This document shows, one piece after another, positions 1 to 64,000 of a DNA stretch of 64,000 nt. Positions within the stretch are counted from its first letter, which is position 1, and every line of letters begins with the position of its first letter. This stretch comes from an uncultured bacterium (GTDB taxonomy: Bacteria > Patescibacteriota > Minisyncoccia > UBA6257 > GWB1-50-10), in contig CAIKKG010000031.1 in the NCBI GenBank assembly GCA_903827975.1, positions 3,717-67,716 on the forward strand, given 5' to 3'. A program made the translations under genes and the position numbers. The notes beneath the pieces were generated by a model. That model was given only the letters and a program-made list of their open reading frames with translations, did no database searches and had not been told where the DNA came from.

Positions 1-1
1 G

Positions 2-835
2 CGATTAAAAGAAAAAATGCCTTGGGGTATTCCAGTTCCAGGAGATGAGACTCAGGTAATGTATGTTTGGTTTGATGCACTAATAAACTACATATCGACA
101 CTTGGTTGGCCTGAAGATACTGAGAATTTTTTACGCTTCTGGGGTAATAAAGATACGCCTAATGCCATACAAATAGCTGGTAAGGATAACTTGAGACAAC
201 AGTCAGCAATGTGGCAGGCCATGTTACTATCAGCAAAACTTCCAACATCAAAGCAAGTGATTATTCATGGATTCATAACAAGTGAAGGCCAGAAAATGTC
301 AAAAAGCGCAGGAAATGTTGTTGACCCGTTTGAAATTTCTGAAAAATTTGGAACGGATGCATTACGCTATTGGCTTACAAGGGAAATGAACACATTTGAA
401 GATGGCGACTTCACTATGGAAAAATTTACGGATTCATATAATGGAGGACTTGCGAATGGACTTGGAAATCTGGTTAGCCGCATTATGAAAATGGCATCCA
501 CAAATGGTGTCTCGATAACCCGTGAGATGGATTTTGCGAATGATAATGAATTTGAAATTTTACGAGACCATCTTTCTAAATATGAGATAAAAAGAGCGGC
601 GGACGAGATTTGGAAAATCATTGGGGAGCTTGATAAAAAAATTCAGGAGACTGAGCCATTCCGCCTTGTAAAAACTGAGCCAGAAAAAGCAAAACAAATT
701 ATAGGAGAACTTGTTGGAGAAGTTTGGAAGATAGCATACATGACAGAACCATTTCTACCAGAAACAAGCGAAAAAATATTTAGAGCATTAAAAAATCCAA
801 GTGAGGCATTGACTCCATTATTTCCAAGAATATAA
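2..835 (+). CDS. metG: Methionyl-tRNA synthetase, C-terminal part (5' end lies outside the window); ends after the anticodon-binding domain
   Basis: Reading frame is open to the window start; KMSKS class I motif (KMSKSAGN); MetRS-like 'PWGIPVPGDE..VWFDALINY'; followed by a terminator. Confidence 0.85.
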   Translation, partial: RLKEKMPWGIPVPGDETQVMYVWFDALINYISTLGWPEDTENFLRFWGNKDTPNAIQIAGKDNLRQQSAMWQAMLLSAKLPTSKQVIIHGFITSEGQKMSKSAGNVVDPFEISEKFGTDALRYWLTREMNTFEDGDFTMEKFTDSYNGGLANGLGNLVSRIMKMASTNGVSITREMDFANDNEFEILRDHLSKYEIKRAADEIWKIIGELDKKIQETEPFRLVKTEPEKAKQIIGELVGEVWKIAYMTEPFLPETSEKIFRALKNPSEALTPLFPRI

Positions 836-868
836 AAATCCCCCGCAAAAATGCGGGGGTTTTTTTAA
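836..868. terminator. Bidirectional rho-independent terminator between convergent metG and the HAD hydrolase
   Basis: Hairpin CCCCCGC-aaaaat-GCGGGGG flanked by an A-run and a T-run. Confidence 0.7.
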
Positions 869-1485
869 TGCGAATCAATAAAGCCAATAACTCCAGAGAA
901 ATGATTTGACATTAAGTGTGGCTTTGCGTGGCGAATCTGCTCGGTAAGTCCATACCCATGTGTCATTCCTACGGTGGTGAATCCAAGTTCTTTTACACCA
1001 CTTAATGCGTAAGAATCATCATCGATGTAAATGGTCTCACTCGGAATAAAATCGAGGCATCTCAACACTTCTACCTTGTTGCGAGTACTAACAACCTTTC
1101 CATCAAAAAAATGCTCTAAAGAAAACTGCTTTAATCTGCGTAAAACAACGTCACCCACTTCTCCCGTAAGAAGAAATATCCTTATATGTTTCTTCTTAAG
1201 AAACTCTAAGAATTCTACAACATATGGCTGAAGACTAACGTTGTCCCACTGCTCTTCAAAAAATTTGCGTCTGATTGAATTCAGTTTTTCTGGGTCGACA
1301 TCTTCAGGAATGCCATACTTAATATAAAATTTCATCCACTCATAAGAAACATCCTTGCGATACTGCTCTAGTGTTGGCGCCGGAAGTCCGAATGCCTTAA
1401 AGATATGTCTTACACTCTGATAAGAGAATGGTAGATCATTCAAAAGCGTTCCATTCCAATCAAGTACAGCTGTTTTATAGCACAT
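865..1485 (-). CDS. HAD-superfamily hydrolase (phosphatase-like)
   Basis: N-terminal 'LDWNGTLLND' (DxDGTL-like HAD motif I); ~200 aa Rossmannoid hydrolase architecture. Confidence 0.65.
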   Translation of the reverse strand: MCYKTAVLDWNGTLLNDLPFSYQSVRHIFKAFGLPAPTLEQYRKDVSYEWMKFYIKYGIPEDVDPEKLNSIRRKFFEEQWDNVSLQPYVVEFLEFLKKKHIRIFLLTGEVGDVVLRRLKQFSLEHFFDGKVVSTRNKVEVLRCLDFIPSETIYIDDDSYALSGVKELGFTTVGMTHGYGLTEQIRHAKPHLMSNHFSGVIGFIDSH

Positions 1486-1568
1486 TTTCAGCCTCCTTTC
1501 AGGGCTTATTTAGCGTGTTTATGAACTGCGATTATGTTATAGTAATCCAATTCTAAGCACAATAGCAT

Positions 1569-2357
1569 ATGAAATTTAAACACTTCGACGCACATACACA
1601 CACCCAATTTCCAGCATATGATAATGACCGCGATGCTGTAATTGATTGTGCACTAAAAGAAGGGATAGGCATTATAAATGTGGGATCTGAGAAAGGTACG
1701 TCAATTGATGCTGTTAAACTTGCTCACAAATATAATAATGGTGTATATGCAACCATAGGGCTTCACCCAACCGACTCTGAGGAAGGTTTTGATTATGAAG
1801 AATATAAGAAACTGGCGCTTGATGAAAAGGTTGTTGCAATTGGAGAATGCGGATTAGACTTTTTTAGGATTGGTTCTGATGATGCTGAAAAAATAAAAGC
1901 TAAGCAGTGTGAAATATTTTTGGAGCAGATGAGGCTTTCATTTGAAGTCAAAAAACCATTAATGATTCATTGCAGGAATGCAATGCCTGAACTTATAGAG
2001 CTTTTAAAATCTAATAAAGAGATTCTTATGCCGGGTTCGGTCATGCACTTTTTTTCTGGAACGCCTGAAGAAGCAAGTGAACTTCTTAAGCTTGGTTTCT
2101 ATTTCACATTCGGGGGAGTCATAACTTTTGTAAGTGATTATGATGAAACCATAAAAATAATCCCGGTCACATCGATACTTTCAGAAACAGATGCTCCATA
2201 TGTCACGCCGGTCCCGCATCGTGGAAAAAGAAATGAACCATCCTTTGTGGTTGAGATTGAAAAAAGACTCGCTGAATTAAAGGGTGTCACACAAGAAGAA
2301 ATGGCAAAACATATAATTCGGACGGTTGGAAAGGTTTTTTCTATTTCAATAGAATAA
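1569..2357 (+). CDS. tatD: TatD-family metal-dependent hydrolase / DNase
   Basis: N-terminal 'FDAHTHTQFP' and overall TatD similarity; 262 aa. Confidence 0.85.
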   Translation: MKFKHFDAHTHTQFPAYDNDRDAVIDCALKEGIGIINVGSEKGTSIDAVKLAHKYNNGVYATIGLHPTDSEEGFDYEEYKKLALDEKVVAIGECGLDFFRIGSDDAEKIKAKQCEIFLEQMRLSFEVKKPLMIHCRNAMPELIELLKSNKEILMPGSVMHFFSGTPEEASELLKLGFYFTFGGVITFVSDYDETIKIIPVTSILSETDAPYVTPVPHRGKRNEPSFVVEIEKRLAELKGVTQEEMAKHIIRTVGKVFSISIE

Positions 2358-2365
2358 AAACCTAT

Positions 2366-3592
2366 TTACCATTTAATAGACGTTCTTACTGCTGGAGAAA
2401 AATTAAGACACACATCACACATCCCGCAATTTTCATTCGGGTATTTTTCTCCAAAATACTGAAGTAACATTTTTCTCCTACAAAAATTTGCGGTGCAATA
2501 CGTGACCATTGTTTCTAATTGTTGTTCTGCAATACGAATCTGATCTGGATCAGTTTTTTTGCTTATGAAAAATTCGTGTTTCATTTTATCGTGATAACTA
2601 AAAAATAGTATACACTCTGCTGGCTTTCCATCCCTGCCAGCGCGACCAGTTTCCTGATAATAACCTTCGATATTCTTGGGCAAATCATGGTGTATCACAA
2701 ACCGAACATTAGACTTATCTATTCCCATACCAAATGCAATTGTTGCTGTTACAACCTGAACACTTCCAGTCATAAATAGCTTTTGGTTTTTTTCTCTTTC
2801 CTTTTGTGGTAAACCCGCATGATAAACGCAGGCACTTATACCATCTGATAATAGATCCTTCGCAATACGATCTGCCGATGCCCTACTATGACAATAGATA
2901 ATTCCGGATTGACCAGCGTGGTCTTCTATATAATTTAATATCTCATCATATGAGTTTTGCTTTGGGCGAATAGCATAATGAAGATTTTTCCTATCAAAAC
3001 TACCACAAAACTGTTTATAGTCATGAAATGCTAACTGGCGCACTATATCACCGCGCACCTTAAGCGTTGCAGTGGCAGTTAGTGCAATTACTGGAACCTC
3101 TGGGAAAAGCCCTCGTACAAGCGATATTTTGCGATATTCGGGCCTAAAATCGTGCCCCCACTCGGAAATACAGTGCGCCTCATCAACGGCCAAAAGCGAG
3201 ACTGGAAGGGTTCTCAAGAAATCCATAAACCCATCCTTTAGCAATCGCTCAGGCGCCACATAAAGCAGTTTTATTTCTCCATTTTTTAACCGCTCTTTTA
3301 CTGATCTTTCTTCGCGAACGCCAAGGCTACTATTAAGATATGCGGCAGATATATCATTATCTTCCAATCCAGAAACCTGATCCTTCATTAGAGATATAAG
3401 AGGAGATACAACCAAAGTAATTCCTGGCAATAACATCGCAGGAAGCTGATAGCAGAGTGATTTACCACCCCCAGTCGGTAATAAAACTAATGTGTCGTTA
3501 CCACTTATAACATTTTCTATAATGTCTTTTTGAAGCGGCAAAAATTCGTCAAAGCCAAAATGCTTTTTTAGTATGCTATGCATGAGTCTCAA
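2366..3592 (-). CDS. recQ: RecQ-family ATP-dependent DNA helicase (short form: helicase core plus Zn-binding region, no HRDC)
   Basis: Walker A 'PTGGGKSLCYQLPA', DEAH box 'VDEAHCISEWGHDFR', C-terminal Cys cluster 'CGMCDVC'. Confidence 0.8.
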   Translation of the reverse strand: MRLMHSILKKHFGFDEFLPLQKDIIENVISGNDTLVLLPTGGGKSLCYQLPAMLLPGITLVVSPLISLMKDQVSGLEDNDISAAYLNSSLGVREERSVKERLKNGEIKLLYVAPERLLKDGFMDFLRTLPVSLLAVDEAHCISEWGHDFRPEYRKISLVRGLFPEVPVIALTATATLKVRGDIVRQLAFHDYKQFCGSFDRKNLHYAIRPKQNSYDEILNYIEDHAGQSGIIYCHSRASADRIAKDLLSDGISACVYHAGLPQKEREKNQKLFMTGSVQVVTATIAFGMGIDKSNVRFVIHHDLPKNIEGYYQETGRAGRDGKPAECILFFSYHDKMKHEFFISKKTDPDQIRIAEQQLETMVTYCTANFCRRKMLLQYFGEKYPNENCGMCDVCLNFSPAVRTSIKW

Positions 3593-6088
3593 TTATGCAG
3601 TATGAACTATACTCTTGTAAAACCACCTCTTTAAAATTTCAGCTAATACCAAATAAGTTATAAGCAACATGGCAATAGAACCGTATACGCTAAGTGGCAA
3701 CGTGACGAATGAAAAGACTGAACCCAATGGAGTTAGTGGTAATATCCACGCGAAAGTTACCAATAAGAAAGTAGAGAGAAATAATGCCAAGCTTGGAGAG
3801 CTCTGAATAAACGGGATTCGTTTTGTTCTAATAATATAAATAACGAAAACCTGTGTTGCAAATGACTCAATAAACCAGCCGGTCTGAAATTGTGATGGAG
3901 AAAGTTTGAATACAAAATACAAAAGCCCAAATGTTGAAAAATCAAAAATAGAACTTAGTAATCCGAAAGAGACCATATATTTTTTAATATAACCCATATT
4001 CCACTTTAGAGGCTTCATAATATCTTCCTTATCAACTGAGTCTGATGTAATAGTAAGTTGCGACATATCATATAAAACATTATTTAATAAAATCTGCCCT
4101 GGTAACATAGGCAAAAATGGCAACATTACAGACGCTCCAGTCATTGAAGCCATATTCCCAAAATTAGAACTAAGACCCATAGATATATATTTCATTGCAT
4201 TTTGAAATGTATGTCTTCCTTCATATATACCCTCATGAAGCACGCGTAAACTTTTTCGTATAAGAATAATGTCAGCTGTTTCTTTTGCCACATCAACAGC
4301 GTTATTAACAGATATACCAACATCAGCAGCTTTTAGCGCTGGCGCATCGTTAATTCCATCTCCGAGATAACCTACTGAATGCTTTTTATTTTTTAGTGCA
4401 ACTATGATTCGCTCTTTTTGATCGGGTGTAATTCTTGCAAAAATTGTAGTTGCCTCTGCCCTATTTCCCAATTCTTCATCTGTCATTTTTGCTATATCAC
4501 TTCCTAAAAGAATTTCTTTAATTGTTAGTTTAATGTCCTTACATATTTTCGCGGTTAATAATTCATTGTCTCCAGTAAGAATCTTAATCTCGACACCAAA
4601 TTCATTTAGGTCACTAATTGCTTTTTGTGCAGTTGCTTTAGGTGGATCAATAAATGCTGTAAACCCAAGAATTGTCATATCAGACTCATCATTCTTAGTG
4701 AATACTCGGTGTTCGTGTGGCATATGCCTTGTAGCAACAGCGAGAACGCGATACCCATCTTTACTATATTCTATGAATTTCTCATGAATTTTTTTACGCA
4801 TTTCATCAGTCAGCAATTCCTCTTTGTCTCCATTCATATATTTCTGAGAAATTGCAAAAATATCCTCTGGCGCGCCCTTGGAAATAATTATGTTGTGATT
4901 CTCTTCATTATTTTCTACAACAATTGAGTCTTTTTTACGTGTAAAATCGAATGGTATCTCGTCAATCTTCTCGTACCCGTGCATTGGAAGCTTCTCATGC
5001 ACGCAGATTGCCTCATCCAATGGGCCACGCACGCCAGTATGAAATGTGCTTGATAGATAAGAAAAAAGAAATACAGATTCTGAGTCATTACCAAAACAAT
5101 CTACATGTTTTATAAGAGTTATACGATTTTCGGTTAATGTTCCCGTCTTATCAGTACAAAGTATATCCATACTACCAAGACTTTGAATTGAGGATAGGTT
5201 CTTCACGATCACGTCCTTCTTGGCCATCTTTGAGGCGCCATGACTAAGTGAGACTGCCAAAATTACTGGCAAAAGTTCTGGGGTCAGACCGATTGCTATT
5301 GCAAGAGCAAATAGAAAAGAGTTTAGCCAGCCTTTATCAGTTATTACATTTGCTAAGAATACAAATGTAACTAATACAGCAGTAACCCTTACTATAAAAA
5401 TGCTGAACTCGCGTATACCTTTCTCAAAATCGGTTTCTGGTGGCTGTAGAGAAAGACTTTCTGCAATTTTTCCGAATTCTGTATTTTTGCCTATTGCTAA
5501 AACCTCTACCAAAGCAAATCCTGTTACAATGCTTGTTCCCATGCAAACTGCATATGGAGACTGCGGTGACATTTCAAACTGAACGTCGGCAAGAGCTTCT
5601 TTTTCAACAGGGAATGCCTCACCAGTCAGAGCAGACTGATTAATAAATAAATCCTTTGCCTTAATTACTCTGGCATCCGCAGGCACAACGTCACCAGCAG
5701 AAAGAAGTAGAAAATCACCAGGCACAAGTTCTGCAAAAGGAACCTCATGCTTTATTCCATCACGTAAAACAGTCGCGGTTGTGACTACGCGTGCAATAAG
5801 TTTTTCAATTGCTTTCTCGGAACGATACGAATTAACAAAATCGACAATCCCGGAAATTAAAATCATTGAAACGATAATAACGCCGTTTATTCGCTCACCA
5901 ACAAAAAAAGAAATTGTTGCGGCTACAACCAAAATAAGCAAAAGCGGATTATTAAACTTCTTAATAAAAGAAATTAGTGGTGCAAATTTCCTTCTATGAG
6001 AAAGTTCATTCGAGCCATATCTAAGTTGTCTCTTTTTAACCTCTTCTGTTGTAAGTCCGATTACATCATGTTCAAATAATTCTGCCAT
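3593..6088 (-). CDS. mgtA: P-type cation-transporting ATPase, MgtA-like (Mg2+ importer type)
   Basis: 'CTDKTGTLTEN' phosphorylation motif, 'GDGINDAPALK', MgtA-like 'DLFINQSALTGEAFPVEK'; 831 aa with multiple TM segments. Confidence 0.8.
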   Translation of the reverse strand: MAELFEHDVIGLTTEEVKKRQLRYGSNELSHRRKFAPLISFIKKFNNPLLLILVVAATISFFVGERINGVIIVSMILISGIVDFVNSYRSEKAIEKLIARVVTTATVLRDGIKHEVPFAELVPGDFLLLSAGDVVPADARVIKAKDLFINQSALTGEAFPVEKEALADVQFEMSPQSPYAVCMGTSIVTGFALVEVLAIGKNTEFGKIAESLSLQPPETDFEKGIREFSIFIVRVTAVLVTFVFLANVITDKGWLNSFLFALAIAIGLTPELLPVILAVSLSHGASKMAKKDVIVKNLSSIQSLGSMDILCTDKTGTLTENRITLIKHVDCFGNDSESVFLFSYLSSTFHTGVRGPLDEAICVHEKLPMHGYEKIDEIPFDFTRKKDSIVVENNEENHNIIISKGAPEDIFAISQKYMNGDKEELLTDEMRKKIHEKFIEYSKDGYRVLAVATRHMPHEHRVFTKNDESDMTILGFTAFIDPPKATAQKAISDLNEFGVEIKILTGDNELLTAKICKDIKLTIKEILLGSDIAKMTDEELGNRAEATTIFARITPDQKERIIVALKNKKHSVGYLGDGINDAPALKAADVGISVNNAVDVAKETADIILIRKSLRVLHEGIYEGRHTFQNAMKYISMGLSSNFGNMASMTGASVMLPFLPMLPGQILLNNVLYDMSQLTITSDSVDKEDIMKPLKWNMGYIKKYMVSFGLLSSIFDFSTFGLLYFVFKLSPSQFQTGWFIESFATQVFVIYIIRTKRIPFIQSSPSLALFLSTFLLVTFAWILPLTPLGSVFSFVTLPLSVYGSIAMLLITYLVLAEILKRWFYKSIVHTA

Positions 6089-6227
6089 AAATATATTATA
6101 CCCTGAATAAAAAATCTTATCTCATAAGCTGTTTAGAAGCTGATGAATCAGAATATGTGCCTTTACAAAACGCTAAGTATGTGTAATGATATGTGAGCTG
6201 GGCTGATGCCCTTTTACAAGGAGAAGT

Positions 6228-6548
6228 ATGAGAACGAGCTTCGCTGCGAGGAATATCCTCGCCAAGAAGAAGCGACTGACGGTGCAGTACACCATAAGTC
6301 GCTCCAATCCCCGCTTCCGCGGGGCCTGCAAGTGTGGGTCTGCGGAGGCCACGACCCTCACCGTCGACGTGAAGAGCGTCAGTGGAGAAGATGGGGTCCT
6401 TTCCCAAAAGGACCACGTCGCCAAGGCTGCGGGCCGTAAGGTCCAAAGCAATCTAGGTGCCGGGAAACGCCTCTGCGAGCACTGCTTCAAGCAGACGCTC
6501 GAGGTGGCCTCCCGCCCAGACGCACTGGGCCAGGTCTTCGCGAGCTAG
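6228..6548 (+). CDS. Hypothetical basic 106-aa protein with a CxC...CxxC zinc-ribbon-like motif, encoded in a ~60% GC island
   Basis: SD AAGGAG (6218-6223) 4 nt before the ATG; third codon positions ~80% G/C in this frame; terminator immediately downstream; no recognisable family. Confidence 0.5.
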   Translation: MRTSFAARNILAKKKRLTVQYTISRSNPRFRGACKCGSAEATTLTVDVKSVSGEDGVLSQKDHVAKAAGRKVQSNLGAGKRLCEHCFKQTLEVASRPDALGQVFAS

Positions 6549-6570
6549 TTTCGCAAAGACCACACAATAC

Positions 6571-6599
6571 CCGCGCTCCAATGGAGCGCGGTTTTTTTA
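6571..6599 (+). terminator. Rho-independent terminator of the GC-rich ORF
   Basis: CCGCGCTCC-aatg-GGAGCGCGG followed by TTTTTTT. Confidence 0.7.
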
Positions 6600-6629
6600 T
6601 TTCCAATTAAAGGGTATGATAGAGCTAAG

Positions 6630-7601
6630 ATGCTTATAGACGACGTAACACTAAAAATAACCGCTGGAAATGGCGGAAAAGGCAAGGTTGCCTTCAATAA
6701 AAACCTAATGGAGCTTGGCCCTGTCGGTGGTAGCGGAGGAAAGGGTGGTAGTGTCTATTTTGAAGGGACCTCTGATCTAAACGCTTTAAATAAGTTTCGC
6801 TTTAAGAAGAACGTGGACGCTGATAACGGCGAAGACGGAAAAGCGCAATTTAATGATGGCGCCGATGCAAAGGATTTAATACTTACAGTACCAGTTGGTA
6901 CGGTTATTCATGATTTAGAAAATAATGTGGATCATGAGATTGTAAAAATAGGAGAACGAATAATGATTGCAAAAGGTGGTAAAGGAGGCAGGGGTAATTT
7001 TCACTTTAGATCGGCAACAAATACAACGCCTAAGCAATTTCAGAGCGGAATACCTGGAGGAGAGGCAAAGGTTAGACTTGAGCTAAAATTAATCGCAGAC
7101 GTTGGTTTCGTTGGACTTCCTAATGTAGGAAAATCAAGTCTTCTAAATGAATTGACTAGGGCAAGCGCAAAGGTGGCAAATTACCCATTTACAACATTAG
7201 AGCCAAACCTAGGAACACACTTTGAGCTAATTCTTGCAGACATCCCAGGACTCATAGAAGGTGCCTCAATTGGAAAAGGACTTGGTATAAAATTCCTAAG
7301 GCATGTTGAGCGCACAACTACACTATTCCACTTTGTATCTGCTGAATCAGCTGATCCGGCGCTTGATTATAAAACAATAAGAAAGGAGCTTGGTGAATAT
7401 AATAAGGAACTTCTAAAACGAAAGGAGTACGTCTTCATTAGTAAGAGTGACGAGGTTAAGGTTGAAGACCTTAACAAAATGTTGAAGGCAATGAAAAAAC
7501 TAAACCCTAATACTATTGCAATCTCAATATATGACGACGAAAGCATAAAAGAGGTAGCGAAAATATTAAATATAATCACAAAAGAAAAGCACATAGCATA
7601 A
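6630..7601 (+). CDS. obg: GTPase Obg
   Basis: Gly-rich Obg fold N-terminus ('TAGNGGKGKVAF..GGSGGKGGSV') and G-domain 'GLPNVGKSSLL'. Confidence 0.9.
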   Translation: MLIDDVTLKITAGNGGKGKVAFNKNLMELGPVGGSGGKGGSVYFEGTSDLNALNKFRFKKNVDADNGEDGKAQFNDGADAKDLILTVPVGTVIHDLENNVDHEIVKIGERIMIAKGGKGGRGNFHFRSATNTTPKQFQSGIPGGEAKVRLELKLIADVGFVGLPNVGKSSLLNELTRASAKVANYPFTTLEPNLGTHFELILADIPGLIEGASIGKGLGIKFLRHVERTTTLFHFVSAESADPALDYKTIRKELGEYNKELLKRKEYVFISKSDEVKVEDLNKMLKAMKKLNPNTIAISIYDDESIKEVAKILNIITKEKHIA

Positions 7602-7605
7602 TATA

Positions 7606-7635
7606 AAAAACGCCCAGATAATGGGCGTTTTTTTA
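7606..7635. terminator. Bidirectional terminator (obg / ftsX)
   Basis: AAAAACGCCCA-gataat-GGGCGTTTTTTT. Confidence 0.7.
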
Positions 7636-7642
7636 TATAGTA

Positions 7643-8551
7643 TTAAAGCTGAAGATATTTTCTTACTGCTATAAAACTTGAAATTGTTCCCATAAAAATA
7701 CAGAACAATAGCTGGTACATAAACAAAGTTATATAGTTCACTGAAAAATATGCCAACAAATCTACCTCTGGAATAAAGCTGTGAACATACGGAGCCAGAA
7801 AATTCATAATAGGAATGACTATCAAGAAACTAACTATAGCCGCAACAAATCCATAAATTATACCCTCAACTATGAATGGGCCCCTGATAAACGAATTAGA
7901 TGCTCCAACGAGTCTCATAACACCAATCTGCTCACTTGCGGAAAATATTGCGAGTCTAATTGTATTGAATGTTACAACAACGGCCAAAATAGAAAGGAAT
8001 ATTGTTAATGCTATACCTCCATTTCTAAGCGTGTCGATTAAACCTATAAGTCGCTCAATAACCCCTTGATTCTGGGCGTATGTTATTTTTTCTATCTGGT
8101 CTTTTAATGTCTTTGCCTCTAGATAACTTGCGATAGATTTATATTCTCGCGGATCTTTTGCTTTTACATTTAGCGATGCGAGAAGTGGGTTTTTATCTAA
8201 TTCCTCTATCGCCTGTCCAAGCGCTGGATCGTCAGAATGTTTATTTTTAAACTCGGTTAGCGCAATCTCAGCTGAAACATATTCAACATTCTTAACCTCA
8301 CTAAGATCTTCCAAGGACTTTTTTATGTTTAAAATATAGTCCTCTGATGCGTTGCTCTTAAAATAAATGCTTATGTCAATCTTGTCCTGTAATGAACTAA
8401 TTGTTGTTTTACCAATTACATTAAAAAGAACAAGACCCTCAAACACTATTGCGGCCAAAATCATAATTCCGATAGTAGAAACGGAAAGCCATCCGTTTCT
8501 CACGAATGCCTGCCATCCGTATTTAATTATTCGAGTAAGTGTAACAATCAT
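7643..8551 (-). CDS. ftsX: Cell-division ABC transporter permease FtsX
   Basis: 4-TM permease with a large periplasmic loop, directly downstream of ftsE. Confidence 0.8.
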   Translation of the reverse strand: MIVTLTRIIKYGWQAFVRNGWLSVSTIGIMILAAIVFEGLVLFNVIGKTTISSLQDKIDISIYFKSNASEDYILNIKKSLEDLSEVKNVEYVSAEIALTEFKNKHSDDPALGQAIEELDKNPLLASLNVKAKDPREYKSIASYLEAKTLKDQIEKITYAQNQGVIERLIGLIDTLRNGGIALTIFLSILAVVVTFNTIRLAIFSASEQIGVMRLVGASNSFIRGPFIVEGIIYGFVAAIVSFLIVIPIMNFLAPYVHSFIPEVDLLAYFSVNYITLFMYQLLFCIFMGTISSFIAVRKYLQL

Positions 8552-8557
8552 ATTAAT

Positions 8558-9241
8558 TTAATCTAAAACAAATCTTCCATTGGCCTCGTCCTTTATAACC
8601 ATTCCATTTTCTAGTGTTATTACGCGCTGACCAAGTGAGTTAACTATTTCCTTGTCATGCGTTGCTAAAATCACAGTACTACCCAACTCATTAATCTTAG
8701 TTAAAAGCTTAACAACTTCCCATGTGTTATATGGGTCAAGGTTTCCTGTTGGCTCATCAGCAATAAGAACATCTGGTCTGTTAATCATAGCTCTTGCAAT
8801 AGCAACTCTCTGACGCTCACCGCCTGATAGCTCAGCTGGAAAATTTTTCTCCTTGCCCTTCAATCCGACCATATCTAAAACCTGTGGAACGTATTCATTT
8901 ATTTCTGACTGTGGACGCCCAGCAACCTCCAAAGCAAATGCAACATTTTCAAATACAGTCTTCTTCATTAGTAACCTAAAATCTTGGAAAATAACACCGA
9001 TGTGGCGTCTTAATTCAGGCAACTCATTTGATTTAAGCTTTGTTACTTCGTATGTACCAAAAAAAATCTGTCCTTTTGTTGGCTTCTCCTCGCCAATTAA
9101 CATCTTAATAATTGTTGACTTACCCGCGCCAGAACGACCCACAATAGATACGAACTCGCCAGGCTGAATTTTAAAACTTACTTTATCGAGTGCCGTAGTC
9201 CCGTGACCGTAGGCTTTCGTTACGTTTTGAAAGATAATCAT
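8558..9241 (-). CDS. ftsE: Cell-division ATP-binding protein FtsE
   Basis: Walker A 'GRSGAGKST', ABC signature 'LSGGERQR', Walker B 'LIADEPTGNLD'. Confidence 0.85.
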   Translation of the reverse strand: MIIFQNVTKAYGHGTTALDKVSFKIQPGEFVSIVGRSGAGKSTIIKMLIGEEKPTKGQIFFGTYEVTKLKSNELPELRRHIGVIFQDFRLLMKKTVFENVAFALEVAGRPQSEINEYVPQVLDMVGLKGKEKNFPAELSGGERQRVAIARAMINRPDVLIADEPTGNLDPYNTWEVVKLLTKINELGSTVILATHDKEIVNSLGQRVITLENGMVIKDEANGRFVLD

Positions 9242-9309
9242 ATGACAAAAAAATAAAAACCGAAATAAAGACGCTATGTGTACTTATAATAGCACAAAAA
9301 GATATTATC

Positions 9310-9999
9310 TTAAAGTAAATCTAGGTCACCTTCTAACACATTATCAACTTTTGTTATTTTCTTACCAGTTCTGTGATCTTTAACCTGCTTATATGGGTGC
9401 AACACATAAGACCGTATCTCATTGCCCCACTCTGGTTTAACCTTTGTTCTTAAGTTAGCTATATCTTTTTCGTGTTGAATCTCGGCAAGTTGTAATAATT
9501 TTGCCTTCATCATATTAATAGCACGCTCTTTATTTGCGGCTTGTGAACGTTCCTCTCTTGATGCAGTAACCACGCCAGTCGGTAGATGTACGATACGCAC
9601 AGCCGTTTCAACTTTATTTACATTCTGCCCACCAGGACCTCCCGCCCGCGTAAATTCAATCTTAATATCTTTCTCTGGAAGTTTAATATTCTTTGCTTCA
9701 ATCTCCGGAATTTCTGGTAGCACCTCAACAAGCGCAAATGATGTATGACGAAGTTTTTTTGCATCATACGGTGAGATACGCACAAGCCTATGAACACCGG
9801 TCTCACTCTTTAATCTATCAAAAACCCCCTGGCCTTTAATACCAATTACATAATCATCTATATACTGTATTTTCCACTGCTTTTTTTCGGCGAACCTTGA
9901 ATACATACGCAAAAGCATCTTTGCCCAATCTTTTGCATCATCACCACCAGCCCCAGCAAGCACGGAAACAGTTATCGCGTTTGGATTAACACTTATCAT
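9310..9999 (-). CDS. prfB: Peptide chain release factor 2 homolog lacking N-terminal domain 1 (domains 2-4 only)
   Basis: GGQ motif '[10 protein letters not shown]', 'SPY' in place of the RF2 SPF motif, '[11 protein letters not shown]' aligns to residue ~120 of E. coli RF2; no upstream coding space because of the tRNA. Confidence 0.75.
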
Positions 10000-10074
10000 G
10001 GAGCCAATGGTCGGAGTTGAACCGACGACCCACGCTTTACGAAAGCGTTGCTCTACCAGCTGAGCTACATTGGC
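9999..10074 (-). tRNA. tRNA-Thr (anticodon CGT), CCA encoded
   Basis: Hand-folded cloverleaf: acceptor GCCAATG/CATTGGC, D-arm AGCTCAGCTGGTAGAGC, anticodon stem ACGCT/AGCGT with loop TTCGTAA, T-arm GTCGG-TTCAACT-CCGAC. Confidence 0.8.
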
Positions 10075-10159
10075 ACTAATTTACTAAACAAAAACAACCT
10101 GAATACTCACTTTTACGAGTATATAATATGAAAACCTTATCGTAAAGACAAGGTTTTCA

Positions 10160-10536
10160 TATTGAAGTAAGTCATAAGCCGGATTCTGTATCGTCGGCCG
10201 TTAAGCCAACTAGTGATAATTCATCTTGACCCGCGATTACTCGCAAGTTCTAGCGATTCTCCACTCATATAAATACGAATGACACGATCTTGCACTCTGG
10301 TAAGGATTTTGCCGTTTCACCTTCGCCTTGTTGTCCCTATAGCGAAGTTAAGCCACCTACGTTGGGATTGGGCTTCCTTTGGCTTTCGCCTAAGGCGTCA
10401 CTGCTCGCACCTCTGTCCTCGCGAACGACGGGGGTTACCCGCTACCATTATCAATGGCATAGCCACTGACTAAGTGTCCGGACTTTCCTCTCCTCATTAT
10501 TTCTAATAAAGAGCTATCACCTGTCTTACTTCATTT
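10160..10536 (-). ncRNA. rnpB: RNase P RNA (bacterial type A-like)
   Basis: Conserved 'GGAAAGTCCGGAC' near the 5' end and 'ACAGAATCCGGCTTA' near the 3' end; P1 pairing GAAGTAAG/CTTACTTC between the ends; GC-enriched structured region with no credible ORF. Confidence 0.75.
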
Positions 10537-10574
10537 TGAAAATAACATAAATGAGCTTAAAAAGCAAGTATCGA

Positions 10575-10991
10575 TTACTTTAGATAATTATCTAAAGCTT
10601 TATTAACCATAGCATCGGCTTCTTTATTTTTTTCTCTCCTTATGTGAACAAATGTAACTGAGTGATAATTCGGAATAAGCTTCTGCACCTCAACATATAA
10701 CTCTCTTAGCCCCTCATTCTTAACCTTATACTCACCGCTCATCTGCTTAACAATTAACTCACTATCCATACGCACCTCCAGACTTATCTTCTTTAAATCA
10801 TCTAGGCCAGTCGCCCTTTTTACATGTTTCAATGCATATACAAGTGCTTTATATTCAGCAATGTTATTTGTAGTCTCTCCTATATATTCCCCATGCATAA
10901 AATCGTCGCCAATCACAACACCAATTCCAGCTGGCCCAGGATTCCCCCTTGCACCTCCATCTGTATAAATAATTATTTTATTCGAAGTCAT
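10575..10991 (-). CDS. rnhA: Ribonuclease HI
   Basis: 'IYTDGGARGNPGPAGIGVV' RNase H N-terminal signature; 138 aa. Confidence 0.85.
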   Translation of the reverse strand: MTSNKIIIYTDGGARGNPGPAGIGVVIGDDFMHGEYIGETTNNIAEYKALVYALKHVKRATGLDDLKKISLEVRMDSELIVKQMSGEYKVKNEGLRELYVEVQKLIPNYHSVTFVHIRREKNKEADAMVNKALDNYLK

Positions 10992-11852
10992 TTAATTACT
11001 TTTTAATACTTTCCAAGGAAACTCCCCCGAAAACTTTATCTTAAATGCTGCGGCAGCTTTATGCCCACCACCGTTATATTTTTCTGCAATTTTTGAAACA
11101 TCAACCGTTCCATCAGAACGAAGAGATACGTGCAACATACTTCCATTCTCATACCAAACAACTCCGAATGGTGGAAATTTTTTAGCCAAAACGTTACCTA
11201 TTGTTGAAACAAATTTTTTAGATGAAAAATTAACCGCCTTGACCTTATATTTTCCGAATTGTATATCATCCGCCTTCTCAACAATTTCATCAACAACACT
11301 ATCAAAATATTTTGATATTGCTTTCCCGGAAATAACGCAAACATCAAAGGTTTTTTTGCTTTCCATCTTACGCATAAAAATATCCCACTGCTTAAACTCA
11401 AGTTCATGTGCCGATATAAAGCGAGTTATGTCATTTGAATAAGGTAACGAATGTTTCCAAAGGTCATTATCCTCAACATATTTTAATAATTTAGGAACTG
11501 GTTTCTTTGGGTGAAAATACTTCCACGCTAAAACAGCCCCGGAATGCGAGTTATCAAAAATATTCTGCGGAAATGCACGCACATCATCCTCTGAGCTTTC
11601 ATGATGATCAAGCACCACCACACTTATATTTTTATCCATAAGTTCCTTAAGGACTTCTTTTGAGTAGCTATTATCAATAACATAAATCTCTTTGCCCTCT
11701 AGTCTTATATTTGGAAGTTCCCTGGGATCAGCTGGTATGTATTCCGCATTAAGCTTAAATTTTTTATATGCGGCCCAAGCACCACCAAAACCATCTGGGC
11801 AATTCCTATGGTAAATTACAACAACTTTTTTCAGCTCTTTTATTTTTTTCAT
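10992..11852 (-). CDS. DHH-family phosphoesterase (NrnA-like nanoRNase / pAp phosphatase)
   Basis: DHH motif 'VVVLDHHESS'; DHH and DHHA1-like architecture. Confidence 0.65.
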   Translation of the reverse strand: MKKIKELKKVVVIYHRNCPDGFGGAWAAYKKFKLNAEYIPADPRELPNIRLEGKEIYVIDNSYSKEVLKELMDKNISVVVLDHHESSEDDVRAFPQNIFDNSHSGAVLAWKYFHPKKPVPKLLKYVEDNDLWKHSLPYSNDITRFISAHELEFKQWDIFMRKMESKKTFDVCVISGKAISKYFDSVVDEIVEKADDIQFGKYKVKAVNFSSKKFVSTIGNVLAKKFPPFGVVWYENGSMLHVSLRSDGTVDVSKIAEKYNGGGHKAAAAFKIKFSGEFPWKVLKSN

Positions 11853-11907
11853 AATCTAAATTTCGAACCAATAGAAATTAATTATACGTTTAATTGAGAA
11901 ATTAATA

Positions 11908-11942
11908 AAATGAAAAACCCCGCACTAGCGGGGTTTCTTTAA
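11908..11942 (-). terminator. Terminator downstream of rpsI
   Basis: AAACCCCGC-actag-GCGGGGTTT followed by a T-run on the minus strand. Confidence 0.65.
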
Positions 11943-11945
11943 AGC

Positions 11946-12377
11946 TTAACGCTTTCTCCATTGCTGTGGTCTTCGAGCTTTTCGAAGTCCTGGCTTCTTG
12001 CGCTCCACCATGCGTGGGTCACGTTTCAAATATCCGAGCACCTTAAGAGGGGTGCGCCAGACGGGATTCATTATAATAAGTGCTCGAGAAATACCTAGGC
12101 GAATTGCCTCTGCCTGTCCCATAACACCACCACCCAAAGCCTTTACTGTAACATCATACTCGGTTATTGAGAGCGTTTTAAATGGCGCCAATACAGTAAG
12201 ACGATGCTTCTCTACTGGAAAGTATTTTGAGAACTCTTTGTCATTTATAGTAACGCTGCTTCCTGTTTTTGTGACGTGTAATCTTACACGAGCAACGGCG
12301 TTCTTACGGCGACCAACTGCTTCAAAATAGCGGCCTGCTTTGGTGACTTTAGTTGTTTTTGTTGTCTTAGGTGGCAT
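11946..12377 (-). CDS. rpsI: 30S ribosomal protein S9
   Basis: 'GRRKNAVARV...GGGVMGQAEAIRLGISRAL...KARRPQQWRKR'. Confidence 0.9.
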   Translation of the reverse strand: MPPKTTKTTKVTKAGRYFEAVGRRKNAVARVRLHVTKTGSSVTINDKEFSKYFPVEKHRLTVLAPFKTLSITEYDVTVKALGGGVMGQAEAIRLGISRALIIMNPVWRTPLKVLGYLKRDPRMVERKKPGLRKARRPQQWRKR

Positions 12378-12382
12378 AGATA

Positions 12383-12763
12383 TTAATCGCTAATTTTCAT
12401 GCGCTTCATGCGCCTTGCCGACAATTTATTCTTAGGAAGCATAAGACGAACCGCTCGGCGCAAAACCCAAGCTGGATTCTTCTCAAATGCATTTTCAAAT
12501 TTTGTCTCTTTCAAGTGACCGAGCGGACCTCCGTGCTTATAATACATCTTCTGTAGTGGTTTTTTTCCAGTTAACTCAATACTCTTGATGTTCTTTACAT
12601 CAACGGTATCAACACCTTCCACGCGAGGAGTATAATTTGGGCTTTTCTTTCCTTGCAAAATAGTTGCAATTTCAGATGCGAGGCGACCTAGCTTTTGATT
12701 TTTTGCGTCAAGTTCGTAGTGCATATTATACAAGTTCAATTGTTGCCATCTGCGACGCGTCAT
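12383..12763 (-). CDS. rplM: 50S ribosomal protein L13 (start chosen at MTRRRW to limit overlap with rplQ)
   Basis: 'LDAKNQKLGRLASEIA' aligns with L13 'VDATGKTLGRLATELA'; the tracker ORF extends further 5'. Confidence 0.8.
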   Translation of the reverse strand: MTRRRWQQLNLYNMHYELDAKNQKLGRLASEIATILQGKKSPNYTPRVEGVDTVDVKNIKSIELTGKKPLQKMYYKHGGPLGHLKETKFENAFEKNPAWVLRRAVRLMLPKNKLSARRMKRMKISD

Positions 12764-13076
12764 GCTTTCTGAGTCTAGCAATTTTTATAACGCGGGTGTA
12801 ACCGCCTTTTCGGTCAGCATATCGCGGAGCAATCTCGTGGTACAACTTATAAGCCGTTGCCTTAGGAAGATACCTCATCAAAAGACGCAATGATGCAACT
12901 GTCTGCTTTTTACCGTGCGTAATAAGTCGCTCAACAAAACCACGCAAATCTTTTGCACGAGCCTCAGTCGTTGTGATTTTCTCGTGCTGAATAAGGTTAT
13001 GCGCAAGTCCTTTTACAAATGCTTTGCGCTGCCCCTTCTCTCTTCCAAATTTTTTTCCTTTCTTTGCGTGACGCAT
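12726..13076 (-). CDS. rplQ: 50S ribosomal protein L17
   Basis: 'MRHAKKGKKFGR' L17 N-terminus; 116 aa. Confidence 0.9.
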   Translation of the reverse strand: MRHAKKGKKFGREKGQRKAFVKGLAHNLIQHEKITTTEARAKDLRGFVERLITHGKKQTVASLRLLMRYLPKATAYKLYHEIAPRYADRKGGYTRVIKIARLRKHDASQMATIELV

Positions 13077-13078
13077 GT

Positions 13079-13825
13079 TTATTTCTTCTTAGCTGTCTTT
13101 TTTTCTTTGTGTTCTCCAATTTCAGTCTTGGTAACCTCGACGCCAGATAACTTTTCAAAGTGATCCTTTAAAATGCTATCGGCTTTATGGAATGCCTCTG
13201 ATGGGGTAATTGAACCGTCCGTCTCAATTTCCAAAATAAGCTTATTGTAATCTGTTCTATCACCAACACGCATATTTTCAACTGAGAATGTAACACGCGT
13301 TACAGGAGAGAATACAGCATCAAGAACAATTGTTCCAACCGGAAGTCTCTCAAGCTTTCGTGATTCTGAAGGAACGTATCCAAGTCCCTTTTCAACTGTA
13401 ATTTCCAAATCTAGGTCAGCTGTTTTCTTAGAAAGCTTTGCTAGGTGTAGTCCCTCGTTAATAACCTTAACAAAGGTTGTTGACTCTATGTCTCCAGCAA
13501 CTATATCCTTCTCACCTTTAACGTGAAGTGTCAATGCCTGTGGCTCATCTGCAAAAAAGTGAAAACGAACCTTTTTCAAATTAAGTGAGAATTCAACAAT
13601 ATCTTCAACCATTCCAGGTAATACTGAAAATTCATGATTAATGCCCTTTATCTTTATCTGAGTTATTGCAGCACCTGGAAGTGATGACAATAAAACTCTT
13701 CGCAAAGAATTACCAAGCGTTACTCCATAACCGGTATATAAACCGTCTATGTGAAATAAGCCGATATTATCTTTTTCGGAAACCTTCTTTACAATAACTG
13801 ATTCACTAAGATGCGCGTATTTCAT
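13079..13825 (-). CDS. rpoA: DNA-directed RNA polymerase alpha subunit, N-terminal domain only (248 aa, no alpha-CTD)
   Basis: Alpha-NTD similarity throughout; the protein ends in a Lys-rich tail right after the NTD; position within the S13-S11-S4-rpoA-L17 cluster. Confidence 0.85.
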   Translation of the reverse strand: MKYAHLSESVIVKKVSEKDNIGLFHIDGLYTGYGVTLGNSLRRVLLSSLPGAAITQIKIKGINHEFSVLPGMVEDIVEFSLNLKKVRFHFFADEPQALTLHVKGEKDIVAGDIESTTFVKVINEGLHLAKLSKKTADLDLEITVEKGLGYVPSESRKLERLPVGTIVLDAVFSPVTRVTFSVENMRVGDRTDYNKLILEIETDGSITPSEAFHKADSILKDHFEKLSGVEVTKTEIGEHKEKKTAKKK

Positions 13826-13845
13826 ATGTTTTTTATTATTAATAA

Positions 13846-14445
13846 TTAGCGCGAATAGAATTGGCCGACTAAATTTATATCAAATGGGAATCTATACTCC
13901 TCTGTATTAGAGCTGGCGATACACTCACCCTTCAAATTCTCTAAATCAAGCTTAAGCCACTTAGGCATATCTGCATCCTTCAACCTCTCACGTATTCCTT
14001 CAAATAACTTTGAATCGCGAGACTCAGGACGAATCTCTACCTTATCACCAACTGAAACATGAAACGAGGCAATTGTCACTTTTCTTCCATTTACTAGTAT
14101 GTGGCCATGAGAAACCATCTGGCGTGCTATTCTAGGTGATTTTGCGAAACCAATGAGATAAGTGACGAAATCCAATCTCTGTCTAAGACTTGTCTCAATT
14201 TTTTCCCTAGGACCACCAAAAAGACGCTCCATCTGATGATTGCTCAATCCAAAATAAAATTGAATTTTTTGTTTCTCCTGCAATTGTTTTCCAAAATCTG
14301 AAATATTCCTCTGACGCTTTGCGCCATGCTGTCCAGGACGTTGTGGTCGGCGTACTGAAACACACTTAGGTGAATTACAACGATCTGCCTTTAGGAAAAG
14401 CTTTGTTCCGAGTGATCTTTCTTTTTTCTCTTTTATGCTTCGCAT
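13846..14445 (-). CDS. rpsD: 30S ribosomal protein S4
   Basis: S4 N-terminal Zn-finger-like region and 'QLQEKQK' motif; cluster context. Confidence 0.9.
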   Translation of the reverse strand: MRSIKEKKERSLGTKLFLKADRCNSPKCVSVRRPQRPGQHGAKRQRNISDFGKQLQEKQKIQFYFGLSNHQMERLFGGPREKIETSLRQRLDFVTYLIGFAKSPRIARQMVSHGHILVNGRKVTIASFHVSVGDKVEIRPESRDSKLFEGIRERLKDADMPKWLKLDLENLKGECIASSNTEEYRFPFDINLVGQFYSR

Positions 14446-14453
14446 GATTAAAA

Positions 14454-14903
14454 TTAAATTCTCCTGACTTTGCGCGGTCTAGGTCCGTTATGCGGTATCG
14501 GGGTAACATCCTTGATGCTCAAAATTTCAAATCCTTTTGCAGCAAGTGAACGAACCGCCGAATCACGACCTTTTCCAATACCACGCACAAATATCTCAAT
14601 TTTTATAGGACCAGATTTCTTTACTTTCTCTGCAATTGCTTCAGCAACCTTAGATGCTGCAAAAGGCGTTGCCTTTTTAGGACCGGAAAAACCAAGAGAG
14701 CCGGCTGAAAGCCATGCAACTGTATTACCCTTCTCATCTGTAACAGTCATTATTGTGTTATTCAAAGATGCCTGGATAAATACCTTGCCTTTTTCCACGC
14801 GTAATTTGCCCGATTGCTTTACTTCAGCAACCGCGGTGTCGACTCCAGCCGACTCCTTAAGCACCTTATCGTTTGATTCTTTTGCAACTTTTTTCTTTCC
14901 CAT
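14454..14903 (-). CDS. rpsK: 30S ribosomal protein S11
   Basis: S11 family similarity ('ASLNNTIMTVTDEKGN...FSGPKKATPFAA'); cluster context. Confidence 0.9.
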   Translation of the reverse strand: MGKKKVAKESNDKVLKESAGVDTAVAEVKQSGKLRVEKGKVFIQASLNNTIMTVTDEKGNTVAWLSAGSLGFSGPKKATPFAASKVAEAIAEKVKKSGPIKIEIFVRGIGKGRDSAVRSLAAKGFEILSIKDVTPIPHNGPRPRKVRRI

Positions 14904-14914
14904 GTTTGTTATGA

Positions 14915-15298
14915 TTACTTCAACTCAACCTTTCTCTTTCCGCTTCCGGCCGTTTTTCTTACGTTTCCGCGAACAGAGCGTGAATTCGTCTTAGTGCGCT
15001 GTCCTCTGACAGGAAGGCGACGCATGTGTCTTACACCCCTATACGTCTTAATCTCCTTCATTCTGGCAATGTTATGCTTCACTAACTGGCGAAGCTCTCC
15101 CTCAATCTTATAATCCTTTTCCATCGCCGACTGAATCTTGTTGATATCATCAGGTGTTAGATCCTTTGCAAATTTCTTAGGATCTATCTTAGCCTCAACA
15201 ACAATATGCTCAGCGCGTGCACGACCAATACCATACAAATATGTAAGTGCGATTTTTACTCTCTTATTATCCGGGATGTTTACACCAACGATTCTCAT
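14915..15298 (-). CDS. rpsM: 30S ribosomal protein S13
   Basis: 'MRIVGVNIPDNKRVKIALTYLYGIGRARA'. Confidence 0.9.
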   Translation of the reverse strand: MRIVGVNIPDNKRVKIALTYLYGIGRARAEHIVVEAKIDPKKFAKDLTPDDINKIQSAMEKDYKIEGELRQLVKHNIARMKEIKTYRGVRHMRRLPVRGQRTKTNSRSVRGNVRKTAGSGKRKVELK

Positions 15299-15308
15299 GT
15301 TTTAAATA

Positions 15309-15422
15309 TTATCCTTGTCTTTGCTTGTGTTTCTTTGTTACACAAATTACATATACCCTCCCTTTGCGACGGACGGTTTTACACTTCAAACATATCTTTT
15401 TTACTGATGCTCGTACTTTCAT
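15309..15422 (-). CDS. rpmJ: 50S ribosomal protein L36 (37 aa; too short for the supplied ORF track)
   Basis: Hand translation gives [37 protein letters not shown], a classic L36 with a CxxC...C...H zinc ribbon, between infA and rpsM. Confidence 0.8.
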
Positions 15423-15477
15423 AATTAAAAAACGCACTTTGCGAGTACCGCAATACTATATTCTATATGTTGAAAAT

Positions 15478-15699
15478 TTACAACCTCCTTATGATACGAC
15501 CTCGTCTGTCATCGTAAGGCGTCATTTCAACGACCACCCTATCGCCCGGAATAACCCGAATGCGATGTAGCTTTAATTTTCCGCCCAAAGTAGCCAAGAC
15601 CTCTTGTGTGCCGCCATCAAGCGATACTCTGAAGAGTAAGCTAGGCAAAGCCTCATGAACTATACCCTCTCTTTTTGTAAGATTCTTATCTTGTGGCAT
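15478..15699 (-). CDS. infA: Translation initiation factor IF-1
   Basis: 73-aa S1-like OB fold; 'GIVHEALPSLLFRVSLDGG...IRVIPGDRVVVEMTPYD'. Confidence 0.9.
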   Translation of the reverse strand: MPQDKNLTKREGIVHEALPSLLFRVSLDGGTQEVLATLGGKLKLHRIRVIPGDRVVVEMTPYDDRRGRIIRRL

Positions 15700-15816
15700 T
15701 TAACGACTGAAATTTATAGCGATTTCAATTATATGAATAAATTCAAATGAAGTCAACCCTTTAGCTACTTTATACCGATAAAATGTGTTAAATCGACATT
15801 TATTTAATTAACTCAA

Positions 15817-17472
15817 CTATTTAATAGAAATATCAATCCTTGAGACATCTGGCGGTACTGAATTAACCCAGAATGGCCAGAATGATATTTTCGCACTCTC
15901 AAGTCTCGGCAAGCCCAAAATCATCATCTCAGCAGAAGATTTAGAGCTTCCTTTTATATTATTCATAACACTCTCGATGTTTATATTTGGGGAGAAAACA
16001 ACTGAGCTTTTTACCTGAATAGTTATCGTGCCGTTATCAAAATCAAATTTTGGCTCGCCGTATTTTACATCAACAGAATCAACGTTATCTTTCTCTGTTT
16101 CAACACTACGCGCCCTATTAACAACCGCGTCCTTAAGTGTGCCCTCGTCAAACGCTATTTGTTTCATATCGCCCTCCATGAATAACTCAAATTTATTTGG
16201 ATCGTTCTTATCAACATGCTCTTCCTTTTTGGTTATAGCAAAGTAAGTGCTACTACTAAAAGTTTTAAACTTATCAGCCATTGCAAGAATCTTCATGCCT
16301 AAGGATGATTGTAATGCGTCACTAACCTGCTTCTCAGCTTTTGTGCGGTCATCATCTGAGAGTTTTGGGCGTAGGCCAGTAGCACCGCCACTCATAACAG
16401 CTTGTGAATCTGCATATATTCCAGTAAAACGGGCGGTTCCTTTAAATCCAGGTATCGTCCAATGAGTTGCTGGTTCTTTATTATATTCATCCCCAGCCTT
16501 ATCTGCCGTTACAGAGACCTCCACTTTTGATGGGGTTAGCTTTCCATTGACGCTTTTTGCTCCAGGAATAGTAACTGCATTATCGAGTCTAAATATTTTC
16601 CCATCTGGAGACTCAAATCTAGTTAGTTTTAAGAGTGGCTGTGGGCTAACACTATAGGTGTTGTACACCAAAAGCTTTCCAGTGGCCTTTGTTTCAAAAC
16701 TTTCCGTACCGCTTGCTGGAAAACTCATTGTGAAATTTCCTGTTTCTGAAAAAACCTCTCCTGGCAAAAGAAAAGCCCCAGTTGAATCAAAAACTTCTTT
16801 ATAATTTTTACCAATTCTTACAATATCGTCAGCTGAAACAGTCTTGCGATTTATTAATAAAGTTATTTTCGCATTCGGCAACTTAAATATTGCATACCAA
16901 GATAGACCAAATAACACTACTGATAATGCGGTCATTACAAAAATTAGCCGTCTTTTTGACCTTGCACTTCTTTTTGTGTGATGTTCCTGATGTGTTTCTG
17001 TAATTACGGCCTCCTCCCTATCTATTCGAGTACTTTGTGATATCGGCTTAAAAAATGTTGGCGCTTTCCTAACAAGAACATCAACATCTTCGTCACTATG
17101 CCTTGTAACCATATCATTGCCCTTTCCTTGGTGCTCAGCATATGAATGTGACTCCATTTTAGTTGGCTTATGTGGTGAGCGCCTAACAATATCCATAGAT
17201 GGTCGCACAACAACCTTCGGAACATTTTCTGCAATAATCTTTGCTCGTAGTGCAAGCTCAAGAATGTGCTCATCAGATGACTCAATCATTAATGCTTTGC
17301 CCGCGGTCTCGCTCTCGCGCTTTAGGGCATTGAAATTGCTCAGTGAATGTCCAAGAATAGAATCTTTTGGTATTACCAAAACAACAGCAAAGGTTGATGC
17401 GTGAATTATCTTATCTACAACACCATCAAGCTTATCCGTTTTATTTAAAAATATTTTTGTATCTGCTTTCAT
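15817..17472 (-). CDS. Hypothetical bitopic membrane protein (cytoplasmic N-terminus, one TM, large extracytoplasmic domain); possible pilus-assembly PilN/PilO-like partner
   Basis: TM 'LIFVMTALSVVLFGLSWYAIF'; directly downstream of an actin-like ATPase gene. Confidence 0.45.
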   Translation of the reverse strand: MKADTKIFLNKTDKLDGVVDKIIHASTFAVVLVIPKDSILGHSLSNFNALKRESETAGKALMIESSDEHILELALRAKIIAENVPKVVVRPSMDIVRRSPHKPTKMESHSYAEHQGKGNDMVTRHSDEDVDVLVRKAPTFFKPISQSTRIDREEAVITETHQEHHTKRSARSKRRLIFVMTALSVVLFGLSWYAIFKLPNAKITLLINRKTVSADDIVRIGKNYKEVFDSTGAFLLPGEVFSETGNFTMSFPASGTESFETKATGKLLVYNTYSVSPQPLLKLTRFESPDGKIFRLDNAVTIPGAKSVNGKLTPSKVEVSVTADKAGDEYNKEPATHWTIPGFKGTARFTGIYADSQAVMSGGATGLRPKLSDDDRTKAEKQVSDALQSSLGMKILAMADKFKTFSSSTYFAITKKEEHVDKNDPNKFELFMEGDMKQIAFDEGTLKDAVVNRARSVETEKDNVDSVDVKYGEPKFDFDNGTITIQVKSSVVFSPNINIESVMNNIKGSSKSSAEMMILGLPRLESAKISFWPFWVNSVPPDVSRIDISIK

Positions 17473-18657
17473 TTAATTTTTGCTTGATGTTGATGGTGTC
17501 AACCAGCGAACACGACGCCTAAGTAGCTGGTTTAAAAATGAATACTGCGGATGTAGATATGGATACCCAAGTAAAATGAATGACTGATGTGCTATATCTG
17601 CCCTAGCTGAATAAACATCACCAAATGAACTGCCAGCAAACCCATTTGATTCAAACTCACCAGAAAATTCTACTTTCTGAAATCCAAACTCATCTAATAG
17701 CGATTGCGGAAGTGATTCACGCGCTCTAAGTGTGTAATGAATAAGGGAACTCTTTTTTAATCCTGCACTTTCAAAAGTTGGCGTTATTAAACGCAACAAT
17801 TCATTCACCTCTTCTCTTGTAATTCGTTCGACTAGGCGCCTAACTTTTTCAGATACCTGATTCTTAGTATAACGTCTTAAAATTTCGGGAACAATGGATT
17901 CATCTACACCAAAATACCTTGCAATGGCGTTTGTAATTTTTCTTGCACCCCAGGCAACCTCATGCAGATAAGCGCTCTCGCTATTGCTAGTTACATAAAT
18001 TGTTGTCTTCGTATCTCCAATATCAATAAATGCATTTTCTTTATTTAGCGCCCCAGAAAGAATTGTACCTCTCTCAACAACAAATATATTACCATTTGCG
18101 AATTTAGAAATTCTATCAATCGAATTAAGTATCTCGCGCGGAACAAAAGTTCCACGGAATCTTATTGAAACTTCGTGTCCTGAGAAATCTAATGGATTGA
18201 AAACCTTATGTTCACCCAAAGAAATTCCGCACACAACTATATTTGCAACAACTGGATCAAGTTCATTTGTATTAAATTTTTTTGCGGCAAATGGGCGGTA
18301 TCTATTCAAAAAATTCCAGAATGCTTTAAAAAGCATTGCGTCTAATTCACCCTCACTTATTGGGTCGTTTGGCTTATCTCTAACTATGCGAGTTACGCCT
18401 TCTATTGTGGTTGCATTTTCGGAATGAAGTGCGAGGATTGCCTTATCAAAAACACCCATCCAAATTGGTGGCCTTCTTACTGACTCTAAAGAACTAACCT
18501 TATATCTTCTTACCAATGAAAGTTTCCTTGAATCACTTTGTGAAACAACGTGGGTCACATAAAAACTATCTTCAAATTGTTCTATAAGAAGAATTTTCTC
18601 AGCACCTTTAAAAAAGAAGGAGAATGTTCTAGAGAATAAATTCATTTCCACTAACAT
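17473..18657 (-). CDS. Actin-like ATPase, PilM/FtsA-like
   Basis: 'IDIGDTKTTIYV' resembles the FtsA/PilM phosphate-2 motif 'DIGGGTTDI'; 394 aa. Confidence 0.45.
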   Translation of the reverse strand: MLVEMNLFSRTFSFFFKGAEKILLIEQFEDSFYVTHVVSQSDSRKLSLVRRYKVSSLESVRRPPIWMGVFDKAILALHSENATTIEGVTRIVRDKPNDPISEGELDAMLFKAFWNFLNRYRPFAAKKFNTNELDPVVANIVVCGISLGEHKVFNPLDFSGHEVSIRFRGTFVPREILNSIDRISKFANGNIFVVERGTILSGALNKENAFIDIGDTKTTIYVTSNSESAYLHEVAWGARKITNAIARYFGVDESIVPEILRRYTKNQVSEKVRRLVERITREEVNELLRLITPTFESAGLKKSSLIHYTLRARESLPQSLLDEFGFQKVEFSGEFESNGFAGSSFGDVYSARADIAHQSFILLGYPYLHPQYSFLNQLLRRRVRWLTPSTSSKN

Positions 18658-18689
18658 TATACCACCAAAATATGAAACTGACTTATAAA

Positions 18690-19250
18690 CTAAACAACTA
18701 TCCTAACCTCACGCAAAAATTCTTCGTAAAGATTAAGAACTCTCTCTCCATCACTCTCGCTTATTGAGAATTTTGAATCATGAGCGATTTGATTTCTTAT
18801 CTTATGCGCACGAAAGATTCCATTAACAGCACCGCGCTTTAGGCCCATTGAGTTTAATCGTCCGAAGCGCTCTGCTGCGTCATTACCTATAAAGCCGGCA
18901 TCCTTCAATATCTCATCAATAAACGCGTCAGCGCCTATAATTGCGGCACTATATGAGGCTGGTGGCGTCGATCTAGCATCAGCGCGTAGCTTCACCCAAC
19001 GATCAAAATACTGCTCACGCGCACCGGAGCGCTTCAAAATATCAGCAATGGTCGGTGGTAGAGCCTTCAAGTCAATCTTAATTCTATAAGATAGTCCCTT
19101 ACGAATAAGAATAATAATTGCAATTATTAGAGCAATATCTAGCGCAAGAAAAACATATTTAAAAAGTAAGTAAACGAACATCCAATTTGTTCCTTGAATT
19201 GCGTTAGATACTCCACCAAATGATGAGAATAGCGAATTTAGATTATTCAT
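18690..19250 (-). CDS. Hypothetical membrane-anchored protein
   Basis: N-terminal TM 'LALDIALIIAIIILI'; no recognisable family. Confidence 0.4.
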   Translation of the reverse strand: MNNLNSLFSSFGGVSNAIQGTNWMFVYLLFKYVFLALDIALIIAIIILIRKGLSYRIKIDLKALPPTIADILKRSGAREQYFDRWVKLRADARSTPPASYSAAIIGADAFIDEILKDAGFIGNDAAERFGRLNSMGLKRGAVNGIFRAHKIRNQIAHDSKFSISESDGERVLNLYEEFLREVRIVV

Positions 19251-19259
19251 TAATTATGC

Positions 19260-20660
19260 TTATATTTCTGTTCTAAATTTATCCAAATGCTCCTCCTCTC
19301 CAAATATAGGAAGTCCAGATGGTGGACCAGCTTTCTTGCTTTCAACACGTCGCATATGTGGAGCCGTAAGAACAACGGAAGACGGCGGGTGAAATACAGT
19401 AGCTAACTCATCAATTGAAAGCTCAAAATACTTACTATCCAGATTCCAATCATAAAAGAAGGATGACAATATTCGTGCTGTGAATGTTTCTGGAGGGTTC
19501 TCCCTATTGCGAAGATTATGCAAAATGCGTTGCTTTCTGTATTCCAAGCGACTGTCACTGTTAACATGTGGCCAACTCCACTTATCTATTTTTGTTGCTG
19601 TTTCGGAATTTGCTTTAAATGAATTAAGTTTTGGAGATGCATACTGGTTAAATGCTCCTACAATTCCTCCTCGAGCAAATGCTGAACCGCTCTTCATAAG
19701 AGTTACTGGAGCTAAATAACAAATTCTTATTACTGTATTAAATGCTGACTTAGTTAGTTTTCTCTCAACGGCAGTCACAACCTCAGTCTTACCTGGAGTT
19801 GCTGGCAATGGAACTTTTACCTCACCAGCATCTACTAATTTCATCTCGCGAAGTTTATCTAAAATCTTCTCCCACTTTTCCGCCCAGTCCTTTGCAGATG
19901 GGGAGATAATAATCTGAACGCACGCAATCTCCTCATCATCTAATTTTCCCAAGACCTCAAGAAATACAGCTATCGGATCTGACTGCTTTTCAGCAGACTC
20001 AAAATCAGAAAATGTTTTTATAGGATAGGCGTCTTCTCTTCCGAGCTTCATCTCAGTCCCCCACAAATCCATCTCACGGGCATATAACTCAGCCGTAGAA
20101 GCCGGTAGATTACGCATGTAGTCCTTTACGTCAGCTATCTCAACATCTGGATAATTCGAGAAAAATGCAACCTCAACAAGGTGCCTATTCTTCTTCGGAA
20201 CTCTTATATAAAGATGAATCTCTCCACCAAATTTTACTATTTCAAGTGATGACCAAAGTGGCACCTCCCCATCAAGATACTTCTCATGTAAACTACCAGG
20301 CGAGTTTCCAAGCATGTGTAGAGACCCGAATACCTGTGCCATGGCCTTTGGACTCTTATCCATCTCGCGAGGAATTTGTATCTCTAATACTGAGTATTTT
20401 TCTGGGGACGCCTCACTGGCCTTAAAAAGCTGTTGCCTCCAATAAAGAAGTAACTCTCTAAATATTGGGAACAAAATGAAGAATGCCCAAAACCACCACG
20501 TATACAAAATGAACTCCCTTACTAAGGATAGTATGTTAACAGATGGAAATACTGGCGCGCTGGATACGAGCCCAAGAAGAGCAATAAAAAGCCACGCCTC
20601 CCAGTTGGAGAATAGTTCCACAAAAACCTCAATTGTATGCTCAAATATTTTACTAAACAT
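19260..20660 (-). CDS. Hypothetical membrane protein (three N-terminal TM helices plus a large soluble domain)
   Basis: Long ORF with coding-like composition, in an operon with the downstream genes. Confidence 0.45.
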   Translation of the reverse strand: MFSKIFEHTIEVFVELFSNWEAWLFIALLGLVSSAPVFPSVNILSLVREFILYTWWFWAFFILFPIFRELLLYWRQQLFKASEASPEKYSVLEIQIPREMDKSPKAMAQVFGSLHMLGNSPGSLHEKYLDGEVPLWSSLEIVKFGGEIHLYIRVPKKNRHLVEVAFFSNYPDVEIADVKDYMRNLPASTAELYAREMDLWGTEMKLGREDAYPIKTFSDFESAEKQSDPIAVFLEVLGKLDDEEIACVQIIISPSAKDWAEKWEKILDKLREMKLVDAGEVKVPLPATPGKTEVVTAVERKLTKSAFNTVIRICYLAPVTLMKSGSAFARGGIVGAFNQYASPKLNSFKANSETATKIDKWSWPHVNSDSRLEYRKQRILHNLRNRENPPETFTARILSSFFYDWNLDSKYFELSIDELATVFHPPSSVVLTAPHMRRVESKKAGPPSGLPIFGEEEHLDKFRTEI

Positions 20661-20792
20661 AATCTCTGTTTCTTTTTATATTCTATCACGGAAAATATTC
20701 AATGTCTTTTCCCCTAATCTTCGAAACTACTATTTAGGCGTATTAAGATATGTAAACACGAAGCCCCGCACTAGAAAGTGGGGGCTCGTATA

Positions 20793-21806
20793 TTATGCTT
20801 CCTTTATGTTGTACTTCCCGTCATCTAGGCGCTTAAAATGCTTCCTATTTTGAAGACTAAGAAGAATTGTATTTTCTTTCAAAAATCTCTGCTTATTAAC
20901 CATCGTTACAACCTCTCCAGACAATAACGGACCATTCTTCTTTAATAAGCTGACAATTACATCTCTAACTGTTCCGGCCTCAAACCCGTGTTCCTTCAAT
21001 CCATACATTCCGCGACCAACGAGTACAAAGCGGATATCCTTTATAAGTTCATTGTGTACTGTTTGCATATGTGCTTTTTTCTTATCAAGGCCGTATTCAT
21101 TAATAAACTTTGCAACACTTTCAAAGTGAAGTGGTTGCCCGTGCTTTTTTAAAACAAGATATGCCTTATCACGGATTGTCTTAGGCTCAATCTCAGGCCA
21201 CTCACGAAGCCCGACATCTCCGAAAACATTTACACCAAAATGCTTTGGGACTGAAAGAAAATGTGTAGATGAAAACTCCTTACATAGTGCAAGATAAGTC
21301 TTCTCGCGCAAAATCTGATTCTTATCACCAGCCTTAAAAAACTGGGTGATTTGTTTTGTAAAATCCAAAAACCTCTTTTTTTCCGTATCTCCTATATACC
21401 AGAATGCATTAAAACTATCATCCTCTTTGTGAAAAAGTGGTGAGCCAGCAGTAACAAAAATAAAGTGCAACTTTTGATCAATGTACTTAGTTTTTATTTC
21501 AGATATAGCCGCTTTTATCTCCTTTATAAACTCATCGTCACGTCTTACCCCATCAACAGACTCAAGATGCGCAATTGATAGATTAATAAGCTCTTTTGCA
21601 CCCTCGCGAACTCCAGCGCGAATTTTTCCTATTGTTTGTTCCTCTATCTGGCGCACGCGCTCACGCGTAATACCAAGCTCATCGCCTATCTCCTGCAATG
21701 TAGCGCGCTTTCCATTCTTCAAACCAAAGCGACCCGCGAGCACCTTGCGCTGCTTCGGGGTAAATCCTTCGAAAAGCTCATTGATGAATTGGTCTATGTT
21801 TAACAT
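20793..21806 (-). CDS. Putative DNA-binding regulator: N-terminal sigma-70 region-4-like HTH plus C-terminal HARE-HTH-like winged helix
   Basis: 'TLQEIGDELGITRERVRQIE' (sigma70 region 4.2-like) and C-terminal 'IRFVLVGRGMYGLKEHG' (HARE-HTH-like). Confidence 0.5.
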   Translation of the reverse strand: MLNIDQFINELFEGFTPKQRKVLAGRFGLKNGKRATLQEIGDELGITRERVRQIEEQTIGKIRAGVREGAKELINLSIAHLESVDGVRRDDEFIKEIKAAISEIKTKYIDQKLHFIFVTAGSPLFHKEDDSFNAFWYIGDTEKKRFLDFTKQITQFFKAGDKNQILREKTYLALCKEFSSTHFLSVPKHFGVNVFGDVGLREWPEIEPKTIRDKAYLVLKKHGQPLHFESVAKFINEYGLDKKKAHMQTVHNELIKDIRFVLVGRGMYGLKEHGFEAGTVRDVIVSLLKKNGPLLSGEVVTMVNKQRFLKENTILLSLQNRKHFKRLDDGKYNIKEA

Positions 21807-21954
21807 TGGTAATTTGTATTAATGATTGTGATATACCTTACTTATAATGTCAAGTTTGTTGCGCTTAAAAATCTACGTGGTTAATACTAAAAATCTGACT
21901 ATTCACACTTACAAAAAGTGCCCTCCAAAATTTGTGGGCACTTTTTGATAAAAA

Positions 21955-22860
21955 TTATTCACTCTTACTTCCCCACAAATAAAGTATGGGACTCGCAAGA
22001 AATATTGATGAATAAGTTCCAAATACTGTTCCAACTAATATTATTAGTATGAAATAGAATAGCGATGAAGGACCCAATAGTAGTAAAGCTATAAGAACAA
22101 TAATAAGAGTTAATGTCGTATTAATTGAGCGTACAAATGTTTCACGCACACTGATATTTATAATCTCTGCGAGAGTAAAATTCTTTCCTCTGTGTGTCAA
22201 AAGATTTTCTCTAATTCTGTCAAAAACAACAATCGTGTCGTGTACCGAGAAACCCATAACAACCAAAAGTGCGACTATGAAGTTTGTATCCATTTCAACA
22301 CCTTTATACCAACCAAGAAATGCCAAGAATCCAGTAGGAATTACCACGTCATGAAAAAGTGAGATAAGCGTTGCAAATCCATACTTCCATGATGAGATTG
22401 GTTTCGAAACCTTACGGAATGCATAGGCTATATAAAGTGAGATTCCGAGTAGCACAAATATAATTGCTTTTATTGAGCGGTTACGAAGTTCAATACCAAT
22501 AGTAGGACCGATGCTCGAAAAATTCTGCTCACTAAACTCACCAAGTTTTGCTAGCGCAGATTTATACTGTGAGTGTTGTGCTTCATCTAAACTTTTAATT
22601 CTTATAACAAATGTTCCATCTGAAGTTTGACGAACATAATTCTCCTTATCAGTAGAAAGACCGAGTAATACATTTTTTATCGAGTCACTTGTTACTTCTG
22701 AATTAGAAAATTTAATCTCCCACTGAGTTCCTCCGCGCAAATCAATTCCCTGCTTAATACCTAGAGTTGCGACAAGAATTACGCTTAGCGCCATCATCAC
22801 TAGAGAAAAGCCTAGGAATATATTTCTATTTTCAATTAATTTAAAGTTTTTCATATTCAT
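21955..22860 (-). CDS. secF: Protein translocase subunit SecF
   Basis: 6-TM SecF architecture directly downstream of secD. Confidence 0.85.
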   Translation of the reverse strand: MNMKNFKLIENRNIFLGFSLVMMALSVILVATLGIKQGIDLRGGTQWEIKFSNSEVTSDSIKNVLLGLSTDKENYVRQTSDGTFVIRIKSLDEAQHSQYKSALAKLGEFSEQNFSSIGPTIGIELRNRSIKAIIFVLLGISLYIAYAFRKVSKPISSWKYGFATLISLFHDVVIPTGFLAFLGWYKGVEMDTNFIVALLVVMGFSVHDTIVVFDRIRENLLTHRGKNFTLAEIINISVRETFVRSINTTLTLIIVLIALLLLGPSSLFYFILIILVGTVFGTYSSIFLASPILYLWGSKSE

Positions 22861-24122
22861 TATTTAAGGAAGGCGCGCAACATAAGTCGCGTCGTTGTTA
22901 TTGCACTAAACAGACTGAGCACAACACCAATGAAAAGCGAGAGAGCAAATCCCTGCACAAAACTTGATGTGAAGAAATAAAGCACTCCAGCCGTTATCAT
23001 TGTTGAAACATTCGAGTCTCTGATTGATGTCCACGCCCTACGAAATCCCTCTTCAATAGCAGCCGCATGCGGAATTCCCTTCTTCAACTCCTCCTTGGTC
23101 CTCTCGAACACGAGTATGTTTGCGTCAACTGCCATACCTATTGAAAGAATGAATCCTGCAATACCTGAAAGTGTCATTGTGATTGGAATGAGCTTGAACA
23201 CACTCATTGTTATTGCCGTGTAAATAAGAAGCGCAATGGAAGCAAATATTCCAAGTGTTCGGTAATAAATAAGCATGAAAAGCATTACCGCAAGAGTTCC
23301 AATCACGCCAGCAAATATTGCCTTACCAAGCGAATCCTGACCAAAATCGGATCCGATTGTCTGCTGATTAACGAGTGTTATAGGAGCAGGTAGTGCGCCG
23401 GCATTAAATCGCTCCACAATCTGACTTGCTCGTGTAATGGTAAATTGTCCAGTAATTCGCGCTTTTCCACCTGAAATCTTACTCTGTACACGAGGACAGC
23501 TGTCTTGAAAATTATCCGAGATTATCGGCTGACCATCAATGAAAAGACAGATTGGTTTGCCAATATTTTTTGCTGTTATATTTTCAAATAATACAGCACC
23601 CTCATCATTCAAAGAAAAATCAATCTCGGGAATTCCAGTATTAGCATCGCGTCCAACCTGAGCACTATTAACGTAGCGCCCTGTTAAGGCTGTTGGAATA
23701 AATGCTACTGAACTTGTAGATTTTTCATCCTGCTGTACTTCTCTGAATTCCAAAAATGGTGTCTGCCCTATCATCTTGATTGCCTGGTTTATGTCCTTTA
23801 TGCCGGCAAGCTCAACTACAAGACGATCACTTTTTCCAACTTTCTCGGTATACACCTTTGGTTCTGCGACACCAAAAAGATTTACGCGCTTCTCAATGAC
23901 ATCGCGAAGACCGCGTACAACAGAATCTTTTTCCGCATCTTTTACATTACTAACGTCAATTTCATAAACCAAAGATGAACCTCCAGCAAGGTCCAATCCA
24001 AGGCTCCATGGCCTGAATGAACTTATTTTTTGCCACAATGGCTCATACGAAAAAACGCCGGCAACGACCGACACGGCGACAATAAGCGTCAAAAACGCAA
24101 CAATCCTCTTTCGTTCATGCAT
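22860..24122 (-). CDS. secD: Protein translocase subunit SecD (start chosen at the ATG for MHERKRIV; the tracker ORF begins at an upstream TTG at 24161)
   Basis: SecD family similarity, large periplasmic domain plus C-terminal TM bundle. Confidence 0.8.
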   Translation of the reverse strand: MHERKRIVAFLTLIVAVSVVAGVFSYEPLWQKISSFRPWSLGLDLAGGSSLVYEIDVSNVKDAEKDSVVRGLRDVIEKRVNLFGVAEPKVYTEKVGKSDRLVVELAGIKDINQAIKMIGQTPFLEFREVQQDEKSTSSVAFIPTALTGRYVNSAQVGRDANTGIPEIDFSLNDEGAVLFENITAKNIGKPICLFIDGQPIISDNFQDSCPRVQSKISGGKARITGQFTITRASQIVERFNAGALPAPITLVNQQTIGSDFGQDSLGKAIFAGVIGTLAVMLFMLIYYRTLGIFASIALLIYTAITMSVFKLIPITMTLSGIAGFILSIGMAVDANILVFERTKEELKKGIPHAAAIEEGFRRAWTSIRDSNVSTMITAGVLYFFTSSFVQGFALSLFIGVVLSLFSAITTTRLMLRAFLK

Positions 24123-24159
24123 AATGAAATCAAGTTTATCCCATAAAAAATACAAAATC

Positions 24160-24192
24160 AACTAATAAAAAGCCCCCATTACTGGGGGCGTA
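24160..24192 (-). terminator. Terminator of the 153-aa orphan gene
   Basis: GCCCCCA-ttac-TGGGGGC followed by a T-run on the minus strand. Confidence 0.6.
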
Positions 24193-24196
24193 AAAA

Positions 24197-24658
24197 CTAC
24201 TTAACATTACTAAAAAAACTAAGACATAGGCCAGTCGTCTTGCAGACATAGAACCTAGGGTGAATCTCGCCAATCGCTTCACAAACGCTGAGCGTCTGAG
24301 TCTCAAAACGCGAATCACACGGCATTAGGTTATTCTCTGCAAATGCGGCCATTGCCTCATTGCGAGTAATAAATAAGCCGACAATCTTAGATGTGTGACC
24401 ACCCCAAAATCGCCTATCAATGAGCTCAATACGTCGCTCTATTCTTGATGGCGCAAAAGGAATCTCACTCTTTATTTTTGCGTAGTTATACATAACCACA
24501 CAACTGGTGATGGCAACCATGTTACCGCCATGTAATGATGAGCCCACTGTAATCTGGCTCTCTCCTTTCAGGGCGATTTTTGCAACCACCGGAACTCCAT
24601 TAGTAAAAGACACCCGATACAAGGATGTCACTGTGACCACATAGAATGTTCTTATCAT
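24197..24658 (-). CDS. Hypothetical 153-aa protein, mildly GC-elevated, with its own promoter, SD and terminator
   Basis: Upstream TTGACG-17-TATTCT and GGAGGaacaATG; no family recognised. Confidence 0.45.
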   Translation of the reverse strand: MIRTFYVVTVTSLYRVSFTNGVPVVAKIALKGESQITVGSSLHGGNMVAITSCVVMYNYAKIKSEIPFAPSRIERRIELIDRRFWGGHTSKIVGLFITRNEAMAAFAENNLMPCDSRFETQTLSVCEAIGEIHPRFYVCKTTGLCLSFFSNVK

Positions 24659-24719
24659 TGTTCCTCCATGAGATGTGCTGAAAATAGAATACTATTATTC
24701 TATCATTGCGTCAAGGAGT

Positions 24720-25589
24720 CTATACTTTCTTTTTAAACGCCTGTACTAACCTTATAGGATCAACAGGAACCGAGTTTACCTTTACAGACAAATGAAGATG
24801 AGGACCAGTTGCATAGCCAGTGTGACCAAGCAGGCCAATCACATCACCGCGCTCAACTATATCATTTGACTTAACATTTATTTTTTTCAAATGCATATAA
24901 AGCGAATAGATTCCCTCTCCGTGATCTACGATGATTGTATTGCCGTATACTGTGTCAAAATAAGTACTAACAACAACTCCTCCACTCATTACGCCAACTG
25001 AAGCACCCTCCCTCCCTTTTAAATCAATTCCCCAGTGATGAAGTACTGAGCTTCCAGTTTGCCTTATCTCACCAAAAGTACTTGTTATTTTTGAATTATC
25101 ATACAACGGCAAGCCAAACGCCCTATCAAAATAAACTTTAGGAGTCTCATTTTTTACCACAGAATCTATACTTACCTTCTGCTCACCAAGTTTTGTTAAA
25201 AGTCCGCCAGTTGTTAATCCAAGATCCTCAGGAATACCAAGCACAACTTTATCGAATTTTCTGGCGCGTATAACTATTTTTCTACTAAACGCCTCCTTAG
25301 TATCAAATAAAACGGATAGTGTATATGAGCCAGCTTTCTGTAGTGCTGGAATAGGAATTACTACAGTTTTTGAATCACGATAACTAAAAAATGTAAGTGG
25401 CTTATCTAAAAATGTTCCTGACTTAGGAATTGCACTACCTTTAAATGAAACTAGAAGTGTATCCCCTTGATATGGCGATGAATCGGAAACAACCGCAGTA
25501 AATCCTGTGGCCTGCGCCTGTCCAACAAACGCAAACATAAAAATACCTATATAAAAAGCTATTCTCTGCATATTAATATTGTAACTCAA
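24720..25589 (-). CDS. M23-family metallopeptidase (secreted)
   Basis: 'LGHTGYATGPHLHLSV' HxH M23 motif; N-terminal signal peptide. Confidence 0.8.
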   Translation of the reverse strand: MSYNINMQRIAFYIGIFMFAFVGQAQATGFTAVVSDSSPYQGDTLLVSFKGSAIPKSGTFLDKPLTFFSYRDSKTVVIPIPALQKAGSYTLSVLFDTKEAFSRKIVIRARKFDKVVLGIPEDLGLTTGGLLTKLGEQKVSIDSVVKNETPKVYFDRAFGLPLYDNSKITSTFGEIRQTGSSVLHHWGIDLKGREGASVGVMSGGVVVSTYFDTVYGNTIIVDHGEGIYSLYMHLKKINVKSNDIVERGDVIGLLGHTGYATGPHLHLSVKVNSVPVDPIRLVQAFKKKV

Positions 25590-25625
25590 ATAAAGAAAAA
25601 CTCACCATAAGAAAACGAGCAATCT

Positions 25626-26540
25626 CTACTCTCTAAACAATGGTAATGTTGAGCAACGTAACAAACCGCCCATTTTAGAAATCTCGTTATACGGTATTTT
25701 TTCAACTATAAAGCCCCACTCCTTTTCCAAAAAATTATTAAGGCGGGTAAAATTCTGCTCTGTCACAACAATATTTGGTGAGATAGAAAAAATATTTGGT
25801 GTCATATGATACATTTCTTCTTCTGTAACATGAAAAATATTATCTTTCCCAAATATTTCAAGAACAGTTTCGTAATCCTCCAAATCTCTGAATCCTTCTT
25901 TATAAATAATTGCCTTATTATTCCCAATCGGCTGAAACGCACAGTCTAGGTGCAGAACTCCTTTATGTGGGTTCTCGTCATTTTTTACAAGACTGAAATC
26001 CAAAACCTTTTTATGAGGGAATAATTCGCGCAAAAAATTTACGCCATGGCTATTTGTCCTGGCTGTTTTATATTTTCCATAATCACCTCCCTTATAAGTT
26101 CCAACAAAAAGAAAATCATTATATAAAACAACATCCCCGCCCTCTATATGCGCACTCTCAGGAAGGTTGAAAATCTTATTAAATGCGGCTGACTTAAAAA
26201 TAAAATCATAGGCCTCTTGCTCGTCTTCTCTGTCAGGAAAAATGTTTGAAATAATTATTTTGTCGTCAATTACAAAACCTACATCTCTCGCAAAAACCTG
26301 ATTACAATTTGGAATAACCCATGGTCTAAAAACATGAACGTCATATTTTTTTAATACATCATCGAAGCCAGTCATTTCCTTAGAAATCGCTTCTTCTGTT
26401 GGGTATATTTTTTTTAAAACTGATTCTCGTGATTTTGCATCATATGTCTGCTCAAGCGTGGGATTTTTACCCATCGATTTAGGTTGGCCCAATACTACAC
26501 TTTTCAACCTACCCGTCTCGTTTGTTACATGAAGCAACAT
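25626..26540 (-). CDS. Amidinotransferase-superfamily enzyme (arginine deiminase / DDAH-like)
   Basis: C-terminal 'GGLLRCSTLPL' catalytic Cys motif of the guanidino-modifying fold; start at ATG (MLLHVTN) placed downstream of a TTGGAA-17-CATAAT promoter. Confidence 0.6.
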   Translation of the reverse strand: MLLHVTNETGRLKSVVLGQPKSMGKNPTLEQTYDAKSRESVLKKIYPTEEAISKEMTGFDDVLKKYDVHVFRPWVIPNCNQVFARDVGFVIDDKIIISNIFPDREDEQEAYDFIFKSAAFNKIFNLPESAHIEGGDVVLYNDFLFVGTYKGGDYGKYKTARTNSHGVNFLRELFPHKKVLDFSLVKNDENPHKGVLHLDCAFQPIGNNKAIIYKEGFRDLEDYETVLEIFGKDNIFHVTEEEMYHMTPNIFSISPNIVVTEQNFTRLNNFLEKEWGFIVEKIPYNEISKMGGLLRCSTLPLFRE

Positions 26541-26604
26541 AGTTTTAATTGAAGGTATTATGCTAAGGCAAGATAAAACTTCCAATACATTGATTGTAGC
26601 CCAA

Positions 26605-26640
26605 ATAAAGAAAAACCCCCACTAAAAAGTGGGGGTGTTG
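26605..26640 (-). terminator. Terminator downstream of tgt
   Basis: ACCCCCAC-ttttt-AGTGGGGGT followed by a T-run. Confidence 0.65.
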
Positions 26641-26642
26641 TA

Positions 26643-27875
26643 TTACTTCTTTTTCTCAATTCGCTTAAGCATTTCTTCTTTATACTCAGGGAATCTATCT
26701 TCCATTATTGATTGCCTAATCTTTCCCATAAGCTCATTGAAAAAATAGACATTGTGTAGTGTTGCAAGTCGCCCACCCTCTCGGTCTTTATTTTTGAAAA
26801 GCTCATATAGCTTTGCGCGAGTAAGACCATCGACACATGCGGGACAAACACAACCTTCTAAAAGAGGCGCCTCGATATTTTTGTTCGAACCCTTAGTTAC
26901 ATCGTAGCGTCCATCATAGGTCCAGATTCCTCCGTGACGCGCCTCACGCGTTGGAATAACACAATCGAATGTATCAACTCCACGCTGAACACCTTCGAAA
27001 ATATCACGAATCTGACCAATACCTAGTAGGTGCCTAGACTTGTCCTCTGGAAGATAAGGCATGCTCCACTCGAGCACTTTATACATATCCTCTTTAGAAT
27101 TTCCAAGCGAGCCACCTATTGCGAAACCATCAAACGGCATTGAGCCAATTATGCGCGCACTTTCCCTTCGTAAATCTTCAAACGCACCACCCTGTACTAT
27201 GCCGTATAAAAGTTGCTTAGGTCGTGCCTTCAACTCGAGGCAAAGCTTTGCCCATCTGTGCGTGCGATTCATAGCCCACTTGGTATACCAATAACCATGA
27301 CGTGGGGACGTACACTCATCAAACGCAAGAATAATATCAGCGCCTAGTTTTTCCTGAATCCTTATTGATTTTTCCGCATCAAGAAATACGAATTTTTTAT
27401 CACCATAATTCTCATCCTTAAAATATGCGCCCCATGGCATAACGCGAACAGAATTTCGCGAATTAGTTATGCCGAGCCAAATACGTATCTGGAGAAATAA
27501 ATCAGAAAAAAATCCTGGCGTTGAATTACTTTCAGGAAAAAATCCTACCTTTGAAACCTCATGTTCACGTCCAAATCCAAGTGAAAAAACTTGGAACCCC
27601 CCTGAATCTGTCGCAATTATGCCATCATACTGCATGACATCATGAAGCCCTTTAAATTGGGGTAGCTTATCACCAAGGCCACGCCAAAGGTGATAAGTAT
27701 TAGAAATAATAATGCCTGTTTTTGTTTTGATGAGATCCTCAGGCTCAAGTGTAATTACTTTTGCGCGAGTTCCAACCATAGTAAAAGCAGGAGTTTCTAA
27801 TCTCCCTCCATGCGGAACTGTTAAGGTGCCTACTCTCGCGAGTGTCCTTTTGTCTTTCTTTACTATTTGAAACAT
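26643..27875 (-). CDS. tgt: Queuine tRNA-ribosyltransferase
   Basis: 'TPAFTMVGT', 'ISNTYHLW', Zn site 'CVCPACVDG...H'; start ATG preceded by GAGGAGG (the tracker began at an upstream GTG). Confidence 0.85.
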   Translation of the reverse strand: MFQIVKKDKRTLARVGTLTVPHGGRLETPAFTMVGTRAKVITLEPEDLIKTKTGIIISNTYHLWRGLGDKLPQFKGLHDVMQYDGIIATDSGGFQVFSLGFGREHEVSKVGFFPESNSTPGFFSDLFLQIRIWLGITNSRNSVRVMPWGAYFKDENYGDKKFVFLDAEKSIRIQEKLGADIILAFDECTSPRHGYWYTKWAMNRTHRWAKLCLELKARPKQLLYGIVQGGAFEDLRRESARIIGSMPFDGFAIGGSLGNSKEDMYKVLEWSMPYLPEDKSRHLLGIGQIRDIFEGVQRGVDTFDCVIPTREARHGGIWTYDGRYDVTKGSNKNIEAPLLEGCVCPACVDGLTRAKLYELFKNKDREGGRLATLHNVYFFNELMGKIRQSIMEDRFPEYKEEMLKRIEKKK

Positions 27876-28008
27876 AGATTCCTCCTCTTTTGAGAGCAAC
27901 ACTAATTTACAATAAATATTCTAATAAGTAAATAAAAAGTCTAAGTACATAGACAAAAACGGTTATTTATTATATAATTTCAGCAGAAACTTTCCACAAG
28001 GAGCTAGG

Positions 28009-28479
28009 ATGATTAAATATATGTTGGCTGATTATGGGTTTGTTGCCATAGATAAACTCGATGGCTCAAGAACGTTTGCAGACGCAAAAGACATTTTTAG
28101 AGATATAGATACAAATTTTCAAAGCTGGGGCCTGAATACAAAGTACACAGGAACACTGAAAATGCGCGCCCATGTTTATGCACTCGCTCTTGATTCTTCA
28201 ACTAAAAGAATGTTCGAAACGATTTCATCCAATCTAAACGAACTAGTACTAACACCGCATCAGGTTATCTGGTTATGTACTCACCGTCCTGATATATTAG
28301 CAAAAAAAGAAGGTAATACGTTTTTTCTTCTTGAATCATACGGACGCTTCTTCGTTGTCTATATTACTGTCACCTCAGGAGGGTCTCTCTGGCTTAGAGT
28401 AACGCGATTCTCTATGCTAAACCCAGAAATCTGGAATGGTAGAAATGGACACAGAATTGTAGTAAAAGAAAGTGCATAA
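28009..28479 (+). CDS. Hypothetical protein (156 aa)
   Basis: AAGGAG SD 7 nt upstream; terminator downstream; no family recognised. Confidence 0.45.
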   Translation: MIKYMLADYGFVAIDKLDGSRTFADAKDIFRDIDTNFQSWGLNTKYTGTLKMRAHVYALALDSSTKRMFETISSNLNELVLTPHQVIWLCTHRPDILAKKEGNTFFLLESYGRFFVVYITVTSGGSLWLRVTRFSMLNPEIWNGRNGHRIVVKESA

Positions 28480-28480
28480 A

Positions 28481-28510
28481 AAAAGCCCCGTCAATGACGG
28501 GGCTTTTAAA
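28481..28510 (+). terminator. Rho-independent terminator
   Basis: GCCCCGTC-aatg-ACGGGGC followed by TTTT. Confidence 0.65.
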
Positions 28511-28558
28511 AACTTATTTTTACTTATAAATAATAATGCGCACTTTGTTGAATTTGAA

Positions 28559-29044
28559 TTACTTTACTCCCAATAATTCAACCTCAAAAATAAGTGTTGA
28601 GTTTGCAGGAATTAGTCCATTTCCAACCTCTCGTGCTCCGTATGCGAGCCCTGAAGGAATTGTGAGCTTCCTCTTTCCGCCAACCTTCATACCAACAACA
28701 CCCTCATCCCAACCCTTTATTACCTGACCGGCGCCAAGATCAAAAGAAAATGGTTCACCTCTATCAAGAGAGCTATCAAACTTTTTTCCATCTGTAAGAG
28801 TGCCAGTGTAATGAACGCTGACTTTTTTTCCTGCAACCGCCTCGGCTCCTGTACCAATCACCTCGTCTGTCATCTGCAATCCGCCTGCTGTTGTTATTGT
28901 CATGCTATTAGTTTTTCCTGTTGTACTGTTAGTTTTTTCTGCAATGCTAGGTTTTTTCGTAACCTTGTATGCCACACCGACAATGGCAATTATAAGAACA
29001 ATAATAAACCCGATGAATACCTTACCATCTTTATTTATTTCCAT
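28559..29044 (-). CDS. FKBP-type peptidyl-prolyl cis-trans isomerase, membrane-anchored
   Basis: '[18 protein letters not shown]...[32 protein letters not shown]' FKBP signature; start placed at MEINKDGK before the TM helix. Confidence 0.8.
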
Positions 29045-29057
29045 GTTGAAAATAATA

Positions 29058-29408
29058 TCATAAGGCGTCTTGAAGTGCCAAGATGTCACCAATAGATGTT
29101 CCGGTACTGTCCAGCGTTCCAGCTGGTAATTCGATAACATTGTTAAATCTTGGATTCCAAAAAAAGAATTTCCCAGGTGCAATATCCTTCTTAATCTTTA
29201 CAACGCGGAAATCAGAATCTAGTAACGCGCAATCTATTGAGAAACGCATTCCAAAAGTATGGATACCAAACCGTGTTTTCAAAAATAAAGACTTCGGCAC
29301 AACATCATTTAAGAGTCCAACACCCCTCTCCGATATTGTGCGCGCGACACCTATTCGCTCTGCCAGCACGCAATCCTTCGATATATTAACTAACTTCCTT
29401 TGAAGCAT
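29058..29408 (-). CDS. DUF192 / COG1430-like protein
   Basis: '[23 protein letters not shown]' resembles the DUF192 core. Confidence 0.45.
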
Positions 29409-30247
29409 GAGGATAGAATTTCAATATTTTTCTTATCGGATCCCTCGCCATCAAACCCAGGAACCTCCAATATCCAAGCCTTGTCATGTAATCGCGAATC
29501 ACTAGCAAGTGCTTCAAATCCATTAATACCTATGTGACCCTCTCCTATATTTTCGTGCTTGTCGTGATTTGAATTTGATATAGTTTTAGAATCATTAGCG
29601 TGAATTGCAACAATATTCTCTATTCCCAACTTTTTATCAAACTCATCAAATAACTTCTTAACACTCTCCTTCGTATACGACTCTACTAGCCCTGCCTCAA
29701 ACCCATGTGCTGTGTCATAACAAACCTTTACTCGTGGCGAATTTACCGAATTCAGCAATCGCGCGATATCAGAAATCTCCGCCCCGATCTTATCTCCACC
29801 ACCAGCGGTATTTTCCATAATTAGCTGTGTACCACCAGGAACTGTGCTAAGCACCTTTTTAATTGCCAAGACCTCTCTCTCAAACCCTTCATCTCGATCA
29901 CCGCCTTTTGTAGAGCCTAGATGAAAGATGACGCCCTCTGCTCCGATTACATCAGCTATCTTTAAATGGTCCACTAAGCTCTGAATTGAGAATGAATATA
30001 TATCAGGTGAAGAGCTTGCTAGATTTACTAAGTATGCTGAATGTAAAAAAACCTTTTTTATTGAACTTTTGCCGAGCACCTTCTTGTATTCCGCTACCTC
30101 ATCTGCGAGTGGCATTCTGGTTCTCCACATTCTTGGTGATGAACCAAAAATCTGCATTGTTTGTGCCCCAATCCTTTCGGCATTTTCGACGCAAACAGAT
30201 AACCCCCCAGAAATATGTGCTCCTATTATTGGTTTCATTACTTTCAT
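29390..30247 (-). CDS. nfo: Endonuclease IV (AP endonuclease, xylose-isomerase-like TIM barrel)
   Basis: 'IGAHIS..GG' N-terminus and the Nfo pattern of His/Asp/Glu metal ligands. Confidence 0.8.
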   Translation of the reverse strand: MKVMKPIIGAHISGGLSVCVENAERIGAQTMQIFGSSPRMWRTRMPLADEVAEYKKVLGKSSIKKVFLHSAYLVNLASSSPDIYSFSIQSLVDHLKIADVIGAEGVIFHLGSTKGGDRDEGFEREVLAIKKVLSTVPGGTQLIMENTAGGGDKIGAEISDIARLLNSVNSPRVKVCYDTAHGFEAGLVESYTKESVKKLFDEFDKKLGIENIVAIHANDSKTISNSNHDKHENIGEGHIGINGFEALASDSRLHDKAWILEVPGFDGEGSDKKNIEILSSCFKGS

Positions 30248-30268
30248 TTACTTTATTATAATACAAAA

Positions 30269-31471
30269 TTACTTAAATAATTCCCGCCCCCGCAAACTCT
30301 TGTGATATGAGATAGCAAACCTATGTGCCTCGTCTCGGACCTTAATTAGAGTTTCAATATTAAAAGCGCTTGGGAGCTTGCCTATAAGTTCATTCTTTTT
30401 TCGCTCAGCCCCTTTTGCAAGTCCAACCACTGGAATAGTTAGCCCACTTTCGCGTAAGACATTATTTGCTACATTAACCTGCCCTATTCCGCCATCAATT
30501 AAGATTAAGTCTGGTAATGTCCAATTATTTTTAAATCTTCTAGTTAAAACCTCGCGCAACATAGCAATATCATTCGGGCCCGTAACAGTCTGAATTTTAA
30601 ACTTCCTATATTCATTTCTATCAGACTCATTATTAGTAAAAACAACCATTGAACCAACTGCGGATGTTCCAGATATATTTGATATATCATACCCCTCTAT
30701 ACGTATTCTTTTGCTTACTTCGCCTGAATCAGAGCGTATCTCATCATCATTAATTAGTGCGGTATCCTGAATATGCTGAAGAGCAAATATTTTTCTTTTT
30801 ATAATTTCAGCACTTTCATATTCCTCTTTCTTACTTAATACGCTCATTTCTTTCTTAAATTTCTCAATAACAACCTCCTTCTTACCGCTAAAAAATAATG
30901 AGAGTTTTGAGATTGTTCTAGCATAATCTCTTTTTGAGATTGCATTAATACAAACACCAGGACATATTCCTACTTCAAAATCAAAACATGGTTTTTTATA
31001 TTTACCAATTTTCTCAGGATCATGAGTGTGCCAAGGAAATATCTTACGCAAAATTCTAAGCGCCTCGCGCACGCTTGATGCTGAAACAAATGGTCCAAAT
31101 TTTTTCTTGTTCTTTATTTCTGAAATATTTTTACCCCTCGCCAAAAGAACACGTGGAAATTCCTCATCCGTTATTACAACATAGAGAAAACTCTTGTCAT
31201 CCTTCTCTCTTATATTAAATGGAGGCTCGTGTTTCTTAATTAGGGTTGATTCTAGTATCAATGCCTCGAGCGCGGTATCCGTCTGTTTATAATCTACTTC
31301 GCGTATTAGGCTAACTAATTTTTGAATGCGCGCATCATGTGGACGCAAAAAATAACTCGAAACCCTACGCTTTAGATTTCCAGCCTTTCCTATATATAGA
31401 ATCTCCCCCTTTTCATTCTTCATGAAATAAACTCCAGGAGTCTCAGGTATGTGCTCGTATAGCGTCTTCAT
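30269..31471 (-). CDS. uvrC: Excinuclease ABC subunit C, short form (GIY-YIG plus RNase-H-like endonuclease domain, no HhH)
   Basis: 'GVYFMKNEKGEILYIGKAGNLKRRVSSYF' GIY-YIG; C-terminal 'ILIDGGIGQVNV' UvrC endonuclease domain. Confidence 0.8.
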   Translation of the reverse strand: MKTLYEHIPETPGVYFMKNEKGEILYIGKAGNLKRRVSSYFLRPHDARIQKLVSLIREVDYKQTDTALEALILESTLIKKHEPPFNIREKDDKSFLYVVITDEEFPRVLLARGKNISEIKNKKKFGPFVSASSVREALRILRKIFPWHTHDPEKIGKYKKPCFDFEVGICPGVCINAISKRDYARTISKLSLFFSGKKEVVIEKFKKEMSVLSKKEEYESAEIIKRKIFALQHIQDTALINDDEIRSDSGEVSKRIRIEGYDISNISGTSAVGSMVVFTNNESDRNEYRKFKIQTVTGPNDIAMLREVLTRRFKNNWTLPDLILIDGGIGQVNVANNVLRESGLTIPVVGLAKGAERKKNELIGKLPSAFNIETLIKVRDEAHRFAISYHKSLRGRELFK

Positions 31472-31580
31472 TGTGTAATATATAAAACTATATATGTGTG
31501 TACCCTAGTTTGCAAAATATACTGTGTGTGCTTTTATGAGTATAGTTTTTTAACATATAACACATCCTAAGGGAGGAAGT

Positions 31581-32201
31581 ATGCGTGGAACCATGAAACT
31601 AATCATGGGCAATATGTTCGCCGGTAAAACAACCGAGCTTATTACCAGAATTGATATCATGCGGAAGCATGGTCGTAAGAAGGTTCTAATTTTGAAACCA
31701 TCTATAGACACGAGAAGTGGCGCTGGTAAAATTAAGAATTTTCATGGAAGAGCAATGGATGCGATTGAAATTCCAATAAACCACGCTAAGTCTGTTCTTC
31801 AGGCCGTACACGAAGAAGAACTACGAGTTGGAAATAAGTTTGATGTAATTGCAATTGATGAAGTTCAGTTTTTCACATTCCGCTCTGGTATATATCGAAT
31901 AATAAATGAACTTCTTGAAAACGAATACGACGTGATTGCCGCTGGTCTACGACTTGATTTCCGAGGCGAACCATTCGGCTCTACGTTAGACCTTGTAGGT
32001 CTTTGTGAGGGAATGCACAATGTAACACTCCTTTCCTCTTTCTGCACAATGTGCGGAAAGCCAGCTCACCTTCCACAACGCTTAATAGACGGTGATCCAG
32101 CCCCATATGAGTCAACTCAGATTCAGGTTGGTGGTAAGGAAAGCTACGAAGCGCGGTGCTATGAGTGCCACAAACTCCCAGGCAGACCAAGTGTTCAATA
32201 A
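31581..32201 (+). CDS. tdk: Thymidine kinase
   Basis: P-loop 'GNMFAGKTTEL'; C-terminal Zn ribbon 'CTMCGK...CYEC'; GGGAGG SD. Confidence 0.9.
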   Translation: MRGTMKLIMGNMFAGKTTELITRIDIMRKHGRKKVLILKPSIDTRSGAGKIKNFHGRAMDAIEIPINHAKSVLQAVHEEELRVGNKFDVIAIDEVQFFTFRSGIYRIINELLENEYDVIAAGLRLDFRGEPFGSTLDLVGLCEGMHNVTLLSSFCTMCGKPAHLPQRLIDGDPAPYESTQIQVGGKESYEARCYECHKLPGRPSVQ

Positions 32202-32204
32202 TTT

Positions 32205-32235
32205 AATCCCCCACAACAAGTGGGGGATTTTTATT
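32205..32235. terminator. Bidirectional terminator (tdk / SIMPL gene)
   Basis: TCCCCCCAC-aacaa-GTGGGGGA followed by TTTTT. Confidence 0.7.
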
Positions 32236-32971
32236 ATGGAACAAGTTCAAATGAAACAGTCACTGTAGCGCTAGCTTCCTTTTCTTTCGTTGAAAGATCG
32301 TATGCCCCATAATCCGCAACATCCATTGAGTTCGTAGCTAGAAGCTGAATCACTCCAGTCTTAGCTGTTCGAAGCGCACCAACTTTAACACCCGTTCCCT
32401 CAGCAATTGCTTTCGCACGTGTTTCCGCATCTTTAGTAGCGTCAGCAAAAAGCTTTGGCCTAAGTTCAGCAAGTTTCGTATATAGATAATCCGTATGTTG
32501 GTATTCAGCAACAATTCCAAGATCAACCAAACCCTTTGCATTTATTGCCAGGTCATCAATTTTTGTAATATCTCCACTCTCAACCCTAACCTCCTGCCTA
32601 ACGTTATACCCTATTACATCCTGACCACCATACCCGTTTTTTCCTTGGTCATACACTGGGTCTGTTTGAATAGGAAGCAATGTTATTGAACTAGCATCGA
32701 TACCTCGAGCAACGATAAACTGCTTAATTTTCTCGCCGTTTGAACTCGCCTTTTCTAGTATATCTTTTAGATTGCTTAAGTCTGCTCTCAGTGTGAAGTT
32801 CGCGCTCCACTTTGCAAGGTCTGCTGTTACGTGTGTTTTCGATGAACCAGTAACTGTTATTGTGTTTGTTGTTCTATTAGAAGAAATAAAAAATCCAAGG
32901 ACACTCAGACCCGCAACAAGCGAGACACCCAAGATAACTGCGGACCACACATTTTTATTATTTTCTTGCAT
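32234..32971 (-). CDS. SIMPL-domain (DUF541) periplasmic protein
   Basis: N-terminal TM or signal peptide plus SIMPL-like beta-rich domain. Confidence 0.6.
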   Translation of the reverse strand: MQENNKNVWSAVILGVSLVAGLSVLGFFISSNRTTNTITVTGSSKTHVTADLAKWSANFTLRADLSNLKDILEKASSNGEKIKQFIVARGIDASSITLLPIQTDPVYDQGKNGYGGQDVIGYNVRQEVRVESGDITKIDDLAINAKGLVDLGIVAEYQHTDYLYTKLAELRPKLFADATKDAETRAKAIAEGTGVKVGALRTAKTGVIQLLATNSMDVADYGAYDLSTKEKEASATVTVSFELVP

Positions 32972-33019
32972 AATGTTTTATTCCTATAATTATAACACTT
33001 ACACACGCAAACCTCGCGT

Positions 33020-34066
33020 CTAAATTATTTGCTCCCATGGAAACCCTTCCTTTCCGAAATGACCGTACGTCGCAGTTTTCTGAAAAATTGGACTTCTCAA
33101 ATTGAGTCTTTCAATAATTGCACTTGGTCTAAAGTCAAAATTCTTTTTTAAAATTTCAGAATAATCATTTCCAAACTCATCAATTGCCGAAAGCATAACG
33201 GGCTCAGCACGTCCTATTGCATACGCAACTGAAACCAGACACTCATTACAATCACCTCGCGCAACAATATTCTTTGCTGCAAAGCGGCACATATATGCGG
33301 CGCTCCTATCTACCTTTGTTGCGTCTTTTCCTGAGAATGCGCCACCACCATGAGGAACTAGACCGCAATATGTATCAACCATAAGCTTACGCCCAGTGAG
33401 ACCAGTGTCAGCACCAAATCCTCCGGATTCAAAATTTCCAGTTGGATTAGTTAGTATTTCTATATCTGAAATATCGCCGATTACTGGAACAATTATTTTA
33501 CTTACCAAATTATTTCTAATCTCCTGTTGTGAAATTCCGCTCTTATGTTGTGTACTTATAAGTACGGAAGATATTTTCCCATCATTAATAGAAATCTGTG
33601 TTTTTCCATCTGGCATAAGCCAAGGAAGTTTTTCTGTTTCTCTAGCGCTCTGAAGTAGACTGGCGAGTGCATGAACATTCACAACTGCACGAGGCAAAAA
33701 TTCTTTTGTCTCATTTGTGGCAAACCCATACATCATTCCCTGATCTCCAGCACCTCCAGTATCTACACCCTGCGAAATATCAGGCGACTGCGTGACCACG
33801 TTCACCAACACGCGAAGTGTGTCATCATAACCAATCTCCCTATATACATCTTTCGCAATCTTCTCATAATCTACGATCGCATTTGTGGTTATCTCACCCC
33901 CTATAACTAAAAGACCATGCCCTCCAAAAACCTCAACTGCCACACGACTCATTTTATCCTGCCTCAAACACTCATCAAGAATCGCATCAGCAATCTGATC
34001 ACATATCTTATCTGGATGTCCACTAGTTACACTTTCAACCGCATATTGTTTTGCTTTATTAAACAT
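33020..34066 (-). CDS. metK: S-adenosylmethionine synthetase
   Basis: 'ESVTSGHPDKICDQIADAILD', 'GGGAFSGKD' MetK signatures. Confidence 0.9.
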   Translation of the reverse strand: MFNKAKQYAVESVTSGHPDKICDQIADAILDECLRQDKMSRVAVEVFGGHGLLVIGGEITTNAIVDYEKIAKDVYREIGYDDTLRVLVNVVTQSPDISQGVDTGGAGDQGMMYGFATNETKEFLPRAVVNVHALASLLQSARETEKLPWLMPDGKTQISINDGKISSVLISTQHKSGISQQEIRNNLVSKIIVPVIGDISDIEILTNPTGNFESGGFGADTGLTGRKLMVDTYCGLVPHGGGAFSGKDATKVDRSAAYMCRFAAKNIVARGDCNECLVSVAYAIGRAEPVMLSAIDEFGNDYSEILKKNFDFRPSAIIERLNLRSPIFQKTATYGHFGKEGFPWEQII

Positions 34067-34222
34067 AAAACTTCCTTGAAGGGAAGTTGTTTTTTGTACG
34101 ACGATATCTCCCCCTTTCGGGCTGGACGAAGCACTTTATCCTTAATCCTGCTGTGGATTTTAAACAAGTTGCTGATGGGTCACTGAGCCAGTGCTCTCGC
34201 CATACTCTTGATAGCTAACTAT
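34067..34222 (-). promoter_or_regulatory. SAM-I (S-box) riboswitch in the metK leader, with an SD-sequestering hairpin
   Basis: Minus-strand read 'CUAUCAAGAGUAUGGCGAGAGCACUGGCUCAGUGACCCAUCAGCAACUUG...GGAUAAAG' matches the SAM-I consensus (UCAAGAG..GG.GAGGGACUGGCCC.AUGA..CC.GCAACC); the hairpin AACUUCCCUUCAAGGAAGUU covers the SD AAGGAAG 5 nt before the AUG. Confidence 0.75.
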
Positions 34223-34271
34223 TAAATTGTGACTCTACTATAACATGAAAAAACTTTTTTGAATATTAATT

Positions 34272-34613
34272 TTAAAGTCCTTGTGTGTTTGTTATATCAA
34301 GTAATGAGTTATAGGACTGTTCAAAAAAACTCTTAACAGCTAAATATCCAAAAACTAATGAGAGAATCGTTAGTCCAAGTGAAATAGCTCCAATAATTTT
34401 TGACTTCATATCGGGCTGTTTCAGATACGTGTACGCATACCCGAGCCCGAATGGTGCAAGAAAAAGACTTACAAAATATATAAGTATTTGTTTTGTAATA
34501 GAGACGTCCGTAGGTTTCGCACGTAGAATAGTTCCGCAATTAGCGCAAAAATATGCCTCTTCGGAAACCTCAGTATTACACTTAGGACAATGCTTCTTAA
34601 TTAATTCTGCCAT
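34272..34613 (-). CDS. Small zinc-ribbon membrane protein
   Basis: 'CPKCNTEV...CANCG' zinc ribbon followed by 2 TM helices. Confidence 0.5.
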   Translation of the reverse strand: MAELIKKHCPKCNTEVSEEAYFCANCGTILRAKPTDVSITKQILIYFVSLFLAPFGLGYAYTYLKQPDMKSKIIGAISLGLTILSLVFGYLAVKSFFEQSYNSLLDITNTQGL

Positions 34614-34703
34614 TATTTTATAAGTGTAGCACGAAATTATTCCATATTCATGATGGAAAAAATGTTTTCCTCAACTAATGGTGGGTATTTCAATATAGGC
34701 AGG

Positions 34704-36530
34704 CTACCTAATAATTTCTGTGGTCTTTGATAATGTGCTTCTAGGAATTTCAATATTAAGTAAATCGGCTGTTTTTTGATTTACATATATTAATGGTCGC
34801 GTGACCGTTTCTGTTTCAATAGAGCTTGGTGATACTCCCTCTAAAATAAGCGCCGCCTTCTCTCCTGCCATTTTACCAATTTCATAAAGGTCGGCTACTG
34901 CACCAAGAAGATCTCCATTCATTGGTCCACTGTTGTTACATGAAAAGGACGGAATCTTATTTTTTTGTGCAAATGCAATTATAGTTTTCTCAGCCTCTCC
35001 CTGCACAAGTGTGTCGCATGCAGAAAAAATACTACCCACCTTTGCAGAGTTAAGTGCTACTTCTAATTCAGAAAGGTCGTGCCCTGCAATTTCAACCACT
35101 TTAATTCCGTATGGCTTTGCAGCAACGCGCATCTCACCAAGTTGTATTGTTGAATTAACCTCTCCATCGCGATGAACAAAACCAATTGAACGCACATCAG
35201 GAACTAATTCCCTAAATACTGAAAGTTGGTATTCAATTGGCACCCAATTACGTGTACCAACAAGATTATTTTCTGAATGAATTAATGATTTTATAACGCC
35301 TGCCTCAACTGGGTATGTAACGACTGAGAAAACTATTGGAATATTTGGTACATTATTCTTAAGAATTAGAGTTCCTGGTGTGGTTAAAGAATATATAAGG
35401 CTTACTTTTTTTTCGTTAAATGAATTAGCAATTTCTTTCTGACGATTTGCATCAGCATCTGCAACCTTAAGGTCATATACAACATAGCTACCTTCGGCAT
35501 ATCCTGCCTCAGCTAACCCATCCTTAAAACCCTGAATGTTTTTATCATAAGATGTATTACCTACTGGCACCCAACGCGATATACCAATAACCAATGGCTT
35601 TCTTGTGGGAAGTTTCTTGAATACCACACCAAATATAACCAAGCCAACTAATACTAATATAATAAACGAGCCAATAACTTTGACCCTTCTCGAAGCGTGC
35701 CTTCCTATAAAAATTAACCCGAGAAGTAAAAATAGTATGGCTGGTCCAAACTCCGACATGAGAATTCTTATTCTTTGTGCGTCAGCATTTTTTGCCTGAG
35801 CGTCAATACTAGTTTCTGTATAACGGTTACGAAATGTGTTCCAAGGATTTATCCGTTCCTTTGTTTTTTGATCATAAAAATAAGCACTTGCCTGGTCTGC
35901 ATAACTCACAAGCCAACCAGATACTGGTTCAATCCAAAGTGTCAATTTAACATCAAGGGTTACTCCACGCTCCTTAGGCACTCCTGGTAAATATGATAAC
36001 GTCTCGGTCTGATCTGATATAAACTCGGAAGTAAACCGATATGTATTAACTCCGTCTATTACCTCCTCACCGCTAAAAACCATTTTAACCGGTTCATCAT
36101 AACTAATGTGCTTATAATAAAATGTATCATTTTTTGAAATATTTCTAGGTCCGAAAATATATCCACTAACTCCTTTAGGAGTAATCTGTTTCCATGAATA
36201 CTGGTCAAGACTTAAATCATGTCTAAGAGAAATTATCTCCTCACCTGAAGTCGAGCGCACATCAAAAATGCCGTTAATGTCTGCCTTTCCGTTATTATTG
36301 CCCTTTATACTATATTCAAAAAGAGTTGTAGATCGATTTTCGCCGGAAAATGCCTTTGTTTTCTCATTATATAAATTATCAACTGAAATAACGTCCGCTG
36401 AGTAATGGAAATCCGCTGGAACTCGGAAAAAATATGGGGTTAAAACAAAATAGGAAAGTATAAAAATTAGAATCGTTAAGAGTGCGACACCAACTGAATA
36501 TAATAAATTTGTTTTTGTATCTTGAGACAT
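34704..36530 (-). CDS. Membrane protein with a C-terminal periplasmic-binding-protein-like domain (ABC-type substrate-binding fold, COG2984-like)
   Basis: N-terminal TM, mid TM, C-terminal half resembling a type I PBP substrate-binding domain. Confidence 0.5.
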   Translation of the reverse strand: MSQDTKTNLLYSVGVALLTILIFILSYFVLTPYFFRVPADFHYSADVISVDNLYNEKTKAFSGENRSTTLFEYSIKGNNNGKADINGIFDVRSTSGEEIISLRHDLSLDQYSWKQITPKGVSGYIFGPRNISKNDTFYYKHISYDEPVKMVFSGEEVIDGVNTYRFTSEFISDQTETLSYLPGVPKERGVTLDVKLTLWIEPVSGWLVSYADQASAYFYDQKTKERINPWNTFRNRYTETSIDAQAKNADAQRIRILMSEFGPAILFLLLGLIFIGRHASRRVKVIGSFIILVLVGLVIFGVVFKKLPTRKPLVIGISRWVPVGNTSYDKNIQGFKDGLAEAGYAEGSYVVYDLKVADADANRQKEIANSFNEKKVSLIYSLTTPGTLILKNNVPNIPIVFSVVTYPVEAGVIKSLIHSENNLVGTRNWVPIEYQLSVFRELVPDVRSIGFVHRDGEVNSTIQLGEMRVAAKPYGIKVVEIAGHDLSELEVALNSAKVGSIFSACDTLVQGEAEKTIIAFAQKNKIPSFSCNNSGPMNGDLLGAVADLYEIGKMAGEKAALILEGVSPSSIETETVTRPLIYVNQKTADLLNIEIPRSTLSKTTEIIR

Positions 36531-36702
36531 ATATTGTTATTTTAGTTAGTAAAATGCACAGCGCCCATTATAAAAACTATAACATAATCAATATGCTAAA
36601 AAGTCTGAAAAATATGTGTATTTGTGGACATTAGAGTTTTTTAAAATATCTCACTTCGTTGAAAAAGAAACTGGTTTGTCGTACAATCACAAAGCATCAA
36701 AT

Positions 36703-36787
36703 GGAGGGGTCGCATAGTGGTCTAGTGCGCAGTCCTGGAAAGACTGTATACCGCAAGGTATCGAGGGTTCAAATCCCTCCCCCTCCG
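36703..36787 (+). tRNA. tRNA-Ser (anticodon GGA), class II with a long variable arm
   Basis: Acceptor GGAGGGG/CCCCTCC, D-stem GCA/TGC, anticodon stem CAGTC/GACTG with loop CTGGAAA, variable arm hairpin ATACC-gcaa-GGTAT, T-arm GAGGG-TTCAAAT-CCCTC. Confidence 0.85.
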
Positions 36788-36943
36788 CAATTATATTAAA
36801 ACCACTTTCGCATAGGAGATGGGTTTAATATAACCATGGAAATAGGCTGGATTAGAACTTGTTCAAATCTTCACTATTTTCTTAATGAGTGTTCAAATTT
36901 AGAAAACAGCAATGCCGCGTAATCGTGCCCCCTCATCCACCAA

Positions 36944-37405
36944 ATGAATAAATTTATGAAAATTGCGGTGCAGGAAGCCGCCAAAGGAGTGAAAGCAAAT
37001 GATGGCGGTCCTTTTGGTGCTGTAATAGTTAAAAATGGAAAGGTGGTTGCAAGAGGTCATAACATGGTTGTTATTTCAAATGACCCAACCGCACACGCAG
37101 AAGTAACTGTGATTAGGAATGCAACAGCAAAATTAAAATGTTTTGATCTTTCGGACTGTGAGCTATATACCAGTTGTGAACCGTGCCCGATGTGCTTATC
37201 AGCTATCTACTGGGCAAAATTTAAAAAAATATATTTTGGTGCAACACGAAAAGACGCGGCAAATATAGGCTTTGACGATAAGTTTATTTATGATGTATTG
37301 GAAAAAAATACAAAACCAAGCGTCGTACTTAAGCCCTTAGACAGAAAGGAATGTGTAAAACCAATGGATGTCTGGAAGAAAAAAATAGATAAAGTACAGT
37401 ACTAA
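36944..37405 (+). CDS. CDA-fold nucleoside/nucleotide deaminase (TadA / GuaD-like)
   Basis: 'HAEVTVI' and 'CEPCPMC' zinc-binding deaminase motifs. Confidence 0.8.
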   Translation: MNKFMKIAVQEAAKGVKANDGGPFGAVIVKNGKVVARGHNMVVISNDPTAHAEVTVIRNATAKLKCFDLSDCELYTSCEPCPMCLSAIYWAKFKKIYFGATRKDAANIGFDDKFIYDVLEKNTKPSVVLKPLDRKECVKPMDVWKKKIDKVQY

Positions 37406-37408
37406 AAT

Positions 37409-37442
37409 AAAAGCCGCCTCTCGTTTGGGAGGCGGTTTTAGT
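37409..37442. terminator. Bidirectional terminator
   Basis: AAAAGCCGCCTC-tcgtttg-GGAGGCGGTTTT. Confidence 0.7.
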
Positions 37443-37448
37443 ATTCTG

Positions 37449-37928
37449 CTATTTTACCGTGTAATTAACAGTCTTTGCTTTTACTCCATCTATATAAAAT
37501 GAAAGTGAGTAATCTCCTACATTTCTTGATTTTTCCGGTGAAAGAATCCAGTTAAAATGAAATGACTTTATTCCGTCCTCTGTTACGTGTGAAACCTTAG
37601 AATCAATATACTTTCCGTTAAATGTTCGTATATATGATATTGGTGTTCTCGCAAAAAAATTATCTAAAGAAAGTACTGCATATATATTGTCTGTTCTTCC
37701 GAATTCATTAATAGCTGAATCAATTGTTCCACTTGCATTCAATACATTGCCCATTTTTATTTCTAAAATAGCTGGACTTGTTGTGGTTGCTACTAATGTT
37801 GATGTAGCAATTTGTTGAACAGGCAACTGAACAGGCGCTGAGCTCAACTGCATAAATGCTATAAATAAAACGCCAATCACAGAGACTACCATTATTGCTG
37901 ATGAGATGTATTTTGTTGAATCTTCCAT
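37449..37928 (-). CDS. Hypothetical secreted or membrane-anchored protein
   Basis: N-terminal hydrophobic segment; no family recognised. Confidence 0.4.
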   Translation of the reverse strand: MEDSTKYISSAIMVVSVIGVLFIAFMQLSSAPVQLPVQQIATSTLVATTTSPAILEIKMGNVLNASGTIDSAINEFGRTDNIYAVLSLDNFFARTPISYIRTFNGKYIDSKVSHVTEDGIKSFHFNWILSPEKSRNVGDYSLSFYIDGVKAKTVNYTVK

Positions 37929-37937
37929 AGTATTTAC

Positions 37938-38360
37938 TTACTGCGTGCCATTATCTAGACCTCCACGTGATGGGTTCGAATTATTGTTCCCGGCTATAGA
38001 CTCACCCGCATAACTCTCAGGACTCTCCAAATCAACCTGAATATTAATCTGCTTCTTAATTTCTACAAATGATTTCTCACCTTCAAGTAAAATATTATTT
38101 CCATATTTATCTCCGGCACTTTTAATATCAGCAAAATCAATTTCACTTAACATCTGCCTAATATCAACCCCGGTCTCTAAATCTTTTTTTAGTTTTTGAA
38201 TATCTAACTCGAAATCATTCGTTGAACTTTGTGGAACTACGGCTGATTCCGTTGATGTTACAGAACTCGTTTGAGCATTAGCAAAAAATCCTACCCCGCT
38301 CCAAGCTGGTATAAATATTGCGATGAACAAAATAATGTAGCTCTTTAATTTCATTTCCAA
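37938..38360 (-). CDS. Hypothetical secreted protein
   Basis: Signal-peptide-like N-terminus; no family recognised. Confidence 0.4.
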   Translation of the reverse strand: MEMKLKSYIILFIAIFIPAWSGVGFFANAQTSSVTSTESAVVPQSSTNDFELDIQKLKKDLETGVDIRQMLSEIDFADIKSAGDKYGNNILLEGEKSFVEIKKQINIQVDLESPESYAGESIAGNNNSNPSRGGLDNGTQ

Positions 38361-38393
38361 GATACATTTATTATAGCAAAACAGATATTAAAA

Positions 38394-39083
38394 TTAGTGA
38401 ACAATCGTACCATCAAACTCCTCACCCTTCAAAAGATTCTCCATGTTCATCATATTTCGCCCATCAAGAACAATCGTGGCAATTTTCTTTGCTTTACCAA
38501 ACTTCGCAGCAACAGGATCAATCGGTAAATTTGCTCCGGGTTCCCATTTGTGAGGAACAAGCTTCCAATACTCAGTCCATTTCATTTCTTTAAAAGGCCT
38601 TGCATCAATAAATTGATCTGGATTCTTGTCATATATAAAAGCTGGCCTACCCGCCATAACTACAGCTCCAGCACCAAACTGCTCTGCAAGAACCATACAA
38701 ACATAATCTGTTGAGGCGCCAGGCTCCCAACCACATGCCACTGTTACCTTATTGGTTAACTTTTTTATTTTTTTCGGTTCGTCAAACAAAACTGGGTCAG
38801 CAATTTTACCAAATATTGTTTGAATTAGTTTTGCATTTGCACGAGTTGCGTATATACCAAGCCAATCACTTTCTTTAATTGAGATTGGTTTAATACTCTT
38901 TGCAGCGTCTTGAAATCTACGCGCAAGCTTTCCACCACCCATCACAATTATAAATTTGTGAGTCTTAGAATATTTTTCAACCAATAATTTCCAATCCTTG
39001 AGTAATTTAACGTCAATTTCATTCTGGAAAACAACTGAACCACCAAGACCCAAAACTATTAAGTTTCCTAATTTGTAATTCAT
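38394..39083 (-). CDS. Amino-acid-kinase-family protein (archaeal-type UMP kinase-like)
   Basis: 'LIVLGLGGSVV' N-terminal nucleotide-binding motif of the carbamate/UMP kinase fold; ~229 aa. Confidence 0.5.
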   Translation of the reverse strand: MNYKLGNLIVLGLGGSVVFQNEIDVKLLKDWKLLVEKYSKTHKFIIVMGGGKLARRFQDAAKSIKPISIKESDWLGIYATRANAKLIQTIFGKIADPVLFDEPKKIKKLTNKVTVACGWEPGASTDYVCMVLAEQFGAGAVVMAGRPAFIYDKNPDQFIDARPFKEMKWTEYWKLVPHKWEPGANLPIDPVAAKFGKAKKIATIVLDGRNMMNMENLLKGEEFDGTIVH

Positions 39084-39093
39084 ATTTATCTAA

Positions 39094-39975
39094 TTACCAG
39101 TTTCCACTTGATCCACCACCTCCAGACCTACCTCCTCCAAACCCTCCAAACCCTCCACCAGAACCTCCTCCAAATCCTCCTGCGCCACCACCTCCAAGCC
39201 ACCATGGTGGAATACCGCCTCCATTCTTAAACTTGTCATAGGACTTTGAAACAAAATAATCGAATATTAGTCCTAGTGGAATTAGAATACCTATTGAAAT
39301 AATTCCGAAATACATAAACCCTTTAATCAACCCAATAATAGCTCCAGCAACACCGCCAACGACACCGCCAGCCCACCAGGACTTTGACTTACCTAAAATA
39401 CTCGCAAGCCATATAAAAATAAGTGGGACAAAATACCAAAAATCAAAAATAGCTGTTGAGGTTTTATTTTTCTTTGGAGATTCGGAAGGAATATACTCAC
39501 CCTGCGTGGCTGCGATAATTTTTGAAACACCAGCATCAATTCCAGCATAATAGTTATTCTGTTTAAATTGCGGAGTTATCTCGTTCTGAATAATCCAGTA
39601 ACTCTGTGAATCTGTAAGCGCGCCCTCAAGTCCGTACCCAACCTCAATACGCAATGACTTATCATCTCGTGAAATAAGTAAAAGTACTCCGTTATCTTTG
39701 CCTTGCTTTCCAATTTTCCACTCCTCAAAAAGCTTAACCGCATAATTTTCTATGTAATCTCCTTCCAAGCTAGGAATTGTTACAACTGATATTTCATTGC
39801 TTGTACTTTTTTCAAATGCTGACAATTTCTGTTCAAGTGCGGTTTTCTCATCTGGTTTCAACATTCCAGCAAAATCGTTTACAAAGCCCGCGGGCTTACC
39901 GGGGCTTGTGTATGCACTCGCAACAAATGGAATTATTGCGACAACAATGAGAAAGAGTAATGTGACCCTTCTCAT
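39094..39975 (-). CDS. TPM-domain (YgcG-like) protein with TM helices and a Gly-rich C-terminal tail
   Basis: TPM/DUF477 core 'GVLLLISRDDKSLRIEVGYGLEG'; paired with an upstream LemA gene. Confidence 0.7.
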   Translation of the reverse strand: MRRVTLLFLIVVAIIPFVASAYTSPGKPAGFVNDFAGMLKPDEKTALEQKLSAFEKSTSNEISVVTIPSLEGDYIENYAVKLFEEWKIGKQGKDNGVLLLISRDDKSLRIEVGYGLEGALTDSQSYWIIQNEITPQFKQNNYYAGIDAGVSKIIAATQGEYIPSESPKKNKTSTAIFDFWYFVPLIFIWLASILGKSKSWWAGGVVGGVAGAIIGLIKGFMYFGIISIGILIPLGLIFDYFVSKSYDKFKNGGGIPPWWLGGGGAGGFGGGSGGGFGGFGGGRSGGGGSSGNW

Positions 39976-39981
39976 ATAAGA

Positions 39982-40539
39982 CTAGAAATTAACTTTTGGC
40001 GCTTCCTCAGCTCCTTTAGCAGCGGCAAAATATGCGCGTTGATTGAAACCAAACATTCCCGCAAATATATTTCCTGGGAAACTTTTTACTGAAATGTTCA
40101 ACACGGTAACCTTATCGTTAAAGCGCATTCTTTCAACACTTACTCGGTTTTCAGTTCCGGTAATCTCAGCCATAAGTGTCTGAACAGTATCAATAGATTT
40201 AAGTTGTGGATAATTTTCCATGACAGCAAGCACCTTTGCAAAAGTTGACTCAACCTGTCCAGCAGCAGCAACTTTAGCGTCAACTCCAGAAGCGTTCATA
40301 TATCGAGTACGAGCCTCAGTGACTGCGCCGAATACAGCGGTCTCCTGTTTCATAGCTCCCTGCACAGAACTTACAAGATTCGGAATCTGATCAATTCTTC
40401 GCTGATACTGAGCCTCAACCTGTGCCCACTGGTTATTTACAGCCTCATTTTTCCCAACAAGACTATTATACGAAGACCAAGTAAACAAAACTAAAAGTAA
40501 TACTATACCACCGACAATCCATGATGCTTTATTTTTCAT
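39982..40539 (-). CDS. LemA-family protein
   Basis: N-terminal TM plus the LemA helical-domain pattern; LemA-TPM gene pair. Confidence 0.75.
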   Translation of the reverse strand: MKNKASWIVGGIVLLLVLFTWSSYNSLVGKNEAVNNQWAQVEAQYQRRIDQIPNLVSSVQGAMKQETAVFGAVTEARTRYMNASGVDAKVAAAGQVESTFAKVLAVMENYPQLKSIDTVQTLMAEITGTENRVSVERMRFNDKVTVLNISVKSFPGNIFAGMFGFNQRAYFAAAKGAEEAPKVNF

Positions 40540-40589
40540 AAATTATTTTTTTATTTTGACCTTATAGTAAGGATAGCACAAATAACCCT

Positions 40590-40620
40590 AATAAAAAGCC
40601 CCGTCCGTAGACGGGGCAAA
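40590..40620 (-). terminator. Terminator downstream of the 3D-domain gene
   Basis: GCCCCGTC-cgtag-ACGGGGC followed by a T-run on the minus strand. Confidence 0.65.
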
Positions 40621-40626
40621 ATGAAA

Positions 40627-41031
40627 CTAACCCAGTATGACTATGCGCATGCGTGACCTACCGATTTGGAATGCTCTTTTTTTGGAAGAGACCCAGATAT
40701 CGATAAAATTACGCTTTCGCTTCGCCATACGATCTTTTACGATGAACTCCTTTTCACCGAAAAGATCTGGGATTTTTATGCGTGTACCAAGCGGAAGAAA
40801 GTTGCAAGCAACAATTCCGTCGCGGGCGGGTTCACCCGACTTAGTAATACCGAGTGCGTTTCCGCACTCATCAGCACTACTAGTGTACGCGGTGATATTC
40901 GCCTGAGCGAATGTCTCACCATTTTCTGAGATTTCATAGACTGGCTCGCGTACGGGACTATAAGCCCCCTCAGAACTCCACGCGCGTGCGCCAGAGAACA
41001 AAATCAAAATTGGAATTACCAAATTTCGCAA
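40627..41031 (-). CDS. 3D-domain (MltA/RlpA-like double-psi beta-barrel) secreted protein
   Basis: 'NITAYTSSADECGN...GIVACNFLPLGTRIKIP...IDIW' 3D-domain pattern; signal peptide. Confidence 0.55.
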   Translation of the reverse strand: MRNLVIPILILFSGARAWSSEGAYSPVREPVYEISENGETFAQANITAYTSSADECGNALGITKSGEPARDGIVACNFLPLGTRIKIPDLFGEKEFIVKDRMAKRKRNFIDIWVSSKKRAFQIGRSRMRIVILG

Positions 41032-41166
41032 AACAAACCTCCCTTATGGATTAAACTTCTTTGGTTATTAAGGAACAAGACAATATTGTATACCATATTT
41101 CTATTTTGTCAATCATTTAATATTTGTCTTGCGAAAACGCCTGCTTCAGGCTAACTTAAAGATGTA

Positions 41167-42522
41167 ATGGTAATTCGAAACACACTTAGAAGAATTGTCT
41201 TCCTTGCATTTATAACACTGTTTTTAGTTGTGGGGACATATCTGACAATAAAAATGCTTGGATTTGTTATTGATACAAAACATATGCAACTCACGAAAGC
41301 GAGCGGAATTTTCGTTAGCTTCACACCAAGTGATTCTATTCTGTACTTAGACGGCGATGAATACCCTGGCAAGGTTGGCTTCATGGGTAAGGATATTTAT
41401 GTGCCTGGACTTATGCCTGGAACTCACACGGTATCACTAAAAAAAGATGGGTATTACGATTGGAACAAGGAACTCACACTTGAATCAGGAAGAGTTGCGT
41501 CAGCAAAAGACGTAACACTGTGGCCGAAGACGCTTACCCCGCTAGCGAGCTCAACTGATGTTTCTTCCTTTTGGTTAACAAAAAATGGTCCGCTCACTAA
41601 AAATAGCAAAGGGCAGCTTGCGATAAATAAAACAAAAATAAAAGGTAAAAATGTTATTTTATCTAATTCGGATTCTAAATTTGTAGTAACAAGCGATGCG
41701 GGAGCTTATTACTTTATGGATCTTGATAATACATCTACTACTATAAATGTGGCGACTGTATTCAACAAACTTAAAAGTGAGCAGTTAAAAATTAATGGGG
41801 TCACTGCAATACATGAGGTAATTTCACATCCATTCACAAGAACTACGCTCGTGATAACTACAAACTCATCAATATATCTTCTAGATATGAAGAAGATGTC
41901 ATTAGAAAAATTATTTTCAGCAGAAAAACTTGTTACATATGCAACAAGTAATAATTCAATTTTTGCTGTTGACTCAAGGGGTACTCTTACCGTGATGAAT
42001 CTGCTAATGCATACAAAATCTGAATATCCAATTCACTTGGAATTTGCATCACGCATTATTGCAGATCCAGAAGGTTCTAATCTAATAATTATTGATTCTG
42101 AGAATAAAGCATTCCTATATGAAGTTGGCGCGGAAATACTAAAGAAGATAGGAACGGATATATCATTTTTCTCATTCTCACCTGACTCAAAGCGAGCAAT
42201 AATAATTTCTAGAAGAGGAGAGGCGCAGATTATATATCTAAAAGATTATGAAGATAATGTAGTTCGTAAAAATGGAGATGTTAGCTCACTCATACTAAAC
42301 GAACAAGAAGATGCTTTAACATTCGCATGGATGCCATTAGAGCAAAATTACTTCCTCATTAAAGCTGATGGAACAATGATGATTGAAGAATTTGATATGC
42401 GCGGAAAAAGAAATATATATAAAATTGCAAAAGACGCAAAACAATTTGCGATTCACGATAATACACTTTATCTATTGAATAATTCGGGCCTACTTACCTA
42501 TCAGAAACTTTCTGCTAATTAA
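41167..42522 (+). CDS. PEGA-domain membrane-anchored protein with a C-terminal beta-rich (propeller-like) region
   Basis: N-terminal TM; PEGA-like 'YLDGDEYPGKVGFMGKDIYVPGLMPGTHTVSLKKDGYYDW'. Confidence 0.5.
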   Translation: MVIRNTLRRIVFLAFITLFLVVGTYLTIKMLGFVIDTKHMQLTKASGIFVSFTPSDSILYLDGDEYPGKVGFMGKDIYVPGLMPGTHTVSLKKDGYYDWNKELTLESGRVASAKDVTLWPKTLTPLASSTDVSSFWLTKNGPLTKNSKGQLAINKTKIKGKNVILSNSDSKFVVTSDAGAYYFMDLDNTSTTINVATVFNKLKSEQLKINGVTAIHEVISHPFTRTTLVITTNSSIYLLDMKKMSLEKLFSAEKLVTYATSNNSIFAVDSRGTLTVMNLLMHTKSEYPIHLEFASRIIADPEGSNLIIIDSENKAFLYEVGAEILKKIGTDISFFSFSPDSKRAIIISRRGEAQIIYLKDYEDNVVRKNGDVSSLILNEQEDALTFAWMPLEQNYFLIKADGTMMIEEFDMRGKRNIYKIAKDAKQFAIHDNTLYLLNNSGLLTYQKLSAN

Positions 42523-43395
42523 TTACTTATAAAGAATTAAATCCATAAACTTCTCGAATGGCGCTTTTTCGGGCATTGTGTGTCCCACATGTGCACATAT
42601 TTCTGAAATCTTATCATGAGCCTCCTGCTCCCCATGCGCTATTAACTCTCGTGCACTTCCAAAATCAAGCCAATGATGATTAAGGACGTTTGGTCTCAAA
42701 ACAAAATCTGCACTACTTGTGAGTACGCGACTCGCAATCTGATACTCTATTACTGACATTGCTGCAGCTATAAGAGCATAGACATGCAAAACATTAAGAT
42801 GTTCTTCCGTAAGATTAAACCACTTACTTGATACATCAACTGCTATTACAAAATCAGAACCCATTTCCTTTACTACATCTGCTGGAACTGGATTTACAAA
42901 TCCTCCATCCATAAGAAGTCTGCCATCTATCTGAACTGGGCTAAAAACAACAGGTAACGCTGTGCTAGCGCGAACAGCGTCAGCAATATTCCCAACTTCC
43001 AAAACAACCTGCTCCCCATTTTTGACATCAGTAGCAATTGCTTTGAATGGTATTTTACAATCTTCAAAATTAAATTTACTGAAGTGACTCTCAAGAAAAT
43101 CAGGGATTGATGAGTCTTTAAAAATTAAGCCATCATGTTTGCGTGCTATTTTACCCGCAGTATATACGTCGTCCTTTTTTACTCCCAAAAATAATTTCTC
43201 AAGTGTAGAAATGTCTTTAGTCGATGCATACCAGGCACCAACAAGCGCACCCATGCTTGTGCCAGTAATATAACTAATCTCGAGCCCCGCGCGCTCAATC
43301 TCCTTTATAACCCCTATATGAGCCAGGCCCTTTGCACCACCACCTCCAAGAGCAAGACCAATCTTCCTTTTTTTAATATTTAGATTCTCTGTCAT
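42523..43395 (-). CDS. Patatin-like phospholipase
   Basis: Oxyanion 'GGGGAKG' and GxSxG 'GTSMG' motifs. Confidence 0.8.
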   Translation of the reverse strand: MTENLNIKKRKIGLALGGGGAKGLAHIGVIKEIERAGLEISYITGTSMGALVGAWYASTKDISTLEKLFLGVKKDDVYTAGKIARKHDGLIFKDSSIPDFLESHFSKFNFEDCKIPFKAIATDVKNGEQVVLEVGNIADAVRASTALPVVFSPVQIDGRLLMDGGFVNPVPADVVKEMGSDFVIAVDVSSKWFNLTEEHLNVLHVYALIAAAMSVIEYQIASRVLTSSADFVLRPNVLNHHWLDFGSARELIAHGEQEAHDKISEICAHVGHTMPEKAPFEKFMDLILYK

Positions 43396-43416
43396 TTGAT
43401 TTATTCTACCACCAAA

Positions 43417-45930
43417 TTATAAAACTTTCTTCAAGTAATAACCCGTGAAACTATTGGCTCTTTGGGCGATATCCTCAGGCGTTCCCTCTCCAACTATACT
43501 ACCGCCACGCTCACCACCCTCAGGACCAAGATCAATTACCCAGTCTGCCGACTTAATAACATCGAGGTTGTGTTCAATTACCACAACGGTATTTCCTCGT
43601 GAAACAAGTCTTTGCAATACATCAAGAAGTTTTTGAATATCAGCAAAATGAAGTCCTGTTGTCGGCTCATCCAAAAGATAAATTGTCTTTCTTGTGTCAC
43701 GCTTACCGAGCTCAGCCGCCAACTTTATTCGTTGTGCCTCACCGCCTGATAAAGTTGTTGCGGATTGCCCAAGCTGAAGATAACCGAGACCAACCTCATC
43801 TAATATTTTAAGTCTGTCATAAAGCCAAGGAATGTCTTCAAAAAACTTTGCCGCCTCCTCAATTGTAGTTTGCAAGACATCATAAATATTCTTACCCTTG
43901 TACTCAACCTCAAGAGTCTCCCTATCAAAGCGCTTTCCTTTACAAACATCGCAGGTCACATAAACCGTCGGAAGAAAGTGCATTTCAATTGCAATTACGC
44001 CATGACCCTCACAGTTCTCACACCTACCACCTTTAACATTGAAACTAAATCTTCCGGGCTTATATCCTCGCACACGGGCATCCTCAGTTGCTGAAAATAA
44101 ATCACGGATAAATGACCAGGCCCCTACATATGTTGCCGGGTTTGAGCGAGGAGTTCTTCCTATTGCGCCCTGATCGATATTGATAACACGATTTATATAT
44201 TCAAGTCCTGTTATTCCCTTGTTAGCGCCAACTTTATAACTCGCACTGTTAAATTTATTTGCGAGATGCTTATATAACACATCATAAATTAATGAGCTTT
44301 TTCCTGAACCTGAAACTCCTGTTATGGCAGTTAATCTGCGCAGAGGAATCTCTACATCAATGTTCTTGAGATTATTTTCAGTAACCCCCTTCATTTTTAT
44401 TGACTCATGACCGCGCTTAACATTTCGTCGTTCTTTTGGAGCCTCAATAAATTCCTTCCCGCGTAAATAATCCAATGTAAGTGATTTCTGCGTTGTATCA
44501 TTTAAAATCTCTGGAACAGGACCTGCGGCTATTACCATTCCTCCATGAACACCGGCGCCAGGACCTATATCAACAAGATAATCGGACTCGCGAATTGTTT
44601 CCTCGTCGTGCTCAACAACAATAACGGTATTTCCAAGATCTCTTAAATCATGAAGTGTTTTAATAAGCTTAGCGTTATCACGTTGGTGTAATCCAATTGT
44701 AGGTTCATCAAGAATATATAGAGTTCCAGTAAGGCGTGAGCCGATCTGAGATGCCAGACGAATACGCTGCGCCTCACCACCAGAGAGCGTGCCCGCGCGC
44801 CTATCAAGTGTCAGATATTCCAAACCAACATCAGCTAAAAATTTTAGACGATTTCTTATCTCACGCATCGGGAGCTCTGCAATTTCCTTAAACTGAGTAT
44901 CTTTTTCCGTTTGCGCAATTTCAAAAAATTCATTTGCGTGCGAAACAGAAAGCCCAGTGATTGAGGCAATGTTTTTACCGCCAATTAAAACATTTAGAGC
45001 CTCCTCCTTTAATCTCTTTCCATTACAGACCTCACAGATTTTTTCTGAAAAAATACTCTCAGTTCCTAAACCGCTACACCCGGGACACATTCCATAAGGA
45101 CTATTAAAAGAAAATAATCTAGGCTCAATTTCAGGAAAAGAAAATCCATCATTCGGACAAGTGAATTTTGCCGAGAGTGAGACCTCCTCATCCGTTATTA
45201 TTGTCACCACATCATTACCATGTTTTAGTGCTGTCTCAATAGCCTCAGAGAGACGAAGACGATTATCTTTTTCTCCAAAATTAAGTCGCGCAGGCATCCT
45301 ATCTACTACAAGATCAATCGTGTGTTGTTTATAACGACTCAAATCAACCTTATCTCTCAAAGAATAATATTTTCCATCAACTCTTATTTCAGAAAATCCA
45401 GTGTTTAAGAAATCATAAAGCAACTGATAATACTCACCCTTTCTTCCGCGAACCACTGGCGCCAATATAACCATATTTTTCCCCACCTCATTTTTCTTTG
45501 AAATCTGAACGGCAACATCAACGATTTCTTCAATCGTCATTTTTTTAATTGCATTACCACATCTTGGACAAAATGGTTTTCCCGCACGAGCAAAAAGCAC
45601 GCGCATGTAATCATATATTTCAGTTATTGTTGCAACAGTAGAACGAGGATTTGCTGAGTGACTTTTCTGGTCAATAGAAATTGCTGGAGATAGACCTTCA
45701 ATCTCATCAACGTCTGGCTTATCAAGACGGCCCAAAAATTGTCGCGCATAAGCAGAAAGAGATTCTATATAGCGACGCTGCCCTTCTGCAAAAATTGTAT
45801 CAAAAGCTAATGATGATTTTCCTGAACCTGAAAGACCCGTAAATACGGTCATCTTTCCACGAGGAATCTCTAAATTTATATTTTTGAGATTATGTTCTCT
45901 TGCTCCTTTTATTATTATTTTGTCTTGCAT
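43417..45930 (-). CDS. uvrA: Excinuclease ABC subunit A (837 aa, compact)
   Basis: '[18 protein letters not shown]' aligns with E. coli 'MDKIEVRGARTHNLKNI'; two ABC ATPase modules and Zn fingers. The tracker start (GTG at 45969) reads through a GC hairpin and was rejected. Confidence 0.9.
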
Positions 45931-46004
45931 AACGAAATGGCCCGGCACTTCGCGTGCCAGGGATACCACAGACGAACTTTAGTGTTCGAAATAAAAAAAG
46001 TCAA

Positions 46005-46045
46005 TCAACTAAAAATAAAAAGGCCCCCGCGGTTAGGCGGGGGCA
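46005..46045 (-). terminator. Strong rho-independent terminator downstream of the GC-rich ORF, upstream of uvrA
   Basis: GCCCCCGC-ctaac-GCGGGGGC followed by CTTTTTATTTTT on the minus strand. Confidence 0.75.
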
Positions 46046-46063
46046 GACAATATTTGGCCGATA

Positions 46064-46714
46064 TTACTCGGCGGGTGCGGCCTTCTTGGCCCTGGGCTTG
46101 CGCCTGGGGGTTGGAGCCGAAGCAACCAGCTCTGCCGGAGGCGGGACTACCACCAAGGGCTCGGGCTGATTTGCCATCCTGAGTTTAAGAAACTCACCCG
46201 CAGTGATGATGCGCAGACCACGACGAACGTCGTAGTAAAGCGCTACGGTCATCCCAGCCGAATCGTCCGAATGGACTGGCAAAACATCACCCGGCTCCAT
46301 TACAACGATGCCGTCTCCGACGACCTTCCTGCTACTAGTGATGCTCCAGCCGTAGGGCAGATCATCATCAGGCTCCTTTGGCCAGATGCCTGTCACCCGT
46401 ATCAGAATGCTGGTATCTGGGTCACCATCCTCCTCGGCAGAGAGGAGGTGGAAGTACTTGAGCCCCTCTGTGGTGCTCGCTCGGTCTTCGAGCTTCATCA
46501 GTGCGGTGGCAAAGATGCGACCGTTCTTCACGGTCGGGGGGTTCTTGAAAAAGAACCCCACTTTCTGGCACCACTGGTCCTTGCCATATCGGCCGAGAAC
46601 CACAGATTGGTGCGTCTCCTCGCCTTTCTTGGTGATGGTGGTGACGATGCCCGCAACTACTCGGGCAACTAAGGTACCTGCAGAATTCTGGAAAAACATA
46701 CTAAAACACTTCAT
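46064..46714 (-). CDS. Hypothetical 216-aa protein encoded mostly in ~60% GC DNA, with a Pro/Lys/Arg-rich C-terminal tail (PRRKPRAKKAAPAE). No family recognised
   Basis: ATG at 46714 preceded by GGAGG-6nt spacing; AT-rich first ~14 codons then a GC-rich body; consensus promoter upstream and terminator downstream; lies between uvrB and uvrA. Confidence 0.55.
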   Translation of the reverse strand: MKCFSMFFQNSAGTLVARVVAGIVTTITKKGEETHQSVVLGRYGKDQWCQKVGFFFKNPPTVKNGRIFATALMKLEDRASTTEGLKYFHLLSAEEDGDPDTSILIRVTGIWPKEPDDDLPYGWSITSSRKVVGDGIVVMEPGDVLPVHSDDSAGMTVALYYDVRRGLRIITAGEFLKLRMANQPEPLVVVPPPAELVASAPTPRRKPRAKKAAPAE

Positions 46715-46925
46715 TAGAAACCTCCTGCGCCACGAAGGGCGCAAAACCTAAAATGATGCGGATTATTTTTCCTGCCCCGCACCAAAAGGTGGGCAGTTGC
46801 TCTCAGACGAGAAGCGCACTGAATACCTAAAAATAGATAGACACGCAGTACGCCACTCATCTAAAAGTAATTAAATTAAAATCTATTACGTTTTCAATGT
46901 GCTTTTATAATACGATAACAAATGT

Positions 46926-46954
46926 ATTCTACCCTAATTATATGATTTTGTCAA
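46926..46954 (-). promoter_or_regulatory. Near-consensus sigma70 promoter (TTGACA-17 nt-TAGAAT) driving the GC-rich ORF through a ~200-nt leader
   Basis: Minus-strand read TTGACAaaatcatataattagggTAGAAT, immediately 3' of the uvrB stop. Confidence 0.55.
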
Positions 46955-46971
46955 TACAAATTCTGCGCACG

Positions 46972-49026
46972 TTAACCTCTCTTTGGGGTGTTTTTTTCTT
47001 TCTTTTTTGTGCTTTTTAGGGCCTCTTTTTTAATATCATCTATCTTTTGAGATAGTATTTTTATTTCCTCGCGCAAGATAGTTGCAAGCTCAAAATTGAG
47101 TTCCTCTGCGGCCTCACGCATTTCTTTTTCCTTTTCTTTAATTAATACATCAAGAACCTTTTTTGATTTTGGAACTACTCCTAGCTCTATACTCTCAATT
47201 TTACCAATTGGTAAAATATCTTTTATCTCCTTCTTAATTGTTCTTGGGGTAATATTATGCTTCTTATTATATTCAAGTTGAATCTTTCTACGCCTTCCTG
47301 TTTCACGTATTGCTCGCTCCATTGAACCAGTTATATTATCCGCATACATAAGAACCTCACCACTAACATTACGCGCTGCACGTCCTATTGTTTGAACGAG
47401 TGCCGTCTCACTTCTCAAAAATCCTTCCTTGTCAGCATCCAAAATCGCAACAAGTGAGACCTCAGGCAGATCTAATCCTTCACGAAGAAGGTTAACGCCA
47501 ACTAGTACATCAATCTCTCCCCTTCTCAATTTAGTAAGAATCCTAATTCTATCCAGCGTTTTAACATCACTATGTAAATAAGTTACTTTAATTTTCCTCT
47601 CTTCAAGATATGCGGATAAATCTTCAGCCATTTTTTTTGTAAGCGTGGTTACAAGAACACGCTCTCGCTCAGCATCAGGCCTACTGATATGTTTTTCGAT
47701 ACGCATTATTAAATCCTGCACCTGACCTTTCGCGGGAAGAATTGTGACAATCGGATCAACAAGACCAGTTGGACGAATAATCTGTTCAACAATCTGCCCA
47801 CCATGTTTTTTAGACTCATCTAATTCATACTTACCAGGGGTGGCGGACACATATACAACCTGTCCTATGCGACCGTTAAACTCCTTAAATGTAAGTGGTC
47901 TGTTGTCAGCAGCAGATGGAAGACGAAATCCAAACTCAATAAGTGTTTTCTTTCGCGCCGCATCACCAGCAGACATTCCAGAAATTTGCGGTACGGTAAC
48001 GTGTGACTCATCAATAAATGTAATAAAATCTTTTGGAAAATAATCGAGAAGCGTGTCAGATGGCTCACCTGCTGGACGTCCTGAAAGATGACGAGAATAA
48101 TTCTCGATTCCGTTGCAATACCCAACCTCACGTATCATCGCCAAATCAAACTTAGTTCTCCTCTCAAGGCGCTCAGCCTCAAGATACTTTCCCGTTTTTT
48201 CAAAATATTTTAGCTGAGCTTTCAATTCATTCTGAATCTCATTAATGGCGCGCTCCCTTTCCTCAGGTAATGTAATAAAGTGCTTTGCTGGAGCAATAAA
48301 AATCTCATCACGCGTAGGTGTTTTTCCAGGAATAAATCCAGCAACTGGATCAATCTCATAGATTGTTTTAATTACATCATTTTTAAGCTCGAAGTTAAAA
48401 ATAACCTCTCTGTCTGTAGGCATTATCTCCCAGTTGTCTCCTCGAAGACGAAATGTGCCCCTGGTTAGGTCTGAGTTCGTGCGGTTAAAATGCAATTCAA
48501 CTAGTTTACGAACAAAAGACGGGCGGTCTATTGTATCCCCTTTTTTAAAATGAAAAATATGGTCTGCATAAACCTGTGGCGTACCAAGTCCATAAATACA
48601 CGAGACTGACGAAACAACGATTACATCACGGCGCGTAAGAAGCGCGGTTGTTGCAGCATGACGCAACTTATCAATCTCCTCATTTATCATCGCCTCCTTA
48701 CCTATATATGTGTCTGACGTAGGAATATAAGCCTCAGGTTGATAATAGTCATAATACGAAACGAAATAGTGAACTGAGTTTTCAGGAAATAATTCACGAA
48801 GCTCATTTGTTAATTGTGCGGCAAGTGTCTTGTTATGAGCGATTACAAGTGCGGGGCGTTCTATTTCCTTAATAACATTAGCCATCGTAAATGTCTTACC
48901 AGAACCAGTAACACCTAGTAGCGTCTCCTGAGTTATGCCTTTTTTTATACCACTAACAAGCGCCTTAATCGCTTTTGGTTGGTCACCAGCGGGTTTGTTT
49001 TCGCTAACTAATTTAAAAAGGCTCAT
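46972..49026 (-). CDS. uvrB: Excinuclease ABC subunit B
   Basis: 'MSLFKLVSENKPAGDQPKAIKAL' aligns with the E. coli UvrB N-terminus; 'GVTGSGKTFT' Walker A; full-length similarity. Confidence 0.9.
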   Translation of the reverse strand: MSLFKLVSENKPAGDQPKAIKALVSGIKKGITQETLLGVTGSGKTFTMANVIKEIERPALVIAHNKTLAAQLTNELRELFPENSVHYFVSYYDYYQPEAYIPTSDTYIGKEAMINEEIDKLRHAATTALLTRRDVIVVSSVSCIYGLGTPQVYADHIFHFKKGDTIDRPSFVRKLVELHFNRTNSDLTRGTFRLRGDNWEIMPTDREVIFNFELKNDVIKTIYEIDPVAGFIPGKTPTRDEIFIAPAKHFITLPEERERAINEIQNELKAQLKYFEKTGKYLEAERLERRTKFDLAMIREVGYCNGIENYSRHLSGRPAGEPSDTLLDYFPKDFITFIDESHVTVPQISGMSAGDAARKKTLIEFGFRLPSAADNRPLTFKEFNGRIGQVVYVSATPGKYELDESKKHGGQIVEQIIRPTGLVDPIVTILPAKGQVQDLIMRIEKHISRPDAERERVLVTTLTKKMAEDLSAYLEERKIKVTYLHSDVKTLDRIRILTKLRRGEIDVLVGVNLLREGLDLPEVSLVAILDADKEGFLRSETALVQTIGRAARNVSGEVLMYADNITGSMERAIRETGRRRKIQLEYNKKHNITPRTIKKEIKDILPIGKIESIELGVVPKSKKVLDVLIKEKEKEMREAAEELNFELATILREEIKILSQKIDDIKKEALKSTKKKEKNTPKRG

Positions 49027-49076
49027 ATATATTCGCACTCATAATAGATAAGGTGTGCGAACTAAGCAAGAACATT

Positions 49077-49298
49077 CTATTCAGCAACCTCAACTACTTT
49101 TATTTTTGCCATATGACCAGCTACTATCTCCACCTCATATGGGCGGAGTCCTAAGTGTTTCGCAAGTGCCAACTCAATAGCTTTATTTGCCTTCCCTTCT
49201 TTTGCGGGAGCCTTAACAGAAATCTCGTAGTTTGAGTCATCAATGCGCAAAACCTTTTCTTCGCGCGCATTAGGTTTTGCGCGCACCAAAATCTTCAT
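49077..49298 (-). CDS. DUF167 (YggU/UPF0235) family protein
   Basis: 73-aa 'KILVRAKPNAREEKV...ISVKAPAKEGKANKAIELALAKHLG' typical of DUF167. Confidence 0.65.
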   Translation of the reverse strand: MKILVRAKPNAREEKVLRIDDSNYEISVKAPAKEGKANKAIELALAKHLGLRPYEVEIVAGHMAKIKVVEVAE

Positions 49299-49753
49299 TA
49301 TTGTTTGCTAAACGGCTGATAAAAATCCTTATCAATTGTCCTTGAAAAACATACCCTACCAGCGTCATGTTTCCAATCATCACTAAGTGGTGCGCCACCC
49401 CCAACTGGTACAGAAATAAAAGAACCTCCCTCACTATTTCCTATACGGTTAAATAACGAACACAGTTCAAATTGGACCTCACCGGTCGCATGAAACTCAT
49501 ATGCATTACTGGTTTCAGGATCAACAGGAATTGTTACACCACGCAATGGATCATTTAAATCTGCTAAAGCATTAGGCAATCGCTGCTTGGCCTGCCAATA
49601 AGTAGCTACGTTATATTGAATACTCCTCAAGTCTGATACTCTCTGCTCATCAAAACGTCTGAGTCTCTGCTCATTCGGAGATCCAACAATAAAAAAACCA
49701 GCAAGAATTGCAACGCTAACGACTGATATAACTGTATATATAAAATATTTCAT
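49298..49753 (-). CDS. Hypothetical secreted or membrane-anchored protein
   Basis: N-terminal TM or signal peptide; no family recognised. Confidence 0.4.
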   Translation of the reverse strand: MKYFIYTVISVVSVAILAGFFIVGSPNEQRLRRFDEQRVSDLRSIQYNVATYWQAKQRLPNALADLNDPLRGVTIPVDPETSNAYEFHATGEVQFELCSLFNRIGNSEGGSFISVPVGGGAPLSDDWKHDAGRVCFSRTIDKDFYQPFSKQ

Positions 49754-49754
49754 A

Positions 49755-50246
49755 TTACTCAGTTTTATACTTTTTTAGATCCGAAAAATAATATGTGAAA
49801 ACTGAAACAACAACAAATAATACAGTTGAGGCCTTTAAAAGAAATCGGATTGTAACCTCCCCTCCCAACAAGTTATAAATAAGTGTCACAAGGTCGCCAA
49901 TAACTACGAGAGCTGCAACAAACAACGTGAAGTATACAAGCCACTTACGAATCCTAATATTTCTCTTTGTGGGGTTAGATTCATAACTTTTATTTAGAAA
50001 GCGAGTTGTAAAAATGTAGACTGGAAATACTACAACCAAAGTTGCAATCGCAAATCTTATAGAAGAGTATGCTGATTCAATTGCATAATAACCTCCATTT
50101 AATGCATCCGGAAAATAAATGTTTATGTACTGAAAAATCAGCACTAGAAAAGTGATCGAGCTTATATATAGCGTAATAATGGCCAGAAGATGCAGAAATA
50201 CATCTTTTGGTGAGACTTTCTTATCCTGTTCTTGAATTGTTTCCAT
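49755..50246 (-). CDS. Hypothetical integral membrane protein (~4 TM)
   Basis: Hydrophobic helices; operon context. Confidence 0.4.
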   Translation of the reverse strand: METIQEQDKKVSPKDVFLHLLAIITLYISSITFLVLIFQYINIYFPDALNGGYYAIESAYSSIRFAIATLVVVFPVYIFTTRFLNKSYESNPTKRNIRIRKWLVYFTLFVAALVVIGDLVTLIYNLLGGEVTIRFLLKASTVLFVVVSVFTYYFSDLKKYKTE

Positions 50247-50260
50247 ATCTACTAATTATA

Positions 50261-50935
50261 CTATATTGAAAGAACTGACAAGCCAGTGATATTCAGTATT
50301 GTGCTTGCAAATATTAGTGTCATAAACGCTGATAAAATAAATGGCCATCCAAGTGTTGTATAGGCCTCTTTAAATGCTGCGAGTCTAAAAATAGAAACAA
50401 TAACAACAAACAGAAAAGCCATAGGTACAAAAATTATAAATGCTGGCCACCCTACAACCAGCGCACATAAAAATCCTAGCTCAACCTCGCCCTCATCAAA
50501 AAATCTCTCCTTGTATCTATTCAGAATCATCAAAAATCTGTAAAACAGCCAAGCAACAAAAATAGAAAGCGTGGCACTAACCCAGAAATGTTGGATTGAG
50601 TAAAAAATAAAGTACCCGTGTTTTGAATTAAAAATCCACGAAAAATTATGAACAATCCAAATTGGTATAGATTTATCCAGAGACTGCTTTAGAAAAAATG
50701 TGCCCAGTCCTCCACCAGCCCAAGTCTTGTACTGAAGAAATGTTAGAAGTACAGAATATAAAAGACGAAAGCCAACAATAGAGAATGCTAATCTTTTAAA
50801 ACTGAAAATCTGTTTAAATCTGGACCAATTACTTTTTTCACGAACAAAATATGCAACAGTAGAAATAATAAGCAATATCCAAAAAAAAGTTGTTGGAATA
50901 AATTTAATCCATTCGTACATAATTTCCTGCGTCAT
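50261..50935 (-). CDS. Hypothetical integral membrane protein (multi-TM)
   Basis: Hydrophobic helices; operon context. Confidence 0.4.
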   Translation of the reverse strand: MTQEIMYEWIKFIPTTFFWILLIISTVAYFVREKSNWSRFKQIFSFKRLAFSIVGFRLLYSVLLTFLQYKTWAGGGLGTFFLKQSLDKSIPIWIVHNFSWIFNSKHGYFIFYSIQHFWVSATLSIFVAWLFYRFLMILNRYKERFFDEGEVELGFLCALVVGWPAFIIFVPMAFLFVVIVSIFRLAAFKEAYTTLGWPFILSAFMTLIFASTILNITGLSVLSI

Positions 50936-50937
50936 GA

Positions 50938-51942
50938 TTATGGAACTAGATTTTTAGGAGTATTGGCAAGAAAACCGGAGATGTTATCTATCGTAGTATT
51001 CAAGATTCTCTCAAGTGCTTCCTGCGTATTAAATGCATTGTGAGGAGTTATAAGAACATTAGACATCTTCATTAGAGCATGATTCTCAAGCATTACACGT
51101 ACGCGCTCCTCATGAAATTCGGTGTTTGCTAAAAATTTCATCTCATCTTTTATGTCACCCTCCTCTTCCAATACATCCAAACCTGCACCAGCCAATGTGC
51201 CATCCATAAGTGCGGTCACTAAAGCACTTGTCTCAACTATACCTCCACGCGCTGTGTTTACGAGATATGCACCTTTCTTTATGAATTTAATATTATCCTT
51301 ATTAATTAGGTGCTTTGTCTTGTCGGTAAGCGGAGCATGAATTGTAATCACATCAGCAATCTTCAGTGCCTCCTCTAGTGGCATATATGTAAACCCGAGA
51401 GTTTTAGATGCCTCTTCGTTTGGAAATGGATCGTATGCAACAACATGCATACTGAATCCCTTTGCTATTTTGATTGATTCCTTGCCTATGCGCCCCGTTC
51501 CTATAACAAGCAATGTTTTTCCCTTTATATCCATTCCCTTGAGTCCTGCAAATGAAAATGTTTCAGATTTTTTTATCTGGTCGATTGCCTGATACATTTT
51601 GCGTGTAAGATTCAAAATCAAGCTAAATGCAAACTCAGCGACTGTATTATCGCCATATCCTGGGACATAGGAAACCTTTATTCCTTTTGCATTACAAGTT
51701 GGAACATCAATATGGTCAAAACCGGTTGACCTAGTTGAAATTAATTTCAAATTTGGAAACTTATCAATCACGCCAGATGTTACTTGCGAACTTACGAAAG
51801 TACAGATGATATCAAAATCAAGCTGAGCTGGAAGATTTTTCTCATTTATCTTCTCATTACTAAATCGAAGGTCATGACCTTGAAATTTTTCTCGTATCAT
51901 CTTCTCCTCCCAACCATCAAGTTCAAAAAATCCTATTTTCAT
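50938..51942 (-). CDS. D-isomer-specific 2-hydroxyacid dehydrogenase (D-lactate / glycerate dehydrogenase family)
   Basis: NAD-binding 'GTGRIG' Rossmann motif and catalytic-domain similarity. Confidence 0.8.
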   Translation of the reverse strand: MKIGFFELDGWEEKMIREKFQGHDLRFSNEKINEKNLPAQLDFDIICTFVSSQVTSGVIDKFPNLKLISTRSTGFDHIDVPTCNAKGIKVSYVPGYGDNTVAEFAFSLILNLTRKMYQAIDQIKKSETFSFAGLKGMDIKGKTLLVIGTGRIGKESIKIAKGFSMHVVAYDPFPNEEASKTLGFTYMPLEEALKIADVITIHAPLTDKTKHLINKDNIKFIKKGAYLVNTARGGIVETSALVTALMDGTLAGAGLDVLEEEGDIKDEMKFLANTEFHEERVRVMLENHALMKMSNVLITPHNAFNTQEALERILNTTIDNISGFLANTPKNLVP

Positions 51943-51966
51943 GTATATTTTTTATTGTATTATTTT

Positions 51967-54405
51967 CTATTCCTTCTTAGCTCTTGGTTTAGGCGTTTTC
52001 TTACCAAGCTCCATTATCATCTTAATAATTGAATCTGGATTTAGTGACATACTTTCAATTCCCTCTTCCACCAAAAATCTTGCAAAATCGGGATAGTCAG
52101 AAGGCGCCTGACCGCAGATACCAATATACTTTTTCTTTGCACGACACTTAACAATGATTTCTGAGATAAGCTTTTTAACAGCTGGATTATTCTCATTAGC
52201 AATGTGAGTAACGATGCCTGAATCTCTATCAAGTCCAAGCGTGAGCTGTGTTAAATCATTTGAGCCAATAGACATTCCATCAAATATTTCCAAAAACTCG
52301 TCGGCTAAAAGAATGTTTGATGGTATCTCGCACATTACATAAACTTTAAGTTTTTTATCTGTCTTCCTATCAAGTCCGTGCTCTGCCATAGCATCAAGAA
52401 CCTGCTTACCCTCCTCAGGTGTTCTACAAAAAGGAATCATTGGAACAACGTTCGTAAAGCCCATCTCCTCGCGAACATGCTTCATAGCGAGACACTCTAA
52501 TCCGAAGGCTTTTTTAAACTTCGGGTCATAATAACGTGACGCTCCTCTCCAACCAAGCATTGGGTTTTCTTCGTGAGGCTCATATAATTCTCCACCGATA
52601 AGCTTACTGTACTCATTCGTCTTAAAGTCAGAAAAACGAATTATCACCTCATTTGGGTAAAGAACAGAAGCAATTTTAGCGATACCTCTTGCCAAGCGAT
52701 CAACATAATAACGCTCCTTATTTTCATACCCCTCGGTAATCTCTTCTATCTCGCGGAGAGTTTTTCGAATTGCTTGAGTCTTTGGTCCATGCTTCAACTT
52801 CTTATAATCAATGAGTGCATTTGGATGAACTCGAATATGTGATGCAATAATAAATTCCAAACGACCAAGTCCCACACCTTTTGCTGGTAGATAGTGATGC
52901 TTAAATGCCTCATCTGGAGAACCAATGTTCACCATTATTTTTGTCTTAATTTTAGGTAATTTATCAAGTCTGTGCTCTAAAATTTCAAATGGCAAAATTC
53001 CATCATATACATTGCCAACCTCACCAGATGAACAATCAACTGTTACCTCGTCTCCATTTCGTAATTTCTTTGTTGCAACCTTGGAACCCACAATACAAGG
53101 GATTCCTAATTCACGGGAAACGATGGCTGCGTGTGATGTGCGTCCTCCTTTATCGGTCACGATCGCAGAAGCAATTTTCATAATTGGTTCCCAATCTGGA
53201 TCAGTAATTTCGGTTACGAGAACCTCACCCTTTTCAAAATTTTCAATATGTTTTGCGTCTCTCAATACGCGAACCTTGCCTGCACCAATCCTGGCGCCTA
53301 CAGCGATTCCATTTACCAAAACATTGCTTCTCTTATTAAGTCGGTACTCTTTATATACATTCTTATCCTCACCAGCATGAATTGTCTCAGGTCTTGCCTG
53401 CACAATAAATAATTCCCCAGTCTTTCCATCCTTTGCCCACTCAATATCCATAGGTCGATAATGACCAGCCTTACCTGAAAAATGTTTTTCAATCTGAACG
53501 CACCATGTTGCAAGCTTTATGACCTCTGCATCTGTTAAACAAAATTTCTGTTCATCTGCCAACGAAACATATTTCTGCTTCGTTCCAAATAATGAGTAAA
53601 CGAGCTTAACATTTTTCTTACCAAGCTCTTTTGCAATTATCGGATTAAATCCACCCTCAAGCGTAGGCTTGAAAACTATAAACTCATCTGGAATAACCTT
53701 ACCCTGCACAATAAATTCTCCGAGCCCATAGATGCCATTAATAACAACGACTTTATCGAAACCAGTCTCTGTATCAATTGTAAAAGCCACACCCGATGCT
53801 GATAAGTCAGAGCGTACCATCCTCTGAATACCAACAGAAAGTGCTGTATCGAAATGAGAAAATCCCTTATCAGCACGATAAGAAATTGCGCGATTCGTAA
53901 AAAGTGAAGCAATACACTTTCTTGTAAAATGAACAACATCACTAATACCTCGTACATTCAAAAATGTCTCCTGCTGTCCTGCAAATGAGGCGCCTGGAAG
54001 ATCTTCTGCTGTTGCAGATGATCGAACCGCGACATCAATATTTTTACCGTATTTTTTTGATAATTCGGCGTATGCTACAGCAATTACATCCTTTAGTTCT
54101 TTAGGCAACTCGGCTTTTAAAATAGCGGTTCTTACTTTCTCTCCACGAACCTGAAGGTTTCGCATATTATGCGTATCAAGATCAGCAAGTATCTCCTTTA
54201 CCTGTTTATCCAAGCCCGTCTGCTCAAAAAAATAGCGATATGCGTCTGCTGTAAGAGCAAATCCGTCAGGAATATTAACGCCAAGCGGAACGAGGTTAGA
54301 ATACATCTCGCCAAGTGCAGCATTCTTACCACCAACAAACGGAACGTCCTCAATCCTTGTATCGCTAAACCATTTTATAAACTGTGCGGATTTTTCTTTT
54401 GCCAT
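51967..54405 (-). CDS. ppsA: Phosphoenolpyruvate synthase (pyruvate, water dikinase)
   Basis: PEP-utilising His motif 'GGRTSHAAIVSRELGIPCIVG'; ATP-grasp N-terminal domain; 812 aa. Confidence 0.85.
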   Translation of the reverse strand: MAKEKSAQFIKWFSDTRIEDVPFVGGKNAALGEMYSNLVPLGVNIPDGFALTADAYRYFFEQTGLDKQVKEILADLDTHNMRNLQVRGEKVRTAILKAELPKELKDVIAVAYAELSKKYGKNIDVAVRSSATAEDLPGASFAGQQETFLNVRGISDVVHFTRKCIASLFTNRAISYRADKGFSHFDTALSVGIQRMVRSDLSASGVAFTIDTETGFDKVVVINGIYGLGEFIVQGKVIPDEFIVFKPTLEGGFNPIIAKELGKKNVKLVYSLFGTKQKYVSLADEQKFCLTDAEVIKLATWCVQIEKHFSGKAGHYRPMDIEWAKDGKTGELFIVQARPETIHAGEDKNVYKEYRLNKRSNVLVNGIAVGARIGAGKVRVLRDAKHIENFEKGEVLVTEITDPDWEPIMKIASAIVTDKGGRTSHAAIVSRELGIPCIVGSKVATKKLRNGDEVTVDCSSGEVGNVYDGILPFEILEHRLDKLPKIKTKIMVNIGSPDEAFKHHYLPAKGVGLGRLEFIIASHIRVHPNALIDYKKLKHGPKTQAIRKTLREIEEITEGYENKERYYVDRLARGIAKIASVLYPNEVIIRFSDFKTNEYSKLIGGELYEPHEENPMLGWRGASRYYDPKFKKAFGLECLAMKHVREEMGFTNVVPMIPFCRTPEEGKQVLDAMAEHGLDRKTDKKLKVYVMCEIPSNILLADEFLEIFDGMSIGSNDLTQLTLGLDRDSGIVTHIANENNPAVKKLISEIIVKCRAKKKYIGICGQAPSDYPDFARFLVEEGIESMSLNPDSIIKMIMELGKKTPKPRAKKE

Positions 54406-54412
54406 ATTTTTT

Positions 54413-55693
54413 TTATATTTTTATACCTACTATTAAATCTGAAACATTAGACCCAGTACTTCCAGTCATTAGGAAGTCACCTGCATACTCGAAGAATTTA
54501 TACGACATGTTTTCCTCGAGATATTTTTCAGGACTCAGACCGAATCCTTTTGCCTTTTCTAAGGTCATTATATCACAGAGTGCGCCTGCAAAATCTGAGT
54601 TATCCATTCCATCCGACGCTATAGACATGACAAGTTCACCCTTTCCTACAGTTCTTGATGCACTAAGAACCAGTTCCATTCCGCGCCCTCCCTTTCCTGG
54701 CTTTTTTACAGTAACAGTAGGCTCTCCGCCATACAATAATATTGTTTTACTTGGAGCAGAATGTAATTCCTCCACAATTTTTGCTCCAATATCACGCGCC
54801 TCACCGGAAAGTGTGTTTGTTTTAATTATAGGAGTATATCCGAGCTCCTTCGCTTTTTCCTCCATTGCTTTAAGTGCAACCTTGTTCGAAATAATCACTG
54901 TATTCCAAACATTTTGGAAATAAATATCTTCTTTAGGTGTTTCAATAAGCGATGCCTCTATTAGTGCATTATTAGAAAGATTATACTTTTCCAAAATCTT
55001 TTTTGCATCATTTATTGTAGTTGTATCCTTAACTGTTGGTCCTGAAGCAACTAGCCCAATGTCATCACCCGGAACATCGGAGAATATCAAAGATGCTACA
55101 CGTGCTGGATATGCATACTTTGCTAAAAATCCACCGCGGGCAGATGAAATATGCTTCCTTAAAACATTAATCTCCTCAATTGTTGCTCCAGCATCAAAAA
55201 GCTTTTTTAAAATATTTGCCTCACTCTCACATGTGATACTTTGTGGCTGACAAAGAAGTGTTGAACCACCGCCAGAAATAACAAATATCACAAGGTCGCG
55301 TTCAGTCATTCCTGAAAGCATTTTTATTATCTCACTCGTTGCCTCAACGTTTGCAATCGTTGGAAATGGATGAGTTCCACAATAAGTCCTCACTTTATTA
55401 AATTTTTCCTCACTCGCACATAGAACAATGCCGTCTGCAATAATATCTAATAATGTTTTTTCAATTACGCTAACCGCCTCGGCTGAGCATTTACCGACTC
55501 CTACAACAAATATTCTTCCTATATCCTCAAGTGGAAAATACTTACCACTTATAAAAAGGGTTCGCTCTTTGAGAACAAAATTTTTCTCCATTACATCATG
55601 CGTATCTATTGCCTGTAGTGCTGTCTCCGCAAGCATCATAGCAACATCGCGCACTTCACTAGTCGCCAAATCGTGGAAATTCTTTATTTTCAT
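54413..55693 (-). CDS. Glycerate 2-kinase, MOFRL family
   Basis: DUF4147-like N-terminal domain plus MOFRL-like C-terminal domain. Confidence 0.6.
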   Translation of the reverse strand: MKIKNFHDLATSEVRDVAMMLAETALQAIDTHDVMEKNFVLKERTLFISGKYFPLEDIGRIFVVGVGKCSAEAVSVIEKTLLDIIADGIVLCASEEKFNKVRTYCGTHPFPTIANVEATSEIIKMLSGMTERDLVIFVISGGGSTLLCQPQSITCESEANILKKLFDAGATIEEINVLRKHISSARGGFLAKYAYPARVASLIFSDVPGDDIGLVASGPTVKDTTTINDAKKILEKYNLSNNALIEASLIETPKEDIYFQNVWNTVIISNKVALKAMEEKAKELGYTPIIKTNTLSGEARDIGAKIVEELHSAPSKTILLYGGEPTVTVKKPGKGGRGMELVLSASRTVGKGELVMSIASDGMDNSDFAGALCDIMTLEKAKGFGLSPEKYLEENMSYKFFEYAGDFLMTGSTGSNVSDLIVGIKI

Positions 55694-55732
55694 TTAATAA
55701 AATAATTTTACCATTTTAAGCACTTTTTAACC

Positions 55733-55765
55733 ATTTAAAAAACCGCACTTTGCGGTTTTTTAAAA
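55733..55765. terminator. Bidirectional terminator
   Basis: AAAAAACCGCA-cttt-TGCGGTTTTTT. Confidence 0.7.
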
Positions 55766-55767
55766 TA

Positions 55768-56196
55768 TTATTTTGAACCAGTACTAAACGGACACCCACT
55801 CGCTTTAGAAAGCGCCTCAAAACTCTGTTCTCCCTCGTAAGGCGTCTCCTTTCCATTGGCATCTGGAACAAGCCAGGTTGGAAAACCTTGAATTCCTTTT
55901 GCAATACACACCTTTCCGTCGTTCTCAGTACACTCCACATATGGAATATATTTGAATGAATCTCCAAAAAGTTTTTTCTGACTCTGACAATGCGAGCACC
56001 AGTATGCTCCATACATAGTAACCTTTTTATCTGCTAAGCATTGTGCAAGGGCGGTAATATTTGCAGAAACCTCAGTTTTGTCTGGTGCCGGTGTTCCTGC
56101 GTCCCAGGTAATCTTCCATATTCCCCAAATCAAAAACACACTAGCTAACAATATCCCAACAAAAATTAATGCATACTGTAATAATTTATTATTCAT
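55768..56196 (-). CDS. Membrane-anchored thioredoxin-fold thiol:disulfide oxidoreductase
   Basis: 'WCSHC' CxxC active site; N-terminal TM. Confidence 0.7.
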   Translation of the reverse strand: MNNKLLQYALIFVGILLASVFLIWGIWKITWDAGTPAPDKTEVSANITALAQCLADKKVTMYGAYWCSHCQSQKKLFGDSFKYIPYVECTENDGKVCIAKGIQGFPTWLVPDANGKETPYEGEQSFEALSKASGCPFSTGSK

Positions 56197-56719
56197 CGCA
56201 ACAATTTACTAATTTAGCCACAATGTCTTCGACTGCCCAGGGCTTCTTTGTTCCTTCTGTGTCATGCACATTTATCTGATCATCATTAATTTTTTTAACA
56301 TTACCTAGATCAACAAGCTTCAAGCGTAATGCCCAGAACATTGAATACACGTGATATGCTTTATCAAACATATCTTTTGCATCCTCCTTCTTGCCCTCAC
56401 CATTAAACTTAGTACCAACCTCCATTAGGCGCATTGATGCGGCAAGTAAGTGCTTTGAAATGCACCATGTCTCACCCTCATTCACATCCATCATCCTTTT
56501 CAAAAGTGACTTCCTGATTTCTCTCGTCTCTGCAAGCAAATCAAAATACTCGTCCTTCTTTGTTTTTTCTGCAGTAAAGAAAAAGTGTTCCTCCAAACTA
56601 ATAAGGTTCATTATCGCAATTGATAAATCTTCCTCCATAGAAAGGTCAACGGTTCCACTCTTCTTCATCTCTTCAACCTTAGCAATAAGTTTCTTAATTT
56701 TTTCGTCGTTTTCGTTCAT
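56189..56719 (-). CDS. Hypothetical cytoplasmic protein
   Basis: No family recognised; sits between the thioredoxin-like and CcdA genes. Confidence 0.4.
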   Translation of the reverse strand: MNENDEKIKKLIAKVEEMKKSGTVDLSMEEDLSIAIMNLISLEEHFFFTAEKTKKDEYFDLLAETREIRKSLLKRMMDVNEGETWCISKHLLAASMRLMEVGTKFNGEGKKEDAKDMFDKAYHVYSMFWALRLKLVDLGNVKKINDDQINVHDTEGTKKPWAVEDIVAKLVNCCDE

Positions 56720-56764
56720 TGGATTATTTTACACAAGCTACAAAATCAGCACAACCACCCATAT

Positions 56765-57547
56765 TTAGAGTAAAAAGATTAGAGAGCCCAAAACTATCAT
56801 TGCTAGGCCAGTTATGAATCGCAACTTGCTCGAACTGCCACTTCTCATCTCCTGCACTTTTGTAAGCAGAGACTCATTTGAAGCAATTACCAACACAACA
56901 ATTAGCGGGACAAGGAATAAAAGATTATAGAAAAGTAATAAACCAAATCCACCTACAAATGAATTTGAATCATGCAAAAGACCAAGTATTAATAGATACG
57001 GCCCTCCAACACATGGGAACTGCACGAGTCCAACAAAAATACCAAGTATAAATGCCGTTATCACAGAACCCTTCTGCATTAGAACCGCGATTGGCTTCTT
57101 TGCACTTGCTGGAATCTTCAACTGTATTGGAAACTTCGGGAAATATGCGCCTATAAGATCTATTATACCGAGAATAATAATTATCGTTGCACCGAACTTA
57201 CCCATGAATCCTGGAATATTAAAAAGTGATAGCGCTCTTAAAATTCCTAGTCCAATTAATACGTAGACCGTAAAAATTCCGAATATATAAGTACCCCCAA
57301 TTGCTAGAATTCTTTTCCTCGATTCCCCCATATTGAAAAGGAAGGCGACGGTAAGAAGTAAAACAGAAAATGCACACGGATTTAAACTGTCCAAGAGTGC
57401 TGCAACAGCAATAAGCGGAATAAGTGCGGGAGTTCCACCACTCTCCATTTTTGTTAATAGACCACTTCCACTAAACTTCAAAAATACCATTAACCCAATG
57501 AAAATAATGATTGCTCCAGCCATCCATACAAATTTCTTTTTATCCAT
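56765..57547 (-). CDS. ccdA: Cytochrome c-type biogenesis / disulfide electron-transfer membrane protein CcdA (DsbD family)
   Basis: 6-TM topology with conserved Cys in TM1 ('LNPCAFSVLL') and TM4 ('FPCVGGPYL'). Confidence 0.7.
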   Translation of the reverse strand: MDKKKFVWMAGAIIIFIGLMVFLKFSGSGLLTKMESGGTPALIPLIAVAALLDSLNPCAFSVLLLTVAFLFNMGESRKRILAIGGTYIFGIFTVYVLIGLGILRALSLFNIPGFMGKFGATIIIILGIIDLIGAYFPKFPIQLKIPASAKKPIAVLMQKGSVITAFILGIFVGLVQFPCVGGPYLLILGLLHDSNSFVGGFGLLLFYNLLFLVPLIVVLVIASNESLLTKVQEMRSGSSSKLRFITGLAMIVLGSLIFLL

Positions 57548-57567
57548 AATAAATATAATTAATTAAA

Positions 57568-57951
57568 TTAACGAATCTTACTACCCGGCTTTATATCACG
57601 CTCAGGCATAAGCAATATTGGAATCCCATCATCTGGGTCAGTTGCAGCCAATAACATTCCATTACTCTCCTCGCCCATTAATTTTCTTGGCTCAAGGTTT
57701 GCCACAATCACTATATTTCTTCCGACAAGTGTCTCAGGCTCATATGCTTTCCTTATTCCTGCTAAAATCTGGCGCGAAACAGGTGCACCAGCCTCATCCA
57801 CATCTCCAGCGTTAATCATTAGCTTTACAAGCTTTTCCGATCCTTCTACTGCCTCAGCTGAAATAATATGTGCAGTTCGCAATTCCACTTTTGCAAAATC
57901 ATCAAAAGAAATCATTTGTCTAAGTGTACCGAATCCACGCCCCCTCCGCAA
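57568..57951 (-). CDS. Stand-alone tRNA-binding domain protein (CsaA / EMAP / MetRS C-terminal-like OB fold)
   Basis: 'FAKVELRTAHIISAEAVEGSEKLVKLMINAGD...' matches the Myf/CsaA tRNA-binding domain. Confidence 0.7.
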   Translation of the reverse strand: MRRGRGFGTLRQMISFDDFAKVELRTAHIISAEAVEGSEKLVKLMINAGDVDEAGAPVSRQILAGIRKAYEPETLVGRNIVIVANLEPRKLMGEESNGMLLAATDPDDGIPILLMPERDIKPGSKIR

Positions 57952-57953
57952 AC

Positions 57954-59171
57954 CTAAATATTTGATGCGGAATTTTGTGGTGTTGGAGCAGAATTCAAAT
58001 GAAATAATGTACTACCCCATCCATCACGCACAAAACTTGAACCGTCAGAAATTGAGTCCCAGTATACAAAATCGAGTGTCTTACTATTCGCTCCATAAAC
58101 AGTAATTCCATTTTTTAACGCGGAAAGCGAATACGATGATGGCCATACAACATCAGGTTTTGTGCTCCCCGTGTATCCGCTCTCATTTGCTAGTAATAGG
58201 AACCCATGCACTGGAATTGTTTTTCCACTCAACCTGCTTTCAGACACGAGTGTAGATTCTTTTCCTGTAGAACTTTTCTTTTTAATTGAGACCCCATCTA
58301 ATACTGCTGGAGAATCAGCATTATTATATAACTCAACAAAATCATAATTTGAAACTCCTTTCATACCAGTCATTACCTCACTAATCAAAATTGAGTATGA
58401 CTGAGGTGCAACCTGAACAAAACTTGATGAGCTTTGTAAGGTTTTAGAAACCTCTTGTTTTATTATGGAACTCACCACAGTCGAAGAAGTAATAGCTTGT
58501 GACTGAATAATAGTTGGTGAAGAATTTTCTTTTCCTGGAGTTCCGTTTACCAATTCCGATGTGTGCCAACCTAGATCTGAATCTCGCTCCGCGGTTTTCC
58601 AGGTCTCATTATTACCAGCCACCCATCCAGGATTTGCGGATACCGCGTCAACAAGCGCGCAATTCGAATCAAATAAAGATAATGATTCATCGCTGTTATT
58701 TATCGTCCCAGTAAAGTCTCTACCTCTAGATATTACATAAAATACGTTTGGTGCAATTTTAACGCCTGAACTAAATTGCACATCAATTTTCTTACTCTTG
58801 TCCAAAAGCTCCCACCCGCTTAATGAGATTGAGCTAGAAGAAATATTTTTTAACTCAATCCACTCACGCTTTGTATCATTCTCACTCCCCATCCATGCAA
58901 CCTCGCTAATAATAATACTGGCATGCGTCGGCGCGTCTGAAGTTATTATGCACTTAGGAAGTATTGGACTGACTTTTTTTGCACTAACCGCTTCACTCAC
59001 GCTTGCACTCTTTTGAACAACATTACCTGGAGCATCAAGGTTTATTACCTCGGATTCTTCTCCTGTTTTTGTAGACAGAATATTTTCCATGAATGGAGTA
59101 ATCCCTCCGCTCATGTATATTGCGAATCCTATAATTGCGACAATCACCAAGCCAGACGCAAATATTTTCAT
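57954..59171 (-). CDS. Secreted protein with two lamin-tail-domain (LTD) repeats
   Basis: 'ISEVAWMGSENDTKREWIELKNISSSSISLSGWEL' and 'ISEVMTGMKG...DFVELYNN' LTD signatures; N-terminal TM or signal. Confidence 0.65.
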   Translation of the reverse strand: MKIFASGLVIVAIIGFAIYMSGGITPFMENILSTKTGEESEVINLDAPGNVVQKSASVSEAVSAKKVSPILPKCIITSDAPTHASIIISEVAWMGSENDTKREWIELKNISSSSISLSGWELLDKSKKIDVQFSSGVKIAPNVFYVISRGRDFTGTINNSDESLSLFDSNCALVDAVSANPGWVAGNNETWKTAERDSDLGWHTSELVNGTPGKENSSPTIIQSQAITSSTVVSSIIKQEVSKTLQSSSSFVQVAPQSYSILISEVMTGMKGVSNYDFVELYNNADSPAVLDGVSIKKKSSTGKESTLVSESRLSGKTIPVHGFLLLANESGYTGSTKPDVVWPSSYSLSALKNGITVYGANSKTLDFVYWDSISDGSSFVRDGWGSTLFHLNSAPTPQNSASNI

Positions 59172-59229
59172 CTATATACTAATTATACCAATATCAAATA
59201 AAAATAAATCAAAATAAGAAGCTAAGCCC

Positions 59230-59640
59230 ACACAGCCACACGTAACTATGCGCAAAGACGTACAAAGATGTGCAAAGACTTGCAACAACGCGCAAAGATG
59301 TGCAAACAAATTTAACTATGCATAAAGATGTGAAAAGACGTGTAACCATGTGCAAAGATACACAAAGACTAGCAAACAAATTTAACTATGCATAAAGATG
59401 TGAAAAGACGTGCAAGACTTTAAAAGACTTGCAACAACGCGCAAAGATGTGCAAACAAATTTAACCATACGCAAAGATACACAAAGACTTGCAACCATGT
59501 GCAAAGATACACAAAGACTTGCAAACAAATTTAACTATGCGCAAAGACTTGCAAAAACGTGCAAAGATGTGAAAAGACGTGTAACCATGTGCAAAGATAC
59601 ACAAAGACTAGCAAACAAATTTAACTACTTACAAACAGAT
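59230..59640. repeat. Degenerate tandem array. ~70-90-bp units anchored by GCAAACAAATTTAAC, each built from ~11-bp subrepeats (RYGCAAAGAYR)
   Basis: Anchors at ~59303, 59371, 59450, 59521 and 59611; CAAAGA words recur with ~11-bp phase. Confidence 0.7.
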
Positions 59641-59652
59641 AGTGATAAAACA

Positions 59653-59684
59653 ATACTCCACTACAGTTAACTGTAGTGGAGTAT
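59653..59684. repeat. Perfect 32-bp palindrome ATACTCCACTACAGTT|AACTGTAGTGGAGTAT, downstream of the TrpR-like gene
   Basis: Exact reverse-complement symmetry; shares a 20-bp core with the palindrome at 60339-60378. Confidence 0.8.
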
Positions 59685-59827
59685 TTTAGAAATACTGGCT
59701 AATAAAAAGAAGGTGACTGTTTTTATATGCTGGGTGCAATCTACTAGTGCATTTTGCGCATAACAAACTATGGATACATCACTTAGTAAGGACTATTAAA
59801 TAAATATAAAAAGGTTTCCACCACACC

Positions 59828-60181
59828 CTAAAGTCTATGCTTGCCCTTATACCGCGGTGATCGTTTTCTAAACTCTCGTTCATATGGTGTTAATTGCTTA
59901 TGAACAGGAGCTGCTTTTATAAAATTATGTTTTACAAAACTAATAGTTACTGGGCTTACATCCAATATATCGCCAATAGCTTTATAGCTCAGCTTTTGTT
60001 TAATCAAAATCTTAATTGAGAGTCTTTTTTCAAGCATTATTATTTCGCTCTGTGTAAAGTATTTTTTCAAATTCGAGATAAAAACTTCTTGCGAGTCTGA
60101 ATTTTTCACCTCACTTAAAAAAGTGTTCCAGGCGTCTGTCTGTATTTTTTTATCTAGATATTTTTTACTTATATTTACCAT
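59828..60181 (-). CDS. TrpR/YerC-YecD-like small HTH DNA-binding protein
   Basis: 'LEKRLSIKILIKQKLSYKAIGDILDVSPVTISFVK' matches the TrpR-like YerC/YecD HTH. Confidence 0.55.
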   Translation of the reverse strand: MVNISKKYLDKKIQTDAWNTFLSEVKNSDSQEVFISNLKKYFTQSEIIMLEKRLSIKILIKQKLSYKAIGDILDVSPVTISFVKHNFIKAAPVHKQLTPYEREFRKRSPRYKGKHRL

Positions 60182-60187
60182 ATTATC

Positions 60188-60266
60188 GATTACTAAAATT
60201 TACCATTGTATTACTTAAATATCATTACAAGTTTATTACTTACTAAAATTTACCCTTGTATTGCTT
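60188..60266. repeat. Two 28-bp direct repeats (TTACTAAAATTTACCMTTGTATTRCTTA) in the promoter region of the TrpR-like gene
   Basis: Copies at 60188-60215 and 60239-60266 (2 mismatches). Confidence 0.7.
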
Positions 60267-60338
60267 ACACACTCTTACGGTTGCATCACCTACTCATACC
60301 TACAACTTCATTTTTATGTGTAAGGAGTAACTTAATTA

Positions 60339-60378
60339 TACCAGATGGCACTACAGTTAACTGTAGTGCCATCTGGTA
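60339..60378. repeat. Perfect 40-bp palindrome TACCAGATGGCACTACAGTT|AACTGTAGTGCCATCTGGTA, upstream of the TrpR-like gene
   Basis: Exact symmetry; core CACTACAGTTAACTGTAGTG is identical to the 59653-59684 palindrome; the outer arms differ but remain self-complementary. Confidence 0.8.
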
Positions 60379-60415
60379 TACACCAATACTTGTGTTTTGG
60401 TTGTTGCTTATTAGT

Positions 60416-60690
60416 TGTGATTATATATATTCAGTAGTTATGAATTAGTGGTTGTTAGTTATTAATTGTGAGTTAAGAGTTATTGATTATTAGCTGTGAG
60501 TTAAGAGTTATTAATTGCGAGTTAAAGATCATTGATTGTTAGTTGCGAGCTAATGGTTATTGGTTGTGATTATATATATTCAGTAGTTATGAATTACTGG
60601 TTGCTAGTTATTAGTTGTGAGTTAAAGGTTAAAGGTTGTTAGTTGTGGGTTGTTAGTTGTGGGTTGTTAGTTCAATGTTGCTGCTTAAAA
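60416..60690. repeat. AT-rich minisatellite. ~45-bp direct repeat (GTGATTATATATATTCAGTAGTTATGAATTA..) at 60416 and 60569, plus GTTGTTAGTTGTGGG and GTTATTAATTGTGAGTTAAGA subrepeats
   Basis: Direct inspection of the non-coding region between the TrpR-like gene and the giant surface-protein gene. Confidence 0.65.
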
Positions 60691-60725
60691 AATAATCCCC
60701 GCTTTTGCGGGGAGTATTTTTTTAC
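60690..60725. terminator. Bidirectional terminator at the 3' end of the giant surface-protein gene
   Basis: CCCCGC-tttt-GCGGGG flanked by A- and T-runs. Confidence 0.7.
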
Positions 60726-63700
60726 TTTATCAACTTGTCCAGATTGAATCCTTCTGTTGTGTCGGTATCTGCGCGACGATTGCCAAATGAATCATGGTCG
60801 AATCGTGGAGCGGTAAGACGATAAGAGATTTCTAGTGTTTTACTAGCACTCTTTGTGTCCTGCTTTGCATAAACAATAATCTTTCCATCCTTCTTCTCGT
60901 ACCAGGTGCGTCCGTCGAAGTTCGGCGAGACTAGAACAGTTACATTATCCAATCCCTCGTTTGCTAGATTTGTTGTTTTTGCGAATAGCCACAAATCAGA
61001 TGCCTCTGGTGAATTTTTCAAATCAAGTACCGCGGAACATTTATCGCCCAAGACCTGACATTTAACATTACCGGTCGCCTCTTCTTTTACACCAGACATA
61101 CTAGGCACATAAGTTGCATACTTCTTTCCATCAATTGTGTACGGTGGGTCAACGGTTCCGACATCAATCTTTCCTGCGCCACCTCCGACAGTGATAGTTC
61201 CTGCTGTCTGGAGAATGTTAATACGAGAAGTATTGTTAAAGTCCATGTAATATGCGGCATCATTCCAGTCAAACATATACTGAGGACGCACATCTACGAT
61301 ATATGCCTGATCAACATAATAAAGTTGGTTTAAGCGGCTTGAGCCAGCAGGATCAAGATAGAAAGCAGTGTTATCCTTGTCATAATATAAAGGCGCCTGC
61401 ATATTATCTCTCGCGCGGATACTTCCTGAAATTGCGGCTAGGAAGGTTCCGTTTTCCATTACGAGTAAACCATGTGAGTTTAAGTTAGACGCAACACCAC
61501 CAGCATTCGGATGAGACCACGCAAGTCCATAAAGACTTCCTGTTGTTGAGCCATCTGCTGGAAGCATGTATGAACTATCCATTGCAAACACAGCCTGATA
61601 TCTGGTTGATGTATATGTTCCAACTACACCAATTCCATAATTATTAAACTTCAAATTTCCAGACATTGTGTCGCCAGATTTCAAAACGTAATTCGATAAA
61701 GATCCAGTTGCATATCCGCAGTTATTAGAGTTATCACACACCGTACGCCAACCCTGCCAGCCGGAATTATATCTTCTAAAATAAAGTTGATCATCCCACA
61801 TATTCTGCACAATTTGGAACCCATACGCCTGATCACCTGGATGAGAGCCAACAGAAATACCATTTGAATAACAGGCGCCACTTCCGTTATTTGCACAACC
61901 AGTATTCCACGAATAAAAAGGTCTTAGTCCTGTACCAGGATGAGAATTGTCAGGGTTTGAAGAATATCCATTTACCTTATCAGCTGTGCTAGAGTTACCG
62001 GCAGAATTTGCGTAGCCCACGCTCAATGAAGTGCGAGCCGCTAGATATGAACTTCCATTTGAATCAGCACCCCAAAGATATGTTGGACTATTACTTGCAT
62101 TTGACCATGCGAAATGCTGACTATCTACGGTGTCGGCATTGCCAGCGCTATCGGCATATGGACGATATGTGTCTGAATATATTCTGTACCAAGAATTCCA
62201 GGTATTATTATCACCATTTTTTGTTCTATACGAAAAGCCAGTTCCACCGCCATAATTTGCATTAAGCTCAAGGTCATAATTGCTAGAATTAAATCTAACC
62301 ACTGGACCAGTCCAAGGAGCTCCAACTGAATATGTAAATCCAGACCTGTTTGCCCCCATCCAGTTTGCATCAAGCGTGAATCCTTCATACTGAAAGAAAC
62401 TTGAAGCGTGCATACTATCAACAGTATCCGCATTCGATACCGTACCGCTTAATGTTCCTGAAACAGTAAGATTGTTTAAGCGTGATGTTCCATTTGGATC
62501 TAAATAATAGGCGGTATCCTGTCTATCATAAAGAATGTTTGGCCTAATATCATTTAAATAGGAAACGCTATTTGGATCTACATAATAACTAGTATCTGCA
62601 GCATCATAAATTACGCCTGGCACTAGGATACCATTTGCAGCATTTCCAAGAGTTAGCTGGCCCGCATCTTTCTGAATGTAGAGCATGTTACAGCATCCTC
62701 CAGCATATGTAGCACGAGCAGCCCACTGATTATCAATATATGACTGAATTGAATTCGTGTTATCTCCGTTTATCTGCCCAATCACAATTCCATCTACGTT
62801 ATTAAGTGGGGTAGAAACATCTAGCGTTCCCCTTGGCACGTTCGTACCAATACCGACATTGCCACTATTATCAATAACCATCTTCTGGTTGAATGTTGTT
62901 CCGTTATAAGTTCCAAAGGTAATCTTACCCATTCCGCCATAGTTCGATGTGTAAATGGACATTTCATAAGGACCACCTCCCATGTCAGTTCCTAATCCCA
63001 TATATGCATTCGCATCTGCATCAAGACCAAAAAGCTGGAGACGTGGAGATCCCGCATAACCGCCACCAATCATCATTGCTGGAGCATTACTTAATTTTTG
63101 AACCTGGAATTTATAAGTAGGTGCTGTCGTGCCAATACCAACATTGCCATCTGTTCCAAACCAAGCACTGAATGTACCGCAACTTGCTGTTGCACAAATC
63201 TTTGTTGGTCCGGGGCGACGATAATTAATTTCCAAAGTATCGCCAGAAACACCTGAATTAATTGTATCCGCATATACGTCCCTCCCCACGAAGCCGTACG
63301 CATTATCAGAAACGTAATAATAATTAGGTGCATATATGTTTCCATTCGTCTCAATATTCGTTTGATTTGAGCTACCAAAGTATGCACCGCCGTAATGATA
63401 TACTCTGTACCAATTTTCGATTGAACTGTTAAGATTGATTCTCATATTTTCATTTCCGGCCACTGAGCGGAAATGAAATGCGGAGTTGTTATCAAAATAC
63501 ATACCACCAGCATCTGCTCTAAGATGCATATTACCTCCATCATATGGCCTGAACCAGTTACCAGCAGCAGCAGTTGAATACATATAACCAGTCGTCGACA
63601 TCGCGATATTAGAATTACCACCCATTGTAAGAGAGCCGGTCATCGTGTCGCCCGCTTTCAATACATAATTTGAACCAACTGCATATCCGCAGTTATTTCC

Positions 63701-64000
63701 TGAGTCACATACTGTGTATGTTCCACGTTGATACATTGTTCCAGATGCTTGGACATCTCCAGCTACGGTGAGCTTATATCCAGGTGCCGTTGTACCAATG
63801 CCGACATTTCCGGCTGGGGTAATACGTACCTTTTCTGTGCTATCTGTATAAAATTGCAATGTTCCATCGGCTGATGAGCCCATTCCACCATCAGTATCTC
63901 CAGGGCCTGAGAAAATAAAACCTCCGGCCTGTCCGCCTGGTGAACCAGCGCTTGCACGGAAATATGTTGCCTGCGCAACATTGAAGTTCGAAGTGCCATT
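60722..64000 (-). CDS. Giant Gly/Asn/Tyr/Ser/Thr-rich secreted surface protein with repeated 'GNVGIGTxxP' tail-fibre-like motifs; 5' end lies beyond the window
   Basis: The frame stays open from 63884 to 64000 with the same composition, so the M at 63883 is internal; motifs 'GNVGIGTTAPGYKL', 'GNVGIGTTAPTYKF', 'GNVGIGTNVPRGTL'. Confidence 0.6.
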   Translation of the reverse strand, partial: NGTSNFNVAQATYFRASAGSPGGQAGGFIFSGPGDTDGGMGSSADGTLQFYTDSTEKVRITPAGNVGIGTTAPGYKLTVAGDVQASGTMYQRGTYTVCDSGNNCGYAVGSNYVLKAGDTMTGSLTMGGNSNIAMSTTGYMYSTAAAGNWFRPYDGGNMHLRADAGGMYFDNNSAFHFRSVAGNENMRINLNSSIENWYRVYHYGGAYFGSSNQTNIETNGNIYAPNYYYVSDNAYGFVGRDVYADTINSGVSGDTLEINYRRPGPTKICATASCGTFSAWFGTDGNVGIGTTAPTYKFQVQKLSNAPAMMIGGGYAGSPRLQLFGLDADANAYMGLGTDMGGGPYEMSIYTSNYGGMGKITFGTYNGTTFNQKMVIDNSGNVGIGTNVPRGTLDVSTPLNNVDGIVIGQINGDNTNSIQSYIDNQWAARATYAGGCCNMLYIQKDAGQLTLGNAANGILVPGVIYDAADTSYYVDPNSVSYLNDIRPNILYDRQDTAYYLDPNGTSRLNNLTVSGTLSGTVSNADTVDSMHASSFFQYEGFTLDANWMGANRSGFTYSVGAPWTGPVVRFNSSNYDLELNANYGGGTGFSYRTKNGDNNTWNSWYRIYSDTYRPYADSAGNADTVDSQHFAWSNASNSPTYLWGADSNGSSYLAARTSLSVGYANSAGNSSTADKVNGYSSNPDNSHPGTGLRPFYSWNTGCANNGSGACYSNGISVGSHPGDQAYGFQIVQNMWDDQLYFRRYNSGWQGWRTVCDNSNNCGYATGSLSNYVLKSGDTMSGNLKFNNYGIGVVGTYTSTRYQAVFAMDSSYMLPADGSTTGSLYGLAWSHPNAGGVASNLNSHGLLVMENGTFLAAISGSIRARDNMQAPLYYDKDNTAFYLDPAGSSRLNQLYYVDQAYIVDVRPQYMFDWNDAAYYMDFNNTSRINILQTAGTITVGGGAGKIDVGTVDPPYTIDGKKYATYVPSMSGVKEEATGNVKCQVLGDKCSAVLDLKNSPEASDLWLFAKTTNLANEGLDNVTVLVSPNFDGRTWYEKKDGKIIVYAKQDTKSASKTLEISYRLTAPRFDHDSFGNRRADTDTTEGFNLDKLIK

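Follow-up and report, generated by a model that had tools for sequence, protein, structure and literature searches.

A GC-rich gene for a small cysteine-bearing protein upstream of obg appears to be a lineage-resident transcription unit

Atypical GC content in a bacterial gene is routinely taken as a sign of recent transfer or of MAG contamination, and the locus studied here raises the question of whether either reading holds for a GC-rich gene located directly upstream of obg in the genome of an uncultured bacterium. The stretch of DNA analyzed, which is 64,000 nucleotides long and is called the window throughout, has an overall GC content of 39.0%. The initial annotation described a foreign single-gene cassette of ~60% GC between mgtA and obg, and proposed very recent transfer, a chimeric or contaminating assembly, or an engineered insertion as its origin. 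We consider it somewhat better than an even chance (roughly 0.55) that the segment 6162-6598 is a self-contained transcription unit resident in its lineage, which encodes a small protein with a metal site and is maintained GC-rich, probably by selection on the transcript. The features of the locus, with positions counted from the first nucleotide of the window, are listed below.

2366-3592: recQ
3593-6088, minus strand: divergent P-type cation ATPase (Pfam E1-E2_ATPase, Cation_ATPase_N/C)
6162-6190, plus strand: promoter-like site, TTTACA, 17-nt spacer and AATGAT, with an upstream TG (consensus scan)
6198-6227, plus strand: conserved 5′ leader CTGGGC-N4-GCCC-TTTTACAA, then the Shine-Dalgarno sequence (motif scan and alignment of homologous loci)
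6218-6223, plus strand: Shine-Dalgarno sequence AAGGAG, with a 4-nt spacer to the ATG at 6228
6228-6548, plus strand: coding sequence of a basic 106-aa protein (pI 10.1) with a Cys3(Cys/His) motif (homologues, dN/dS, GC by codon position)
6173-6490, minus strand: antisense ORF, 105 aa, start codon TTG
6571-6598, plus strand: intrinsic terminator CCGCGCTCC-AAT-GGAGCGCGG, then T7
6630-7601: obg, downstream of the small gene

'mgtA' is a reasonable putative label for the P-type ATPase gene, which lies between recQ and the small gene in the window. The promoter-like site overlaps the first CCTTTACAA box (6160-6168), the leader motif occurs only once in the window, and the terminator stem (6571-6591) comprises 9 bp with 8 GC pairs. 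The earlier description of a genuine coding ORF with its own Shine-Dalgarno sequence at a 4-nt distance and a dedicated terminator before obg was therefore correct, and the ~60% GC anomaly was also confirmed. The ORF contains 61.7% GC, with GC1, GC2, and GC3 values of 0.58, 0.50, and 0.78, and shows a strong three-base periodicity, while the GC content of the 50-nt bins from 6201 to 6550 was between 0.50 and 0.72. The figure of ~35% GC given for the surrounding DNA fits the flanking genes (35-39%), but is too low for the window overall. The 62 native ORFs in the window have a GC3 of 0.321 ± 0.045 and a maximum of 0.46, which places the small gene ~10 standard deviations away from their mean. 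Its codon-adaptation index, built on native genes, was 0.418, compared with 0.707 ± 0.022 (minimum 0.66) for the native genes, and it favors the rarest synonymous codons, such as GTC, GCC, CTC, ACG, and AAG. Since the genes of the ribosomal-protein block (11946-15298) have GC3 values of only 0.29-0.44, the GC3 of the small gene is not an expression-linked codon bias. All 100-nt segments of 6226-6600 and nearly all of 46001-46675 have at least 55% GC, and these are the only two such regions in the window; elsewhere, GC-rich segments form scattered runs of one to three, including that of the RNase P RNA. The antisense ORF extends into the AT-rich promoter region, as seen in the sequence. By coordinate arithmetic, the sense and antisense ORFs share their third codon positions, and the antisense ORF was judged to be a by-product of the high sense-strand GC3 and not a gene.

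The sharp compositional boundaries, as well as two short contigs (L001 and L002) that both end at window position 6172, speak for an assembly chimera, a contaminating read set, or an engineered insert. However, four contigs fetched by their identical Obg, which had been assembled independently from different runs and repositories (Logan ERR4194093, ERR4195066, and SRR20698640, and NCBI GCA_026396755.1, Candidatus Jorgensenbacteria), were 100% identical to the window through 6080-6640 and differed from it at 0-3 positions over up to 7 kb. The contig from Logan ERR4194093 is 18.8 kb long. The exact 106-aa protein is annotated in a fifth assembly, the MAG GCA_037131435.1 (MEI6479521.1), and is also found in ENA assemblies and a Logan assembly, and diverged homologues are present in other natural metagenomes. 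Since both junctions are crossed by independently assembled contigs without a single mismatch, a chimera or contamination is excluded. The proposal of a chimeric assembly or an engineered insert is consequently refuted for practical purposes, and its remaining probability is negligible.

A word-indexed protein search with the 106-aa protein returned only the query itself. By contrast, an HMMER scan of 1.84 billion representative proteins retrieved the full-length small homologues P0009, P0011, P0012, and P0014 (E = 3e-20 to 1e-5), to which a profile search added P0017, P0018, and P0019. In total, 5.8 billion proteins yielded 8 family clusters at the 90% identity level, all of them on metagenome contigs or MAGs. 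Two clusters carry NCBI names, namely Patescibacteria and the window's own species, and the Obg and FtsX proteins encoded on the other family contigs are 79-90% identical to those of the window. The giant Ig-repeat proteins P0008, P0010, P0013, P0015, and P0016 were judged to be spurious matches, which summed weak TVTVDG-like matches to Big_13, Ig_7, and cadherin repeats. No homologue of the small protein was found among IMG/VR viral contigs, INPHARED phages, or PLSDB plasmids (tblastn for phages and plasmids). A scan for the leader motif gave 116 matching stretches in GTDB species genomes, of which only L085, the genome of P0011, was judged real, and the only real match in JGI metagenome contigs was a partial copy at the end of L148. 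Profiles from Pfam, NCBIfam, PHROGs, and PADLOC gave nothing above cut-off for the GC-rich proteins of both islands or for the partner proteins described below, in agreement with the earlier statement that no family was recognized for the 106-aa protein. A full-text literature search found no report of the family or of the GC phenomenon. The small gene thus represents an uncharacterized, lineage-restricted new protein family.

Of the seven other genomes, six (L009, L012, L018, L020, L025, and L026) carry the homologue directly upstream of obg. The gene order in L009, L012, and L020 is secreted partner, homologue, obg, ftsX, ftsE, and prfB, with the last three on the opposite strand; L018, L025, and L026 are short contigs that stop inside obg. 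The partner of the relatives is a secreted protein of ~205-250 aa, whose gene lies ~110-130 bp upstream of the small gene. As in the window, the RecQ gene is found upstream in the relatives wherever the contig extends far enough; in the window itself, the partner gene is missing and the P-type ATPase gene stands between recQ and the small gene. On the short contig L019, unlike in the obg-linked loci, the small gene adjoins the 3′ end of an ATPase gene. The -35 box CTTTACA / CCTTTACA and the TGTGTAAT-type extended -10 element are kept in an alignment of the sequences upstream of the homologues, the leader CTGGGC-N3-4-GCCC-TTTTACAA is kept in all but one of the seven homologous loci for which such sequence exists, the strong AAGGAGG Shine-Dalgarno sequence and the ATG are kept across the loci, and a GC hairpin with a subsequent T-run follows the stop codon in every homologue. 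The CCTTTACAA box is present in two copies ~48-50 bp apart, even in L020, the most divergent locus. In the RNAalifold prediction for the leader, GCCCUUUU pairs with the Shine-Dalgarno region through 8 pairs, all of which are invariant and thus give no covariation support; GCCCUUUU may be an anti-Shine-Dalgarno element that masks the ribosome-binding sequence, and the 5′ leader may have a regulatory role.

The same slot, promoter, and leader in relatives are at odds with the notion of a foreign cassette. At the orthologous site, the gene is present in relatives and identical in sister strains, which is not the pattern of a recent islet. No signature of mobility (integrase or transposase, direct repeats, tRNA target) was seen for the small gene: the window contains no flanking repeats, integrase, or further copies of the island, whose sole repeat within the window is its own terminator palindrome, and no tRNA adjoins the gene, the nearest being at 9999.

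The small protein is under purifying selection, with dN/dS values of about 0.1 (L009 vs. L023, 0.13, with dN 0.075 and dS 0.58; L012 vs. L026, 0.09), and indels among the homologues occur in multiples of three. At the same time, it evolves many times faster than its housekeeping neighbors, with identities between genomes of 29-48%, compared with 79-89% for Obg, 84-90% for FtsX, and 96-98% for FtsE. The partner is 25-39% identical between those genomes. The two closest genome pairs are exceptions; in these, the small protein reaches 85% and 74% identity, and the partner 72% and 39%. The family tree is incongruent with that of Obg: Obg places L018 beside L020 (88%), whereas the small protein places it beside L012 (46%) and L026 (40%), with which it also shares the insertion pattern at the CxxC. 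This conflict suggests old allelic lineages or exchange among relatives.

The GC3 of the homologues (0.68-0.88) exceeded that of the neighboring genes (0.28-0.73) by 0.15-0.48 in all eight genomes (Wilcoxon p = 0.004), and the homologous loci range overall from 39% to 56% GC. GC2 is also raised in the homologues, and in the window ORF each of the three codon positions is GC-enriched. The GC3 excess is greatest in the window copy (+0.48) and lies between +0.15 and +0.32 in the others, a difference that uniform selection does not account for and that counts against the preferred reading. The shared four-fold sites of homologue pairs comprised 75 identical sites, 61 G/C swaps, 60 strong/weak differences, and 2 weak/weak differences. 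The third-base identity at these sites was 38%, which is near the random expectation, and the G/C state was nevertheless kept. Since the synonymous sites are saturated while their G/C state is retained, the composition has been maintained and is not a donor remnant; a recent unameliorated import would give the opposite four-fold pattern. Instead of decaying with time, as a donor composition does, the atypical composition is found in all the diverged homologues too, and the claim of an unameliorated donor signature could not be upheld. The partner gene, though equally divergent, has a GC3 within -0.02 to +0.16 of its neighbors. This lack of enrichment argues against a mutational, recombination, or conversion cause acting on the whole locus, and points to a cause specific to the transcription unit of the small gene.

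The segment 6190-6600 has a predicted folding energy of -187.8 kcal/mol (z = -6.9 vs. dinucleotide-preserving shuffles) and forms a chain of consecutive local hairpins. Since the reverse strand folds equally well, this signal does not identify an RNA-level function. With synonymous-codon shuffles, which preserve the protein and the codon composition, the z value was -4.0 for the window ORF, -1.8 to -2.2 for the four homologues tested, and -2.2 to -3.4 for the halves of the second GC-rich gene of the window, presented below, and of its allele. The 19 native control segments of the window had a mean z of -0.47 (sd 1.3), with two outliers at about -3.1 and -3.7, and the Mann-Whitney comparison with 23 controls (the 19 native ones and four obg segments) gave p = 2.5e-4. 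No consensus structure or covariation was found over the coding region of the homologues (RNAalifold -10.9 kcal/mol, few pairs), and we read the folding as a general excess of stable local pairing and not as a defined RNA fold. The excess hints at selection on mRNA stability or translatability but does not prove it. The homologues have no base-paired structure in common and their excess folding is modest, which fits less well with transcript selection.

The initial annotation also mentioned a second cassette of the same architecture at 45931-46971. Such a unit exists and has its own promoter and terminator, with the qualification that its ORF lies on the minus strand.

46020-46960, minus strand: second GC-rich single-gene unit, between uvrB and uvrA
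46064-46714, minus strand: ORF of 216 aa, 56.5% GC, GC3 0.66
46954-46926, minus strand: promoter of the second gene, TTGACA-17-TAGAAT, near-consensus
46044-46023, minus strand: terminator of the second gene

The second gene has a leader of ~200 nt with hairpins and an AGGAGG Shine-Dalgarno sequence. Its product, for which the AlphaFold2 model had a pLDDT of 41.8, too low to be of use, has a sole homologue, P0007, with 67% amino acid identity, which the sister MAG GCA_037131435.1 encodes at the corresponding position between uvrB and uvrA. The ORF has 60-76% nucleotide identity to the allele of that MAG (dN 0.23, dS 0.75), compared with 98-100% almost everywhere in the flanks; the second gene is thus a recombinational allele replacement and is hypervariable between sister strains. 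The alleles have GC3 values of 0.66 and 0.71, and both are over-folded. The small-gene locus, by contrast, is the same in a pair of sister strains that differ by 33% of the amino acids in the second GC-rich protein. No sequence similarity was found between the two GC-rich proteins. The possibility that the second protein is the relocated partner of the relatives was ruled out, as the two have no similarity. The two GC-rich genes therefore share a syndrome and not an ancestry: both are orphans with fast-evolving or exchanged alleles, their own signals, a high GC content, and a structured mRNA.

How the GC-richness arose can be weighed on these data. A recent acquisition from a high-GC donor, still unameliorated, would account for the extreme composition and codon usage. 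Further points for this reading, or for its weaker form, in which a resident allele was replaced from a GC-richer relative via the conserved flanks, are the GC3 excess of the window copy, which is the largest in the family, the disagreement of the family relationships with Obg in the case of L018, and the direct allele replacement seen in the second GC-rich gene (dS 0.75, with flanks that are 98-100% identical almost everywhere). Patescibacteria have been reported to keep recombination genes and natural competence (PMC12455944). As in horizontally acquired islets, the small gene is an outlier in GC, GC3, and codon usage and forms a single-gene unit with its own signals between housekeeping genes. 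Unlike such islets, it is syntenic in relatives with the same promoter and leader, its composition persists in 8/8 genomes through saturated synonymous divergence, and no donor, mobility genes, or flanking repeats were found. Homologues occur only on Patescibacteria-like contigs (among 1.84 billion representative and 5.8 billion clustered proteins, IMG/VR, INPHARED, and PLSDB), and the locus did not change between the sister strains that differ so strongly in the second protein. The very recent transfer proposed at the outset is contradicted by the syntenic homologues and the maintained GC3 excess, and we regard acquisition, in either form, as quite improbable, although an older replacement of the resident allele from a GC-richer relative is a possible contributor.

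GC-biased gene conversion at a recombination hot spot, where allelic exchange would raise GC at all codon positions without any selection on the transcript, is in our estimation unlikely. It agrees with the elevation at all three codon positions, the hypervariability of the locus and its incongruence with Obg, and the demonstrable recombination import at the other GC-rich gene of the window, and recombining bacterial genes reportedly tend toward higher GC3. Yet the equally divergent partner only ~110-130 bp upstream was largely spared, the GC-rich tract coincides with the transcript, from the leader hairpin to the terminator, and not with a recombination tract, and to our knowledge a GC3 effect of +0.15 to +0.48 far exceeds, and is too large for, the conversion effects reported in bacteria. 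Biased gene conversion or alleles from GC-richer relatives possibly contribute, especially to the large excess in the window genome. It is highly improbable that the locus acts through a structured RNA, non-coding or dual-function, with an incidental or secondary ORF. The exceptionally stable chain of local hairpins (z = -6.9) would suit it, as would the absence of the ORF from the gene calls of several assemblies, and structured RNAs typically stand out by a high GC content where the genome is AT-rich. Nevertheless, the three-base periodicity, the retention of the ORF in all homologues with a dN/dS of about 0.1, invariant cysteines, and indels in threes, the conserved Shine-Dalgarno sequence and ATG, and the lack of consensus structure or covariation across homologues all speak for a protein. 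Rfam 15 at the gathering threshold yielded only the RNase P RNA and two tRNAs in the whole window, outside both islands, and nothing in 6050-6650, where the best sub-threshold match was trpB (30.1 bits vs. a cut-off of 59), covering only the terminator region of the small gene. In E-value mode, neither GC island matched an Rfam family.

Under the preferred reading, selection on the small-gene transcript would hold the GC-richness in place, and its most likely target would be a compact mRNA structure of high stability, with the result that the message is long-lived or translated slowly, possibly in combination with a leader able to mask the Shine-Dalgarno sequence. The rare codons and stable structure fit oddly with the strong Shine-Dalgarno sequence and near-consensus promoter, an observation that counts against this reading. 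The locus invites an analogy with hok, a type I toxin mRNA, and with the dual-function sRNAs SgrS and RNAIII, which it would resemble as a short independent transcription unit with an unusually stable predicted mRNA fold and a leader that can pair with the Shine-Dalgarno sequence. Unlike these RNAs, it has no evident antisense RNA gene or conserved long-range pairing, and its product is a soluble, basic, presumed zinc protein of 106 aa and not a short hydrophobic peptide as in hok-type systems.

The locus is a clean counter-example to the routine interpretation of atypical GC, as the small gene looks maximally foreign (~10 standard deviations in GC3, rarest codons) and is yet syntenic, with a composition kept through complete synonymous turnover. 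Automated filters for foreign DNA or decontamination would wrongly discard it. If selection on the mRNA is the cause, Patescibacteria would have an unrecognized gene-specific layer of regulation or protection. A bolder proposal, which we put forward as a long shot, is that a small set of lineage-specific, hyper-evolving genes of these Patescibacteria, namely the small gene and, independently, the uvrB-uvrA gene, are 'GC-locked' by transcript selection, with a GC3 of 0.66-0.88 in genomes of 0.3-0.7 and over-folded mRNAs. Such messages might survive or escape AU-directed RNA decay by stress, toxin, or phage RNases, or might be translated only under particular conditions. If true, 'GC-locking' would be a compositional code applied gene by gene within the streamlined genome of a symbiont, together with a zinc protein of new fold.

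Regarding the protein itself, the cysteine motif noted earlier proved to be a conserved metal-site signature, and the description of the product as basic (pI 10.1) was also right. C34, C36, and C83 are invariant in 8/8 sequences, and position 86 is occupied by His in P0009 and P0017 and by Cys in the other six. Genuine zinc sites typically show such a Cys-to-His swap at one of their ligands, and the Cys3(Cys/His) site presumably binds zinc. Further invariant positions are A7, K13, V19, L58, S59, D62, A68, and Q102, and the C-terminal motif (R/K/Q)(P/A)D-x-x-GQ-x-F is conserved in 7/8 sequences. The AlphaFold2 model, built from only 5 sequences (pLDDT 80.9, pTM 0.72), predicts a long β-hairpin (4-26), a CxC loop, strands at 42-58, a helix at 63-76, and a helix at 84-94 that starts with the CxxC. 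The predicted fold is α/β with no detectable relative; a fold search of the model against PDB and BFVD gave no structural match, and no treble-clef structure was among the hits. The small protein has in common with zinc-ribbon and treble-clef proteins (L31, L32, L33, L36, YacG) its small size, its basic character, a single four-ligand site, and a CxC/CxxC knuckle in a β-hairpin loop with a CxxC/CxxH ~47 residues later. Of the proposed zinc-ribbon likeness, the four conserved Cys/His ligands stand, but the two knuckles in β-hairpins forming a three-stranded ribbon do not. The secondary-structure layout of the model fits a hairpin knuckle with two ligands from the first turn of a helix, and the modeled ligand arrangement resembles a treble clef more closely than a zinc ribbon. 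The product may be a zinc-dependent nucleic-acid-binding or regulatory factor, and, as a conjecture, could act on its own duplicated CCTTTACAA boxes in an autoregulatory manner. The locus also draws attention to an uncharacterized family of small, presumed zinc proteins without sequence or structural relatives, encoded beside the gene of the ribosome-assembly GTPase Obg. The segments LTVQYTISR and QTLEVASRPDALGQVFAS are candidate peptides of the predicted 106-aa product.

Comparison of the window with L007, the corresponding locus of the sister MAG GCA_037131435.1, showed the GC-rich gene between uvrB and uvrA to be hypervariable, although the two strains hardly differ otherwise.

Features of the uvrB-uvrA intergenic locus in the window
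46020-46960, (-): intergenic gene, 216 aa, GC3 0.66; counterpart at L007 3740-4780
46715-46925, (-): its long 5′ leader, about 200 nt, with GC hairpins

The two ORFs shared 60-76% nucleotide and 67% amino-acid identity, with a dN of 0.23 and a dS of 0.75, while their flanks were 98-100% identical almost everywhere. The promoter, the leader, and the first ~30 codons were kept in both alleles, and no homologue of the gene was found beyond these two. The AGGAGG Shine-Dalgarno sequence sits inside one of the leader hairpins (46746-46723), and the long leader may be a cis-regulatory element; Rfam gave no match.

At the small GC-rich gene upstream of obg, the independent short ENA contigs L001 and L002 both start exactly at window position 6172, and in each of them C is replaced by G at leader position 6217 (TTTTACAAGG to TTTTAGAAGG). 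The shared start and leader change suggest an assembly-graph branch point, that is, co-existing strains differing upstream of the promoter.

In relatives, the small gene is directly preceded by a partner gene, which is absent from the window, where a P-type ATPase takes its position.

Partner genes on contigs of relatives
L009, 191-880: partner gene
L012, 5261-5890: partner gene
L018, 261-932: partner gene
L020, 232-984: partner gene
L023, 873-1532: partner gene

The partner proteins are 205-250 aa long and start with a region that resembles a signal peptide; the C-terminal residues are C(F/V)(Y/F)(D/E)(D/E) in four of the five translations. Their pairwise identity was 25-39%, except for one close pair at 72%, and Pfam gave no match. 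The ENA contig L019, which carries a homologue of the small gene, opens with TAAGAGACAG (positions 1-10). We take this stretch to be the terminal part of the Nextera/Tn5 mosaic-end adapter, probably left untrimmed in the public assembly.

Elsewhere in the window, the following features were annotated.

Other features of the window
9999-10074, (-): tRNA-Thr(CGU)
10160-10532, (-): class A RNase P RNA, scoring 118.5 bits
36703-36788, (+): tRNA-Ser(GGA)
59230-59627 and 60400-60672: degenerate short tandem repeat arrays, one on each side of the Trp-repressor/HTH-like gene
59658-59680 and 60350-60372: two near-identical palindromes, ACTACAGTTAACTGTAGT
59828-60181, (-): Trp-repressor/HTH-like gene, 117 aa; PF01371, E = 8.5e-8
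60722-63883, (-): 1053-aa ORF

One array has the unit GCAAAGAYGT and also shows higher-order periodicities, at 70 and 149 nt; the unit of the other is TAGTTGTGAGTTAT. AT and GC skews are locally extreme around these arrays, which look like iterons or operator arrays. The 1053-aa ORF gave no Pfam match, and the sequence GTLQFYTDSTEKVRITPAGNVGIGTTAPGYKLTVAGDV at its N-terminus recalls proteins of the tail-fibre or surface-repeat type. The RNase P RNA carries shorter insertions in place of the P12-P14 region of the model.

Follow-up and report, generated by a model that had tools for sequence, protein, structure and literature searches.

The window, the whole 64-kb stretch of DNA that was analysed, carries a gene for a 216-aa protein in the spacer between uvrB and uvrA. 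The coding sequence lies on the minus strand (46064..46714, ATG at 46714) and is co-oriented with both neighbours. A sigma-70-type promoter, TTGACA-17-TAGAAT, is predicted on the same strand at 46926..46954 by a consensus scan (11 of 12 positions match), and the orthologous loci L001, L129, L126 and L130 keep its -35 box and spacing along with a -10 box of the form TA(G/A/T)AAT. The Shine-Dalgarno sequence AGGAGG (46726-46721, minus strand) stands 6 nt 5' of the ATG; both elements are conserved among the orthologs. The gene ends in an intrinsic terminator (46013..46044, minus strand), in which GCCCCCGC, a loop and GCGGGGGC are followed by a T-run and the stem (46044-46023) has 8 G-C pairs. It too is kept in L001, L126, L129 and L130, and in L129 the stem varies in a compensatory manner (GCTCCCCGC..GCGGGGAGC). 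The earlier note on this DNA had described a co-oriented ORF, a near-consensus promoter, an ideal start signal (GGAGG-6-ATG) and a strong terminator, and each of these was recovered. Together with a leader of ~200 nt that is itself structured, they form a natural single-gene, protein-coding transcription unit. The promoter, structured leader, terminator and a high GC3 are common to the orthologs in this slot, and L130 has the same leader and terminator as the window.

The 5' untranslated leader (46715..46919, minus strand; structured core 46712-46868) folds at -74.7 kcal/mol, z = -5.2 relative to shuffled sequences. A covariance model of the leader, R1, recovers 5 of 5 syntenic loci at 150-164 bits and matches nothing else in the window. 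No Rfam family corresponds to it, low-threshold matches in the cassette being noise. Over the whole structure 93.9% of cells are paired, versus 37-57% when the partners are slid, and four pairs covary on both sides among the five orthologous leaders, of which four are effectively distinct. The first hairpin, P1 (46799..46868, minus strand), is long and imperfect with ~29 pairs, 93.7% of its cells being paired across the five orthologs; three of its pairs change on both sides and eight on one side only. The only leader difference between the window and L001, at position 46850, converts a U.G pair to C-G. The second, P2 (CUGCCC...GGGCAG, 46772..46796, minus strand, 6 pairs), is the GC hairpin already reported in the leader, read 5' to 3' from 46796 to 46772. 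Its outer pair covaries, being C-G in the window and L001 and U-A in L129, L126 and L130. RNAalifold offers an alternative long-range pairing for the P2 segments and the P2 fold is thus ambiguous. The third, P3 (GCGCC...GGCGC, 46721..46742, minus strand), has a stem at 46742-46727 that abuts the Shine-Dalgarno sequence. Its five pairs are invariant in all orthologs, an invariance that is uninformative on structure; its position beside the Shine-Dalgarno sequence is conserved, and in the window the stem is extendable into that sequence with UUUU:AGGA. Such a leader would set expression post-transcriptionally, with P1 acting as a processing or protein-binding site and P3 modulating access to the Shine-Dalgarno sequence.

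Two known types of locus have a similar layout. Type III toxin-antitoxin loci also consist of a promoter, a structured RNA and then a small ORF (~170-200 aa in ToxIN-like systems); this reading of the 216-aa locus was considered and rejected. Integron cassettes resemble the window unit in being compact and single-ORF with a foreign-looking composition and a long imperfect inverted repeat nearby. In the window, however, the hairpin is 5' of the ORF and co-transcribed with it, no attC-type R'/R'' core sequences are seen by eye and no array is present. The integron reading was also rejected, since the gene brings a conserved near-consensus promoter and a terminator of its own and stands as a single unit between housekeeping genes. 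The neighbours annotated between 36 and 57 kb include no integrase.

The 216-aa protein has an all-beta core (residues 1-183), a Pro/Ala/Val-rich linker and a basic tail. AlphaFold2, run with a 27-sequence alignment, models 12 strands and one helix (pLDDT 76.6, pTM 0.68), with lower confidence in the tail (pLDDT 66-75). The tail (residues 184-216; 46067..46165, minus strand; PEPLVVVPPPAELVASAPTPRRKPRAKKAAPAE) has a pI of 10.3 and contains 27% Pro and 21% Ala, in agreement with the Pro-rich linker and Lys/Arg-rich tail described before. The window protein shares a basic patch of the (K/R)KPRAK type and a final -AE with the homologs P0001, P0003 and P0004. The basic tail may bind nucleic acid.

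The window protein is a divergent member of an unannotated all-beta family, which has ~30 members of ~190 aa. Thirteen matches were found among 1.84 billion representative proteins, and 28 by profile search. The close homolog P0001 was found at E = 1.6e-49, a value to be read with the fact that profile A2 itself contains the window protein and P0001. In hmmsearch against the 1.84 billion representative proteins P0003 scored 2.4e-32, P0004 9.9e-28 and the others 1.6e-7 to 9e-4, the alignments covering residues ~20-190. An N-terminal MKCF(T/S) and the core are alignable across family members, some of which are long forms with tandem domains. The most conserved motifs of the family are LGE.GRGR.YEKV, a YTRG..G.W loop and GAHGDAGRIG.W.DGLV.M.PGD. 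The window protein retains L40, G41, P59, F88, L91, G109, W111, D134, P141, G142 and D143; it has GRYGKDQW instead of GRGRRY, and the ~10-residue YTRG loop and GAHGDAGR are missing. Lacking these motifs, it may not share the activity of the canonical members. It forms a divergent subfamily with P0001, P0003, P0004 and P0007.

The earlier statement that the family is unknown stands, as no named family was matched. Searches of the window protein, canonical members, long forms, a partner protein and a 106-aa protein from elsewhere in the window against Pfam, PHROGs and NCBIfam gave noise-level matches only. None of the anti-phage defence HMMs of PADLOC-DB v2 matched the window protein, canonical members, long forms or the partner protein; the PHROGs phage protein families likewise gave 0 families, and a PDB sequence search with the family profile 0 matches at E <= 10. 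No known fold was matched to the family and no description of it was found in the literature. IMG/VR scans with three different alignments returned no family relative, nor did tblastn of the long form P0013 against 50,697 phage genomes (INPHARED) and 72,556 plasmids. That neither sequence nor fold points to a relative in Pfam, PHROGs, NCBIfam, PADLOC or the PDB makes the family a modest but genuine lead.

The region could in principle be non-coding GC-rich DNA or an RNA gene that happens to contain an open frame, as the lack of any annotated homolog or domain match would allow. This is scarcely credible against a dN/dS well under 1, full-length HMMER alignments to ~30 proteins (the tandem-domain long forms included), a confident AlphaFold2 core and the conserved Shine-Dalgarno sequence and ATG. 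Judged by its codon substitutions, the gene is under purifying selection.

The host is an uncultured lineage, probably Patescibacteria-like to go by its best UvrB matches, which among those listed in a scan of genome contigs have 57-60% identity. Homologs of the 216-aa protein occur in the same slot of related genomes. Their identity to the window protein is 67% in L001, 34% in L129 and 36% in L126. The backbone of L129 and L126 is much closer to that of the window (UvrB 90%, UvrA 93.5% and PPDK 86% identical), so that relatives with orthologs of 34-36% identity have UvrB and UvrA proteins that are 90-94% identical to the window's. The gene has persisted in this slot while the host backbone diverged to ~90% UvrB identity. 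In other bacteria the uvrB-uvrA spacing is mostly 8-150 nt (40 loci, among the UvrB matches listed), and at none of these 40 loci does a family gene lie between the two. No close empty site was present among the UvrB matches listed, all of which have <=60% identity. As had been proposed, the gene is a self-contained, compositionally atypical unit inserted in a normally tight uvrB-uvrA pair. The uvrB-uvrA spacer of other lineages contains unrelated insertions of 0.7-3.3 kb, and it thus looks like a permissive insertion site.

The position between uvrB and uvrA had suggested a tie to DNA repair, and an accessory factor coupled to UvrB/UvrA, for instance a DNA-binding partner acting through the basic tail, would account for the co-orientation with both genes and for a position conserved within the clade. 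We consider this improbable. Its own promoter and terminator insulate the gene from uvrB and uvrA. Elsewhere, uvr genes do not lie near family members. The loci of these members comprise, among others, islands of small ORFs that carry no annotation, Phage_VG64, Csx3 and sites next to tRNAs, and only weak recurrences were seen among their neighbours: TrmB-like regulators (3-4 loci), coiled-coil proteins and unknown proteins. The slot in L126 is shared with unrelated genes, a 162-aa ORF and one for a 1295-aa LTD/PKD protein, and the spacer insertions of other lineages likewise speak against a repair function. Allelic hypervariability, described below, would be unexpected for a core repair cofactor. 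Finally, a CGAAC-N(4-8)-GTTCG palindrome occurs in the window only at 45973-45988, in the uvrA promoter, where it has the form GAAC-N6-GTTC, and is missing from the cassette promoter. SOS/LexA-type regulation of the 216-aa gene was rejected for lack of this operator palindrome at its promoter.

The gene region is GC-rich, as claimed before, with a GC content of 0.55-0.59 compared to 0.39 for the window. Its GC3 of 0.66 lies 5.5 sd over the window median of 0.314 (sd 0.063, 64 window ORFs). The excess is not confined to the window: GC3 is 0.66-0.76 versus 0.30-0.49 in all four slot lineages, and 14 of 16 family loci show an excess. If the gene had arrived recently by horizontal transfer from a GC-rich source, for example as a phage moron, and had yet to drift to the AT-rich composition of the host, this would explain the 5.5-sd excess and the presence of an extra gene in the usual uvrBA arrangement. 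A phage-like contig of 67.5% GC also carries family members, and candidate hammerhead ribozymes flank family genes as they do genes in prophages (PMC3088659). Such a recent arrival is nevertheless unlikely. The gene, promoter, leader and terminator occupy the same slot at 86-94% backbone identity with GC3 still at 0.66-0.76, which means that the insertion is old and that the GC excess is maintained rather than decaying. Relatives were not found in the phage, plasmid and IMG/VR collections; with PHROGs and PADLOC equally devoid of them, an origin from mobile elements is not directly supported. The persistent GC3 excess may reflect repeated re-import of alleles or GC-biased gene conversion at a recombination hotspot, an explanation we put forward tentatively. 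The first of these is a softer form of the horizontal-acquisition idea.

The window has only two GC-rich islands. The second, at 6190-6600, encodes the 106-aa protein, and the two had been proposed to form a two-component foreign system. That proposal is not supported: the 106-aa protein has no homologs besides itself among 5.8 billion proteins, it co-occurs with the 216-aa family in 0 of the fetched loci, and the codon-usage cosine between the islands is 0.73. On these grounds a link between the islands was rejected.

Codons 9-14 of the gene contain a cluster of restriction sites (46673..46688, no strand assigned; GGTACCTGCAGAATTC on the + strand). The 16-mer GAATTCTGCAGGTACC at these positions holds EcoRI, PstI and KpnI sites, neighbouring sites sharing one base, and the three-site cluster is therefore present as the earlier note had stated. 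Its KpnI site is the only one in the window. From the cluster and the rise in GC near it, the note had suggested a cloning junction or fusion point and, as one option, a synthetic construct. The corresponding rival is a synthetic construct, vector contamination or assembly chimera in which the sites join a host-like N-terminus to a foreign GC-rich insert. The note had called such a cluster very unlikely by chance. Under a first-order Markov model, however, a 64-kb window is expected to contain 0.33 runs of three 6-bp palindromes that abut within 16 bp. One or more such triples turn up in 29% of simulated windows, and the choice of three well-known enzymes is post hoc. The identical 16-mer is present in the window-type contigs L002-L005. 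L001, a 98%-identical genome with the gene in the same slot, reads GAAGTCCGCAGGGACC and has 0 of 3 sites, the two differing there by three third-codon-position changes (AAT/AAG, TCT/TCC, GGT/GGG). All three sites are also absent from all more distant orthologs.

The supposed abrupt AT-to-GC switch at the sites does not mark a fusion point either. GC3 of the first 14 codons is 0.43 in the window and 0.71 in the L001 allele, and the contrast in composition is thus allele-specific. The peptide across the sites is homologous to the N-terminus of distant members: FQNSAGT aligns with FQKSAGT in P0001 and FQTVGGK in P0003, and MKCF(S/T) is conserved family-wide. At least 17 independent contigs encode the identical protein; they come from several samples in ENA, NCBI and Logan and belong to different projects. 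Orthologs occupy the same slot in four further lineages. The note had named related genomes with the same gene and the same AT-to-GC transition as evidence for a native gene, and related genomes do have the gene in this slot. A blastn search (word size 11) with 45931-46971 against 72,556 plasmid and 50,697 phage records gave no match. Cloning-vector polylinkers also have three common six-cutter sites in 16 bp, but the overlap of one base between neighbouring sites, their location within a conserved reading frame, their absence from the sister allele and the lack of any matching plasmid record set the cluster apart. An engineered or artefactual origin can be given practically no weight and the question of contamination or biosafety does not arise. 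To judge from the alleles, the cluster is a strain-specific coincidence produced by three third-position differences in one of them.

The window and L001 alleles differ far more than the genomes that carry them. About 190 of the 400 differences over 20.6 kb lie in a single tract (45985..46581, minus strand) that extends from codon ~45 to the stop, through the terminator and ~30 nt beyond. Identity falls from 0.87-1.0 to 0.47-0.8 at ~46581 and is back to 1.0 at ~45985. The gene body has a dS of 0.97 and a dN of 0.285, compared to a dS of 0.014-0.09 and a dN of 0.001-0.003 in the flanks, and dN/dS between the alleles is ~0.29. Synonymous divergence is therefore 20- to 70-fold above the flanks, and the proteins are 67% identical in genomes that are 98% identical. 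This excess in dS, together with the sharp edges of the tract, suggests that at the slot one allele was replaced by another, two alleles being compared. The exchange would occur by homologous recombination through conserved sequence at both ends, the leader and 5' coding sequence at one and the terminator and uvrA flank at the other. For the window versus L001 the dN of the cassette is ~140 times that of the backbone, and at that ratio the window and L129 would be fully saturated, yet they retain 34% identity. The locus would be a balanced or diversifying polymorphism and not a clock-like fast evolver. A donor of the divergent allele was not identified.

Targeted hypermutation in situ, by a diversity-generating retroelement or another local mutator, could also leave a sharply bounded divergent stretch of ~600 bp between genomes that are nearly identical otherwise. 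It is very hard to reconcile with the rest of the data. The substitutions in the tract are of all 12 types (74 transitions, 100 transversions) with 15 gap columns, and are not adenine-specific. The tract runs through the terminator into non-coding DNA, and the dN/dS of 0.29 speaks for long purifying selection. No second (template) copy of the tract exists in the 64-kb window; this and the absence of adenine specificity led to the rejection of a retroelement target.

Considering these results together, the best explanation, and one we hold to be probable, is a natural gene of a divergent family in a fixed slot, with replaced alleles and an expression level set by its leader. One lineage thus has very divergent alleles at a fixed housekeeping slot, and the family keeps its GC3 far over that of its hosts across long evolutionary times. 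The locus offers a clean natural case in which to study how alleles are replaced locally, and how a high GC3 is kept up, in streamlined, AT-rich genomes.

Divergent alleles are exchanged via conserved flanks at several fixed loci, among them the pherotype (comQXP), capsule/O-antigen and restriction-specificity loci. The window slot is similarly fixed between flanks that are ~99-100% identical, and its tract is likewise sharp-edged, with a dS 20-70x that of the flanks and purifying selection within alleles. It differs from those islets in consisting of one small, cytoplasmic-looking protein with no partner, receptor or immunity genes in the tract, and in that two alleles were sampled. The protein might conceivably be a cytoplasmic accessory factor of the conflict type, directed at phage or mobile elements or at self/non-self distinction, with the tail contacting nucleic acid. 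This suggestion is tentative and comes from the population pattern and a loose genomic context.

Other members of the family have a different kind of element in front of the gene. In L103, L118 and L107 the family gene is preceded, at a distance of 42-99 nt, by a candidate type III hammerhead. In L103 candidates flank the gene on both sides, and others occur nearby in L095 and L113. These candidates score 32.9-46.4 bits, all under the Rfam gathering score of 48.5 (RF00008). The window has no RF00008 hammerhead at the gathering threshold and none at E <= 5 across 45850-47050; in the leader of the window gene, P1 stands where some other family loci have their candidates. Hammerheads flanking a single gene are known from bacterial prophages, ardA of Agrobacterium tumefaciens and Legionella being an example (Perreault et al. 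2011, PMC3088659). What draws self-cleaving ribozymes to particular bacterial genes is recognised as an open question (PMC6765202). No hammerheads in Patescibacteria were found in the literature. The family resembles the ardA loci in having, in other members, a hammerhead-like element 42-99 nt upstream, and the window gene in being a small accessory single-gene unit with the conserved P1 at the equivalent leader position. Unlike the ardA loci, the window locus lacks a hammerhead in its leader and lies in a housekeeping spacer with no recognisable prophage. Its protein bears no relation to ArdA or any PHROG, and the hammerheads of the other family loci are sub-threshold candidates.

A more far-reaching reading would take P1, maybe with P2, as a new RNA-processing motif, perhaps a new self-cleaving class that replaces the hammerheads in a ribozyme-associated family. 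The GC3 excess and allele turnover would then reflect a dedicated renewal mechanism, recombination-driven or RNA-mediated, and not ordinary horizontal transfer. We regard this as a long shot. The family does travel with a structured leader or, in other members, with a candidate self-cleaving one. It appears to be a compact, recurrent gene-plus-leader unit in which the hammerhead and a different conserved hairpin are interchangeable. In L097, where the family gene is non-syntenic, a P1-like hairpin also precedes it by 85 nt, and apart from the orthologs this P1 is the only match of the leader's covariance model. Over the window as a whole, the Rfam models identify RNase P and two tRNAs only.

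The gene unit between uvrB and uvrA (the cassette) lies on the minus strand of the window. It consists of a sigma-70-type promoter, TTGACA-17-TAGAAT (46954-46926; 11 of 12 consensus positions), a leader of ~200 nt between the promoter and the coding sequence, an AGGAGG six bases 5' of the ATG at 46714, an ORF of 216 codons ending at 46064, and a terminator (46044-46013) of eight G-C pairs followed by a T-run. All of these elements were confirmed in the sequence as the earlier note had described them, and its observation on the cassette is real, save for what it says on chance and on a fusion point. The cassette has a GC content of 0.55-0.59 as compared to 0.39 window-wide, and a GC3 of 0.66 as compared to a median of 0.314 (sd 0.063) for 64 window ORFs. 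The window has one other GC-rich island, at ~6.2-6.6 kb.

Near the start of the gene is a KpnI-PstI-EcoRI cluster, GAATTCTGCAGGTACC (46673-46688), in which neighbouring sites share one base. This had been taken as a cloning junction very unlikely to arise by chance, and the switch from AT-rich to GC-rich codons as a fusion point. However, a first-order Markov model predicts 0.33 clusters of any three abutting 6-bp palindromes in 16 bp for a window of 64 kb, and at least one such cluster turned up in 29% of simulated windows. Widening the span to 18 bp reveals a second palindrome cluster in the window, at 55199. The related genome L001 (GCA_037131435.1), 98.1% identical to the window over 20.6 kb, carries the same gene at the same place but reads GAAGTCCGCAGGGACC at the cluster, with none of the three restriction sites. 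A synthetic or polylinker origin is refuted. The two sequences differ there at three bases, each a third-codon position (AAT/AAG, TCT/TCC, GGT/GGG), and the GC3 of codons 1-14 is 0.43 in the window and 0.71 in L001. The site cluster is a coincidence and the AT-rich, "host-like" gene start is allele-specific. Nor is there a fusion point at the sites, since the N-terminal MKCF(S/T) reappears in distant family members (MKCFTV, MKCYTF, MRCFTF).

The cassette is a natural gene and, in this clade, an ancient insertion between uvrB and uvrA. Independent assemblies in ENA, NCBI and Logan include at least 17 contigs that encode an identical protein. Orthologs with the same flanking synteny occupy the uvrB-uvrA slot in the relatives L129 (34% protein identity) and L126-128 (36%), in which UvrB, UvrA and PPDK are 90%, 93.5% and 86% identical to those of the window; the same gene in the same slot in relatives also argues against a synthetic construct. 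A fifth lineage, L130, has the cassette leader and terminator. Among the matches listed, the uvrB-uvrA gap in 40 loci of other bacteria is mostly 8-150 nt, and the gene is absent from it in all 40. The insertion is ancient because orthologs hold the same slot in divergent relatives and the gap elsewhere is without the gene. In L126 the spacer also contains an ORF of 162 aa and the gene for an LTD/PKD-repeat protein of 1295 aa. Spacers of 0.7-3.3 kb were seen in L008, L009, L014 and L026, Patescibacteria-type genomes of candidate phyla, and none of these four holds a family relative. In candidate-phyla lineages this spacer may generally serve as a hotspot of insertion. The host is probably a Patescibacteria-like organism, judging from the best UvrB matches among those listed (57-60% identity).

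The window and L001 show 400 differences over 20.6 kb, of which about 190 are concentrated in 45985-46581. In this tract dS is 0.97 and dN 0.285, against 0.014-0.09 and 0.001-0.003 in five flanking genes; the dN/dS of 0.29 shows a functional protein. Mutagenesis of the DGR type is excluded by substitutions of all 12 types, 15 gap columns and the lack of a second copy of the tract within the 64-kb window. In this pair the cassette dN is ~140 times the backbone dN. Extrapolated to the comparison with L129, this ratio predicts total saturation, yet 34% identity persists. Because of this contradiction, the within-species difference appears best explained by the replacement of one old allele by another, which would proceed through the conserved flanks. 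Three independent assemblies, L126-128, all break at the leader; these breaks and the short fragment contigs fit population heterogeneity at the cassette locus. The breaks lie 255-290 nt 5' of the orthologous gene (L126:1-290, L127:1-255, L128:1-255), where the leader is nearest to the promoter. Milder clusters of window-L001 differences occur at 41200-42400, 48200-48400, 52000-53200 and 56200-56400 (6-11 per 200 bp, the background being 0-4), and PPDK has a dS of 0.09 against ~0.02 in its neighbours; the clusters may be further recombination tracts.

The gene has a GC3 of 0.66-0.76 in all four slot lineages, as compared to 0.30-0.49 in host genes, and in 14 of 16 family loci the family gene exceeds its neighbours. 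The GC excess is a maintained family property and not a sign of recent arrival in the slot.

The cassette product belongs to a new, uncharacterised family of all-beta proteins. Thirteen relatives came from an exhaustive HMMER scan covering 1.84 billion cluster representatives, and 28 from a profile search among 5.8 billion proteins; the relatives from either search are all unannotated. The family domain of ~190 aa occurs in three forms: single, single with a translationally coupled partner (four distinct loci), and doubled in tandem at the N-terminal end of proteins of 670-830 aa. The partner genes (L088:6576-7037, L090:6582-7181, L116:604-1203, L118:3033-3485) overlap the 3' end of the short-form family gene and encode mutually homologous proteins of 150-200 aa with the motif VHEY..G.G.KRWP.F.IDWNN.G ... 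AP.GW.ENIA.QF.DERDY, which have no match in Pfam, PHROG, NCBIfam or PADLOC. The window has no partner gene. The window protein is a member of a divergent subfamily; it is without the canonical GRGR, YTRG-loop and GAHGDAGRIG motifs, and in their stead has acquired a linker rich in Pro, Ala and Val and a basic (K/R)KPRAK tail with a terminal -AE.

The leader (221 nt) has a folding energy of -74.7 kcal/mol (z = -5.2), and five orthologous leaders have a mean identity of 79%, far above that of the coding sequence. The three-helix model consists of P1, a long 29-pair hairpin (46868-46799), P2 (46796-46772) and P3 (46742-46727), which abuts the SD, all on the minus strand. In this model 93.9% of cells are paired, as compared to 37-57% when the partners are slid. 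Four pairs changed on both sides, and the sole window-L001 leader difference converts a U.G pair to C-G. No Rfam family matches the leader. A covariance model found the whole element only in syntenic loci, and a P1-like hairpin in L097, where it lies 85 nt 5' of a long-form family gene that is not syntenic.

Other family loci have candidate type III hammerheads, at L103:5848-5902 and 8301-8355, L118:2320-2374, L107:1460-1514, L095:5181-5235 and L113:4338-4392, and, by eye, at L088 ~7190-7245. The matches score 32.9-46.4 bits (E = 4e-7 to 2.5e-3), below the Rfam gathering score of 48.5. In L103, L118 and L107 a candidate is 42-99 nt upstream of the family gene, the same position as the window's leader element; L103 has a second one 3' of the gene, and L095 and L113 have copies nearby. 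The loci come from unrelated metagenomic lineages. With these sub-threshold matches the family looks like an undescribed ribozyme-associated gene class. Hammerheads flanking single prophage genes are documented, their purpose being an open question (PMC3088659, PMC6765202). By analogy with the hammerheads of other family loci, P1 is a putative processing or binding site, and P3 might tune ribosome access. Two short motifs were seen by eye. GTTC(A/T)TTGAAAAT, in the window GCACATTGAAAACG at ~46884-46897, also occurs in the leaders of L126, L129, L130, L097, L090/L115, L101 and L102; in many family leaders it follows the -10 box by ~30-40 nt and closely precedes P1 or the hammerhead. CAYGCCUA-[hairpin]-UUGGCARGRGC occurs in the long-form loci L095, L100, L103, L104 and L122, where it directly precedes the SD, at 80-20 nt before the ATG.

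The cassette is a hypervariable accessory gene of natural and ancient origin, and its structured leader is conserved. The earlier note had suggested a DNA-repair-associated function from its position, but the gene is unlikely to serve in nucleotide excision repair: its transcription is insulated, family members elsewhere have no uvr genes nearby, and unrelated insertions occur in the spacer. A conflict-type role, in phage or mobile-element interaction or in self/non-self discrimination, with the basic tail contacting nucleic acid, is a tentative and rather doubtful proposal. It is favoured because of the fixed slot, divergent alleles with purifying selection within each, ribozyme association, and loosely island-like neighbourhoods of family members elsewhere, with runs of small unannotated ORFs and Phage_VG64, Csx3, TrmB-like regulators and tRNAs nearby. 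Against it, searches of IMG/VR, INPHARED phages, PLSDB plasmids and the PHROGs and PADLOC libraries found no relatives. The locus is of moderate interest, mainly for the RNA-protein association, the maintained GC3 and the allele turnover.

The other GC-rich island holds a 106-aa orphan ORF (6228-6548, plus strand; GC3 0.78) with a strong terminator at ~6571-6599, just upstream of obg. Its protein has no domain match, matches only itself among 5.8 billion proteins, and never co-occurs with the cassette family in the fetched loci; nothing supports the proposed two-component system of both islands. In two other samples the ORF is on contigs of 522-582 bp, both starting at window position 6172, which suggests a strain-variable junction here too.

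A perfect palindrome, CGAACACTAAAGTTCG (45973-45988), overlaps the -10 box of the predicted uvrA promoter (TTGACT-17-TAAAGT, 46004-45976) and is followed by a GC hairpin (45941-45961). It is the sole CGAAC-N(4-8)-GTTCG in the window, is kept in L001, and appears as AGAACACTAAAGTTCG upstream of uvrA in L126 with the following hairpin. The palindrome, with its unusual spacer of 6 nt, is a candidate for a LexA-like operator. Rfam matches in the window are limited to a bacterial class A RNase P RNA (10160-10532, minus strand; 118.5 bits, not far above its gathering score of 100) and two tRNAs (10002-10074, minus; 36703-36787, plus).

Follow-up and report, generated by a model that had tools for sequence, protein, structure and literature searches.

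The 64,000-nt stretch of DNA analysed here (the window) carries a 117-aa gene of the TrpR/HisR(YerC) helix-turn-helix (HTH) family at 59828–60181 on the minus strand, and this gene is bracketed by two perfect palindromes with a common 20-bp core. We think it probable that the locus encodes a stand-alone autoregulated TrpR/HisR-family repressor whose gene lies between twin putative operators, and that the conspicuous tandem arrays beyond them are species-level additions. A reading of the sequence alone had singled the locus out as too dense in ordered repeats to be ordinary intergenic DNA, and tandem-array and palindrome scans agree that it is exceptional within the 64 kb, with all six of the features listed by that reading present roughly where it had placed them. 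Apart from the arrays at the locus, the only sizeable tandem array in the window is a 24-bp coding repeat at 39.1 kb, and of the six perfect palindromes with arms of at least 9 bp the longest two are the pair at the locus. The known RNA families found in the window are RNase P RNA and two tRNAs, all distant from it.

The TrpR-like gene has surface-protein genes as neighbours, that of an LTD-domain protein on one side and that of a giant pilin-like protein on the other. The outer limit of the spacer on the left is marked by TGGTATAAT (59182–59190, minus strand), by its sequence a putative extended -10 element for the LTD-domain gene downstream. The element ends 10 nt before the ATG at 59171, so that the LTD mRNA would be nearly leaderless. 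On the right, the locus is bounded by a GC-rich bidirectional intrinsic terminator, CCCCGC-AAAA-GCGGGG (60696–60713), which has T-runs on both strands and closes the upstream giant pilin-like gene.

That the small gene encodes a TrpR-like HTH protein, as was first read from its translation, is borne out by a match of residues 17–95 to Pfam Trp_repressor (PF01371; 32.6 bits against a curated cut-off of 27), and all homologues likewise carry Trp_repressor in precomputed Pfam annotation. Against the NCBIfam equivalog model for YerC/YecD (HisR), TIGR02531, the protein scores 20 bits where the cut-off is 42.2, and it also falls under the NCBIfam TrpR cut-off; the low TIGR02531 score points to a separate CPR branch and not to a HisR orthologue, and judged by its sequence the protein is a member of the TrpR/HisR(YerC) family, within a branch that belongs to the CPR (Patescibacteria). 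This branch comprises about 165 clusters at 50% identity, with members of 117–143 aa that begin with a conserved MVN(V/I)SKK sequence and end in a basic tail. In the PDB the nearest sequences are the YerC/HisR-type TrpR-like entries 3kor, 3g1c and 3frw, and similarity to the E. coli TrpR sequence is weak (E about 0.04–0.1 in the PDB sequence search). An AF2 model (pLDDT 75) predicts five helices and an HTH, with helices at residues 66–73 and 77–84; the top 40 Foldseek matches to the model in the PDB are all TrpR or TrpR-like (probability 0.85–1.00, TM 0.44–0.58), and the predicted fold is the all-helical one of TrpR with its helix D-turn-helix E DNA-reading head. Within the motif DVS-PV-TIS, P77 and V78 are the residues linked to specificity. 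The domain search of the protein returned HTH families only and no nuclease, recombinase or HUH/Y1 transposase domain, and annotation of the neighbours revealed no trp or his genes near any locus of the family.

Both palindromes proved somewhat longer than first described: the downstream one is perfect over 34 bp (59652–59685) where 32 bp had been given, and the upstream one over 44 bp (60337–60380) where 40 bp had been given. The 20-bp core CACTACAGTTAACTGTAGTG is indeed common to the two, at 59659–59678 and 60349–60368. A search for it elsewhere, as the sequence-only reading had proposed, found no further site with three or fewer mismatches in the 64-kb window beyond the flanking pair, and with just these two sites no regulon is visible. 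The copies lie 690 bp apart in the window and about 420–690 bp apart among related loci. On the minus strand the downstream palindrome is terminator-like, with a 15-pair stem and the tail GTTTTATCAC, and downstream copies across loci mostly resemble intrinsic terminators; the upstream copy in the window has no T-run. Palindromy continues past the shared core in a copy-specific manner, with arms of 13–22 nt, and the outer arms of the window and of the related locus L022 differ by two compensatory double changes. Because a simple dimer operator would not need this extension, some additional constraint is indicated, whether from a hairpin, a terminator or the binding of more than one dimer. Additional same-core palindromes a few kb away at three loci (L013, L019 and L027) resemble terminators of other genes, as does an additional palindrome of a different core class at L034. 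Since these extra copies look like terminators, the signal may partly reflect a terminator family and not operators.

The palindromes, in contrast to the arrays, are conserved in relatives. The comparison took in 17 distinct CPR homologues of the locus for which the sequence extends past the gene in both directions, drawn from Paceibacterota, Jorgensenbacteria, Brennerbacteria, other CPR MAGs and metagenomes, at 33–66% amino-acid identity. Each of the 17 has a palindrome of its own, of the same architecture throughout, which occurs at least twice and so encloses the gene, and at all 17 the downstream copy shares the core of the upstream one; the sequence of this core varies between loci. Across the family the operator follows a motif with the half-sites GCNCT-NN-A-NTT and AAN-T-NN-AGNGC; its symmetry is preserved in 96% of cells, and at 9 of the 12 position pairs both sides have changed. 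The amino acid that opens the recognition helix covaries with operator positions 5–6, V or A going with AC, N with AT, and T with TT, CC or GC. In the protein tree the association reappears in separate lineages (permutation p < 1e-5, and 0.008 after collapse to lineages). Some MAGs have two paralogues, and those of one MAG, L020 and L021, have different operators. Segments that contain operators are tandemly duplicated at L027, L031 and L034. There is no conserved synteny that could name a regulon: the neighbours differ in every lineage, and at 16 related loci they are unrelated housekeeping genes. A literature search for a CPR TrpR-like module or for CPR intergenic tandem repeats returned nothing relevant.

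The position of the upstream copy relative to the gene's own promoter is also conserved. At 16 of the 17 distinct loci a TG(G/A)TATAAT-like element (TGnTATAAT) follows a 22-bp upstream palindrome by 2–6 bp, and with this distance from the -10 element the palindrome would span about -19 to -41 of its own promoter, with the dyad at about -29.5 to -33.5 from the predicted start (counted by hand). In the window, the candidate extended -10 element (60335–60343, minus strand) overlaps that arm of the upstream palindrome which is nearer the gene, and is the same 9-mer, TGGTATAAT, as that of the LTD-domain gene. Transcription would then start near 60328 and give a 5'UTR of about 147 nt. The two 28-bp direct repeats that had been assigned to the promoter do exist, at 60191–60218 and 60241–60268 with 26 of 28 bases equal by our reading, but would belong to this 5'UTR. 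A tandem-repeat scan shows a run of direct repeats of 25-bp period (60159–60283, minus strand) that consists of tandem duplications of the start-codon region and reaches into the start codon itself. The repeats create a pseudo-start mini-ORF (MVNFSNR and a stop codon) that stops 1 nt short of the true ATG. Strains L002–L004 and L039 have a further mini-ORF of this kind (MVNFSK and a stop codon).

Of the several roles that had been suggested for the repeats, it is the autoregulated operator system, as applied to the two palindromes, that the bracketing, the promoter position, the published 20-bp operator layout and the covariation favour. In the model presented here, a dimer would bind the upstream palindrome, where the extended -10 promoter TGGTATAAT (60343–60335) has its spacer and -35 region, and since the palindrome overlaps the gene's own promoter, binding would shut off its own transcription. 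The downstream copy, which is shaped like an intrinsic terminator for the gene, would be bound by the repressor as well, most likely by the same protein because its core always equals the upstream core, and the bound copy might take part in a loop or serve as a roadblock or insulator towards the next gene. The roles of terminator and operator are compatible for this copy. In this layout the arrays occupy the two spacers that lie beyond the operators, and the 25-bp duplications the predicted 5'UTR.

The left array (59243–59630) consists of about 39 tandem units that read GCAAAGAYNT on the plus strand and, on the gene strand, resemble TTTGCNNNTC, with TRF scores up to 480 and higher-order periods of 30, 70 and 149, and lies between the downstream palindrome and the promoter of the LTD-domain gene. 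An array of some 410 bp had been reported here with 11-bp helical phasing; the array is real, but TRF, autocorrelation and Fourier analysis put its period at 10.0 bp (autocorrelation drops from 0.57 at lag 10 to 0.27 at lag 11, and AA/TT Fourier power from 5.5 at period 10 to 0.2 at period 11). Nowhere else in the 64 kb is the 10-bp AA/TT periodicity as strong. Left spacers measure 656, 676, 447 and 417 bp among strains, from which we estimate roughly 15 to 41 units, and between near-identical strains the interior of the array differs by block indels of +90 and -70 bp (net +20). The AT-rich minisatellite described to the right of the gene is likewise real: it runs from 60405 to 60675 as about 36 heptads that resemble CTAACAA on the gene strand and GTTRTKA on the plus strand, with autocorrelation at lags 7, 14, 21 and 28. 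The heptads also form a higher-order repeat of 149 bp, of which there are two copies, both with the word ATATATATAAT. Relative to the window this array is 28 bp shorter in L002 and 49 bp shorter in L003, and L039 has a third higher-order copy. The unique flanks are 100% identical among the window, L001 and L002 whereas the array interiors differ. Both arrays, then, are strain-variable VNTRs that change length in whole units; every strain sampled keeps both, and both are absent from the family loci of other species, the nearest relatives included.

Several other identities for the arrays were considered and rejected. Neither is coding, as periods of 10 and 7 are not multiples of 3 and the strain indels include a net +20 bp on the left and -28 bp on the right; the length of the ORF through the left array also varies, from 86 aa in the window to 116 aa as called in L002. 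They are not amplified operator half-sites: a search for GCACTACAGTT, allowing one deletion and at most two mismatches, found 5 in the left array against 2.6 +/- 1.5 in shuffles, which is not significant, and none in the right. They do not appear to be structured RNA (folding z-scores between -1.3 and 0), nor two arms of a long-range stem around the gene, for which the duplex energy equals that of shuffles. The arrays are mirror images of one another in composition, and the words AGTTAA and TTAACT are oriented, 4 versus 0 in one array and 0 versus 4 in the other; this oriented enrichment is confounded by repeat amplification. Length changes have most likely come about by slippage or unequal recombination, and the arrays and 25-bp duplications most likely have no sequence-specific role, serving at most as curved DNA or as a spacer with a modulatory effect.

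It is tempting to speculate that the arrays do more than this. The left array, with its phased A-tracts, might be curved or upstream-element DNA or a helically phased spacer that tunes the LTD promoter or a loop to the downstream operator, in which case changes in unit number would alter expression between strains or in a phase-variable manner; or else both arrays might be low-affinity pads for the repressor. We regard this as a possibility, if a rather doubtful one. The left array has the top 10.0-bp AA/TT periodicity in the window, changes in whole units would keep the helical phase, the arrays lie directly outside each operator next to surface-protein genes, and their retention in all sampled strains, mirror-image composition and oriented words are not what a purely neutral origin predicts. 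Against this, the arrays are missing from all other loci of the family, the estimated copy number ranges widely, the 7-bp period on the right is not helically phased, half-site similarity is no higher than in shuffles and the word enrichment has a confounder. A different doubt concerns the palindromes, which could mainly be RNA hairpins, that is, terminators or insulators for a small gene in a co-directional genome, unbound by protein and sharing a core through duplication or gene conversion. The T-runs that usually follow the downstream and extra copies would fit this, as would the copy-specific palindromy beyond the core, but a terminator has no need to match an upstream hairpin, yet the cores are equal at every one of the 17 loci, and the upstream copy precedes the predicted transcription start and lacks a T-run in the window. 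Together with the covariation of the core with a recognition-helix residue and its agreement with the published TrpR/HisR operator layout, these points make the hairpin explanation improbable. No less improbable, to our minds, is a more ambitious version of the operator model, in which the operator is built into terminators across the CPR family and the repressor would form a loop at its own gene and a ligand-controlled roadblock or insulator at the 3' ends of this and other genes, such as the SerRS terminator at L017, with the arrays as tunable spacers or pads. If this were true, terminator-operators would be a way to control read-through where nearly all genes are co-directional, and the arrays would couple the system to the adjoining surface-protein genes, with strain-level or phase-variable expression as the outcome.

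We consider it very unlikely that the gene and its palindromes form a REP/RAYT-like or other mobile cassette in which the palindromes travel with the gene and spread to the 3' ends of other genes. Cognate palindromes do flank the gene and extra copies do occur at such 3' ends, the neighbours differ in each lineage, and there are duplicated segments and paralogue pairs; however, loss of synteny is expected anyway among loci as divergent as those compared, the 117-aa HTH protein has no nuclease or recombinase domain, at least six strain contigs include no presence/absence, inversion or excision variant, and the constant placement relative to the promoter speaks for regulation. The sequence-only reading had also likened the locus to an origin region or to the replication or partition module of a plasmid or phage, an idea for which the dense ordered repeats around a gene for a DNA-binding protein and the superficial resemblance of the phased 10-bp array to ParR/parC or iteron arrays can be cited. 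An origin, iteron-type replicon or partition centromere is nevertheless scarcely credible, and the idea has already been largely refuted. GC skew remains negative across the locus (-0.14 to -0.24 before it, -0.12 after it) without a switch of sign, and the cumulative skew has no extremum at the locus and is still falling at the end of the 64-kb window. No DnaA box (TTATCCACA, at most one mismatch) occurs within 59.2–60.7 kb, and the 17 matches in the whole window compare with 18.3 expected by chance. The flanking genes on either side are read from the minus strand, with no divergent orientation around the locus. The TrpR-like HTH gene is the only gene inside it, with no Rep, ParA, ParM, ParR or initiator gene, and the context is one of chromosomal housekeeping genes. 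The protein has no relatives in viral contigs (IMG/VR) and no PHROG match, the 10-bp array pattern has no match in viral sequences, and the locus has no match in plasmid DNA. Nor do the arrays behave as iterons, being VNTRs among strains that are not conserved with the gene and have no significant similarity to the operator half-site.

Several known systems come close to the proposed autoregulated repressor between twin operators. TrpR and HisR bind 20-bp palindromes of lineage-specific consensus and are often autoregulated, and the layout of the published HisR motif, cacTTTAnnnnnnTAAAgtg, equals that of the core CACTACAGTTAACTGTAGTG (PMC9413887). HisR (YerC) of Firmicutes is, like the protein here, a small all-helical HTH protein with a 20-bp palindrome, cacT..A-N6-T..Agtg (PMC9413887). 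The operator of one related locus (L023, CGCTTTAGTTAACTAAAGCG) fits cTTTA-N6-TAAAg exactly, and the HisR site, too, is commonly at the regulator's own promoter. The differences are that the proteins here are longer (117–143 aa), score below the TIGR02531 cut-off and have no his genes nearby, and that the operator always occurs twice, bracketing the gene, with the downstream copy built as a terminator. E. coli TrpR, which acts at the trp, aroH and trpR operators, shares the Pfam family, the fold, a palindrome centred on GTTAAC (TGTAcTnGTnnACnAgTACA) and control of its own gene through a promoter-overlapping operator, the last of these being a prediction here. Its Ile79 and Ala80, at the start of the recognition helix, we take to be the aligned counterparts of the residues that covary with the operator. 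It differs in that the half-site here is 1–2 bp longer (CT-NN-AG versus CTAG), sequence similarity is weak, no link to tryptophan is evident and the sites here are twin and flanking.

An operator pair several hundred bp apart around a regulated gene is the classic geometry of cooperative looping, and two identical operators about 420–690 bp apart recall OL/OR of lambda CI, O1/O2 of LacI and OE/OI of GalR. Unlike in those systems, the distal site here is also terminator-shaped and looping is something that we infer; we know of no tetramerisation of TrpR-family dimers. With REP/RAYT systems the locus has in common cognate palindromes on both sides, a palindrome class that varies with the protein, and extra copies at the 3' ends of other genes that are able to terminate transcription, but it encodes no HUH/Y1 (IS200/IS605-like) transposase, its copy number is low (two in 64 kb) and its promoter position is fixed. 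Plasmid iterons, parC/ParR of R1 and parC of pSK41 also place short direct repeats of about one helical turn near the promoter of a small DNA-binding protein; here there is no Rep, ParM or ParR, the 10-bp and 7-bp units are degenerate, highly variable in number and not conserved with the protein, and the context is chromosomal. The arrays have more in common with the VNTRs and contingency repeats of host-associated bacteria in their whole-unit changes between near-identical strains, their place next to surface-protein genes and the assembly breaks that they cause at the locus. In contrast to classic contingency repeats of 1–7 bp, the units are longer and sit at a considerable distance upstream of the promoter core, and for these reasons an on/off effect is not predicted.

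To our knowledge, almost nothing is known of transcriptional regulation in CPR/Patescibacteria. The conspicuous arrays can be set aside as strain-variable VNTRs that mark neither an origin nor a mobile replicon, and what is left is a concrete and testable CPR regulator-operator pair, with an operator motif, a TGnTATAAT promoter form and an apparent one-residue recognition code. The twin-operator layout was found in every member examined, the pair may serve as a seed for regulon prediction in complete CPR genomes, and the family would be a natural source of orthogonal repressor/operator pairs of the TrpR type.

The gene at the centre of this locus (59828-60181, minus strand) encodes a 117-aa protein whose match to Pfam Trp_repressor scores 32.6 bits against a gathering score of 27, and which does not reach the NCBIfam equivalog cut-offs for YerC/YecD and TrpR. 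A profile built from this protein and its homologues ranks the YerC/HisR-type structures 3kor, 3g1c and 3frw first and E. coli TrpR after them. In an AlphaFold2 model (pLDDT 75) the expected helices are present, with the helix-turn-helix at residues 66-73 and 77-84, and the best 40 Foldseek matches of that model in the PDB are without exception TrpR or TrpR-like. The subfamily is of modest size, with 165 clusters (50% identity, E <= 1e-10) among 1.84 billion representatives, and every named genome with a match is a CPR MAG (Paceibacterota, Jorgensenbacteria, Brennerbacteria, or labelled Saccharibacteria).

Inspection of both strands of 58600-61400 places the gene between those for an LTD-domain protein downstream (57954-59171, minus) and a giant pilin-like protein upstream (ending at 60722, minus). 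All of the features listed by the sequence-only reading are present, with several periods and lengths corrected: the palindromes given as 32 and 40 bp are perfect over 34 bp (59652-59685, downstream) and 44 bp (60337-60380, upstream), and its 28-bp repeats belong to a run of 25-bp period (60159-60283) that reaches into the start codon of the TrpR-like gene. The 20-bp core that it saw in both palindromes, CACTACAGTTAACTGTAGTG, is indeed common to them. The window has only six perfect palindromes with arms of at least 9 bp, of which these two are the longest, and the proposed search for the core elsewhere yielded no third copy there with up to three mismatches permitted.

Loci of homologues with 33-66% amino-acid identity were taken from assemblies, GTDB genomes and JGI metagenomes. 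All 17 distinct loci whose sequence reaches past both ends of the gene have one palindrome on either side of it, in two copies or in some cases three or four, and the core is identical within each locus and different between loci (relatives' contigs L006, CACTCCAGTTAACTGGAGTG; L011, CACTACATTTAAATGTAGTG; L013, GCGCTATAATCGATTATAGCGC; L023, GCGCTTTAGTTAACTAAAGCGC; L021, GGTGCAGTTAACTGCACC). Symmetry is kept in 96% of cells across 28 sites, a figure that is partly circular in that the sites were chosen by a palindrome scan, and two-sided changes occur in 9 of 12 symmetric position pairs of these same scanned sites. The real weight falls on the presence of such a pair at equivalent places in every locus. 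Palindromes of this sort are also enriched near the gene (29 in 16.6 kb, versus 12 in 92.6 kb elsewhere), and palindromy runs beyond the core with copy-specific sequence, giving arms of 13-22 nt; between the window and L022, a relative, two compensatory double changes preserve outer-arm symmetry.

The core also varies in step with the protein. The recognition helix begins with two residues, X1X2 in DVS-X1X2-TIS (P77 and V78 here), that track the half-site dinucleotide NN in CT-NN-A: V or A at X2 goes with AC (6/6 loci), N with AT (6/6), and T with TT, CC or GC (5 loci), while the single locus with H (X1X2 = RH) has a divergent GGTGCAG site. These states recur in separate lineages of a neighbour-joining tree of the proteins, one clade of which holds the window (V, AC), L022 (N, AT), L023 (T, TT) and L006 (T, CC). 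By label permutation the association has p < 1e-5 over the 17 loci, and 0.008 when collapsed to 12 lineage-level events. Paralogues of one MAG (L020 and L021) differ both in residues and in palindromes. X1 and X2 align with Ile79 and Ala80 of E. coli TrpR, substitutions at which change operator specificity.

When the upstream copies are aligned on their dyads, 16 of the 17 loci show a conserved extended -10 element, TG(G/A)TATAAT, 2-6 bp past the 22-bp palindrome, its hexamer starting 17-21 bp from the dyad as counted from that alignment. The dyad then falls at about -29.5 to -33.5 and the site spans the spacer and -35 region, a placement that is, as predicted from sequence, that of a repressor. 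For the window's own gene the element is TGGTATAAT (60343-60335, minus), and the inferred transcription start near 60328 leaves a 5'UTR of ~147 nt. In that 5'UTR (60182-60283, minus) the start-codon region is duplicated in tandem, as it is in the same-species strains L002-L004 and L039, and a mini-ORF, MVNFSNR*, stops 1 nt ahead of the true ATG; those strains have a second one, MVNFSK*, whose ATG is lost in the window by one G/T SNP. The 9-mer TGGTATAAT also occurs 10 nt before the ATG of the LTD gene (59169-59190, minus), and since no Shine-Dalgarno is visible there, this mRNA may be leaderless or nearly so.

Comparative and in vitro work on HisR, the YerC protein of B. subtilis, describes 20-bp palindromic sites of lineage-specific consensus for TrpR-family regulators (TGTAcTnGTnnACnAgTACA for TrpR, cacTTTAnnnnnnTAAAgtg for HisR), with a site upstream of their own gene in about half of hisR genes (PMC9413887). 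The window core has exactly the same layout, CACT..A-N6-T..AGTG, and the L023 site fits the HisR pattern cTTTA-N6-TAAAg outright. The palindromes are therefore best read as putative operators of the encoded protein, the upstream one as a putative autoregulatory operator. The locus exceeds the published pattern in having a second copy of the same core downstream of the gene, invariant across the family, and in the construction of that copy as a terminator: T-runs follow most downstream copies in the 17 loci, and the window's own is terminator-like on the gene strand. Extra palindromes with the same core, 0.7-1.5 kb off in L013, L019 and L027, are terminator-like for other genes; a third copy in L017, 66 bp past the SerRS stop, resembles an intrinsic terminator, as does a palindrome of different core class before dnaE in L034. 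The operator model by itself accounts neither for the arms that extend past the core nor for these terminator-like extra copies, so a hairpin or terminator role is probably superimposed, at least at the distal sites. That the palindromes act as hairpins only, without protein binding, is nonetheless improbable, because it accounts neither for the constant match between upstream and downstream cores nor for the tracking of the recognition helix by the core. The L034 palindrome (3143-3177, centre 3160) lies ~56 bp before dnaE and has the outer arms of the local operator around a centre of another specificity class, GTGCTATAATTGATTATAGCAC, which suggests that this genome encodes another paralogue, one whose specificity residue is N.

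The repeat arrays are a different matter. The left array (59243-59630) has a strict period of 10.0 bp, not the 11-bp phasing once proposed (autocorrelation 0.57 at lag 10 versus 0.27 at lag 11; AA/TT Fourier power 5.5 versus 0.2), with TRF periods of 10, 20, 30, 70, 90 and 149, and it is the strongest 10-bp AA/TT periodicity of the entire 64 kb. In the right array (60405-60675) the unit is a heptad (lags 7, 14, 21 and 28), overlaid by a longer repeat of 149 bp. A higher-order period of exactly 149 bp thus occurs in both arrays, despite base units of 10 and 7 bp. Tandem arrays in the window are limited to those of the locus and one 24-bp repeat at 39.1 kb. The 117-aa protein occurs exactly on at least 12 contigs of same-species strains, where identity to the window is 99.87% over 5.9 kb (L001) or 96.7% (L002, GCA_026396755.1). 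Among strains the left spacer, from gene stop to LTD start, measures 656, 656, 676, 447, 417 and 417 bp, and the right, from giant gene stop to gene start, 540, 512, 505 and 612 bp. The unique flanks of the left array are 100% identical among the window, L001 and L002, and the palindrome, promoter and 5'UTR stretch differs by one SNP among the window and L002-L004; the indels are interior blocks (+90/-70 bp left; -28 and -49 bp right), L039 has one extra higher-order copy on the right, and many contigs break within the arrays. Of the repeats, the palindromes are kept in relatives and the arrays are absent from the compared loci of other species: none occur in the nearest relatives, L022 (61%), L011 (59%) and L023 (52%), or in the remaining compared loci, several of which have small duplications adjoining or including palindromes.

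We conclude that the arrays are VNTRs at the level of the species, lying in the two spacers on the outer sides of the operator pair. A coding role is ruled out by the 10-bp and 7-bp periods and the non-triplet indels. Their composition is mirror-image, T/G-rich reading outward from the gene, and they carry oriented AGTTAA/TTAACT words, whose count is confounded by amplification; similarity to the operator half-site is not beyond shuffles, and neither an RNA-folding signal nor array-to-array pairing was found. A modulatory part, whether by low-affinity binding or through curvature or phasing of the spacer ahead of the LTD promoter, seems to us rather unlikely. Tandem duplications that include or abut palindromes (L027 1725-1889, L031 1300-1456, L034 2975-3066, L017 3606-3632, L011 6410-6445; 77-78 bp, 47 bp, 11 bp x2.5 copies and 18 bp x2 copies) make the surroundings of the palindromes seem generally duplication-prone, and the window's arrays may have begun in this way. 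The right-array word AACTAAYAAC is also found in tandem in two distant CPR contigs, directly past the stop of a NusB gene (Pfam NusB; L034 503-533) and as an A/C-rich hairpin arm ~60-150 bp before what by eye is a 16S rRNA-like 5' end (L012 2794-2880; no Rfam match, the contig ending there). The right array also contains the boxA-like words CTCTTAAC and TCTTTAAC. Any tie to antitermination by NusB/boxA is no more than a lead.

Origin, plasmid and phage readings of the locus were rejected on skew, strands, DnaA boxes, gene content and database searches. GC skew is negative across the window and on either side of the locus (about -0.1 to -0.28), and cumulative skew, the suggested check for an origin, is still falling at the window end, 64 kb. 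The strand bias is extreme, with nearly all genes of the 64 kb, both locus neighbours included, on the minus strand. DnaA boxes are at chance level in the window and zero in the locus, no Rep or Par gene is present, and no relatives were found in IMG/VR, PHROGs or PLSDB. In 16 related loci the immediate neighbours are unrelated housekeeping genes (L21, L27, RbfA, RNase HII, DnaE, SerRS, methionine aminopeptidase, ribulose-phosphate epimerase, glutaredoxin). Of the earlier suggestions, that of an operator system is supported and that of an origin or iteron module is not.

The giant gene (60722-64000, minus; L001 114-5039; L002 1-2941) codes for 1641 aa in L001, whereas the window has a 1053-aa ORF with a stop ahead of it. 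The N-terminus of the protein is of pilin type (Pfam Shufflon_N in L002), and its repeats show weak PHROG similarity to tail fibres. Strains differ in a mosaic fashion: the window and L001 are 99.9% identical as far as 63815, with similarity lost beyond, and L002 matches in patches only (82-98%). Elsewhere, an RNase P RNA (bacterial class A, 118.5 bits) directly adjoins tRNA-Thr(CGT) (9999-10532, minus), and tRNA-Ser(GGA) lies at 36703-36788 (plus).

The conserved part of the locus is best read as a CPR-specific autoregulator of the TrpR/HisR family with putative twin operators bracketing its gene, the distal of which appears to double as a terminator, and with what looks to be a readable specificity code. 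Although it belongs to a known kind of system, it offers a useful, testable way into gene regulation in CPR bacteria.
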